Below are positions 1-64,000 of a stretch of 64,000 nucleotides of DNA, piece by piece. The translations under genes and the position numbers were made by a program. The notes under the pieces were generated by a model that saw only the letters and a list, made by a program, of their open reading frames with translations, did no database searches and had not been told where the DNA came from. Location of the stretch: the NCBI GenBank assembly GCA_973895155.1, contig OZ316893.1:26152798-26216797 (forward strand), given 5' to 3'. Each line of letters begins with the position of its first letter. The first letter of the stretch is position 1. This DNA is from Marsupella aquatica (lineage: Eukaryota; Plantae; Marchantiophyta).

Positions 1-168
1 GGCAAAAATTTATGGACTATAAATTGTGTAATCCATAATTTGTTGTGTCCATCACTGCTATAGGGAGTTAAGGTACACGAAAATGTCATTCTGAAACGCC
101 CTAATAAGGATACTGATCGACTGGCATTTAGACTCGCAACGGACGCACGAATTCGAGGTTCCTCGTAG

Positions 169-177
169 AAACCCTAA
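169..177 (+). promoter_or_regulatory. Telo-box (AAACCCTAA) upstream of RPS24; a second, reverse copy lies at 751-759 in intron 2
   Basis: Exact motif match. Telo-boxes are typical of plant ribosomal-protein gene promoters and 5' regions. Confidence 0.65.
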
Positions 178-187
178 CCCCAATCCC

Positions 188-242
188 GTTCTGTTCTGCT
201 CTGTTCTGCTCAGCTCAGCTCAGCTCGGCTCGGCTCGGCTCG
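188..242 (+). repeat. Pentanucleotide microsatellite grading GTTCT > GCTCA > GCTCG in the RPS24 5' region
   Basis: 11 consecutive 5-mers read directly. Confidence 0.85.
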
Positions 243-256
243 GGAATTGAGACGCC

Positions 257-1538
257 ATGGCGGACGCGAAGGCCTGCACCGTGCGCACCCGCAAGTTCAT
301 GACCAACCGCCTTCTCGCGCGAAAGCAATTCGTAAGTTGCCGTTCCACAATGCTCTCCTGGCGTTCAATAGTCCTTGCTTGCTTGCTTCGTTTCGTCTTT
401 GTCTCATGAACCGCCTTCTCGCGTGTAGGCAATTTGTAAGTTGCCGTTCCACGATGCACTCCTGTCGTTTAATAATTCTATCCGCCCTTCGTTCGTACCG
501 GTCGCAATTGTGCACGATCATGCTGCTTGGACTGTGAGGGTAATATGAACTGATTGATGTGAGTCTTCTTCGATGTTTGCGGGTTTTTTGGTGGGGTTCA
601 GGTTATCGATGTGCTGCACCCCGGTCGGCCCAATGTATCCAAGGTAGGTGATCCTCACTCAAGTTGGAATGACGATTTGTTGTAGGTTTGATTTGATTGT
701 GTAACCGGCTGCAAAGCGGGCTTGCAGCCCATCCAGAGGAGTGCAATAAATTAGGGTTTCATCTAGGGTAGCCGCTGTTCTCATACGAGTACGGATAGAA
801 GTCAATTGAAGGGCTTGGAGTTCTCTCAAAGATTGATGTGGCTTTATTGTTGGGATGTTTTTCCTGTGAGTCGAGGGTTAAACGTGATGCCCGGTGAAGG
901 AGGACCTGTATTTGCCGCGTTGTGGTGATGATCTGCTTAAATTACGTTTTTAACAGGCTGAGCTGAAGGAGAAGCTTGCGAAGGTTTATGATGTGCGCGA
1001 CCCTCAGTCAATCTTCGTGTTCGGATTCCGAACCCAGTTTGGAGGAGGTAAATCGACCGGCTTTGGTCTGATCTACGACAGTTTGGACTCTGCGAAGAAG
1101 TATGAGCCGAAGTACAGATTAATCAGGGTCAGTCTCTTCCCTTCGTGATTCGATGCCGTTCTATCGAAGTCTAAAGCTTGGGCCTTCCCTGCTATTGTGT
1201 GGTGTAGCAATGAATTTATTCCATGTTCACGTTTTTTGTTTCAGAACGGGCTTGCTACCAAGGTCGAGAAATCTAGAAAGCAGGTGAAGGAGAGGAAGAA
1301 CAGAGCCAAGAAGTTGAGGGGAACCAAGAAGGTATGTCCGACCCCACATGGCAAATCTTAGATTTGCTCGCGTAATTAGACGTCCTTTGTTTGACTTCAT
1401 GATTGGTACTTGCTCGACTTAACTCTCGTAGTGACAATAGACTGCAATGGAGTCCATTTTATCCCACTGAGTGAAACGGAACTCTTTGTTGTTTTGCAGA
1501 ACAAGGCAGCAGGAGAAGCCGCCAAGAAGAGGAAGTAG
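257..1538 (+). CDS. RPS24: 40S ribosomal protein S24 (eS24); exons 257-331, 602-643, 957-1127, 1245-1331, 1500-1538
   Basis: Spliced translation [137 protein letters not shown]. All introns are GT-AG phase 0 and the eS24 motifs are recognisable. Confidence 0.97.
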
Positions 1539-3106
1539 ATAACAAAGTTAGGAACATAGTCAGGAAAGCAGTGGCGAAATTTAGGTGACAATGGTGAAGT
1601 GATTAAAGCTTAGCCCCACGCCTACTTTTAGAGGAGAGAAATATATTTTCGGGGTTTTGTTTCTGCTACACTTGGGTAAAGTGAGGTGCACACCGAAAGC
1701 AGGTTACTTCATGTTCTGGTTATTGGTTGGATGAAGACTCGAAGGGACACAGACATGTGTGTTTGCCGTCCTTTTGAGATTCACGGCTATATATTGGGAG
1801 ACACATTCGGAGGTCGAGAGAATGGAATCCAAGGGCCGGATCGAATTTGTTAGACAGAGGAAGGGTTTGGTAGGGCAAATTCTGTTGAAAGGTCTTCGGA
1901 TGGGTGGATACATTCTGTGAGTCCTGCTTCTTTTGGACTCGAGTTTCGTAGTCTACCGATGATTTAATGGTGTTTTCTTAATTGTTGTTATTTTTTCTTT
2001 AGAGGAAAGAGTCATATTTTTTGTGGAATAAAGTAGCGGAGTTAATCTCCTTTGTTCAAGACAAAACGAAGCCTTCAAATCCCTTGGAAACGTGTCGGGG
2101 TTGCAACCTTTTAGTCGTGCAAGATCCAACTTTGATGAGAATTGTGCATCAAAACATGGGCATTCAGGATCACTCCTAAACTCAAGTCTAATGTTGAAAA
2201 GCCACAACCTTGTCGTCAGGGTTCCGTTTGAGCACTGCTGTCTGTTACTTTAGTTCCATGTTCTCACGAGAGGTTTTGCAATTCTCTGGTGTCCTTTTGT
2301 ACTTTTACAATGAGAGGCTGAAGCTAGGAAGATAAGAGCTCCTCGGAGAATACAACAGCAAAGATGCGGTCCAATTTCTGATGCTTCCGTCTACTACTCT
2401 CTGAGAATTGCATACATCTCTTCATCAGGTGCAGAAGTCTCGACCTATTGAAGGTTGGCCTTAGAGTATTGAGATAAAATTCACTTGCACCGGGCATTTG
2501 TGAATATCGGGTAATCTTAGGCACTCTCTTTGAACCAAAGAATTATTTCAGCCACAGGAACTGCTCAATGTAGTGGACGTGAAGGTTATATGCAGTATGG
2601 AAATAAATGAATGGATGGCTAAACAATTCTTCATCTACAATAAATATTCAGTCTGCAGAAACTGCTTGACACCATAGGCAAATCTTCCTCCCAACCACCT
2701 TTGCCACTCGTGATTGTCCAGGCATTAGATCACTGAGGAAAGAAATCCAAGAGATATGGCTCAAGGTTGCAATACAGTCCCCAGTATTGAAGCCCCAAGG
2801 AAAGATGGCGCAGTGAATCATCAAGGAACACAAACAAACGTGATGTCCCGCCCGACGGGTTGAGCTGTAGTTTCTCTGCTCAGGGTATTTGATTCCTCTT
2901 CCGTGGGCCACCCTGTTGGTCACCTCTCCGGAATTTCTATTTAGAAAAATCCTTCAAGGCAAAACCAATGAAATCCCTGACTTCTGGCGTCGCTTCCCCG
3001 CACTGAACCTCTGTCCCAGAAAACGTCGAACTAGCCGGATCCACACTGTAGAGAGTAACTGTTTCCAGAAAAAATTAAATGACTCAGCAGATAGTCTCCA
3101 ACTGAG

Positions 3107-4683
3107 TTAGGCTTGCCGAGGTATAGAAATATCCTCCAATTTCAGCCCTGTATGCTTGCATATAGTTTCCAGAATCTTCGTCTTCTCCCGTGTTGCAAAG
3201 GACTCGACAAGCTGCCCATCTTTGTAAAAATGGAACATGGGTACAGCCTGTAACATTAATGAAACCCAGCCAGGTATTAAGTCTCCATTCTTTTAAACGG
3301 TGAAAATTAGGAAGGAGAAAACATCGACTCCATGTCATAAGAGACCTCCTTCAATATCAAATTGTCATGCAGAAAAGAAATCGACTAAGTTTCAGGATTT
3401 TTTTGCCCGAGAACCTCTACTCTCTTCCCTGCTATGCTTCTCTTTTCTTCGCTTCTCCCATCAAGACTTAACCCAACAACAGGCTGTACCGAGCACCATG
3501 GAAGCCCAACTCACCCGTATTTTCAAGCTTTCTGCAACCTCCGACTGCTCCTCGAATTCGTCCATGACCTGAATTCAATCCACCCAGTTCAGTTCAATCC
3601 AGTTCAGATGACCCACCAAACTTTAGATTTCCCTAAGAGTCAATCCGTGGGCACAATCTGTTTCATATTTGGTCGAATTGACTATCGGACTGGTCAACAG
3701 CAACCCATGTTGCATACATTGGCATACATGTGCCGTCTGGATGGCGCTCTATGGTCTTCATTGAAAGATACATCTACGTTTTTGCTATCTTCAGTAGGGA
3801 TGTGCTGCAATTATCACCGAAGAGGTCAGTCAAGAACCTCAAAAGAGCGGAGGCCTCCCGGGTATCTTTGAGTGCAAGATTCGTAAAATGGGTTTCTGCC
3901 ATCACTCTCAAGGTTGGGGCGTTCACTACAACAGAGAAAGAAAACCCTGAAATCCGGTACCCAAAGAATAATGAACATGGTGGTCGTCTCATCTCGTAGA
4001 TAAGACAGATTTTAAGATCCAAATCGAGATGCGTGTTTCAAGGCCAAACTTCAACTGGCGCATCCTGAGAGCAGAAAAGATAAGTGCGGAGGAAGTGTCT
4101 TTGGAGAGGAAGCTAAGCTTACATTATGCTTCAGAAATATGACCTCGACATCAGTGTTCCCAGCACCTTTGCACAGCTTCACAAAGCCCTTCTCAATGTA
4201 CCTGCAACTTCCGCAAGCGGTTTTGAAAAAGTCTACCACAACCAGTGCTCCCTGCTCCTTGGAATACTCCAAAATTTCATCAAACTCACTCCGAGATTTG
4301 AATTCCCGAACACATTCCACCGGACAGACCTCAGTGTCATCATCCTCGTTCTCCTCTTCTTTATCAACAGCAGGTTCTCTCGTTATCTTGATTGCTCTTG
4401 CCGGCTTGCCGGCAGCCCTCCTTGAAAGACCACCCAGGGCCGCCTGCTGGCCAAAGTCGGAAATGGAATTTGCCCCCGCTAAGCTTTCTCTCCCTACTCC
4501 GTGACTGCTGCTGCTGCAACTCAGGGAACACTCACATAGAACAGGGTTGCCCTTGAACGTGACCAAATCTAACCGTGAGCGTAAAAGCGGCTCCCGCAGC
4601 GATCCACGCACTGAAACTTCAACATCTCGAGTTGATTGGGGGTAATTCCTGGGAAAACAAGACGATAGCGCCACGACGGCCAT
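3107..4683 (-). CDS. Chloroplast thioredoxin-like protein with atypical CGSC active site (thioredoxin-like 4 / Lilium type); exons 4683-4123, 3568-3515, 3247-3107
   Basis: Ser/Arg-rich transit-like N-terminus, then CPVECVREF...VVVDFFKTACGSCRYIEKGF...IFLKHN/VMDEFEEQSEVAESLKIR/AVPMFHFYKDGQLVESFATREK. Introns are GT-AG phase 0. Confidence 0.92.
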
Positions 4684-5712
4684 CCGTTTTATACCAATCT
4701 AATAGTAGAGCGCTCTACCAAAGTATTCACCATCAACCGGGTCACATGGACTCCAAAAGGCCACGGTATTATAGCAATTTAGAGGAATTTCCACTGATAG
4801 GAACCCTAGGACGCAAGAGAACCTGCTACCTTGCCTGCCAATTGGTCTTCAGTTTTCGAAATCTCTGTTCACAACCAACTTGCCCGGCCTGTAGACTGAC
4901 CTTCAGAGCTCGAAATGTCCATTCGTTCAAATTGCCAGCCCAACTCCCAATTGGGGTTGTCCAGGAAGTTGATGGACCCCTCTTGTCCGAAGGGGAATCG
5001 AGGACAAATACTAATCCAATCTGTCTGCCTTATCGCCACCCCAGGCAAACTCCTGGGTGATTCAATAAGCTCCAAAGGCCAGGAAGAAGAGCCTCAACCT
5101 GGGAATCACTTCCACTTCAAGCTCTAAAAACCAAGACAATCATGAAAGTAATCGCACCAGTTTGCATTCACCTTCCTTCTCCTATTCCTGTATGGCAGAA
5201 GAGAGATCCACGAAGAAGAAATCCCCAAACCTTGCTTCGCTTTGCTTTCAACAGATTCGAGGAATTCCTTCAGATCTAGAGTAGCTTTCTTCAGGGCCTA
5301 ACGTAGATTGTGCAATCAAGATCTGGAGCTGCTTGCTCGCTGGATCTCAAGGTGGGCCTTGCTTGTCTCCCTAAAATCCTTCTTTCTCCTGAAAAGTAGT
5401 GCACCTCAGGTGATCCATGTGGCCTTTGGTCTGCTTCGTTCATTCTGTCGACAAGTACCCTCCAAGAGATCCTGAAGACACCAGGGAAAGAAGGGAAAGA
5501 AGGGAAGGACATTATTCCCCTGGTAATTCTATGATGGGTGGCTGCCTAAATCTTGGCCAATCTGATTGGCAGGTATGGTAGGGTATAGGTAGGTGGTTTC
5601 AACAGGTGGCTTGTGTACAGGAAATTATTATTATTAATTTATTTTGCCAGATGGCGAATGGAGGTTGTTAACCCCATCATTTTTAAATCACCCACATCGG
5701 GAAGCTTAGTTG

Positions 5713-5890
5713 GAGAGATATGCTTAGTAGACCCCCTTATGGAAAATTTTTGCTTAATCAACCCCCTCCATATTTTCCCCAATCTGGACCATTGATGGAC
5801 CTTTCTATCTCAGATCTGGACTGTTGATAGACCTCAGGGGGTAGATCAAGTAACAAGTTTCAATTTGGGGGTGGATCAAGCAAATACCTC
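5713..5890. mobile_element. Mutator-like MITE, 178 bp
   Basis: Starts GAG and ends CTC with imperfect nested TIRs (TGCTTAGTAGACCCCC / GGGGGTGGATCAAGCA). Perfect 10-bp TSD AGCTTAGTTG at 5703-5712 and 5891-5900. Confidence 0.8.
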
Positions 5891-6517
5891 AGCTTAGTTG
5901 CCTTGCCAAACTTGAACATCATTTTGGAGGTTGGCTTTTTTCTGGGCAGCATGGTTGAGTTGGAAAACTTCTTGTGGACTGACCTTGCTTAGTCACTTTT
6001 TCACTTGACAACTTCACTGAGTTGGAAAGCTTCCACTCGGTTTCGCTGAGTAAAAAATTATATGGAAAAAATTGCTCGACGGCTAACCTTGCTAAGTCAG
6101 GTTTTCAACCCGCCAGTGGGTTTTCTTTCATTCAGTTGCAGAATTCGCTGACTTTTCATGTTGAGAGAAAAACGTTGGCTCTTCATGCCAACTGCCTGAA
6201 TGTTGTAGACCAATGGCAACCTAACAACTTATCAAGTCATCAGATCAGATGTGAAGATATAGTTGCAAAAGTGACCATAGTGGATGCACGAAGAGGATGC
6301 ACTTAGAGCACCTTCACCGTGGGATTATACAGTCAAATGCATTTGATGGACATAGCTGCCATAAACGGAGTCATAGCCTAGAGAGGCATGGTTATGTGGT
6401 TGTTCACATGAGTTGAGACTCAATTTCAAATGTTGTGATTAACTTTTCCCTTTCTGTGAGGTTTCACAAATTTCCCTTAGAAAAGACCTTATCAGGAAAA
6501 ATGGAGTCAATAGAGTT

Positions 6518-6859
6518 TGTTAGAAGTGAACTCCCAAACTAGAGATGGTGCAGGCATGATGGGCCTGTAGCTCAGTGGTAGAGCATTACAACGTGGACGG
6601 GAGATCCTAGGTTTAATTCCTAGCTAGTCTGTGTTATTGAAAGTTCCATCATGGTATCAGAGCCAAAGAGGATTCTCTAGATTATGAATCTCTCTTGAAG
6701 CAAGTGTGGCTCAAGGGAGGGTGTCTGAAACGAACCACACTCAAACCAAAGATGGTGTAGGCATGATGGGCCTCTAGCACAATGGTAGAGCACTAAGATG
6801 GACACCTAGGAGATCTAGGTTCAATACCTAGCCAGTCCATGTTCTTGAAAATTGCAAGA
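6518..6859 (+). mobile_element. TRIM (non-autonomous mini LTR retrotransposon) with a tRNA-like cassette in each LTR, copy 1
   Basis: LTR1 6518-6651, PBS TGGTATCAGAGCCA 6652-6665 (tRNA-iMet), PPT AAGGGAGGG 6713-6721, LTR2 6722-6859. Degenerate TSD GAGTT/GAGGT. tRNA-like segments at 6561-6631 and 6768-6839. Confidence 0.85.
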
Positions 6860-7144
6860 GAGGTTTCCAAAATTGGGCCTACACAGTGTTGAGCATAGAC
6901 GACGATCGCAACGGCAAGCCCATGAACCATCCAACGCACAATAGTCGACACAAGAGATACGTGGTTCACCTCCTTGAGGCTACGTCCACGGGAACACACA
7001 AGAGAGCTTTACTGAACTCTAAGCCCGTCGGCTATACCGAGTCTCCACAGTGTAAGCTCTCCCTATCTCTCAAGTGGCTCCATAACAATGAGCCTTGGTT
7101 CTACCTCTCCAAGCACACATGCCTCTTATGATATAGTGTGCAAC

Positions 7145-7305
7145 ATAGTTGTACCTAACCACATAGTTGTACCTAATCACGTAGTTGTACCTAACCACAT
7201 AGTTGTACCTAATCACGTAGTTATACCTAACCACATAGTTGTACCTAATCACGTAGTTGTACCTAACCACGTAGTTGTACCAACCCACGTTGTTGTACCA
7301 ACCAC
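7145..7305. repeat. 18-bp tandem array in U3 of the copy 1 3' LTR, 9 units of (A/G)TAGTTGTACCTAA(C/T)CAC
   Basis: Units counted directly. Confidence 0.95.
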
Positions 7306-7534
7306 GTCATACCTAACCTAGACGTAAGAGTAAATACCCAACAATCTTCCCCTTGACTCTGGTCTAGGGGAGAGTAATACTGCCAATGTATATGATCCCT
7401 CAGCGGGAAGTTCTGGACAAAAACCAAACCGGTTTCCCTCTCTAACTAGAGCAAACCAGAACTAAGCCGTAGCCTAATACATAGGAATGAGGAAGAGCAT
7501 ATATCAGTAATTACAATGAATGTTTAAGAAAACT

Positions 7535-10500
7535 CTACTTGTGATGCAATTGCAAAACCTGCAATACGTCACGGTGTCTAGAGAAACTCTCCAAAGGAAT
7601 CACTTTGGTAAATGCGTCAGCCGGGTTGAGTTTACCATCAATCTTGACTAGCTCAAACAATTTATCAGACACAGCCTGCCTGATAAAATGGTACCTGACG
7701 TCAATGTGCTTCACTCTGCTGTCCATCACCTGGTTCACAGCAAGGTGGAGCGCACTTTGACTATCACAATGGAGCTTCACATTCCCCTGTGGCAATCCCA
7801 TTTCAGTGATAAGTCTATCCAACCAAATCGCTTCCTTTGCTGCTTCCGCAGCTGCAACATACTCCGCTTCTGTAGTAGACTGAGCAATACACTTCTGCAA
7901 AGTAGACCTCCAACTTATGCATCCACCGCCAAGTGTGAACACGTATCCTGTTGTTGATCTCCTTCGGTCCAAATCTTGTCCATAGTCAGAATCTACATAG
8001 CCAATCAATGATCTAGCATTCTTTGCATTCGCATCAAATAAAAGACCATGATCCACGGTACCCTTCAAGTACCTGATAATCCACTTCACTGCTTCCCAGT
8101 GTACCTTCCCTGGATTCGACATGTACCTGCTCACCTTGCCCATAGCCATGGCAAGATCAGGTCTAGTGCAAGTCATCAAATACATGAGACTCCCCACTGC
8201 CTTGTCATATGGAACCTTTGACATCAACCCCTTCTCTGTGTCATCCGTAGGACAGAACGCTGATGATAACTTGAAGTGTGGAGCCAACGGGGTACTTACT
8301 GGCTTGCTATTCTCCATGTTGAACCTTGCAATTACCTTCCTCGCATAACTGCTCTGCGTCAACCATAGCTTGCCAGCCTCCAAGTCCCTAGTGATCTCCA
8401 TACCCAAAATCCTCTTAGCTGGCCCTAAGTCCTTCATCTTAAACTCTGCACTAAGCAGTGCCTTGAGCTTAACAATCTCAGACCTATCCTTGGCTGCAAT
8501 TAGCATGTCATCCACATAAAGTACTAAAACAATGAACCCAAAGACAACATTCTTCACCGGTTTCAAATACACACAAGGGTCAAATACACTTCTGTGAAAA
8601 CCTTGTGACCGAATCCAATCGTCAAACCGCTTGTTCCACTGTCTTGGTGACTGCTTCAACCCATACAAGGATTTCAGCAATCTGCAAACCAATTCCTCCT
8701 GTCCTCTCTTCACAAAACCTAGCGGTTATCTCATGAAGATCACCTCTTCCAATGTGCCATAGAGGAAAGCTGTGACAACATCCATCTGATCTAGGAGCAG
8801 ACCAAACATTACAACAAGTACACACAATAGTCGTATTGTAGAGTACTTAGCAACTGATGAGAAGACCTCATTGTAATCCACACCTTTCTCTTGTGTGAAT
8901 CCCTTTGCTACCAATCTAGCCTTGTAGACCTTCGATCCACCTCCTATGGAATTATCCTTCAACTTGTAAATCCACTTGCTGTCCACCACTTGCTGATCCT
9001 TAGGCAGCTTAACAAACTCCCAAGTTTTGTTGTCCTTTAGTGACTGCATCTCTGTTTGCATTGCTGCAGTCCACTTCTGCTTCTCCTTTGAAGCACTTGC
9101 CTCATGAAATGAAGAAGGTTCTCCTTCTTCCAAAATTAACGCATCACCCTCATCATCAGCTGTAAAATCATCCTCTTGCAGTTGAGATGAATCAACCCAC
9201 TGTCCATACCTTGATGGAGCGCGTACAGTGCGACCAGATGTTCTTCTAGCCGATGACTCCGGTTGATTTGCGTGTGCTGGTACAATTTGAAGCTCAACAG
9301 CATCCACTTGCTGCTCACCAGCATCAACAAACTCCTCTGGTTCCTCTGGCACAGGAACCAGCTCCATAATTGGAGCAACTCCTTCTCTCCGGTCATGCAC
9401 CTCATAACCAATCTCCCCCTCAACGAGATCCGGGATAGGAGATTTTCCTTTGTCAGTACGGGAGACCTGAGTATTCTCCCCCTCCTTCAATAATCTGGAT
9501 TCATTGAAGGAAACATCCCTACTGACAACGAGCTTACAGGCAATAGGATCCCATAGCCTATAGGCTTTCACACCACTCTGGTACCCAAGAAAAACACATT
9601 TCCTGGAGGTAGGATCCAACTTGGTCCTATTCTGCTTTGGTGTGAGAGCATATGCATCACTTCCAAAAATTACCAAGCCATGATAGTCTGCTTGCCGCTT
9701 ATAGCGCATCTCAAACGGCGTTTTGAAATTGATAGCACTAGAAGGGGAAAGATTTACCAAATAAGCTGCGGTATTGACAGCTTCTGCCCAAAATTCTTGT
9801 GGTAAACCTGATTGGCTCAACATACTCCGTGACCGCTCCAACAGTGTTCGATTGAGCCTCTCAGCGACACCATTCTGCTGCGGAGTATAAACTGTGGTGA
9901 GATGGCGAGTTATCCCCTGTTCTGAACAGTACTCTTCAAATTCCATTGAAGTATACTCCCCGCCGTTGTCTGACCTCAGACTCTTCACCCTTGTATCCAA
10001 ACACTTGATCGTGTTTCCAGTCTGATTCTCCACCTGGGCCTTCCACTTCTTAAAAATGGACAAGACATCAGACTTATGCGTCATGAAATAAATCCACACA
10101 AATCTTGAGTAATCATCAATAAATGATACATAGTACAACTTTCCAGAGTGTGAGGGAGTCGGGGATGGACCCCACACGTCACTATGTATGTACTCAAGAA
10201 CCGCTTTGGAACGATGAGTTCCAACACCAAAAACACGACGATGCTGCTTTCCAAGAATGCAATGCTCACAAAACTCTAATTTACAAGATTGCAAATCAGA
10301 AATGAGTCCATTCTTCCGTAAGATAGCCAAACCCTTCTCACTCATGTGGCCTAGCCGTGAATGCCACAGTTGAGTCATCTCCTCGTGAGACTTGGTTACA
10401 TTGGCCTCTCCACATACAGTATTGCCCTGTAACACATACAAATTCTTTTGTCTACTCCCCTTCAAAATCACTGTCTCTCCCGACCTGACTTGAAGTTCAC

Positions 10501-11842
10501 CATCAATAACGCTCCATTGATGACCATTTGAATCCAACACACCGAGTGAAATCAGATTCTTACGCATGCCAGGTACATACCTGACTCCGGACACTGTGCG
10601 CACAGCGCCATCAAACATTTGAATCTTCACAAACCCAATTCCCTCAATTTGACAGGAGTGATCATTTCCCATCAGAACTGAACCGTTTGAAATAGAGTAA
10701 GAACTGAAAAACTCACGAATGTAACAAATATGAAAAGAGCAAGCACAATCAAGAATCCACACATCATCTGCTCTCCTAGATGACGTGCACAGGGCATACC
10801 CCCGGCTTCATAAAACATACTCATCATTGAGTAAATCAGCTTCTCCATCAGCCCTAGCCACATTTGCCGATGAAGTTTCCGCTGCCTTTCCCTTACAGTC
10901 TCGCTTGAAGTGTCCAACTTGGTTGCACTTCCAACATGTCACATGCCTCCTCTGAGGGGATTTACCCTTGGACTTAGATCTGGATTTAGATCTAAACTAG
11001 GTTCTACGGTCCCCAGTTGGTCGCTGCATACTCCTCCCACGGTTAACATTGAGGGCAACACCAGATGATGAAGGCTGTGACGTGATGTGCATCTTCTGCT
11101 GAAGATCATCACTAAGCAGAGAACTTACCACGTCATTGTATGAAATGGTATCCCTATCACGATGCAACAACACTCGTGATAGGGACTGGTAAGATGGAGG
11201 CAATGAACTAAGAAGCTGCAGAGCCTTCGTCTCATCATTCAAAGTCTCCCCAAGGTTTTCCAAGTCAACGACCATGTCGTTGAAAGCATCCACATGGTCT
11301 TGCAACTTCGTACCAGATTCCTTCATCCTGAAACTCATCAGTTTGTAGGAAGTGTAGAGCCGGTTCGACAACTCCTTGCGGTGATACTTGCTCTGCAATT
11401 CCGCAAATAAGGACATGCAATCCTTATGTGCACCCAACTGCTTGATGATGGGAGGCATGAGATAGAGTGTAACACACCACACTCCCTGCTCCTGCATGCG
11501 GTCCCATTGTTTCTCATCAACATCGTCTTCACGAGGGCTCAGCAGTTGGCCCATCCCTGACGCATAAAGCACTCCCTTCACCTGCTTCTCCCATAGCAAG
11601 TAGTCAGAGCGCCCATCATACTTTGTCACTTCATACTTGGGTCCCCCAAGCTTGAAAGTCCCCATCTTCTTCTTTACCGTGAGCTCCGGTAGTAGTACTG
11701 CTTCCTCCACCACACGCCGCACCGGTGATGGTATCGGTGTCACGTGCTCTTCCTCCTGCTCCTCTCTCTGCCCCTGAAACCTCCGCGGTGACCCTCGTGC
11801 TTCAAGTTCCACGTCTTCGAAAAACTCCTCCGAATCACTCAT
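7535..11842 (-). pseudogene. Copia gag-pol of copy 1: one frame with copy-specific stops at 10997 (TAG, in gag) and 8726 (TAA, in RT) plus the shared TGA at 10808-10810
   Basis: Protease WILDCAC, integrase HSRLGH...CEHC and HSDVWGP...RSDNGGEY...QQNGVAER, RT YVDDML, RNaseH YVDSD...EAEY...CDSQSA. Confidence 0.93.
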
Positions 11843-12699
11843 ATGAGAAAGTCACAAAAAATGTTGTTTTTCACAACTTCTCAAAAAACTCGAAACTCAA
11901 CACCGCCGCGTAGCCCACAAAGCTAGGAGTCCAATACTGAAAACCGAAATCAAAATCAAAATTTGACGGAAAAGTTATTCAAATTTCGGTCGAGGTGGGT
12001 AAAACCTTGGGAAACTCCCCCGTTTTGACCACCTCAGGGAATAACCGAAATACCAAGTACAACCCGTTGTCGGAATTGCGATGTGATTGGTGCGCTGCAT
12101 TGCCAACTTCAATGGCTACGACCTCGCCGAAAAATAACCAAAAAAGTTATCGTTCGGCGGATGAAATCTTGGTCGGACGGTCAAAAAATAGCTCTCTGGT
12201 TTTTTGGAATATTCTATGACCCTTGTACAGGCCCTGTGGGAATTTTGGAAGAACAATCGAGGGGCTGACATGTGTCCTCGAACCCCCAAAACCCCCTACC
12301 ACCCTTCGTCGTCGAAATCTGGTCGCGCGCGCAGAAAATACACACGGCAGAATGTACCCCTCGACACCAAACGCAAGATATCTCACTCGGGTTTTGACTA
12401 AATCAAGATCCGATTTCAGATTACCATGCTCTGATACCAATTGTTGAGCATAGACGACGATCGCAACGGCAAGCCCATGAACCATCCAACGCACAATAGT
12501 CGACACAAGAGATACGTGGTTCACCTCCTTGAGGCTACGTCCACGGGAACACACAAGAGAGCTTTACTGAACTCTAAGCCCGTCGGCTATACCGAGTCTC
12601 CACAGTGTAAGCTCTCCCTATCTCTCAAGTGGCTCCATAACAATGAGCCTTGGTTCTACCTCTCCAAGCACACATGCCTCTTATGATATAGTGTGCAAC

Positions 12700-12878
12700 T
12701 TAGTTGTACCTAACCACATAGTTGTACCTAACCACATAGTTGTACCTAATCACGTAGTTGTACCTAACCACATAGTTGTACCTAATGACGTAGTTGTACC
12801 TAACCACATAGTTGTACCTAATCACGTAGTTGTACCTAACCACGTAGTTGTACCAACCCACGTTGTTGTACCAACCAC
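12700..12878. repeat. 18-bp tandem array in U3 of the copy 1 5' LTR, 10 units
   Basis: Units counted directly. Confidence 0.95.
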
Positions 12879-13009
12879 GTCATACCTAACCTAGACGTAA
12901 GAGTAAATACCCAACACACAGGTGACAAAGGTATTAGGTGTCATATTCAACAACTAGTGGATCCTTTTTCTATCTAAGATGTGGAAGCTGCATGATTGGA
13001 TCATATATA

Positions 13010-13130
13010 TCAAACTGCCAAAAAACAAAAGGTTCCCAACTGGGAGACAAGATCCCATAGGCAAAACACCAATCACGGGGCGGCAACCAAACCCCAATGA
13101 TGGGGAGGTAACCAGAGAGCCAAAAACACT
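13010..13130. repeat. Fragment of a degenerate interspersed repeat shared with ~53282-53372
   Basis: CAAACTGCCAAAA..CAAAAGGT and GGGGAGG(T/C)AACCA(G/A)AGAGCCAAAAAC occur at both sites in the same order. Confidence 0.5.
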
Positions 13131-15180
13131 AAGGGAGTTATACCCATACCTATGACTGAGATGGGATCTCCATTCCAACCCTTAGACTCATATAGGATTC
13201 CTAAGCTTGCATGGAATCCTGTCTTGTCTAGCTCCTTCATTTGCCTGCCTCCTGCCTCCATCACCCCCCTTCTCCTTCCTCCCTCATTGTTCCCTTTTCA
13301 TCACCTCACCTGTTGTGTGTGCTTGTGATGTAGGTTCTCATGACCCTCCTATTATTGAGCCCAGTGCTTGCATGTGGGTGGAGGTGCCTACCTCTGGCCT
13401 GCCAGTGACTCTCTCCCCTCCATTGCTTTCTAAGCCCCCTGAAGACAAATCCAAAAGCTAGAAAAACTCTCCAAAACACTGATGGCCGTCAAAGTCTTCC
13501 TGTCAATTTTTTTTAAAATGTTTGAGAACCACTTGGTGTCCCCCTCTAGCTTAGCCCCTCACAATAACAATTGGAGAGGTTCAACAGTAGGTTCAACAAA
13601 GGCTGTGATCTAAGAAAATTATTTCAGAAGGATCAATCTAACAAAACCACCTGTAGAGATACATTGGTTTGACTGTAGCTTCAAGAAAAATAGGATTGAA
13701 TATTCTATTTTTTATCAGGTAGATGTAGGCCACTTTTTGTTTTACCTTTGTGTGGAAAGATACTTATTATGACAAGTTCATCTTTAGTAGAATTTGTTTG
13801 CTTCTGCGTGGGAGGATTGAGATTTGCCTATATACTACGTTTAGATATTTATGTGGGAAGTTTCCAGGTAGATTTACAAAAGGAAGCCAGGATGGACCAC
13901 AATGTTTGACAAATAACTTGGATGGAATCCTGGGATTGACCACAACAACCCAGATGGACCATTTTCAAATGTTACTTTCACTTCAAATAATATCTTCCTT
14001 TCATTGTGTAAATGGTCACACTTTAGGCTGCTAGGGCCATCTGCGTGGGATGGCTACACACTGTGATACATCTGAGCATCAATTTCTAGATTCTACACAC
14101 TACATTTTAGATTTACCTAGTAGGACTACTATCTCATATTGGTATTTGAACTGTTATTTCTTTTGTTGCTTTAATTTGCCTATGGTAGCCCATTTCAAAT
14201 GAGTGGGTTAATTTAATTGCTGTTGGAGCGCAGCATATTATATCATAATGTATCTAATTCTTCTATTGAAATGGATTCTGGATTTGAAATATACCATTCG
14301 AGATGTTTAATTAAACCATAATTCTACCAAATTTAAAGGGAAGAAGCGAAATTGTGGTCCATCGCGGCTTGTTTGTCAAGATTCTGAATTGTTGTACTTT
14401 GGAAGTGAAGGAGAAGAAGAAGTCAAAGCTCAGATGCACACAAAAAATTGACATGATGCCCGGTCGACACAATCAAGCAAAACCCTGATAGACACAAGGA
14501 ATCATTTTAATTTACTCGAATAGATACCACCAGAAGTAGGAGGTTTTGAGGGGATTCCTCCAATGTTCTGTCCATGCAGCTGCCTCTATTGGGTTCCCTT
14601 ACTTACCATGTATACCAGGCTCATGACCAAAATTATGTGGTCACAATGCACTGGACAATATGGTGTTGACAATAGTGTGCACAATACTCTTTGGGGCCAT
14701 TTTTTGGGGCCATCACCCAAGTGCAATAAAAGTGCAGTCAATAGTCTCTTACATTTCCATATCAATGACTCTGTCGTCTGGGACTATTGTGACCACTACT
14801 AAAAGATAACGAAAAAGGGCCAATTCACAAGAAAAAAAAGATGGAGTAAAAGCAACAGATGTCCAGAGAGCACCAACACCAAATTAATGCAAGCCTCAGA
14901 AAACTAGTTAACTCCTACGTCCATCGAAGTAGGTGTCAAGTGTCCATAATAATAAAAATAAATAAGTGTTGTACTTTGTCGGCACCGTCTAGATTTGTTC
15001 GTCTTTTCAAACTTCCATTCCCATCAAGAAGATCTCTACTGCCATTGTGGAACTTGCAATCATTCTGTTGAGAGAACCGGAGCTTACATATCAACGAGCA
15101 GCACAGCAACAAGCGAGCGAGCATTGTAGAGTAGCACAGAATTGTTGGGCTGGTCTTCGTTTCCCTTCAATCCTGGGAAG

Positions 15181-18100
15181 ATGGTGAATCTTTCGGAGAA
15201 CGAGGGCATCGAGAAGCGCAGATTTGTGGTGACCGGCGGAGCTGGCTTCGTTGGCAGAGCGCTGTGTTTGGAGCTTGCCCGCCGTGGTGCTGCTGAGGTT
15301 GCTCCTTTGCCTTTCTCCCAATCACCCAACCAGCCTGCTTGTTTCTCTCTTTCAATCGTCCTGCCTTCTCCAACCCTTTGTGGGTCGCTCTCAATTCCTC
15401 ACTTACCCAACTCAGCAGCTCGTGTGGGTCGCTCTCAATTGTCCTTGCTTCCCCCAACTCAGCAGCCCTTGATGGTCATTCTCAAATTTCCTTACTTCCT
15501 CTAATTCAGTAGCTCTTGTGGGCCTCTCTCAATTGTCCTTTTACTTTCTCAACTCAGCAGCTCTAGTGGGTCTCTGTGATTCGTCGCTCAATTTTCAAGT
15601 AACCGATGGAGACACAAAAGTCTCTCTCAATTGTCCTTCTCAACGGACTTTTTCTGTCAGGTGAAGTGTGTTATCTCTTCTCTACTCTGCTCTGTTAACT
15701 TGAATCGACGAGTCCGATGTTCTCCAGGTAACAATGTTCGGATATGAGCTGGATGAAATTTGAAAATGACGCTTCGATTCGGTAATTGAATTTGGAACGC
15801 CTAGAAGGGGCACGTGGTTGGGCGTCCAGAAAAACCAACGTTCATAGTTCTGATTCAAAAGGGTCAGGTTTTAAACAAATTACTGGGAATATTGAGGATT
15901 CTTTAAATTACCTGATCGATGAGGAGGAATCTCATGGACGAAATTGCTCAGCAGTTTCGAGAACTGTGTGGATTTCTAATGATCAAATGGCGATTCGAGG
16001 TTAAGCGTTCTCGGTGCCCCTTTTTGGGACCGTGCAATTCGCGTTCCAGATTTGTCGAAGGTGGTGTGTGACATTGGCCAATTTAAAGAGCTCCAGTAGC
16101 TTTCCTCCTTGTCACTCATCCACTTTAGGGTGATCGTTTTCATGTTCAATGTAGACAACATGGGTGTGACATGCTATGGCATACTTTCAGTTTGACCGTC
16201 TGTATGTTCTGACCACCCTGACGACTGAAGTACACAAAATCCAATCCTTTTCGTGCTGTCCTTGTTCTCCTAAAACTTAACTGTCGAGTCGTACAAGAGG
16301 AACTTTTGTGATATAATCCCTTGTGAGGAGGAAATCTTGCTTCTGAATTAGGACTACTTTGTGGTGTATTTACAGGTTCGATCGTTTGACAGAAATGCAT
16401 CACCAGCGATCATTTCTCTACTTCAGAATCATGGAGTTGTTTGTATGGATGGTACGTAGCCAACCTAAATTTTGGTTCATTTGTGATCACGTCACTGACT
16501 TTGAATTTGACCTACATATTTGCATGCAATTCTTGTGGCTAAGTGTAGCCACAGTAGAAACATTATGGGGTTCTTCCCTAATGCGGCGAGGGATGTCCTT
16601 TCAAGGAAGGCCTTCATGCACATAGATGCTCTTTATTTGAAAAAAGAAGGTTTCCTGAACTTCGAGGCAAACGGAAAGAGGCTGGAAGGGTATCGTATTT
16701 GAGATTGATGAATTTAAGTTGTTGTGGGTGTGGTTCAGGTGATGTTAGACGTAGAGAGGATGTCGCAAAGGCATTCAAACACGCCAATTGTGTGTTCCAC
16801 TTGGCATCCTTTGGTATGTCAGGGAAGGAGATGTTGCAGACAAGGCAAATCGATGAAGTCAATTTGGATGGAACGTGCAATATTCTAGATTGTTGTGTTA
16901 CATGTGGCGTTGAGAGGCTCATATACACAAGCACCTACAATGTCGTTTTTGGAGGTAAAGAGATCATAAATGGAAATGAAGCAATGCAATATTATCCCTT
17001 GGATGATCATGTGGATCCGTACGGTAGAAGTAAGGCTCTTGCCGAACAGCTTGTGCTGAAATACAACAATCGGCCTCTCAAGTAAGCACTGTTCCAGAGC
17101 GGCTCTACTCAGACCCTTATCTACTCAATGTATGACAATTACTATGGTTCCTCTCCCGGTTTACTTGCATTTACATACTGTAACGTTATGGGTCGAAGGA
17201 TTACTTGCAGTTTGATAGCACCTTTCTGATTGCTTTGTGTCCAGTGGTTCCTAGTCCATTTACTAGAGCTCCCCAAAGCGATCCTCATTTTTTCTCAAGC
17301 ATTCTTCATCTGGTGTAGGAATAGAGAAGGGCGAAAATTGTACACATGCGCGTTGAGACCAGCAGCTATCTATGGCCCAGGAGAGGAGCGTCATTTCCCT
17401 CGTATCTTGAAGCTGGCAGAGCTAGGAATTTACTCGTTTAACATTGGAGGACCGGATACAAAGCAGGACTGGGTTTATGTTGATAACCTTGTTCACTCTC
17501 AACTGCTGGCAAGCATGGCTCTTCTGGATGATATCCCTGACAGAGGGATGAATGCTCCTGCTGCAGGCCAGGCTTATTTTATATCAGATGGTAAGGATTT
17601 TTTCAAAAACCGAAACCTCTTCTTGTTATATAATTTTCCTTGTAAAGTGCGTCCTCAGCACTTGATAATTGTTATTGTATCAATTCAGTCATTTGCTGTG
17701 TAAAACTTCCTTCATCATGCCTTTAAATTATTAAAGGATACGAGTCTCTGACCTGAGTTGGGCGTGCTCGATTGAGTTGGATGATTCTCATGTATTGTAG
17801 AAGGCACTGGAAATGACATAATCGTTTTTGGAGGGACTGAGAACTGGAAATGGAACGAAGAGGCAGTATTAGTTCAGAGAGGTTTTTGATGTGAAAGAGT
17901 GACTTAGAGAAGTGTGCATTGATATTCTTTAGTTGCACCGGAGGCTTGCATGCACAGCTTCCATCAGGTGGTTTTGTTAAATATAATGGATAAATAACAG
18001 CTAGAGAATTCATTAAAATATAATATTTCCAACGTATAGTGATATGAACTAATTTATTTTGGGACGTTATTGCGCGTGCCCAATATTCCACCGGGGGTGC

Positions 18101-19192
18101 TTTGTTGCTATTGGAACCAATCCTTGTTGACTCATCAGACTTGCCCTCAGTTGTTTACTCTTCAGTGCGTTTTCCAGCTTCATCACTTGATAACGTTTCT
18201 TCCCATGACAAATCAATCCAGCAGAGTGTTATGCACGATTGACGGAGTGATCATTGGATCTTTGATCAGGTGCTCCCATCAATACTGGGAAGTTTTTGCG
18301 TCCACTTCTGGAAGAATTGGGCTACAAATCTCCTGAAAGGCAACTGAGTGTTCAAGCTGCAATGAGGATTGCCTGGTTCTTTTGGGGATTGTATGGTCTT
18401 TCATACCCATGGCTGGAAAAGTCTTGGCTCCCGCAGCCCTTAATTCTTCCAGCAGAAGTATATAAGGTCTGTACCCTCATCACTGTTCTCCAAGAGAAGC
18501 TGAGATAAGATATGAACTCCTATCATTAGTGAGGGGTATCTACAAATTGGTCTTTTACATCGCATAGAAGTGTGCGAATTTTGTGTCAGTCGAGCTGAAG
18601 TGGGTTATCTCATTCGTCAAACCTGCTGATCTTGAGCTGATGTTGAGAGTTTCACACATGCTCTGTTAGTTCTGTGAAGAGTACGGAATTGTGTGAATCA
18701 CACTGAGTCAGACCGTATTTTGGAGTGCAGGTGGGCGTTACTCATTATTTCTCATTATTGAAGGCAAGAAAACAAATCGGATACATTCCCGTCGTCAACC
18801 CTCAGGAAGCCATGACCCGTACTATCACTCATTTCAAGGCGAAGCAGGACCGAGAAGTTCCAAGCCCTTCGTTTTTGGCATATTTTGTCATTCTATCTGC
18901 CCTTTTTGCACTTTTTATAACTGCTTATGTGCCAAACGAATTCCAAGGCCCATTTATTCTAAGTACCTACTTAGGTCTCTTGATCTTCAGGTCGGTCTTT
19001 GCGTTGCGGGTTCTCTTCCTCGTTGCAGTGGCCATACACGCTCTGGAAGCCAAATACGCTTGGCATGTGGCCCTCAAAGAAGATCCAGCAAATGCACGAC
19101 AATGGTACTGGCAGACTTTTGCTACAGGCTTCAAGTCTCTGTTACTCTTGAGGAAGAGAGTTCAATCTCGGAAAGCGCAGAAGCAGTCGTGA
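15181..19192 (+). CDS. 3-beta-hydroxysteroid dehydrogenase / SDR42E1-like extended SDR with C-terminal membrane domain; exons 15181-15297, 16376-16451, 16739-17081, 17319-17590, 18270-18466, 18731-19192
   Basis: Rossmann motif VVTGGAGFVG, catalytic YGRSK (YxxxK), LRPAAIYGPGE, GVTHYFS and hydrophobic C-terminal helices. Introns are phase-consistent GT-AG. Confidence 0.93.
15378..15576. repeat. Degenerate ~45-48-bp minisatellite in SDR intron 1
   Basis: GTGGGTCGCTCTCAATT...CAACTCAGCAGC recurs about 4 times. Confidence 0.75.
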
Positions 19193-20149
19193 ATCAGGTC
19201 CCGTCAATTGCCAAGCATGTTTTTGCCGCCCGTCGATCCCCATAATCTATTCAGTCACACAGAGCATTCTGGCCGATTATTTATAGACTCAGTAACTGGG
19301 GGAGAGCATCAACGACGAGAAGAAGCCTTGAGATCGCGGATTTCCCTACTCCAGGACAATTCTTGCCTCATGGAGATACGTATGGAGGATGAGACTCCCT
19401 TTTACAGCAAACAGGCCGATTTATACCCTCAACATTAAGGTGACAACTTGGAGACGCTTTAAAAAATCAATCTCGGCAGCGATTAAGTCTATCATAGTAC
19501 AGAAGTGATGACCAGAAATGGGGGCTATTGAAGGTAATAAGGCGACCCAGATGGCCCAGGAATGGAATTGAGAAGTGCACATGTAATTGATGTGGGCAAT
19601 GTTTTGGCGGTGAATTTGGACAGTGTCTTAGATGTGTCGAAAGTGACGAATAGAATACTCCCTCTTGATCGTTGTTATCCAACTCAACAAGAGGTGGCTT
19701 CTTCTTAAGGATTCGGTTTGCTCACCTGAATTTGCAGTCAGGTTTCCTGCATCTGATCCGCAAGACTGTTGTAGGGATTTTCAATTCAGATGCGAGCTCC
19801 TACCAAACTGGCAATTTGTGTGCATCTATAGAAACAAGGCACCGAGGCATCAGAAAATTTGTGGTTTTGATATCATCTCAGCGGAGATCGTCTCTGAAAT
19901 ACTCCTTGTTTTTGTTGGACAAGACCTTATAGGTTTCAAACCAATTCATCAGGCAAGCCAGTGGCCACGTGTGAAATGCACTTAGAAGACTTGCAAACCT
20001 GGTCATCTGCTTGCCAAATATGACATGAGAATCACCTACTGAACCATCACCGGACCCATTCTCATTGTTGCCTAGTTCGACCAGTCGAAGCTAACAATTC
20101 TGTTTACTTGAAATTTGCATCAAAAACACCTACTGAATTATAGTTCTCG

Positions 20150-23100
20150 CTACCCATTTTTCCTCAGGAGACAGACAAGGGCATCGTCGACAGTGTCAAC
20201 TCCTCTTGACATAGCCTTCAGTCTCCAGATTCTGAAGTTGGTTCGCACCCTCGACCCAAAGCAGGACAGTAGGCCCTTTCGTGTTGAAACAGGGCGGAGG
20301 TGACTGGATCTCCTTAATTTATAAGCTTTAGATATTTCAGTTCTATGCTTGTCAAGCGAGCCACGTTTTCCATCTGAATCCTTGGAAACGTGTTGCAATC
20401 TCTTCTGGTCAGCAGTGTTACGTTCGTCATCTTCATAGTGAACATGGAAGAGGTGCAGTGTCTTCGTCTTGAATCCATTAATAAAAAATTGGTGCAGGTC
20501 TCGTTGTAACTCCTTTGCCATTTGTGCTGGGAATTCCTGCGTCCGGGTGCTGCTAGCCAGAAGGAACACAGTGATCAAGAAATGTCTGGATTTCCTAGGA
20601 CTCAATGCGTTTTCACTGAGCCTACTTCAAATGTCCCATGCAAAGAGCATAATTTAGTTTTCAATCCAGTATTTATCTGCAGGAAACAAATGGACCAGAG
20701 TTCATGAACCCAAAAACCCCTACACGACTTGGTGTATTTACTCCAACATAGTGATACTCCACTGCTAATCCTTTCACGACAGTCTTATGTGTAATTTGAT
20801 TTGTGCAGAAAAACTCCTCATGTCTCAGTGATGCTCTGGACGTCGGAAATCAAAGTTCCGCAGGACTGTTTAATTGGAGAGTGGGTATGTTACCTGGGCA
20901 ATAGAATTTCCACGTAGACTTCAGCAATTTGCCTGAAGGAGGCAAGGTTGTGATCCTTTGCACTGATAACGTGATGCACTAGTGTTTGCCAGAACTTCTT
21001 GTGCTCCCCCTCCTGGTACACTTCCAAGTGGTCAAAATTGAGCTTCTCAATCAGGTTCCCACTCGTGTCCTGACCGTTTACTTCTGTTGATTCAGAGGCA
21101 AAAAAGTCCTCAAGAAACCTGAGAGGAAGAAGGTGTTCAGGAGGGTAAGCCTTGAGAAGCTCACACACAGCACCACAGCAGATCAGTGGCCTTGAGGTGT
21201 TCTCCTCTATGGTCTCTAAGAACTCGAAGAGGTCTCGCTGACTGCCTTTTGCAGCATGTGCTGCTGACGTTAAAAGCTCGCTGTTAGACCAGCTGCCATA
21301 TTGCTCCTGCTGGCTACTGCTTTGCTCAACCTCCCACAGAAACATTGTATTCGTGATTGTCCGCAACACTTTTAATTTTTCCTCAGGATGCCAAGTATTC
21401 ATCATCGTTCTCTTCTCGTCTGCAGTGAGTCCACTCTTCTCAACCAGTCTATGAGGGGTCACACTATTGATAGATTCACCCGTTCCTTTAACACTGGTTT
21501 TCTCTGCCGTGCTCTCTGCCTCACAAGCTTCTCCACCCTGTGCAATGACCATGAAGACTGACTATTGCCATTAAGTTTCGTTCACTGACAATAATCAGTC
21601 TTGGACTTTTGGATACAAAGGAAAACCACTTCTGTACTACAGAGCCTATCCATTCCATTTCATTAACAAACGTTTTACTGGTGATTTGGAAATATCTCTC
21701 AACAGGTAGAGTAATTATGCATGACGAGATCTTAAGGCCATTGCTCCCTAAGGAAATTTCCAATCTGTACCATTAGTGATGGTCATGTCTTTGAACAGGG
21801 AAGATGGGGACCGTTACGAGTGATTAATGAGAGGAGCAAGTATCTTAGCTTATTTGTATAGCTACAGATGCATTAAAACAAACAAAAACTATGTATCTAG
21901 AATTCCTAACTCTCTCCCAAAGAAACATTAGTGAACTTTCCAATGACAGAAGTGTGCTATTAATTACGTTCTGACTTCAGGAACATCATACTCTGGGATT
22001 TTGTGCAAATGTCTTAGTTTTCACAAACCGGAACGTGATTAGAATTTCAAATGGAGTTGAGAGTAGATACCCTATATATCCAAGAATCTCCTGATCCATT
22101 CGTTGGTTTGGAGACCAAGCAACTCAAGGAAGACTTCATGGTGAATTCTTCAAGCTCTTTGGCGATTTTTTGGGATAAAAAATCACTCTTCTGTATCTTG
22201 AAAAATGGCTTTCTGACTTCTTCAGATCTTTTCTTCTCAACATCTCTTCTGGTAACATCTTCTGCTGTTGGCGTGATAGGCATGATTGAAACAGGGAGAT
22301 CCAACTCAGAGTTCTCCATCTGTTTGTCAGCATCTGTACTATTTGGCACCCATGAAATATCCTGACCTTGGTCTTGCTTCTCGTCGTGACGTAGGACACT
22401 GATAGGCATGGTTGAAACTGGAAGATCTGAGTGAGAGTTCTCAATCTTATCGTTATCATCACTACTTCCTTGCAGCCATGACAGGTCTTGGCCTTCCTTC
22501 CTATCATAAAGTGGGGCGGTCGTTAGTTGCTCCTCAACAACTTTGTTTCTAGCATCCACCAAATTGGTTGCCTTTTTTCTTTGCTCTAGAAAGAATACAT
22601 GGGAGTCAAGATTTCCATGTACAAAGAGTGAAGTTGAAACAAAGTCATCGTTTGTGCACATGTTTGACAAATTTGTTGCCATATTTGGCTCAAGTTCTTC
22701 CCCTGATTCCTGTTGCGGAAGCCTCTCTTCGCCCGATGCTTCTGCGTTATTATTTGTGGGTGTCAGATAACTTTGTGTCCCTTTTGCGGCACAATTGGTT
22801 TTCCCAATTGAGTCATTATTCTCCTCAATAGTGGTGAAGAATCGGAAACTCGTGCCTTGGGTCAAATCCAAATCTGCTACGTCTTCAGCACAATTGTACT
22901 GCACATATGGAGGAGCTTGGTCTGCAGATATTTCAAAAATCTATCAGAAGGCTTCCTTCCACACTAAATGTCTCTTCCTGAAGAGACAAGCTTTAAAGTT
23001 TTGCAGACTCGTAATATCTTGTCATGAAGACGATGCCTTTTAAGTTTGATGGATCCATAAAAATCAAGACTCGTCAAAGAGTTTTCCACAAATAGAACAA

Positions 23101-25377
23101 CACATGAATCAGAGATGTCTGCACAAACTTTAGCACTTGGATCCATGTTGAGAGCAACAAATTGTATCTTGAGTGCAAGAGAGGTCAGATGCACTCTATG
23201 TGACTCTCGCACTTGAGTTTGTCGTAGAAGTCCTTAGCAACCCATGTAGCAATAAAGCTCACAAGAGGAACTCAACAATCACATATGTTCTATTCGAGCT
23301 AACCTCACGTAATGATTAAAAGCTCATCTTTCAATGATATGAGCAGAGCAGTGTTCCAGCTTGTCGATTTACTTCGTGTGTAATTTGCTGTAAGCAGGAT
23401 ATTTTAGGACAATTGGAAAGACATTCGAATGTTGGGGCAAACACAGTTTTCGGAAAATCCTACAATTTGTGCTAGAATAATTCCATTTGTTAATGTTCCG
23501 GGACATGCCAAAATAGAATTATCCTGACCTAGCAAAAACTTACAGGATTAGGCAAAATGGTCCTTGCCCCAACAGGATGATTGGAATTAAAATGGATTCA
23601 CATTTGCTGTAAATTTGTTTGCTAACCTTGCTTACTCGAGCCATGAGTAATGGGCTAATAAGAATGTATTTTTCTTGTATAGCCGACTTTGTCTAGAAAC
23701 TGAAGAAAAGCACAAGAGCTCTAATCTTGTCACGCCTGACAGTGCGTTAAACATTACTTTGATGTTCATTTTGGTGGCTTGTGTCTTGGTTGGCTTCATG
23801 ATCACTTTGTTGTGCAACTCGATTGACATGCAAAGAATTGTCTTGCTTGTCTTGAACTCTTGCATTCCCTTTCTGATACCTCAAAGGATGACCAGAATCC
23901 TATCCCCAAAACAAAAAAAAAGATGTTTCTTCTGAGCTTCAATGATTGACATGCCTTGACAGAGGTTAATTTTTCAAGAATTAAAAACAATACTTTTGAT
24001 AGTTGGTACACTACATATTGGACGTGACAAACGTGAAGACGAGACTTGTACACCCTTCCCATATTCAAGCCTTAGACTGGCTGTTGTCTTGTCTGGTGAA
24101 AGCTAATTATGAGTGCCTCCACAACAAGTCTTCTTTGGAGCCTTAAATTTTGGAACAAGTTGACTAAATTTGGCAGCATGAAAAACTTAAAAAATCCTTG
24201 GAGTTCCTCCACATTGTTTTAAATAAGATAAAACGAAGCTCCAAATGACACCCAATGCACTGCTTCAACAAGATTGTCAGGTCGTGTTAGCAATACTAGA
24301 CTACTGTGAGGTTGGGGGGAGGAGCACATATATCAGTTGTAGGTGACGACTGACTAATTGTAACGAGCATGAGTTGCACTAAGTATACTTGACAACTTGA
24401 TGGACTTTTTGTGAGGTGATCGTGTTAAAGTGTGGCTGACCACTGACCAATTGCAGGAGCTTCACGTAGCGTTCCTGAGCTAGATATGCATCATCTTGGG
24501 CTCTTCTCATTTGCCATACTATTTGTTTGAATTGGAACCCCATGTGAGATGCTCTTTCTTTCCGCATTCGCTGGGTTTTCTCCCAAAGAGCTCTTGATTC
24601 TCGCCTGAAAGGCAGTGCGTGTTCAGTGAATCTCATCAGTTCAGACATTGACAGAAGGAAAGGAATTTACAGCTATGCCCTCAATTTTTTGTTGAAGGGC
24701 TTGGACTCTTCAATGATTTCTGGTAAAATTCAATGGAAGTGAGCTTGCAATATCATCAAGTAACTATCCAATCAACTACACAGATTGTACAATTAACTGG
24801 GCGCAAAGTTTTGCTGGTTAGAGCTGTTACGCTTTTGTTGACAGAGAAATGACACCTTTGACCTGTGCAAAATCACGATAGACTACTAAACAGCTAAACA
24901 TGACTATGTGGTGAAAAGCACTAGCGTCTGTTTGAAAATATCATTTCAATATGCAGCACACCACATCTGCATAACTCTGCAATTTCTATGAATGCTACGA
25001 CTCTATCAATAACACTTTTACGTGAAATTTAGAAGGTAGACCTTTTTGGGTTTCTAGGAAGTCTATTGATACTGTCTTTCTCACAATTTGTTACACCCTT
25101 TGTAATCTCGATCCTATTTTTTCATGGGCATCTCACCTTGCGCAATAGTGAGCGGAGTCAGTCAGAGGTTCACTTCAAAGTGACGACTGCCCAAAATTGG
25201 AGTATTGACTATTGAAGTGCTAATGCAAACTCACACAGAAATGAGGCGCCTTTGAAATTCTGCATTATGCTTCATGTATTCTTGCATCTGCAAAGTTGCT
25301 TCTTCCAACTCCTTGTGGCATTTCATGTTTTCAATTGCTCGCGTAGATAGATCAACCATCACTTCAAGAGACGCCAT
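20150..25377 (-). CDS. Multi-exon protein of unknown function with predicted N-terminal coiled coil; likely exons 25377-25235, 24604-24448, uncertain exon(s) at ~23900-23630, ~22922-22070, 21537-20894, 20621-20150
   Basis: Long same-strand ORFs (285, 220 and 151 aa) join through phase-compatible GT-AG sites (WIYR/GGEACE; LLPR/LSENAL; RRLISV/RESRAL). No family recognised and the middle exons are unresolved. Confidence 0.6.
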
Positions 25378-26769
25378 TCCTGCACTGTAGATATTACCCA
25401 CCCTTCCACTACTGGGAGCTTGGCCAATTGTATATTTGTACTATTACGTGCGATGCACTCTATAATTCGAGGCCTATGCCTAAAGTGTAGCCTCTAGACC
25501 TCGACTCTTAGGCAGGGCCAGCACTGGGGGCCGCATGACATGGGACTAGGGCTGTTTCCCTTCATAGCAGAGGTACAACCAAGACTGATTAGAAAACCGC
25601 GCCAAGCTGAACTGGTTTCAATTGAAGAAAAAACTAAGACAATTGGAATTCCCCGAAGTGTGCTTCAAAAGTTTACAAAACTCTGCTTTAAAATGCAAGG
25701 ATTGCATTGGCAATTTGTTTCCTCAAAACTTTGGTTGGCCATTGAGAAGGAAGGCGACAATAATGACGCAAATAAATTTAGCTTCGTTTTGTCTCTACTC
25801 CATTTGTACATTCAATCTACAATGTTCCATCTTTGAATGCAGAATCAACATCGTAGAACGTCAAGAGGAAATCTTAGCGCCGATCCAATGTATTGCTGAA
25901 TGATATGAGCTCGATTAGCCTAGCAAATTGAAGAATTGTATCCTTCCCTGGCATGGACGACATCTTGTTTTTGTAATGCAATCTACTCTCCATCAAGCTA
26001 TAAGCTCATTCAATTCTTCAAAAGCTTTGAACCGATGAAAAAGATTTCCCAGAACTTGATGTTCATTTAGGACTCAATTGGGATGCTCTGAAACCGGCTC
26101 TCAAACGTCCCCGAGCTCGATTCAAGTTAAATTATCAAGTCCAGCTCGTGAGAATTACCCAAATTCTATGACAAAATCAAATCAAGAAATACAGTGAGAC
26201 TAAATCCTACACTATTGATCCCAACGCTGTTTCCTCTAGCAAGGGAGAAAACGCTGTTTTGGTAAGGGGCTTTTCAAGGGCATAAAGCACAGACTCCAAA
26301 GTCACTCTTGTGAGGTAAAAGAGATGGCATGAATATGCCAGCGGACGCGAACTCCTCAGGACTAGAACTTTGAGCAAACTGAATGGCAAACAAAGCCATC
26401 TTAACAGGGGGACCCAATTTCCTATTCAGGCGAAAATTTATGGGAACTGGCAATATGCCGTCATTCATATTGTGTTAAACATATGTCACAACGAATTGAG
26501 CAGGCCTGCTGATGGGAGAGCATTGCTGGTCCGTGGCAGTGCTATCGACCATGCCCAGGTCGACCCTCCACTACTGTCCTGTGTCAATGCTGAAGCTAGG
26601 ACAGACATAAATTAGATTTCAGCTGCAATTGCAACATTGAATCGAAATCCCCCTGAAAGTTAGAAGGAAGGATTCACTGGAAATGTCACCTAAAGATCAT
26701 CCCCATGGTTTTGTAACCACCTGTCCGCTGGTGAGCCGCCTGATTTAACTGAATGTCCTCCAAAATTAA

Positions 26770-27502
26770 TGGTGCACTTTTGCTCTTTGTTGGAATACAC
26801 TCTTTGTTGGAGTGTATAAGTGCACTCCATGGGTAACTGCAGGCCGGTAGTGTAGTCCCCTAATATGCACTTTCCTTGGTAAATGCACCAAAATAGTGCC
26901 ATCTGTAAGTGAAGGTAGAGGTCACTAAAAGACAATATGCATAAGTGCATGTCCATCTATAAGAGCGGCGGGAAGAGTGGGCATGCATGTATCAGTTACC
27001 GCTATGCATGTGTATGCATGCGTTGGAAGCAATATATTGATAAGTGCAACAGACAACTATATACAGTAGTTTCATGCACTTATCCAGTTGAATTGTGGAG
27101 TATAAGAGCTTGGGGTATGAGGAGTCAGTTGTTGGTGACCTGAAAACACATGATGGAGGTGCATAACTGATTTCACATGCGCTTATTGGATAGTGCAGCA
27201 TGCACATATGGAGAATTGCATAAATGATATCCCGTGCACTTATGAAATAGTGCATAAAGTGGATAAGTGCAGGACTGGGGTGTGTTCCCAGGAGCCTGCT
27301 ACTTAGACACAGTAGACTGTAGTCTCTCTCTAAATGTGTACAATCCAGGGACAAAGCATCCTGTTTGCACTTAATGTGTTTTGCACTATGTATAAGTGCA
27401 AAATGTGAAATTGTGACTCTAACTGTACATGCCCGCCTAAACACGGTCCCCTACCCCCACAAGGGCAACTTTTACTCAATGGAAAAATGTCATGCACTTA
27501 TA
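26770..27502. repeat. Cluster of ~10 TGCACTTAT/ATAAGTGCA motifs in both orientations
   Basis: Motif read repeatedly, e.g. near 26816, 26941, 27040, 27074, 27235, 27263, 27392 and 27493. Confidence 0.55.
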
Positions 27503-30081
27503 AGTAAGTTTCCATAAATTCCCTAAAACAAACTTTGTTGCTTATGTTTTAGGTTGTTTATTCCCCTAAAACCTTTGTGCATGATATGGGACCTCTCCTT
27601 CAAGTGAGGCCCTTGAACTACAAGAGAATACTCTAGTCCAACCTTATTTGTGGTAGACACGGGGGTAGCCATTTACTCTTAGGTCTAGAGTTACTATGTA
27701 ACTATAGTTAATCCCCGAGTTAATCAAACTGTAGTTAGATGCTTGGTTATGGTTAGATGCATGTGCAACTACTATTTAGGGTAGCAAGACCTAGTTAGTG
27801 AGTGGAACTTAGGCTTATTGTTACAAAACTAGTTGTGAAATAAAAAGAGCTTAGTCTCTGGAGAATCGGCATAGACGACAGGATTAGAGTTGAGTAAAGT
27901 TCTCTTATGTGGTGAAACATGTATCTCATGTGTTGACTATTTCTGTGTTTGGTGAATGTTGCACATGTGCATGCTGTCATAAGAGTTGTGGTTGTTTACT
28001 CAACAATTTGATGGTTCTTGTGTACTCTAGTTGTGTGTATCATAGTCCTATATAGCCTCACTCTCCTGGCTTGATGATCGTCCTATTCAGGCAATACATA
28101 AATAAATATTCAAGTTTTGGGCCAGACTAGCAAAATATTGTGGGGTCCTTGTGAGAGCTTGCAAGAATATTGTCACGTGAATGTTATGAATTCAAAGCAT
28201 GGTAAGCACTGAGTTTTTAGTGTACCCACTGTTTTCAAAAGTAAGTTATAAAACTGAAAAGAAAGAAAATCCAAGCAAATAATAAGAGTGCATGTCTACA
28301 TGTGTTAGCACCAAGAACGGCCACTACAGGGCATGTGTCTAAGGCAGAGATGCATGGAAGATTTACTTTACAAAATCATTTAAATATGTCGTTGCCTGAC
28401 ATGAATGCATGGACATTCCCTTTTATTTACAACACTTTATTTATTGTGAATATATAGATCTGATGGTGTGGCATAGATTACATTTTTTTGCCTGTACCCA
28501 ATATCCAAGCATGCACTCCCACACGAGTCTTCACTTTTGTCCCACACGAGTCACCATACAACTGCTCATACTTGAAAACAATCTGGAGGCTCCAATCAGT
28601 AAAATGGAATGGTTGGGAATTTATGGGATAAAGTGTATTATTCAGAAATTTCTCATATTTAATAAGCTCTATAATTGGACCAGTAGTCATGCTGCGTGCA
28701 TTTGTTTTTCTTCCTAAATCATGCTCCCTGGAAAATGATGCTCCCATGCACCCAGTGGGCTAACCATGCAACCCCATGGACAGTGACACTTTTTATACTT
28801 TCACTCATTGACACCAATCTTGTGGACCTTCATTATTTCCCTTGATATCCAACTGAATTGGCTCTTCTTGGGCTTGTTCTTCAAAGTGAGTTCCACTCTT
28901 TTTACTAGCACCCTGTTGAGGGGCAGTGGCTGTGAAGAAGATCGTTGTTCCCACTGGCGACTTAATAGCTGGGCCGTTTCCCAGCCAGACTGAGTGAGAT
29001 GCCTCCAATAGACTGACAAGACGAGCCATAGAACTTTAGAAGCAATTTGGAAAAATCTTTCCAATTCAATATATTCAGTTTCATCAAGAATTAAGAGGAT
29101 CTTGAAGTTAGGGGGCTAGAGTTTATAATTTGTGAAGATTATTCCATCACCATTCACACTTTGTTTTTCCAAAATTCAGTGCATCCCTTGATTTCCAACA
29201 AAATCTAATATTTTGGTGTTCTTTATGAATTTCCTGAAAGATCTTTCCAATGAACCCTGATACAGCCAAATTTGATTGAGAATTGGGATACCTATTAATT
29301 TGCAAAGATGACAGTCTAATTGTCTTTCCACATTTCACTCATAGTGTAATCCAAAGATGAGTGTCTGATTTTCTTTCCACATTTATTTCATGGTGTAGTT
29401 TCACTGTATGTAGTTTCACAGAAATCGAATTACAAATACCCATCAGAGCATTGTGCCAAATGTGGAGGTCTATGAGTGATTCAAAATTCGTGCTGCCCGT
29501 CTGGATTTCTTTTCACAGCTGCTCTGTCCCATTTTATTTTTCTGATTTCCTTCTAATCGTGCTGCTCGGCATTGTTTTTGTTCCTAAATCATGCTGCTCG
29601 TCTGGATTGCTATGGTCTTGACAAGCCTGCTCGATCTTTGACTACTTTGTGAGATCAGTAGGCGATTTAAAAATTCAGCCCAAGTGACCTCATGCTTTTG
29701 ACGTGGATTCAGCTCGTGGTTGAGCTGGGGGGATCATTCTGTGTTCTTCCCAGGGACGACCCACAAACGCATGCAGCATGTGATGGATTGTTCACCTGGT
29801 GGTTAGAATCTGAAGTACTGTGTGGGGAGGTGGGTAATGACTTTGAGATGGATTCAACTCGGCGTTGTGATTGTGATGGCGGATCTATGTTCCTTCAAGA
29901 GAGGACCCACAATCGCTTGGAGCATGTGATGGATTGTTGATCTATTGGGGTGGTAATCTGTAGCACTGGGGAGGGAGGAGGTGGGGAGAGAGGTGGCTGG
30001 GTGATTGATATTTGCAGGCTTGAGAAGTGGCAGCAGCAAGGGCCATTCACTTCCAGCTCAGGTGACTCCCCTCTCATTTCT

Positions 30082-32481
30082 ATGTCTGTTAAGACTCAAT
30101 TCTCTCTCAATTCAGTTCTGGAAAATGCCGCCTCGGTGGTGGAGAGTCTGCAACTCGAAGGAGGAGAAGAAGAAGGAGCCTCTGAATTTCAGGGAGTAGA
30201 GGAAGAACAACAACCATCGCATGCGACTGAGAATGGGTGGAAGAGAGGAGAAGATAGCAGGACTGTGAATGAGTCGAAAGGACGGCAGTTTGATGGTGGG
30301 GTCGAAGGTCTGGCGGCTCAGATGTCCAGGATGGGCTCTATACCAATGGAAAGTTCATCCGACGGAGGTAATTTCATCTCCCATCGGCGACTGCACCTTA
30401 ATATGCCATGGAATTTGCAAAAATCCTTACCAGATATCGCAAATAAGAAGTGCTTGTTAACTCTTCACAAGTAAGTGAAGAGTGAATGCAGCTTTCAGCT
30501 CAGTACAGGAACAATTTGACTGACGTCCTGGGGAATTGCAGATGAGGTGGCAAGCAGTTTGGATTGTGAGCCATTCGAGACTAGTGAGCTGCAGCTCATT
30601 GAAGATGCGTTGAGGAGTCTCCGAAGTGCCGAGGAGGAGAAAACTGAGGCCTCTAAGGCTGCGGAGCATGAATTATCGTCTTCCGATGATCTGCAAGACG
30701 TTGCGCGACTCTTGAAGAAGGTACTTTATGCTTGGATCCCCAGAAACTGCACTAAGCATTATTTTGTTCGCTTGTGCTCGATTGGCTGCCGCACTAATAG
30801 GAACGAAGGGATTCTGTTCCGTCAGAGAGTTCCAAATCTGTTTACCCCAATTTTCTTCAAGTGAAAGAGTGCTCCATGAAGTCAGACGTCCACCAGGTAT
30901 TAAGTATTTTTTGCCATGGCAACGTCTCAAGCTTCCTCATATGACCGGAAAATGTTATAGCAGTTGAGCGTACGTTCCAGATGCTCCCTTTCTATGCTCG
31001 AGCTTCCCGTGCTGGACAACTTCAAGAGAGCGAGAGATGTCTTTCCTTCTGATTTGTTCCTGTTCTTCCTTCTGTTTTATTAGTGGCTAAGATCGAGGAA
31101 TACCTGAACCCGAACGAAAGGGCTGTGATGTTTTATATTCGTTTTACTTTCTTATGTCCCTGATGTTCTTGTTCTTTGCTGGAGATCTGGTTTTGCCTCT
31201 TCAATAGTCTCCTTTCTCTCCGTTGCCTCTTCCACTTTGTAAAATTCACTAAACAAGCACTAAAGGTTGAAATTTAGAGTGTAAGGAAACTTGCTCAAAA
31301 AAGTGCAAGTCGTTCACGATTTAGGTGATTTATTCTCTTCGGGAGACAAGTGTTATTGTGCAATTGGTTGTTTTTCAGCGATTGAGACACGAACCCTTCG
31401 CAGGACATTGATAGACGACCAACAGTTTTGGGCATTGACCTTAGTCACAGCTACAAACTTTAATATCTTTGGATGTACGTAAGCTTCAATTGGGAACAAG
31501 AACAAATGGCATGCATTTGACCTCCTCTGCTTTTGGGCAGATGTGTATACCCATTGGGACTCAAAAGGATATTGTAGAGCTGGTGCAGCTGATAAACCCG
31601 ATCCGGGATTGTTTTTAATACTTCTTGATCTGGAAATTTCATCAATGTTGGATCAGTTTTATTGTTTGACTTCAGCTTCACAGCTGGAGGACACAATGAC
31701 TGCGCAAATAGTCTCGTTATTAGGTTGGGAACTAAAATTATAGTTGCTTGTTCATCAGGTGCAATCTGTCAGAACCGGTAGCCAAGGGGCTCCTTTGAAA
31801 TCTGTGAGTTCAAGTCCAGATAGTAGTCTAGGGCAAAGGCCACCTGGAGGGGAAAAATTGGAACCTGCAGATATTTGTCAGGTTGTACAGGAAGCTGCAC
31901 AGACGGCTTTGGCTGCTGCCAAAACTGCGGAAACGGTTGTCAGTTCATTGAACAGAAACTCTCAAGCGATAGAAGAGCTCTGCAATTGTTTGCAAGCTCC
32001 CAGTGAAGATTCTGTGATGGAGCAGGAGGAAGATGAGGGAGAGGAGAAGATGCTGGCAATTGAGCTACAGCAGACTGAGATCGTCAAGAGTCTTTTAGTG
32101 CAGAACAGAATGACTCATTGGGTGCTTGGGTTCATCGTAGTCTCGTCGCTTGTTTGGCGTTATGGAGTTGTAAAATTTGTTAAAGGGGTCAACCATACCA
32201 TAAAGAACCCATTCCAAGGTATTACGAATATGTTTAAACCTAAGGAAAGTCGTGATGAAGACAATAGTGGTTTACAACTGAAGCTTCCAGCGATCCTGTG
32301 TGGTGAAGAGGAAGCAGGACGGGTGAAACGTTGTGCAGAAAAGGATAAGGAAGATCAAATGTTTAATTTCAGCAGAATCTTCTTCCCGGGTCACGAACGA
32401 AAAGAGAAGGAAGATGAGACATTTAACTTAGGCAGGAGTATCGCCAGTAACTTGCCAGGTCAAGACCTAAATAGTGACTGA
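30082..32481 (+). CDS. Uncharacterised acidic/coiled-coil protein with one predicted transmembrane helix; exons 30082-30367, 30542-30720, 31759-32481
   Basis: Phase-consistent GT-AG joins (SSDG-D-EVASS; RLLKK/VQSVR). Hydrophobic segment QNRMTHWVLGFIVVSSLVWRYGVV. Confidence 0.78.
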
Positions 32482-33907
32482 TGACTTTTCATGTAGGATT
32501 GTCTATTGTAGAATCTCATTCCTACTAGGTGTCATCCTCCGCCTCCGTACGAGAAGTTTGCAAACCCGTCAATGTTTCTTCAGCTAATTTACATGATTTG
32601 ACGGCAATTATTAGCATATTGCAGTGAGCAGCTACGTAGGACAATGCTAATCAATGTTTCTTCAGCTAATTATTTGTGAGAGACATGTGAGAGACGAACA
32701 TGTGTCATGATTGTTTGCAGTAATTCTAGAACAGATGCCCCAATGTCCTGAAAATTTCAGCACAAATGGATTGTTCCATCACCTGCACAATATTGCTCAA
32801 AACACAGACAAATGCTCTAGGCATATGGTTCAGTAATTTGGGCCTCTTTGCAATTGTTTCGACAAACCCTGGGGGCCTCATCATGGACCTGAAGTGGCCG
32901 GTGACTACGATTATATCGTTTTAGTGAATATGAATAGAAAATTAAACACCTGAAGACGGAAAAGGCTCCAGGCATCCGCTTTACCGGAACTCCCACTTTG
33001 ATCTGGGTTGAACTAATTTTTTGGAACTCCCACTTGAAGTTGGTTTGATCCAAACTCCGACTCTTCCAGTCACATTTGTGGTGGACCGCTGATCTTTTTT
33101 CTTTGATTCAGAGGTTAATTCATCAGAGTGGGCCTCATCTATATTTTATATCCATAAACAAGCCAACAGACCATATGAAGAATCTGGATGAGCCACGAGT
33201 TGGTTTTTATTGTATGCAACCATGGTTTTCAGTCAACCAGACCCACTCTTACGCTTACTTGGTCCATAGTAGGCTCCCCAGACGTGAGCCCCAGTCCTAC
33301 GCTTCAACGAGCATAAATGAAATCCTTTTTGTACGTCATAAATATTTTTCCAGTTTATGATCTCCAGTTCACTTTGATTTTTATAACTACTTTTAGTTGC
33401 TCAACTACTACGTCTTAAATAGAAAATGTGTAACTGTTTAGAAGCATATCGTTACGAATCATTGATTCTATACCGTTTAGTAAGTGCTCTCTTTCTCTCT
33501 CTCTACATCGGTAGCATCGAGTTGATGTTGATTCCCAGTTGCTGAGATACTAGGCGAAGAACAGGTACCACGTCTGGGAATTTAGAATTATTCTCATGAG
33601 GGATCTTACTTAGTCACACTTTGCACACAAAGTGACACTTGGTGAAACTCTGTGAGCAAATGCTGCTCACGAAACGCGCTTTTATCGGAGGCATTGTCAT
33701 GGCAGTATTGTGTAGCTTTTCGTCTTTGTTCAGATTCATTCTTTTTCAATGCCAGTTGGCTTGTTCTGCAGCTTTCTTTTGCAGTGACACCTTTACAATG
33801 AGCACACGCCTCTCATACTCTGTAAAGTGGCTATTTGGATTCTGGCGTCACACATGGCATTTCCTGTGTCCTAGTTTGGCGCCATTATTTCTGTTCCCAC
33901 TGTGTCA

Positions 33908-33930
33908 TATATATATATATATATATATAT
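33908..33930. repeat. (TA)n microsatellite
   Basis: Read directly. Confidence 0.9.
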
Positions 33931-36900
33931 TATGTTTTCCATTCGCAAAGGGCGGTCTACGTATGTTCTCTACAGCTACAAAACTTCATTAGTTTTTGTT
34001 TACCAGAATTGCCAGAATTGCCAGAATGAGTCACCTTTACTACAAAGGTCTGCAAAGTGTCACCTCAGGACTGTAGACTATTTCTAGTAGTATTTTTATA
34101 CCAGGAGCTTGGTGTTGCCTTCCATGTGTTTGCTAGCTATTCGAATTACGTGTGCATCAACCCCAGAGCTCTTCCACGTAACTTTGACCGCTTCAGCTGC
34201 ATCTTTGGCCCTTTTCTCCTCGCTTTGGTGCCTCCCCTCAAACGGCAACCATATTGACATTTGATGAATCAGATGCACTGGTGAAGGAAAAAGTTAGTGG
34301 AAAAGTCAGGAACATGAATGACGGTTGACAAACGAGTCATTTTGGAGCTTTGTAAAACTCAAATTCCCTCACAGTAGAAAATTAGGATACTCCTGGGGAT
34401 TCGTCCATGGTGACTTTGGGGATGGCCCAAAATAATTGCTTGTCCGAACCTGACGAAGCAAACGGATGTGGATGGCTGACTTTTCAAATATCAGGCTGCC
34501 CGGCATCCGTTCATTCATCGCTTCTGGGCTTGAGATAGTAGACCTGCCTCCTTGACTTGCCACTCCTCGGGAGCTGAGTACCGTAGGAGCTGAGTCCTCT
34601 TCTCGAAAAGGAATCAATGCAAAATCCTACTTTTAGATGATCGTATATATATTTATTTTGATCAGAGTAATGTATTGAAGTCTTAACTCATCTAATTCGG
34701 CAGACGTTTCACAGTAAAGGAACGAAAGAGCGCGCGGCTGACCTCTTCAGAAGAAAAGCAAACAAGAGAACCCACACACACACACAAGGGAGAGCATGAA
34801 AACCCACTAACTCCCATCAATCACAACAAGCGAGGCCTGTGGGAATAGGGTTTGGGAGACGGCAAGTTTGCAATCCACCCGTCCGTCCATGGCCTCAGTT
34901 TGATCAGGCTTGGTGAAAGATGTCCTTAGTCACAGTCAGGTGGATCTCCATAATCAATCACTAAGAACACAACGTACCAACAGGTTGCGTTTTGCTCATA
35001 AAATCAGTCTATCGGGTCAAACAAAACACCAACATCGTCCCTTCTAAATGCTCTACGCAGTACGCTAGCGAGCAGATTCATCAATCTTCACTGACAACAT
35101 ACCAGGAGCTTGATGAGTCTTTTCCTCGTCTCGAGTCAAACATGACATTCAGCGTCCTCCACATTCTCTCTGCGTAAATCGCGTAACTACGATGTGACGA
35201 TTATGGGCACATTGAGTCATTGACGATTCAGTCCCCTCATGCGCGTGTTGCGCGCCGCATCGCATAATAATAATGCCGTAGGTACATCTGCGGCAACCGA
35301 TGACTCACTCGTTCGTTGCTCGCTCATCAATTCACTTGACTCTCCGATTTCTGCTCTCAAGAAGTCAAGCTTGATGATGCTCCGTACTTGTAAAGTCGTT
35401 CCTCCTCAGTGGATTGCGCCTCTTTTGGCCACTTCGAAGAATTGCTTTGTAAAGTGAATTGGCTTCTCGTGTACAGTCCATTGACCTCCATTGGAATCCT
35501 CCATTTGTTTTTTTTGCTTTCCTCGTTTCCTCCCTTCCTTCCTCCCTTCCTCCCTCTCTGTCTCGTTGATTCCCTACATAAGTACACAACTATGTTGCTC
35601 TTTTTTTGGGAGGGCTCAAATCGTTCTCATGGAACCCAGGCCAGTATATATTTTTAAGGTTTTTTAGGGTGGCCAATGTCCAGTTTGTGGAGGAGAAGAT
35701 GCTCAAAATATTCTTTATCCTATTATTTTCCTGAGTGTCAGATCTCCCTAGATTTAAGGAAGAGGGTTACATTCTGGCTAATGGGACCTGTGACTTAGGT
35801 GGAATACTGGCTAATGAGACAGAAAATTACTAGCAAAATTTTGCCAAAAATGGTGAATTTGGCAAAAATTTTGCCACTGAACAAAACGCTGACCCAGATG
35901 GAGATACGGCCAGTAGAGCTTGGTTAGAGTAGGAGCATTCCCAACAAGCATGGGGAATGCACGGCCAGGGATGACCTTCCCCGTGACTGGCTTGGGAATC
36001 TATTTTTGTTTATCCCCACTGAGCCCTGCCGAATAAAAACCCTCTAGTCCACCCCACTAGACGATTAATACGTGAATTCAGTATGGAACAAAGGTTACCG
36101 GTGTGTAAAGATTTCTAGAGGCCTCTACTATATCCATAATCTCATGCCCCAAAAGTCTGCATGAGAACCCTATTCCTAGATTGCTCAGAAAGCTTCGGGC
36201 TACCGCCAATTAGCTTTTCTTCACTTTTTGGTCACAGGATCACCACCTAGTAACCCTGCGCCCAGACAGTCATTATAATACTATACATCCCTGAAGCCAG
36301 AACTGACTAGATTGGGAGGTGTGAGTGTATCCAGCCCACCCTTGCCAACACTATGGACAGCCCAGATCAACCCATTGCAAGACATCCGGATGGCAGCAGC
36401 ACAAATGGAAGTTACAGAAGATCATGACAGTACATTGGGTGGGGATGCTAATCCACCAACAAACTGATACACCATTCAACTCAGTGCTTATGCATTTACC
36501 AAGTTGTGAATGGCGTGACTGGTGGGAACTCTGTTCTGTTAAAGCTAGAACATCAATTTGCAATCAATGTCTGTTGTTCATAGCCTACTCCATAGAGTAA
36601 CGCCATAGTAATTTCTATGGTAACATGTATTATATCTAGACTTTTCTTGTGAGTAGTGATGGGCATAGGAGTCTGGGTTCGGGAAGCCCTTCCTGAGCAT
36701 ACGCACAAATATTTGGGGACAGATAGAGATAGTGCGCCCAGGAAGTCCCTTTCCAACAAAGGTTGGGGCCAATGGGGACCATATGGGGGGGGGGGGGGAG
36801 CTGATGGGGAGGTTCCTCTTATCCCTGGGGTTCCATCAAATCCTTTGTTATTATTCATCCCATAATTATTGAATGGTATGAGTCCTTTAATTTTAGTGTT

Positions 36901-39376
36901 GGGCGACTTTTAATTAGAACCCATATGGCACAATTAGCAGGATTACAACATGGGTCCTCTTTGTGAACAGAAATAGATCAAATGATTGGTAGAAATCCTT
37001 AATTTTGGGTAGTCAGTACTATTTCCAATGTCATAGTTTTAGTGTCTAGAGGTAATTTCATTTACAGAGCGTATGTTTCCCTGGTGGAATATTTTAGAGT
37101 GGGCTGTTATCTAATATCCTTCAAAAACCAATTAATGTTTGGTGGAGAATAGTTTAACTGTGATCATGTGGCTTGAAACTATGGGCCGGTAATAGAGGGT
37201 CAAGATCAAAGGCAGTCAAAAATAGAGCTCTGGAAAATTTTGTACTTAACTTAACTTTTGTGTGGAAAGAACTAACATCCAACCTGAGCAATTCACTAGA
37301 GTAGCTGAATTTTGATTGCAGAATTGTATCTAGGCGGCACAACATAACCCTTGGACATTGTATGATGAGTAACTTTAACAAGTGCAGAGCTGCAGGCCCT
37401 GATTTTGGCACCAACTTTTGTGATGGTCTTGGCTGTTGATTTTAGCCTCCTGTAGCTCATGACTAGTAACCTCACTGTGGCTTGTGGTCTAGCAAGGTTG
37501 ACCCAGAAGACTCCAATGTATGCAGAAGAATTTTTAGTTTATTTGTATTAAACAAGGGGAAAGCCTGCCCAAGCAGATCATTCTGCAGCTGCAAAAAGTA
37601 CTTTGGGTAACTGGTAGTACTCAATTTCATATATTGTACAATCTTGTTCACTAAGTGTAATGTACTATTTTGGGGAATATTTGAGTGTAAGTGTCATCTC
37701 ATTAGTTCACAAGGAGGGGGTGGCCTATTCCTTAAAATGTATACCTAAGTTCTTTTGTACTCTGTTTGGTACTTTTATGTAAAAAGTTTGTACATTATTG
37801 ACTTTTGAAAAACAGCATCTAAAAACAGAAAGTTCATAATTTTGAGCACCTAAACGTTTTTAAGTAAGTGGGTCCCGTGATGACAAGTGAATGGATGAGC
37901 TCAAAAGGGTAGATCTACTTTTCACCTAGGCAAATGAATACTGACGAGTTTGGGTAGGGCATTACTTTAGTGCCAGATGTGGTTTAAATCCAAACAATTA
38001 ATATCTGACCCCCCCCCCCCCGCGTCACTAATTTTAAGCGGTCTTCGTAAGGTGGTTTCCGAACCCATTTTTCCCCAAAACAAAATTAAATAAATTTGCC
38101 TTGAATTAACAAACCTGAGTCTTTCTCTCGGTCGTCGCTAATGAGGAAGGGGAATGAGAGAATTGGTGGGACCCAGATTTAGGGTCTGATTAGCTGTGTG
38201 TCTGGTTGGCCACAATTCCTCAGAATTAACCAGAATTAACCAGAATTGGTGGGATCCAGATTTAGGGTCTTCTCAGAAGTAAGCTAACCAGACAGACGGC
38301 TGCCGGCAGAAAAAGTAGCCGGAACGATTTTAATAATGTTAATTTTGGTGAGTTAGTGCATCCTTTTACAATCAAGAAGAATTGTTGATTCATTGATGAG
38401 ATGATTCTTCAATTACCTGAACTGGCATCGACCATTAGGAATCTCTCAAGTTCTCTGTCATTTCCTTTTAATCATCTTCAAACAATAATGTAAGTGTATA
38501 ATAGGGATTTAAAACTACTCTCAGGGCCTATGGTCTAGAGTGAAGACTCTAGAACGCACAGGACTTTCGGGGCATGTCTAGAGGTGACGTTGCCCATCAA
38601 AAAAGGGGGTTGTGGGCAAGTCAATGGAAAACTTTAATTGTGAATTGGCAATGGGCAATAGACTTGAATGCCAAGCGACAAGCAGGGAGTCTATTTTTCC
38701 ACAAGGCTTTCTGTGTCATCACCTCTATTATGCTCATAGATAGGGCATTCAGGCTAGTCTATATTATAATTTGTGACCAAAGTGTTATTATTCATGACCT
38801 ACTATGTAGAGTGAAGCATCAGGCCATAACTTATCTGGTACATGAATTCTAAATATTTAAACTATGCTTGTGAGGAGGGATAACCATGGGGAGTCTAGTA
38901 TAGGGAGCCTTTGCTGGTGCCTAGGCATGGATACGTGGGCCAGTTGTGATCCACAACTCAAGTTTGCAAGAACGTTCGAACCAACTCTATTTTGTAAAGA
39001 GACCACTTGCAGGGAGATCATTTCCAAAATAAACTCTTAGCACAAGTGCAGGATTCAGAATGTTTTAGAATATGGGATTGGAGGCTTAATGCAGTCAGCC
39101 TCTACCTCCCCATGGCATTGATCCAAGTGTGGGAAGCCTTCACAAGCTTTTGTAGGCTCTCTGAGATTTTTGTTGTTAATAAAAAAATAGGTTTATCTTG
39201 GTCAAAATGCTCTAGCAGATGTCATCATTTGTGAGCTAAACTCAACTGACTATGCGGCCCTCATCCCATTTTGCCTCAATCCGTTTTCTTGCCAAGCTAC
39301 TCTAGACTTTGTCTATGTGGCATGCTCATCTCATATCTCACCTCACTTTTTCTTCATTATACATAACACTGTCAAT

Positions 39377-40265
39377 TAGTTCGTGGACCCCCTAGCTACA
39401 TTTTTTAGGCCTTGTTTGAGTAAAAATCATGTATGCAATATTAACTTTAACTCAAGTTGTTAGAGGCTATTATGGTCCAAAATGCTCTGGTATCACAAAT
39501 TATTATGATGAGATAGTTTTACAAATTTTAGTGAAAGTATAGGAGAAATTAATTACCTCATCCAAATGTGATTTAGCAATCTTCTTCATAATGACCAGGA
39601 AAACAAGGGCTTTTAGCTTGAGTTTTGAGAGCTAATGTGGTCCATAATGCTCTGCTACCATACATTAAAACATTTAAGATCTAGATATTTTCACTAATTT
39701 TAGAACATTAATTAATAAACCCAAGGCACAGTTTTTTTTCCCCTTAGTTGATTAAGGCAATAAATGGCACTATATTCGACCACTGATGTGCCCTGGGCAC
39801 TCAATTCGAGTTGAGAATATTACCTTCTCAAGATCAATTGAGAAATTTGCTTTTCTCAACAACAAACCCTAAGCTTTCTAGTAGCTGAGTCTTGTTAAAT
39901 ATTTGTAGAATATTTATCGCCCAATTTGTCGATGTACTTTGTTTGTTTATTACAATGTACTTTTGTATTGTTTATTATATGAAAAATACTTTTCAAATCT
40001 TTGAATTTAAGTTTTAAAATTGGATACATAACTAAAACGATTACATAGTGATAGTTTTACCCGTCACTCTTGCTCTTTGCATTTCTAAATTTTTATATTT
40101 CTTTTTACAACATGGCGTCCCAATTTACACCCAAATTGATGCAAACACGAATGAATATTGTAAGTTTGATTCACAAAACCAACGAGTCTTGTTTGTTGCG
40201 GTTGTTGTTGACGTGGCACGCTCTGGTGCCAGGAATTTTGGAACGGACCTCTCATGGGGTCCCTA
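39377..40265. mobile_element. Non-autonomous TIR element, copy A (~0.89 kb)
   Basis: Ends TAGTTCGTGGACCCC...GGGGTCCCTAA. The right ~290 bp (39972-40262) are homologous to 51117-51407. Confidence 0.55.
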
Positions 40266-40951
40266 AAGAACAAAGAGCACCAGACCTGTAGACAGGATCC
40301 TACAGACATGAAACCCAATAAAGGACTCAAGACAAGGGGAAAAAACCCAAAAAGAGTAAAAAAGCCCAAGAGCTAAAACGGCCTGGAGTCCCCAACAACC
40401 GCAAAAGATTTAAAGGGTACTCAACAACAACCTGGAAAGCTTGGAAGAGGCTTTTCAGTTGGTTTTTTCTCCATTATCATTGTTTGTTGTGTTCATCCAC
40501 CTTTTCTCACTCCTCTGCCTCCTCTTTGTGGAGCAAATTGAAAAGTTTGTTTTTTGTCTGTACCCTCATTGCCTTCCAGAATTTCTTTTTACTCTCCTTT
40601 TCTTGCTTTATCAGGTAGCATTGTTGACCTTAGTGGTTTTGAACTTCTTGGTAGTCTCATTCACAGGATCTCTATGGCTCAATTATTGTATTGATCCCGG
40701 ATTTTGCACCAGATTTCCTTATGGCCGGCTCTGGTACACATTCGTTAGTGTGCATTGCTGGGGGTTACTTATTGTACTTTTTAGATATCACGGGTGTTGA
40801 CCCTAATATTCTATACACAAAATATTCTATAATATTCTCACTTTGAATTTTAAATACCTAATTACTTTATTCACAACATGCAATAAGGAATGCTCTATTG
40901 CTTTATGTTGCAACTTATGGGTCAGATGTTTAAGTTGTGTGTGGCAATGCC

Positions 40952-41289
40952 TGTTGGAAATGAACCACACTTGAACCGATGATGGATGCAAGCATGATGG
41001 GCCTGTAGCTCAGTGGTAGAACCCTACGATGTAAGCAGGAGGTCTTAGGTTCAATTTCTAGCCGATCCATGCTCTTTAAAGTTCCAACAGGATATCAGAG
41101 ACAACGATCTGGAACTTCCTTTGATGCAAGTGTGGCTCAAGGGAGGGTGTTGGAAATAAATCACAGTCAAACTGATGATGGATGCAGGCATGATGGCCCT
41201 TTATCTCCATGGTAGAGCAATACGATGTACACCGACGGGCCTGGCTAGGTTCAATTCCTAGCCAGTCTATGCTCTTGAAAGTTCCAACA
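40952..41289 (+). mobile_element. TRIM with a tRNA-like cassette in each LTR, copy 2 (338 bp)
   Basis: LTRs 40952-41089 and 41148-41289, both TGTTGGAA...TTCCAACA. Decayed PBS GGATATCAGAG and PPT AAGGGAGGG. Perfect TSD ATGCC at 40947-40951 and 41290-41294. tRNA-like segments at 40999-41069 and 41195-41269. Confidence 0.92.
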
Positions 41290-41978
41290 ATGCCCACGGA
41301 CAATGTTAGCATCCGACCATACACAACACCAGTATTTTTGTGTTAAATCCAAAGAAAACTAGTTGTACCAGCAAGTTGATTGAGCAAAATGCACCAGCCT
41401 CACAAAGGGTCAGAGCATTATTCCAAAAACCAAACTCTGTGATTCGCTCAATATTTGCAAAGGATGGCAAAACCTTACAATTGACAAAGACCATATAGTG
41501 CTCAATTTTTGTTTCTAGAAAACTCCTTTACTTCTGACCTCTTTCCTTTGTGTTATACAAAAAAATAGTTCTCTTTGGAAATTTTCACTTCTTACCAGGC
41601 CAGACTTTTGAGCTAATGTTCATGAAGAGCCACATCTCAGGCTCATGATCTAGCATGTGTGACAAACCACTAACTGTATTACATGATCAATTTACACAAG
41701 CTTTAGTAATGCCCACTTGAATCAGTTCCCTATAAAATGACAACTGAACTACATAGTGGCAAACAATGCACAATCTGCACATTGTTTTTCACAAATCCAC
41801 CTGCACGTACTGCTAAGTGTCATTGGTTTCTGGGAGGGCGTGACAGAAATTTGGATGGTGTGAGAGGTACTGCGTTGGTTGTCAAATGTGTGGTCACATA
41901 ACGACCCCTGCTGTCTCAATTCCACATACAAATCCATTCGCGTCACCAGCTGAAACTCCAGTGTAGAAGTGTGTGAAG

Positions 41979-42151
41979 CTCAGTTTATAATTAGTGGCCC
42001 CTGAGTGGGCTTACATGGTGCCAGTTTGCAAATACGCATAATTGTAGTAGTGTGTGACAGTGCGCTTCAACCTCAGTTCATAATTAGTCCCCCATGAGTG
42101 TGCTTACATCCAGCTGTGGTGCCAGTTTGTACAAATACACATGATTGCAGT
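41979..42151. repeat. Imperfect local direct duplication (~70-80-bp units)
   Basis: CTCAGTT.ATAATTAGT...GCTTACAT...GGTGCCAGTTTG occurs twice. Confidence 0.7.
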
Positions 42152-45100
42152 GAGACGACAGTCATTAATATACGGCTTGTCATATTTTGCAATCCCAGGT
42201 GCCTCTGACGAAGACCGATATGGTGTCAATGTTTCATCCCATGTGACAAACAATTCGTTGTGTCAATTTACGCAAACCCACTTGGCCTTGAGCTAAATAT
42301 GACTCCGTACACGTCACTCGGAAGAGTATGAAAGTTTGATTTGCTCGTCTAACGCTAAGAACCCAGGAAATTTGCAGGAGAACGGGAGAAATGTGTCTAA
42401 CGTAGAGTGGCTGCTTGGAGGATAATGAGCACACTACAAGAAAAGCAATGTAGTTGTACCGGAACGTCGCTGAATTTGGGGAATGATATTTCGATGAGTT
42501 GAGTCGCTGGTTCCTTGGTAAACAGCACGCAAGGCCGAGAGCCCAGATGAATAGATGATAGGTTTCAGATTCTCCAGCAGCAGCTGCACAAAGACGCTAG
42601 GTTCTAAACTATTAATATAGAATACAGTCAGCAGCACACTAACAGACAGCCGTGGGTCTCGCCTTGGGTGTTCTTGTTTGTGATGAGACTGAACTTTACT
42701 ACAACCTTGTTCGATCTCGAGAGTAAACCGCAAGCCATGGGCTGATGTTTCTCCTGGATGAGCACTTGAGCAGCCGATAGGAGTTGTTGCGGACAAACTT
42801 TTTTGATTGGGAGTGCTGCGCAAGCAATGACTAATGATGTCTCTCCTTGATGTACATCTGATTCCTGATTTGTAGGAGTGAAAGTCTGGTTTCTCGTAGG
42901 CAGGACGTCACAGAATTGAAGTAGATCACATTAAACAACGACAGACTGGAGGATGCCCTCCAGTGAAAGAGGACTCAATGATTCTGTCAGACTCCGGGCC
43001 GACAAACGAAGTCGGTCTTTTATGCTGTTGGTCTATTTTGTATCAGCTGGAACAGCAGCCTCATTTGTTTGTAGTCCTGTTATTTGGGAAACATAACTGT
43101 ACAGTAATCAGTTGCTTGTGAGTTTTTATTTTGTGACAGAATGAATTTATATTCGCTGATAACAGTAATTGAAGAGCCGCTCAGACCTAGCTCGTAAACC
43201 ATTCTGTGCCTTTTCAATACAATTTCATCAATTGTTTTTTTTCCCCAAAAATATTTGCCAAATCTCACCTCACCAGAAAGCTTTGGTCGTTTTTGCAAAA
43301 GTTCTAGTAATTTTCTAGATGGCAAAACTTAGCTAGAATGTTTCCCTCATTAGCTAGTGTCCCATTTAATTAGAGCCCCATTAGCCAGAATCTAACTGTC
43401 ATCAAGTGAGATTTGTTCATCTAAGTACAGGGCCCATTAATAAGAATCCAATGATCATCCTTAAACGAGTAATATCTGACTAGAATATTTTGAGTATCTT
43501 CTTCTTCACACTCGACATTAGCCACTCTGGAAAAAAATAAAAACCTTCAAAAATAAGCTGGGACAGTCCCATTTGTCGTGGAAGGGTTGACGACGATTGG
43601 ATGGCGAGAACTTATCAGTTTCATTTGGGGAGCTAGATGTGACCACCGTCCAGCAATCTCCAAATTTGGAGGGACAGGAGGCACAGAAGTGATGATTAAG
43701 AGACGAGAGAATGTGGTGACCTCACGGAGGAACATTACTGATGTCATCAAAGGCTGCCATAGCTGAAATTGCGGAAAAGTGGAGGAGACCAGTGGAGGAG
43801 ACCTTTGTCAGGGATTTTTTCCTGTACATTTTTTTCATTCCAATTGTGGCTAATTACAAATGTACTGCAGTTTTGTATGTGGCTCTCCCCAGCTAAACTT
43901 GCCAAGTTTTAAATTGAATTTTTTTTACACACGGTATACGTTTCACCTTTGAGGCCACTCTTAGTTTCCCAGGGGAGAGATAAATTAGTAAAGAACCCAG
44001 AGTCTCCAGATTGAGTGTGATAGGGGTGTTGGATCAGAATAGTGGAAAATGGAGTGTTCTATTCGAATAGTGCTGGGGGACATTGTGTTTGAGATCTAGC
44101 AATCTGTTTTACTTTTTTGTACTTATGGTGTTGTGTAAAAATGGACATCATGCTCGAGTGGCAATTGAGTTGAGTTGAGTTGGTTTGAACTGGATGGCAT
44201 AGAAGTGAATTGAGTTGAATTCAACTACATTTGATTGTAGTGTCCATCTCGAATACTATGTCTGGGCATTGTATTAATTAGACATTGTGTTCAAGTTCAA
44301 ATGACCTTTTGGTCATGGATCACAAGTTTTTCAACTTTTGAACAAAGACCATCACACACTTTGCCATTGCGCTGCTTTTGGGGGAAGATAGCGGCCATAA
44401 AGTAATGGCAACCTGAGAGCCCAGTCTATTTTAGGTACACTATTGAGCCACCCATTCTCTAGTTAAACAAATGTGCTGCACAATTGAAATTGTCAAACAT
44501 ATTTAGTGTTGGAGGATCAAATGTGGTTTCTATTAGGGTTATTTACAAAATTAGGCATAGTCATGCTTTGGGATGTATAATACATAGCAATCCCACCATG
44601 CTAAGGGAAAACTTTTTGCACGAGGAATCTCTGATTGATGTTAGTGAGTTCAACTAGGGCCTCATCAGTTACACATTTGTAGCTCTTAATGATAGAACAT
44701 TCAACCAAATGAATTTGCACATCGTTGATCACACATTTTCTCATCAAGGGCCATTTTAGCTCAAGACATCAACAACCATTCGAAATTGAACAACATTTGT
44801 GATGGCTTCCCAATCTCTATCGACTATCAGTCTTCTCTATCGCAAATGATGACAACATTGAATCAGAAGGAATCATTGCCATTTCAATTTGAGTTCTCAA
44901 CTTGACAACGGATGTTTTCAATCATTTCTTTTGTACCAAGGCAGGTAAACAAAGTTTTTATCATCTAAAACTCAAATGCTAGGTTTGAATAGCCCAATTA
45001 TGGCAGTTTAATTTTTCCTTCAGTTGCATTAATAAAAGCCTTGAGAACAGCAACTTTAGAAGAAACTATATTGTAACTAGGACAATATCTTCCAGTAAGA

Positions 45101-46166
45101 AGTTTTAAACTTGGACTTATCTGGCCCTACTGTGATGTTCAGTTTTCGAAGGTACTTGTGCATCATCTGTGCCTTTGGCATGGGTTCCTATGTGTTGTTG
45201 CTTCCTTTCATTCAGAAAATGTATCCACACCACCCAAGCCAACTGAAATGTCCCTAAGAAAATGACCAAGCCGAGCTGTTTTGTATATTTTGGGGTTCTT
45301 ACCAACAGGGTCTTTTCCTTGGAGGGGTATTTTTATAATTTTTTGACCGTGAAAGCCCCACAGCAGGGAGAACAAGCAGGGCCAACAAGCCACAACGCCC
45401 ACAGGGCAACCAGAGAAAAAGGAGCCAAGACTAAGGGACATCTTGCATGTGCAAGGTCCTTTGATTTTTGGCCAAAATGAACCCATGGCATCTCTACACA
45501 AAGCGACAAGCCGGCAGTCCTGATGGCACCTTTGGAGGATATGCAAGGGCAAGGGCCGGAGATTTTTCGGCTCTTGAGATCCCGAACTTTGAACTTTGAA
45601 TAAAACAAAATGACAGTAGATCCGACTGTATAAGTACTTCACACATAAGTTGTTCTTGGTTGTGTTTAGATCCTGGGTCCCACACTTTTTCCCAACATCT
45701 GTGGGCTGCTAAGGGTTGTATTTTTCAGGACTCTTGCATGTTCAAGAAAGCCCTAAGAAAAGAGAACCCAAAACAAGCCAAGAGAACCACAGCACAGAGC
45801 CTAGCAACAGGGTCTTTTGTTTTCTCCATATTGTACCAGAACTGAAGGGGTGGCTTCTCTGGCTCCCAAGTTAGTGGGAAAGTGGCATGAACCATAGTCC
45901 GGGGCAGGTTTTTCTTGACTTCACTTGGCCCCCACACCACCACCACCTCCCCCCACCCAAACCAAAATGTGCATTTGGCATTCATGAAAAATGTTAAGGG
46001 CTTGCGAAATAGTAAGAAGCCTGCCCCTATCATTAGTGAAAAGTGTTAAACAGTTTTATAAATAGTAAAAAGAAGCTGAAGATATTTAGGCCTCGAGCTG
46101 GCCCTTTGACCTATTACATCTTCTGTTTCAATCATCAGCTCTTCAGCTCCATGATATAGGGAACCA

Positions 46167-48048
46167 GGTATCAATTTAATTCAAGGAGACGAGTCCCTGG
46201 AACAGCATTAAGTGTACCTTGGGACTTCCCCACAACCTACAGGAAGGAGCACCCTGAGTTTTCCCCTTTTTGCACCCATCTCTTTTCAGGCCATGACCTT
46301 ACTCTCGCTTCCCCGGGCTCCCTCTCAATTAGAGACTTAACTTAATTCAACATTCTTATCCCCTCTTGTGTAGTGTCTTTTTCCCTTGCATGTGTTTGTG
46401 GGAGTATTTGTTTAAATTTATTGGACTCCATGGAGGCAATCTTTTGACAATAGCTGACATTCTATTTAAATTTTTTGGACTCCATGGAGAGTTCCCGGGT
46501 ATTGTCCTGGTTTTGAAAAAAAATTAAAAATTTCTTGGACTCCATGGAGGCAATTGTCTGACAGTAGCTGACACATTTTGACCAGTTTTGCAAAGTCCGG
46601 CCCCAGTCTTTTAGTCTTTGATTTATGAGGGGTTGATGATTCAGTGCAAGATCACCTGAGCTCAAACTCTTGCTATTAAATTCTTCCTCAGTTCATGGTT
46701 GTATTCCACACCTTCCAGATGAAACAAATGCATTCATGTCTAACTTGTAATTGTGCCCAACTTTGTAACTTTAGTATTTCAAGGGAGCACAAACACTAAA
46801 CTCAAAAGAACATACACCATTGCTAATCCCAAAACCTGAAAAAATGAGAAAATTAAAAATTATCACCTACTCATACGGCTAAACTATTGTAGAACCAACT
46901 CCCTAGGAAAAGCAATTTTCAATTCAACCATCAAATTGGATTTTGAAACAATTTCTCTTTTGAAAGTCAGTGTAATGATGAATATAATAGCAATTTTGAT
47001 TTTCTGATATATCCATTTCTTTAATACTTCCTGAATTTCTCCACAGTAGTACTGTAGAGTTTACAAACGTCCACAAGGCTACGAATTTACTGATGGTTAT
47101 AACTTTGATTCTTTATTGAGCACTTTATCAGCCAAATGTTTTTTAAATTAGATATATTAGTATATCATCTCCATTCATTAGAGCTAAATTTAAAAAGAAA
47201 AACAAATGGGTCGCCATTTTTCTTTATTCTAAGGCTTGAGCAGTAAGTATGACTACTGTAGTTTACATCTGAAATGATTATCTCCATTTTTTTTGAATTT
47301 GATAGATCATTTTGGTTTCAACCCCCTTGTATCTTACATCTGGAATATAAGTATGGTCTAAAAAATGCATGATTACAGACTCAAAGTGCTCAGGCTCCCA
47401 TAAAGGTTACACAGTTAGGCACAATTACAAGCTAGGCATGAATGCATTTGTTATTCATCTGGAAGGCATGGAATACAAAGATGAACTGAGGAAGAATTTA
47501 GTGGCAAGAGGTTGAGCTCAGGTGATCTTCCACTAAAAGGATGAACTGAGGAAGAATTTAGTGACAAGAGGTTGAGCTCAGGTGATCTTCCACTAAATAA
47601 TCAACCCCTCATAAATCAATGACTACAACTAGACTGGGGCAGGACTTTGCAAAGCGGGTCAAAATGTGTCAGCTACTGTCAAATGATTGCCTCCATGGAG
47701 TCCAAGAATTATTTAATTTATTTTTCCAAAACCAGGATAATACCCGGGAACTCTCCATGGAGTCCAAGAAATTTAAATAGAATGTCAGCTACTTTCAAAA
47801 GATTGCCTCCATGGAACCCAAGAAATTTAAACAAACACTTCCACCACAGATGCAAAGGAAAAAGGCACTACACCAGAGGGAGCCAGTCTCTAATTGAGAG
47901 GGAGCCAGGGGCAGCGAGTGTAAGGTCATGGCCTGAGATGAGTGCAAAAAGGGGAAAACTCAGGGTGCTCCTTCCTGTAGGCTGTGGGGGAGTCCCGAGG
48001 TACAGTTAATGCTGTTCCAGGGACTCGTCTCCTTGAATTCAATTTACC
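46167..48048. mobile_element. Foldback/MULE-like element with ~600-bp inverted arms (~46167-46773 and ~47401-48048) around an AT-rich spacer
   Basis: AATTCAAGGAGACGAGTCCCTGGAACAGCATTAA and its exact reverse complement, with colinear similarity along the arms. Each arm has TTGGACTCCATGGAG-type subrepeats, and the right arm has a 60-bp tandem duplication at ~47480-47597. Confidence 0.85.
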
Positions 48049-50551
48049 ACTACAGCCCATTTTTTGTAGGAAATTGGAAACACAGTGGGTGTCATCAAAG
48101 TCAACATGGCCACATCTGCACCCAATGTTGGGGAGAATATTTCAAGCATGCCCTCCTACAACATAGGATCCCCAAAGTTATCCTAATGTCCAATGTCTCC
48201 TTTGACCCCAGGCCCCAGCTGGCAGTAAAGAAAATCCCCATGTGAACAACTGTGACTTTTGTTTCAGTCAAATCTACTGTTTTTGGAAAAGGAAACAAAT
48301 TAAACACTTGGCGAGAAACGGATAAAGCCACACCGTAGTGCCACGATAATATTGGCAAAAACTTAATAGGTCCTAAATTCTGGGCCCGACTAACAAATTG
48401 TTTTGGGTATCTTAGAATTTAATCTTGTAAATTTTAAGAGTATTCCAAGCATTTTGGTACAAAAGGACTTTCCAGAATACAGTTTTTAATTAAAACAGGA
48501 TAATCACAAATCAGGCATGCTTTGTTCGATCACTGGAATGGAGAATAAGTAATGTTTCGCACTACGCATGAATGGGATGGCTCTAACCGTATAGTTATAT
48601 TCTAAGCTTCGCATAAATATAACATAAGTGGTTTCATAGCTCAATGGTGGAACCTGGGATTCTCAAGTTACAAATCCTGTGTTTGAATCTAAGTGCTGAT
48701 GTTTCTGATCTAAAAATGCCCATTTTGGGGGTAGTGGTGGTCTCATGAGCATTACACTCCCAGTCCCAGAGTCACTTAAATCTTGTAACATGCTGGTGTT
48801 TGTGATCTACACATGCATGTTTTGGGGGTAGCGGCGGTCCCGTGAGCATCTTACGGGAGTGTAAGGGACACTCCCACTCCCAGTCACGGGACTGGGGTTC
48901 TGGCCAACCTGGTCACATGCTGAAGTGTAATTTTTGCCTTAATACTGAGGTGCAGTTCACAACAGTAAAAGTGCTACCACTGCACCAATCATTACCTGCC
49001 TAGTGCAATTCCATGCTTGCTTTTCTGTGGTATAAACTACTGGAGACGCTACAAAACGAAACAAACAAAAACTACTATAGACGTGGCATTCTACATATCT
49101 GGTCAAAATAAGTGGGGTTTGAATACACACAACAGAAAAAACTGGGGTCTAGATAAAAGAATGACACGTACATTTGTAAAGTTCGTCCAGGATTACCAGT
49201 TATTGCATAAATAAGAAAAAACCAACAGAGTCCAAATTTGGGCTTCTTGAAGTAATTTGAGGCTGTCGCCTGCAAAGTCCTTGTGTTACAAAGATTACTA
49301 CCCCTTCCTCCAAACCTGAATGGTCTTGGATTGTTTACTACAGCAATTCTTGACCATTTCTGAAAAAAATGATGATGTACCTAATCTACAGTAGGGCCTA
49401 TTTGGGGACATTTTAGGCACCCATCTCCTTGCCCCCAGTCACAAACAGTGAAGGTTATTTCACACAAAAGTTTCCACATTGGATAAATTGAGATTGTAAT
49501 CGTCAGCATCGTTTAGTTATAACACACTTTGCCTGGTGCCTTCCATGCAAGTCAGAGAAGTGCTTGATGGGCGCCAGGTTTGCATATACAACCGTGATGG
49601 AGTCGATGGGACATTTGGTACTCAACACACACAGTTGGCCCCCCCTTGGCACTTTAGTCAATGCAGTAATGTTTGCTAGACAACAGTATGCAATTTATTT
49701 TGGAAACATAGAAAGCGAGCAGAGGCCACCTCTGAGGTTCCCAGTTTAATTTGAATGACTAGCCTAAGCTTTGCTCTTAAATTATAGTTAGTAATTACCA
49801 ATCCTGGTACCAATTATGTGTTTCCCAAGTTTCACCCCAAACTGTATCTTTGCCCCCAGAGTCACCTAGGGGCTTCACTCTAGACAATAGGCCCTTATCC
49901 TAGCTTTTATTCCCCTTTTATTTGAAAGATGGTGCGCAATATCACTGGGAATATCACAGTGCTCTACATCAAGCTGCAGTAAGAGAAACTTGAGCCAAGG
50001 GAAATAGTGACATCTGAATGTGCTTGCAACTATTGGGATGGTAGCCGCTCAGGCTGAAGCAGAAATTGGACAATGACTTTTAAGTCAACTGGCCATGAAG
50101 AAATAATTTGCTCATTGACATTCCAGATTTGTTTTGAGGATATCTTGATCATGGGGGCCAGGAGAAACCAATCAAACTTCCAGGGCAAAAACACTCGCTG
50201 CCAGATCTCCTCGCTCCCGCCCAGTAATAGGAACCGTAAGTTGAAGTGGTAGCAGCCCAGCACAATTTTCCTTAGTTTGCAATGTTATTCCGTTGGTTGC
50301 CCGGTTACTCCACCAAACAGAGAGTCTCAAATGCCCCATCAGGCTGTATTTGCATCCTTGCCTCCCTCTAGCAATGCTCCACTTCCAAATTTCTACATTT
50401 TTGCTTTGCTTACTTCGCCCTTGTCACCAGAGAATTTTCTGATGTCCATTTATAGACAAGTCATCTGGGTTACTTTTAGATTTCTTTTCTTCCCACCCTT
50501 GTTTTCACTTTGAAATTGACATAAGAGGGGCCGCCAACGAGTGGAATTAAT

Positions 50552-51414
50552 TAGTTAGTGGACCCCTTGGCTAATAAAATCAGGGGGAAGAGTCAATCTG
50601 AGTTGTCTCCATTTCTTATCTCCGAAAATCTCTTTTTCCATCATAATGACCAATCTATGGCTCAAAAGAAAGATCTCAAATAGATCTATGGATGGGTTCT
50701 GTCCGTTTTGCAAATGGGTTAATATTTTTCAAATGAAAAATTAAACAAATCCAAGCCTTCCTAACCATCAATTTTGTTGATTTTATGATCTTAGCCGTCG
50801 ATTTTGTTGATTTTATGATCTTTGCCGTCCATTTTGTAATGCCTCTAGAAATCTTATTCATCCATGTTAGAAGGCGATCTAGGGTGCAAAAGAAAGATCT
50901 CAATGAGATCTACGACTGGGTATTTTTTGTTTTGAGAATGAGTAAATAGTTTTGAATATAAAATTCGATGAACTTTCAAGATTCCAGCCATTCCTCCTCC
51001 CCGATCCTGGGTTTCTATGTGCTCTTCCCAGCATTAATGGCCGTACAATACGAGAGGTCCTTACCGGGAGTTGCGGTTTAACAAGGAAGTTATCAAGTTA
51101 GTTATTAGTTATTATTTATTATATGAAAAATACTTTTTATAAATCTTTGAATTTAAGTTTTAAAATTGGAAATGTAACTAAAACGGTTACATAGTGACAG
51201 TTTTAACCGTCTTGCTCTTTGCATTTTCAATATTTTTCTTTTTCTTTTTACAGCATGGTGTCCCAAAATTTACATCCAAATTGTCACAAACACGAATCAA
51301 AACTATAAATTTGATTCACAAAACCGACGAGTCTTGTTTGTTGCGATTGTTGTTGACGTGGCACGCTATGGTGCCAGGAATTTTGGAAGGGACCTCTAGT
51401 GGGGTCCGTAACTA
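50552..51414. mobile_element. Non-autonomous TIR element, copy B (~0.86 kb)
   Basis: Ends TAGTTAGTGGACCCC...GGGGTCCGTAACTA form imperfect TIRs. The right end is shared with 39972-40262. Confidence 0.55.
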
Positions 51415-53124
51415 CTGAATAAAACTCCTATTGATTGAGTATTAATCATTGTGGGCCTGGTGGAAATTGAAGGCTGGATGGAGTTCACGTTTGCCAAATG
51501 TTCAGGATGATACACTTTTGCAACCAGATTGACCAGAGAGAAATGCTCTTTTCTGCTCATATGTTATGAATACAAGAAATGATGGTCCCTCAATCCTCAA
51601 TGAAATTTGACAATATTGGGCTCATTGGAAAGATCTCTCCAAAATGCTTTTAATGACCACAAACACAGATTCCATTCTCGCTCACAAGGGAGCTATTGGA
51701 AATGCAAAAGTTAGCTGCTCAAAATACTTTGGAAGTGCTAAGTGTGTACAGTGAGTGATGTAGTACTCTTTAGAAATTGATAGCTTTCACGCCACTAAAT
51801 TGGCAGTAGTAGACTGGTTAGAAAGATCTTTGCAGGCCTAAGAACTGGGTTGGATGTTGAAGGTCTAAATTTGCTGTTCCACAATATTGTTTGAAAATAA
51901 AAATATCTTCCTAGCTATAGATTACTAACTAATTCTGTTACCAAGATCTAATATTAAAACATTGGTGTGTGTTACTTCCATTCTGAATTATTTTTCTTTA
52001 ATAAAAATATCTTCTGAAGTGTAGATTATTAGTAACCATGGGTACCAACCAACCATTCGTGGGATCAGACAAATTCGGTTGAGTAGAGTATATGTAATGG
52101 TATCCATACTTTTCCTTTGGATTTTGTGAAATAGTTTGTCGTCAAGGATGTGACATCTTATAGTGTTGTCACACTTTTCCTTGTATATATCAAATAATTA
52201 TTTGACCTAATCTTTGCCTAGGCTTATTTACCGAACTAGATGCCAGGATTGACTTTAGATTTGTGCTAGAAAATATGTGAGGGCATGAGACAAATTCAGC
52301 TGCCTTATTCAGGACATTGTTCACTAGATTGGACGGTCATCCTGAAACCGTGAAGATGTAACAGTGTAACTTATGGATGTATCACAAATGACTAACAATA
52401 ACGCACTTTAGTAGGATCACATTGACTCACAACCTTCATTTATATAGTCCAACACTAAAAACAACTTGATAAAGAGAGTTCACGGTAGGGATGATCGGGT
52501 TCACGGAAAAAATAAATCATGAAAATTTCAATCCTGGGAGAAAATTTTCGTAGTGCTTGTAAATTATAGAAAACCTTTATAATACATATTTTAGGAATAT
52601 TATATGTTTTTGATGTGATACACTGATATGTCAGTGTAGGCATTTCATACATTGAAAAAATGACATGTAGTGAATTTATGGGATGAATTGTTCAGATGGA
52701 CTAGCAGGTCCATGACAACTGCCATGGACTGCTGCAATAGTTGCAGGTTTTACATGTACTGAAATTACATTTTTAAGGCTCAGAAGTATGGATGAAAAAT
52801 GTTTGGTTGGTGTCATTATTTGGAGGTTCACAACTTAAGTGGACTTTGCTTGTATTGTTTTTGGTGTCGTGACTATTGTCAGCGGACGCTATAGGTAGTT
52901 CATTCAACCGCTACAAGTAGTCATTTTGGATGCTAAAAATATTTCAGCCTGCTGCTATGAGTAGTCTTGTCAGACGTTACAAGTATTTCAGTCGGCCACT
53001 ATGATTAGCCTTTGCCAGATTGGTCCACTTATTTGGAGGACTTTTGGATATACATTTGAGCTGAATCCTGCAAAGGTGTTCTTAAATATCCAATCTATTG
53101 CTTGACAAAGTTTGACACGTTTGT

Positions 53125-53186
53125 GAGGTCATTTGATCCATTGTTTATGAGCACGGAGGTCATTTGATCCATTGTTTATGAGCACA
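53125..53186. repeat. 31-bp tandem duplication
   Basis: GAGGTCATTTGATCCATTGTTTATGAGCAC occurs twice. Confidence 0.9.
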
Positions 53187-56143
53187 GATATGATCAAATA
53201 CTTGGAACCTGTGTTATTTGTAGTGATATAAATGTTGTTTGATATGGTGTAAAGTGAATGATGACTTTAATGAGTACATTTCAAACTGCCAAAACAAAAG
53301 GTGTCTAACAGTGGGACATAATCCCTCAGACAAAAGACCCAATCAAGGGGAGGCAACCAAAGAGCCAAAAACCTGAAGGACCGCACTAGAAGCCCAGCCC
53401 AACAACAGCTGGGACAAAAAAACTAAAACCCTACCTATTGGCAAATGAAGGGTTAGGTAGAGTTTTGGTGTGAACTGCATAGGAGTGTCACGCAAATGAA
53501 TCTGACTAGAGGCCCTAAAGCCAACTAGTTCACCCCTACAAGGAAAGTTGAAGGCCTGAGCCCTTTGAAATGTCACATACACCCACTCTCTAAAGAAGGT
53601 CATGATCACAAACACCAGGGGATAAGGCCTCCTCTCCACATAATCAACTGTGCAAGAACGCATGAAAAGATCAATGGTCCAGTGTAACTCCCCAAAGAGC
53701 TCCATGGCAAATGGGTAGAATAGCTCCCCGGAATAACACATAGCATAAGCTTACTCCTTAAGTAGAGTAGCTCTTGCAGCGGCATGACCCAATACGTGGG
53801 CAGCTATGGCAACATTGGTCCCACTAGTAGAGTCCGCAACAATCACATCCCCAAAGACCCAACCATCCCGCACAAAAAAAAACCATATTAGTGTGACCTT
53901 CATCAGAAACCCCATCCGAGGGAAACAACACATGTGGATAGGGCCAACTAATCCATTCCAGCTTCTTAGTGCAATTCGAAAGATAAAATGTCATCAAAAT
54001 TTATGACACTTCAATTGAAAACTAGTCCGCTAATAAAAACCCGATCGTCCGTACGACTCCTTAAAACTTTGTATGATCCAATCTTTTTCCCAAAATTAAC
54101 GTTCAATGGCCCTTCTTTTGGTCAAGTTGCAGACTCCAGGAATGGAAAGAAAGATGACCGGACGACACCGAAAGTCTAAAACTGACCAGACCGCACCATT
54201 CACTCAATGACATAATTATTACTGACTGACCAGACCGATTCGCCGCTGTGCCCTGCCGGAAATAGAAGCCCAGCCCGCGACGGGATTGCCACGCTGGGCA
54301 GCCGAGCGGGACGGGGCAGCGTGAAGCGAGAGGCTCCGGAGACCGTTTTGCGTACGGGGACAAAAGAAGTGGAGTAGGAATAACGTGCCGTACATTCGCG
54401 AGGGCCCACCAGGACCAGAGAGTACCGTATGGACGTATGGTACAGAATCTGGGCTACGGAGCTGACGTAGTGACGTAGTGACCAGTCCGGCGGGTACGGG
54501 GGGTAGAGTCACAGCCCTTGGCTGTGGACGGGCTAGGAGCGTGGTGGGCCGCAGGGCCTTGCCTGCCCATCTTTCCGAAATATTCCCAGCCCACTCACGC
54601 TTGGCCCTGGCCCCCTACGCCTGTCGCGGGCGCGACTCCCGCGAAACCATTCGGTGCCCGGCCCCGCACCCTGGCCTGGCCTGGCCTGGTACGGCAGATT
54701 CCGCATGCACATTCCCCCCTTTTCGTTTCCGTACGGGAGGCGGGCTGCCGACATTACGGTTAACGGAGTGACTGTAGCCCGGGTTAGAAGTGAAGTAATA
54801 ATAATAACCCTGTTCCACTGGGATAGCCTAGCGGGATAACTTTTACCTGTAAGAAATAGATGATGATTAGAATTAAATTCAGAACATGATTGTCGATATG
54901 AGATATCAACAAGGCGTCTCAAATACGTCCATTTGATAGCGTTTCAAATAAGTTCAATTTTCTGTTTTTGATTGAACGCGGGCTATGTGGTGGTTCGGGA
55001 TAACAATCATGACTGGTCGAGCATCAGTTGTGAAGATTTACCAATCATGCCTGGGACAATCTCAATTTCACAATAAACATAATAACATTCAGTATATTGT
55101 GAGGTCACTCATTTGTCTGTACACCAAAAGTTTACCCTGTTACGGTGCTCCTGACTTCCTCACTTCCTCACGGGCCTCCCGTAAGGTGCCAATTTTTTTG
55201 GTTTTTGAGATGCCCTAGTGAAGTAAAAAAGGATGGTTGACTCACTCGTGGTTTTCCTTATTTGTGGGTGAGTACGAGGGATATTTGACCATGGTCTTTA
55301 GAGAAATGGAGAAATGGTTTGCCCAGTTGCAAGCATATTGGGCCACTCTTTTGGCATGAAACATTTTTCTCCCAGGTCATAAAATTTCCCCTAATGTAGC
55401 AGGGCTGTGCTTTGATGGCCATCCATCTCCAAGGTTGCAGGGCTTTGTTTCAATGGAATCAAGCTACCAGAGTGTAGGGATTTGCTCTTGACTGTATATG
55501 TTTGAGTGGTTTGTGAAACCCCCTAACAATTGTGTGTGTGAGGAGGGGAGTTGTTCAGAGCACTGTAAGCATCTTGATGTAAACACTTGCTTTTCAGTGC
55601 AAGAGTTTTTTAAAGGGAAAATCAAAAATAGAAAAGAAATATTTGGGTTGTGTCCTTCTGTGGAATTAAAAATAATTTATGCTTTGAGGAAGTCCTGCAC
55701 AAACTGGCATGGCACTACAACATTATTAGTGGGAGCATCTCCACAGGCAGCCAACAACCATACAATGCAAGGGATTGAAATGGTCTCCAATTTCAGCCTT
55801 TCGCCACAGGCAGTAAGATTGTGAAACCAATGTATGTGGTTATGCAGGAATGGCCCATTGAAGTCTACCACCCACATGGACAGAGTGTTGAGCATAGACG
55901 ACGATCGCAACGGCAAGCCCATGAACCATCCAACGCACAATAGTCGACACAAGAGATACGTGGTTCACCTCCTTGAGGCTACGTCCACGGGAACACACAA
56001 GAGAGCTTTACTGAACTCTAAGCCCGTCGGCTATACCGAGTCTCCACAGTGTAAGCTCTCCCTATCTCTCAAGTGGCTCCATAACAATGAGCCTTGGTTA
56101 TACCTCTCCAAGCACACATGCCTCTTATGATATAGTGTGCAAC

Positions 56144-56304
56144 TTAGTTGTACCTAACCACATAGTTGTACCTAATCACGTAGTTGTACCTAACCACATA
56201 GTTGTACCTAATCACGTAGTTGTACCTAACCACGTAGTTGTACCAACCCACGTTGTTGTACCAACCCACGTTGTTGTACCAACCCACGTTGTTGTACCAA
56301 CCAC
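56144..56304. repeat. 18-bp tandem array in U3 of the copy 2 3' LTR, 9 units
   Basis: Units counted directly. Confidence 0.95.
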
Positions 56305-56533
56305 GTCATACCTAACCTAGACGTAAGAGTAAATACCCAACAATCTTCCCCTTGACTCTGGTCTAGGGGAGAGTAATACTGCTAATGTATATGATCCCTC
56401 AGCGGGAAGTTCTGGACAGAAACCAAACCGGTTTCCCTCTCTAACTAGAGAAAACCAGAACTAAGCCGTAGCCTAATACATAGGAATGAGGAAGAACATA
56501 TATCAGTAATTACAATGAATGTTTAAGAAAACT

Positions 56534-59500
56534 CTACTTGTGATGCAATTGCAAAACCTGCAATACATCACGGTGTCTAGAGAAACTCTCCAAAGGAATC
56601 ACTTTGGTAAATGCGTCAGCCGGGTTGAGTTTACCATTAATCTTGACTAGCTCAAACAAATTATCAGACACAGCCTGCCTGATAAAATGGTACCTGACGT
56701 CAATGTGCTTCACTCTGCTGTCCATCACCTGGTTCACAGCAAGGTGGAGCGCACTTTGACTATCACAATGGAGCTTCACATTCCCCTGTGGCAATCCCAT
56801 TTCAGTGATAAGTCTATCCAACCAAATCGCTTCCTTTGCTGCTTCCGCAGCTGCAACATACTCCGCTTCTGTAGTAGACTGAGCAATACACTTCTGCAAA
56901 GTAGACCTCCAACTTATGCATCCACCGCCAAGTGTGAACACGTATCCTGTTGTTGATCTCCTTCGGTCCAAATCTTGTCCATAGTCAGAATCTACATAGC
57001 CAATCAATGATCTAGCATTCTTTGCATTCGCATCAAATAAAAGACCATGATCCACGGTACCCTTCAAGTACCTGATAATCCACTTCACTGCTTCCCAGTG
57101 TACCTTCCCTGGATTCGACATGTACCTGCTCACCTTGCCCATAGCCATGGCAAGATCAGGTCTAGTGCAAGTCATCAAATACATGAGACTCCCCATTGCC
57201 TTGTCATATGGAACCTTTGACATCAACCCCTTCTCTGTGTCATCCGTAGGACAGAACGCTGATGATAACTTGAAGTGTGGAGCCAACAGGGTACTTACTG
57301 GCTTGCTATTCTCCATGTTGAACCTTGCAATTACCTTCCTCGCATAACTGCTCTGCGTCAACCATAGCTTGCCAGCCTCCAAGTCCCTAGTGATCTCCAT
57401 ACCCAAAATCCTCTTAGCTGGCCCTAAGTCCTTCATCTTAAACTCTGCACTAAGCAGTGCCTTGAGCTTAACAATCTCAGACCTATCCTTGGCTGCAATT
57501 AGCATGTCATCCACATAAAGTACTAAAACAATGAACCCAAAGACAACATTCTTTACCGGTTTCAAATACACACAAGGGTCAAATACACTTCTGTGAAAAC
57601 CTTGTGACCGAATCCAATCGTCAAACCGCTTGTTCCACTGTCTTGGTGACTGCTTCAACCCATACAAGGATTTCAGCAATCTGCAAACCAATTCCTCCTG
57701 TCCTCTCTTCACAAAACCTAGCGGTTGTCTCATGAAGATCACCTCTTCCAATGTGCCATAGAGGAAAGCTGTGACAACATCCATCTGATCTAGGAGCAGA
57801 CCAAACATTACAACAAGTACACACAATAGTCGTATTGTAGAGTACTTAGCAACTGGTGAGAAGACCTCATTGTAATCCACACCTTTATCTTGTGTGAATC
57901 CCTTTGCTACCAATGTAGCCTTGTAGACCTTCGATCCACCTCCTATGGAATTATCCTTCAGCTTATAAATCCACTTGCTGTCCACCACTTGCTGACCCTT
58001 AGGCAGCTTAACAAGCTCCCAAGTTTTGTTGTCCTTTAGTGACTGCATCTCCGTTTGCATTGCTGCAGTCCACTTCTACTTCTCTTTTGAAGCACTTGCC
58101 TCATGAAATGAAGAAGGTTCTCCTTCTTCCAAAATTAACGCATCACCCTCATCATCAGCTGTAAAATCATCCTCTTGCAGTTGAGATGAATCAACCCACT
58201 GTCCATACCTTGATGGAGCGCGTACAGTGCGACCAGATGTTCTTCTAGCCGATGACTCCGGTTGATCTGCGTGTGCTGGTACAATTTGAAGCTCAACAGC
58301 ATCCACTTGTTGCTCACCAGCATCAACAAACTCCTCTGGTTCCTCTGGCACAGGAACCAGCTCCATAATTGGAGCAACTCCTTCTCTCCGGTCATGCACC
58401 TCATAACCAATCTCCCCCTCAACGAGATCCGGGATAGGAGATTTTCCTTTGTCAGTACGGGAGACCTGAGTATTCTCCCCCTCCTTCAATAATCTGGATT
58501 CATTGAAGGAAACATCCCTACTGACAACGAGCTTACAGGCAATAGGATCCCATAGCCTATAGGCTTTCACACCACTCTGGTACCCAAGAAAAACACATTT
58601 CCTGGAGGTAGGATCCAACTTGGTCCTATTCTGCTTTGGTGTGAGAGCATATGCATCACTTCCAAAAATTACCAAGCCATGATAGTCTGCTTGCCGCTTA
58701 TAGCGCATCTCAAACGGCGTTTTGAAATTGATAGCACTAGAAGGAGAAAGATTTACCAAATAAGCTGCGGTATTGACAGCTTCTGCCCAAAATTCTTGTG
58801 GTAAACCTGATTGGCTCAACATACTCCGTGACCGCTCCAACAGTGTCCGATTGAGCCTCTCAGCGACACCATTCTGCTGCGGAGTATAAACTGTGGTGAG
58901 ATGGCGAGTTATCCCCTGTTCTGAACAGTACTCTTCAAATTCCATTGAAGTGTACTCCCCGCCGTTGTCTGACCTCAGACTCTTCACCCTTGTATCCAAA
59001 TACTTGATCGTGTTTCCAGTCTGATTCTCCACCTGGGCCTTCCACTTCTTAAAAATGGACAAGACATCAGACTTATGCGTCATGAAATAAATCCACACAA
59101 ATCTTGAGTAATCATCAATAAATGATACATAGTACAACTTTCCAGAGTGTGAGGGAGTCGGGGATGGACCCCACACGTCACTATGTATGTACTCAAGAAC
59201 TGCTTTGGAACGATGAGTTCCAACACCAAAAGCACGACAATGCTGCTTTCCAAGAATGCAATGCTCACAAAACTCTAATTTACAAGATTGCAAATCAGAA
59301 ATGAGTCCATTCTTCCGTAAGATAGCCAAACCCTTCTGACTCATGTGGCCTAGCCGTGAATGCCACAGTTGAGTCATCTCCTCGTGAGACTTGGTTACAT
59401 TGGCCTCTCCACATACAGTATTGCCCTGTAACACATACAAATTTTTTTGTCTACTCCCCTTCAAAATCACTGTCTCTCCCGACCTGACTTGAAGTTCACC

Positions 59501-60841
59501 ATCAATAACGCTCCATTGATGACCATTTGAATCCAACACACCGAGTGAAATCAGATTCTTACGCATGCCAGGTACATACCTGACTCCGGACACTGTGCGC
59601 ACAGTGCCATCAAACATTTGAATCTTCACAGACCCAATTCCCTCAATTTGACAGGAGTGATCATTTCCCATCAGAACTGAACCGTTTGAAACAGAGTAAG
59701 AACTGAAAAACTCACGAATGTAACAAATATGAAAAGAGCAAGCACAATCAAGAATCCACACATCATCTGCTCTCCTAGATGACGTGCACAGGGCATACCC
59801 CCGGCTTCATAAAACATACTCATCATTGAGTAAATCAGCTTCTCCATCAGCCCTAGCCACATTTGCCGATGAAGTTTCCGCTGCCTTTCCCTTATAGTCT
59901 CGCTTGAAGTGTCCAACTTGGTTGCACTTCCAACATGTCACCTGCCTCCTCTGAGGGGATTTACCTTTGGACTTAGATCTGGATTTAGATCTAAATTGGG
60001 TTCTACGGTCCCCAGTTGGTCGCTGCATACTCCTCCCACGGTTAACATTGAGGGCAACACCAGATGATGAAGGCTGTGACGTGATGTGCATCTTCTGCTG
60101 AAGATCATCACTAAGCAGAGAACTTACCACGTCATTGTATGAAATGGTATCCCTATCACGATGCAACAACACTCGTGATAGGGACTGGTAAGATGGAGGC
60201 AATGAACTAAGAAGCTGCAGAGCCTTCGTCTCATCATTCAAAGTCTCCCCAAGGTTTTCCAAGTCAACGACCATGTCGTTGAAAGCATCCACATGGTCTT
60301 GCAACTTCGTACCAGATTCCTTCATCCTGAAACTCATCAGTTTGTAGGAAGTGTAGAGCCGGTTCGACAACTCCTTGCGGTGATACTTGCTCTGCAATTC
60401 CGCAAACAAGGACATGCAATCCTTATGTGCACCTAACTGCTTGATGATGGGAGGCATGAGATAGAGTGTAACACACCACACTCCCTGCTCCTGCATGCGG
60501 TCCCATTGTTTCTCATCAACATCGTCTTCACGAGGGCTCAGCAGTTGGCCCATCCCTGACGCATAAAGCACTCCCTTCACCTGCTTCTCCCATAGCAAGT
60601 AGTCAGAGCGCCCATCATACTTTGTCACTTCATACTTGGGTCCCCCAAGCTTGAAAGTCCCCATCTTCTTCTTTACCGTGAGCTCCGGTAGTAGTACTGC
60701 TTCCTCCACCACACGCCGCACCGGTGATGGTATCGGTGTCACGTGCTCTTCCTCCTGCTCCTCTCTCTGCCCCTGAAACCTCCGCGGTGATCCTCGTGCT
60801 TCAAGTTCCACGTCTTCGAAAAACTCCTCCGAATCACTCAT
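56534..60841 (-). pseudogene. Copia gag-pol of copy 2: gag 60841-59807 ends at the shared TGA, pol continues in the same frame with a copy-specific TAG at 58076, and the last zinc-knuckle Cys is mutated to Tyr
   Basis: ORFs of 344, 561 and 508 aa lie in one frame. CWKCNQVGHFKRDY here versus ...RDC in copy 1. Confidence 0.93.
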
Positions 60842-62253
60842 ATGAGAAAGTCACAAAAAATGTTGTTTTTCATAACTTCTCAAAAAACTCGAAACTCAAC
60901 ACCGCCGCGTAGCCCACAAAGCTAGGAGTCCAATACTGAAAACCAAAATCAAAATCGAAATTTGACGGAAAAGTTATTCAAATTTCGATCGAGGTGGGTA
61001 AAACCTTGGAAAACTCCCCCGTTTTGACCACCTCAGGGAATAACCGAAATACCAAGTACAACCCGTTGTCGGAATTGCGATGTGATTGGTGCGCTGCATT
61101 GCCAACTTCAATGGCTATGATCTCGCCGAAAAATAACCAAAAAAGTTACCGTTCGGCGGATGAAATCTTTGTCGGACGGTCCAAAAATAGCTCTCTGGTT
61201 TGTTAGAATATTCTATGACCCTTGTACAGGCCCTGTGGGAATTTTGGAAGAACAATCGAGGGGCTGACATGTGTCCTCGAACCCCCAAAACCCCCTACCA
61301 CCCTTCGTCGTCGAAATCTGGTCGCGCGCGCAGAAAATACACACGGCAGAATGTACCCCTCGACACCAAACGCAAGATATCTCACTCGGGTTTTGACGAA
61401 ATCAAGATCCGATTTCAGATTTGGAAACTAGACTCCGAGGCGATGAAGATCGATATAAGAAGCACCCAAAACGAGGAAAGAACGAGGGAGAAAAAAATTG
61501 GTAAAGATGACAGATTTCTCTCAATTGCCATAGCCAATTTCGAATCAGTTTTTCAAAGAGAAATAAATGGTACCTTGTCAACAACGAATGTTGATCAATT
61601 GCACTTGGTGCCGTCACCAAGTCCAACAAGGTAATTGATTTTGCTTAGCCTTCCTCTTTGCATCAAAGAGCCAATCCCGGACTCAAAAACAATCGTCTTG
61701 CCTCAATCTCTCCGTTGAGTCAAAACACTTGACGCTTCTCCCTCCGAGTCGATTGCCAACTTTCTTCACAAAATCCAGAACGACGAAAACTTAGATCTCT
61801 CTGCACCACGAGCTCCGTTCAACGATTTCTTCACACCGTTAGAAAGCTCTTGCCCTGATCTATCCGTTGAGCCCATAAACTCCAAGTTCCATGCGATGGA
61901 ACTCTGGAAAATCCACCAACACTCAACGCTGGAAAAACCGTCATGAAATCCCGTCACGAACATACGTCACCTCCCAAGCATGCTCTGATACCAATTGTTG
62001 AGCATAGACGACGATCGCAACGGCAAGCCCATGAACCATCCAACGCATAATAGTCGACACAAGAGATACGTGGTTCACCTCCTTGAGGCTACGTCCACGG
62101 GAACACACAAGAGAGCTTTACTGAACTCTAAGCCCGTCGGCTATACCGAGTCTCCACAGTGTAAGCTCTCCCTATCTCTCAAGTGGCTCCATAACAATGA
62201 GCCTTGGTTATACCTCTCCAAGCACACATGCCTCTTATGATATAGTGTGCAAC

Positions 62254-62432
62254 TTAGTTGTACCTAACCACATAGTTGTACCTAATCACGTAGTTGTACC
62301 TAACCACATAGTTGTACCTAATCACGTAGTTGTACCTAACCACATAGTTGTACCTAATCACATAGTTGTACCTAACCACGTAGTTGTACCAACCCACGTT
62401 GTTGTACCAACCCACGTTGTTGTACCAACCAC
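62254..62432. repeat. 18-bp tandem array in U3 of the copy 2 5' LTR, 10 units
   Basis: Units counted directly. Confidence 0.95.
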
Positions 62433-64000
62433 GTCATACCTAACCTAGACGTAAGAGTAAATACCCAACACAGAGCAGTGGAGGGAATTGGCACTAAGCT
62501 TAGATGTCAAAAAGCTCTATGCACCAGTCTCGATTTCACTACACCAGTGGGTTTTTGCTGTGTAAGCAATTCTCTCCTATTGGTGCCGAAATTTCACCCT
62601 AGTACCAAATAAATGTATATGTGGATCAATACGTGGTAAGGAATCAAGAAGAGTACTATTTGTATAGAATGTTTCTTTTATAATGGGCCACAATGAGCAT
62701 CTCAAAGGGCTGTGCCTCACGAGCAACTAATTAACTGTGCTGGCTCAAATAGAGTTACCAGATGCATGCCAATTGTCAAATCTTGGCCACAGCAAAATAT
62801 TCATGGGCTTCAGGATATAGTTTCAATAACAACTAGTTGTGTTGAAATAACACTCCTTGAGTTTCTTTTTGTCAAAGAAAAAAAACAGGGTGTAAATGGC
62901 ACTCCCAGACAATTGTTTTGCAAAATAACTGAAGTCAGCATTACTGAATTTAGTACATGTAGCGCTGCACTTAACCAGGCTTAATTCCAAACCCAACTAT
63001 GATTATGTACCATAATGGTGTTGGGCGTGTAGCTAGTTAGGGTATCTCCAACCCAACCAGATTTTGTTACTGTTGCTTGATGTTGACCAAACCCCAGTCA
63101 GTAAAGAAAATGCAAAAAGTCAGCTCCAGCCCACTCATTAGAATTCTATCAGGTTTTCAGGAATAGGTTTTTTGGGTTATTGGATCTACAAGAGATTCAT
63201 GAGTTGACTGCTTCGTGGGTTTTTTGCTAGGTTTTCAAGATTTCAAATATACAGTTGTCATGCTGATACCTGTTGTTTAGAGAAATTGCCCCATTAAGGT
63301 TGGGATGCTTTTCAGTTGCTCTGATAGTACACAAGACTGTATATTGTCAGATTGGTTAATTAATGTACCCAATAAGCAAAACCTCCTTGGGTTGGAATTT
63401 TCTTATAGCATTTGGAGCATCATCCTTGACTTCTGGCCCTCGAGTCTTGTCCCATTTTTTTTGCATTTTCCCCCTGGTTGTATTTTGTTATTTGCATACA
63501 CCCTCGTATGCACTTTACTCGTGAGCTATTATACCAGGTTTTTCAGTTTAGTGTTAGGGCTTTAGTTAACTTGCCCTAGTGTGTAACTTTGATACCTTTT
63601 TGGCCTTTGGTCCGTGCTTCCCTTGTCTTCTCTCATCGTCAAACTATTGTGGGCCATCGGCTCATAACACTATTGAAGTAATAGATTTGTATCTATGGAC
63701 CTCTTTTGCTTTTACCTTTTTTTTCTTGGTTTGGCCCTTTTTAGTAAATTTCTCCTTTTCGGCTTTAATCCAAATTAAACCTCCTAGGAGGGATATACAC
63801 ACTTTTTATATACAAAGGGACCAAACAGAGTACAAAATAACAAACAAAAGAGGGCCAAAGTGGACAAAACCAAACGAAAAAGAAGTGAGCAAAAGGGAAC
63901 CACTAAACACCAAGAAAGAGGAACTAAAAGTAAGAAATGAGCAATAGGGAACCCCTAAAAACCAAGAAAGAGAGACTAAAACTAACCCAAGCGGACCGAG

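Follow-up and report, generated by a model that had tools for sequence, protein, structure and literature searches.

Two copies of a Ty1/Copia retrotransposon in the window (the whole 64,000-nt stretch of Marsupella aquatica DNA analysed here) carry an in-frame UGA between gag and pol, and comparison with related proteins and DNA sequences indicates that this gag stop marks a clade of plant Ty1/Copia retrotransposons likely centred on liverworts. The protease encoded behind the UGA is under purifying selection in diverged elements that bear the stop. Judging from sequence comparison, we consider it probable that ribosomes now and then read through the conserved UGA and so produce Pol as a Gag-Pol fusion. 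The layout itself is known from Tca2, Tj1, and MuLV; for land-plant Copia gag-pol it was not found described, as a search of the full-text literature, outside whose scope most subscription papers lie, returned no description of a land-plant Copia element with gag-UGA-pol.

The two elements, e1 and e2, and their main features are as follows.

55886–62470, minus strand: e2, a full-length Ty1/Copia element recognised by its LTR ends, a 5-bp target site duplication (TSD) CAGAG, and its domains.
6887–12916, minus strand: e1, a second full-length copy with TSD CACAG, 98.8% identical to e2.
61996–62470, minus strand: 5' LTR of e2, 475 nt, with 18-nt tandem repeats inside.
55886–56342, minus strand: 3' LTR of e2, 457 nt.
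61982–61993, minus strand: primer-binding site (PBS) of e2, TGGTATCAGAGC, recognised by sequence and adjoining the 5' LTR.
59810–60841, minus strand: gag ORF of e2, 344 aa counted from its first ATG and containing Retrotran_gag_2 plus a CCHC zinc knuckle (about 59938–59897).
56534–59806, minus strand: pol frame of e2, with protease (WILD motif), GAG-pre-integrase, integrase, and RT.
59807–59809, minus strand: in-frame UGA terminating gag in e2, in the context YUA-UGA-AGC-CR common to the metagenome loci L001 and L002.
10808–10810, minus strand: in-frame UGA terminating gag in e1, at a junction identical to that of e2.

The insertions are young and independent, because their TSDs differ and their LTR pairs are nearly identical (3 mismatches in e1 and 5 in e2 over 457 aligned nt); the 98.8% identity between them extends across 5.5 kb. 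Both have the domain order, paired LTRs, TSD, and PBS of Ty1/Copia elements, with the Pfam domains Retrotran_gag_2, zf-CCHC, Pol_BBD, gag_pre-integrs, rve, and RVT_2 following the Copia order gag-PR-IN-RT, and RNase H was absent from the Pfam domain list for the window element. The PBS is presumably of the tRNA-Met type. Neither copy is intact, because each has premature stops of its own, one in pol of e2 (58078–58076) and two in e1 (10999–10997 in gag and 8728–8726 in RT). In both insertions the 5' LTR exceeds the 3' LTR by 18 nt (475 vs. 457 nt; 61996–62470 vs. 55886–56342 and 12442–12916 vs. 6887–7343), which equals one unit of the LTR tandem repeat and is odd, since LTRs should match at insertion. 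The leader between the 5' LTR and the gag ATG (60842–61995) is 1154 nt long with 10 ATGs, and may contain an intron or require non-scanning initiation.

At the junction of e2, gag ends with ...LLNDEYVL (last base 59810), the TGA follows at 59809–59807, and the same frame continues as SRGYALCTSSRRADDVWILD and stays open for 576 codons. The catalytic Asp of the protease lies at 59749–59747 on the minus strand. There is no in-frame ATG within the 20 codons from the stop to this Asp, and the first in-frame Met of pol, codon +46, lies 26 codons beyond it. The earlier note on this DNA had described a gag that ends in LLNDEYVL-UGA after the zinc knuckle, a frame that runs on into protease without an AUG before the catalytic Asp, and a stop common to both independent insertions, and all three observations stand, the last on an identical junction in two elements with different TSDs. 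An uninterrupted gag-pol ORF of the EVD type is absent from the window elements; they have instead the marks of a gag-stop-pol element, namely a single in-frame stop before the protease that is fixed in the family, no AUG up to the Asp, and a pol under selection. Two smaller features of this region are that the Gag end Y[AV]L is echoed by [YS]AL four codons past the stop (59822–59789, minus strand), resembling a short duplication around the stop, where fused relatives have one hydrophobic patch at the corresponding distance from WILD, and that the protease motif reads DCAC in e1 and e2 (59749–59738) vs. DSAC in L001 and L002.

A Gag protein search returned 38 proteins, and its knuckle-bearing, high-identity matches end about 41–47 residues past the first knuckle Cys, typically at DLL[ND]D[DE]Y[AV]L; among 32 hand-picked enders, 28 terminate on Leu. 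When longer proteins were sought, nine matches were obtained, all at 26–34% identity and, where named, from flowering plants, and the nearest fused relatives are annotated as Tnt1-like. The pooled protein searches, after removal of redundancy within clusters, of proteins in which no knuckle could be detected, and of alignments shorter than 150 residues, separate the relatives by identity: at 40% identity or above, Gag stops no more than 60 residues past the knuckle in 27 of 28 relatives, and below 40%, 109 of 133 run on and 24 end, with all ends as called by gene finders and the stop codon itself unseen in such records. Some of these 24 are truncated database records or come from gag-only elements. 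A profile search without a word index gave the identical split, and no fused Gag-Pol relative at 40% identity or above was found in three protein searches. In a FastTree phylogeny of 146 Gag cores, the window falls in a clade of 24 rows (support 100), 23 of which are enders; the sole non-ender is P0023, a gene model from Marchantia in which the knuckle is joined directly to mid-protease, past the catalytic Asp.

Of the enders with a named source, one belongs to Calypogeia fissa (P0006) and two to Marchantia polymorpha (P0028, P0191), hosts that by themselves make a liverwort the probable source of the window. A more distant Gag of Riccia fluitans (P0313/P0344 and P0131; R1flu_001997, R1flu_001998) at 33–38% identity ends at DLLSDEDKLHAL, and pol is annotated there under the locus tag that follows. 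The stop may predate the core clade because this distant Gag ends similarly. Calypogeia, Marchantia, and Riccia belong to long-separated liverwort classes, and horizontal transfer may be the source of the spread over liverwort genera. An Atlas search assigned the window Gag to Streptophyta Copia Gag and to nothing narrower.

Among 21 metagenome loci examined for DNA relatives, two, L001 and L002, fall in the clade, with Gag identities of 51% and 60%. Each reads CTA-TGA-AGC-CAR, followed by 16 open codons and then WILD in frame, and the junction stop is UGA in all three distinct DNA lineages (window, L001, and L002). The spacer from the stop to the Trp is 16 codons long and open in each of them, and 6 of its 16 residues are identical in all three. 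L002 has an additional premature TAG 11 codons before the UGA, which accounts for the short end of protein P0020. The YUA-UGA-AGC pattern was not seen in the other loci of the 21, L004 and L006 having TAA elsewhere. L008, which has L-TGA-S, was left out as a junction relative as it is gag-only and has no pol; at 484–1260 it holds a gag-only LTR element like P0303 and P0325, which we take to resemble TR-GAG elements. Searches of viral contigs and genome contigs yielded no relatives, and 31 matches to the junction pattern were set aside as chance, with no tblastn match.

Comparison of the window with these two relatives gave dN/dS values past the stop of 0.30 against L002 (78 codons) and 0.36 against L001 (34 codons). 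Pol proteins of the family, at 57–73% identity, are long open frames whose annotated starts are downstream Met codons, with no fusion to Gag among them. The differences between e1 and e2 in pol, 12 synonymous and 19 non-synonymous, had suggested selection under a naive binomial (p=0.025), and this signal was rejected since it disappears under a null that takes the mutation spectrum into account (p=0.23).

These results bear on the possibility that the stop arose as a nonsense mutation and that the elements, being non-autonomous, depend on single-ORF helpers for mobilisation in trans, which the earlier note had named, as a CGA>TGA change in the parent, as the alternative to its own reading. Extra premature stops in e1, e2, and L002 and the non-significant selection on pol between e1 and e2 are in keeping with this account, as is one contig from run X1 that matches the start of the protease and then shows sense codons at the expected stop site (read by eye over 30 letters, with a loose end at 59782); this contig may be an exception or have a longer spacer. 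Against these points, the stop holds one place among proteins that are 40–83% identical, no fused relative at 40% identity or above appeared in the three protein searches, and the protease of stop-bearing elements evolves at dN/dS of about 0.3. The recurrence of the stop at this place is clearly more than coincidence, and a recent nonsense mutation is very unlikely because diverged relatives keep the UGA and the sequence past it is under purifying selection. The trans-mobilisation account is effectively refuted in our judgment, and we give it hardly any credence. A stop fixed among homologs and purifying selection on pol, both named in the earlier note as checks on its reading, were found, the former as a Gag end in 27 of 28 relatives at 40% identity or above and as UGA in three of three DNA lineages, and the latter for the protease.

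Pol must be made, because pol is under selection, and readthrough is the simplest account because there is no AUG before the Asp and both frame and spacer are preserved. Under this mechanism, most ribosomes would stop at the UGA and release Gag, and a few would insert an amino acid at the UGA and continue into PR-IN-RT. Readthrough would thereby set the Gag:Pol ratio high and dispense with the splicing on which single-ORF angiosperm Copia elements rely. The predicted stimulator is a stem-loop 20 nt downstream, possibly pseudoknotted, together with the AGC-CR context, and this is the weakest step of the proposal. The known leaky contexts, UGA-C/CUAG and CARYYA (PMC10085805, PMC2194720), are not those found here, as all three distinct DNA sequences have UGA-AGC.

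It is also conceivable that Pol is translated from an RNA that has lost the UGA by splicing, through an intron whose 3' end lies just past the stop, as in Ogre elements or foamy viruses, and Ogre offers a precedent for such an intron (PMC6317226). The AG of UGAAG|C is the single acceptor-like site that the three DNA sequences have in common, and each of them has a GTAY donor of compatible phase about 811–820 nt upstream; e2 and L002 have a GTAAGT/GTGAGT donor of canonical form at -318, which would fit a CAG at +9 (place 59802) in L001 and many family copies. However, the shared acceptor is AAG, preceded by a region of 28–32% U, and the donor sites coincide with codons that Gag conserves (KYD, VVS). 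The +9 acceptor is missing (CGG) in both window copies and in 89% of run X2 depth, L001 and L002 lack a donor for a 45-nt in-frame intron that e2 could form, and the proposed splices would delete the knuckle or most of Gag. Three contig joints in the protease lack GT-AG ends and, as the runs may be of any kind, have no bearing on splicing. On balance, we regard splicing as an unlikely source of Pol.

Production of Pol separately from Gag, through an internal promoter, a non-AUG start, or reinitiation or bypass after termination, seems to us quite unlikely. The promoter route finds a parallel in a weak junction promoter in Tca2 (PMC2194720), and Sireviruses have a conserved stem at the gag/pol junction, where the mechanism is described as unresolved (PMC5009743). 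All three DNA sequences have A-UGA at the junction. The last residue of Gag is Leu almost without exception, and it is encoded by YUA in three of three DNA sequences, creating an AUG that overlaps the stop. This AUG, however, is out of frame with pol, no near-cognate start before WILD is shared and only the Ile codon inside WILD is common, and free Pol would presumably need its own route into the particle.

Readthrough of the UGA, the account we prefer, directs attention to RNA structure past the stop, where the following elements were considered.

59789–59803, minus strand: short stem CGGGG/CCCUG, which folds in the window and is not conserved in L001/L002.
59759–59786, minus strand: stem-loop of 10–11 bp starting 20 nt after the stop, a candidate stimulator based on folding and relatives.
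59732–59739, minus strand: GCUCUUUU, candidate stem 2 of an H-type pseudoknot, complementary to the 8-nt loop at 59776–59769.

The two stems were proposed in the earlier note and both fold as described there; the short stem is lost in L001 and L002, and the long stem is compatible with both. Of the 11 pairs of the long stem, L001 retains 10 and L002 retains 8; three of the changes affect one side of a pair and one affects both. Covariation, which the note had named as a check, did not exceed that of shuffled alignments: for the two stems, 121 of 500 shuffles scored as high, in an alignment of four rows of which two are near-identical, and with the pseudoknot added the count was 19–64 of 500. 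RNAalifold recovered the long stem, plus an outer helix joining the stop region to the WIL codons. Folding energy at the e2 junction is modest, with z of -2.35 for 60 nt, -0.7 for 80 nt, and -0.6 for 100 nt; of 142 windows tiled over gag-pol, at least 12 score a lower z than the junction, and the hairpin z in relatives was -1.85 (L001) and -0.61 (L002). Among close copies, for which variants were listed at places 59777–59799, the outer pairs of the short stem are often broken (places 59789 and 59799), and place 59783 of the long stem shows all three possible substitutions; no listed variant falls at 59780, a fourfold-degenerate place.

For the pseudoknot, stem 2 comprises 8 pairs in the window, with GCUCUUUU placed 18 nt beyond the stem, and 4 of 151 control windows match the loop equally well. 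At an equal offset L002 has a 6-pair run, matched by 9 of 46 controls, while 4 of the 8 pairs are in register in L001; the pseudoknot is thus strong in the window alone. Synonymous divergence (pS) after the stop is 0.42–0.46, compared with about 0.70 in gag; this does not single out the stem, because pS is equally low beyond it. Codon conservation just past the stop (6/9 vs. 36/123, p=0.03) is likewise not specific to the stem. Rfam, PDB, and ARAGORN returned nothing relevant. Taken as a model, the stem and pseudoknot are a reasonable candidate and no established signal. The strongest local RNA fold of gag-pol lies elsewhere, at about 60131–60190 (minus strand, in gag; z -5.75, -24.4 kcal/mol), 381 nt before the stop, and a second strong fold is found at about 58901–58960 (z -4.3); it is possible that these are packaging or long-range recoding elements.

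In-frame stops between gag and pol are described for Tca2 and MuLV, and one between pol and env for soybean SIRE1 (PMC2194720). Tca2 (pCal) of Candida albicans is similar to the window elements in belonging to the Copia superfamily, in its one gag-UGA-pol frame and predicted 3' structure, and in a bypass mechanism that its source describes as unresolved; in the account given there, no readthrough was obtained in S. cerevisiae from a 300-nt stretch surrounding the junction (PMC2194720). Unlike the window elements, Tca2 has a fungal host and a structure that follows an 8-nt purine-rich spacer, compared with a stem 20 nt past the stop here, and the stop here spans a clade over several plant genera. 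Moloney MuLV shares an in-frame stop before the protease and, downstream, a stem with a loop able to pair with sequence further 3', a pairing that is a candidate in the window (PMC2194720), but it is a retrovirus with UAG, a short purine-rich spacer, and readthrough measured at about 5%, whereas the window elements have UGA, a 20-nt spacer, and predicted readthrough. Tj1, Tosmo1-3, and Tcry1 of fission yeasts have a conserved, clade-wide in-frame TGA at the gag-pol junction as well (PMC10085805); these are Ty3/Gypsy elements with the leaky GAA-TGA-CT, in contrast to YTA-TGA-AGC in the window.

Recoding in plant Ty1/Copia elements is represented by SIRE1, with its in-frame stop suppression, and other Sireviruses (PMC2194720, PMC5009743). 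Unlike in the window, the SIRE1 stop lies between pol and env (PMC2194720), and Sireviruses have gag and pol in +1 or non-overlapping frames, with the conserved stem there (PMC5009743). Plant Copia elements are mostly single-ORF and obtain excess Gag via a spliced short RNA (PMC5580714). EVD and Tnt1-like single-ORF angiosperm Copia elements share domain order and a Met-type PBS with the window elements, yet they have one unbroken ORF and Gag from the spliced short RNA, whereas in the window unspliced RNA would give Gag by default (PMC5580714). The REXdb survey gives two-ORF layouts for Bianca and Ogre (PMC6317226), and its main text has no mention of Marchantia or liverwort.

If readthrough is confirmed, it would be the first for land-plant Copia gag-pol and would imply a non-canonical signal working on plant ribosomes. 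If the clade reverses the single-ORF, spliced-Gag logic of plant Copia, the Gag:Pol strategy was switched within land plants. We tentatively put forward the fuller scenario, which we hold to be somewhat doubtful, that a single-ORF ancestor gave rise to an ancient liverwort Copia clade with independent gag-pol readthrough, using a new UGA-AGC signal and a retrovirus-like pseudoknot 20 nt downstream. How a gag UGA that does not look leaky is bypassed is a question shared with Tca2, and it is directly testable, as members of the clade are present in the model plant M. polymorpha. Automated annotation misses the gag-UGA-pol layout because the stop resembles decay and the gene gets called as two.

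Outside the two retrotransposons, the window contains a long foldback at 46173–48044 with inverted arms of about 600 nt that are about 90% complementary; it is likely a DNA transposon of the non-autonomous kind. A 3-beta-HSD/epimerase gene of the host has exons at 16582–17703 on the plus strand, and a weak thioredoxin match lies at about 4054–4698 on the minus strand.
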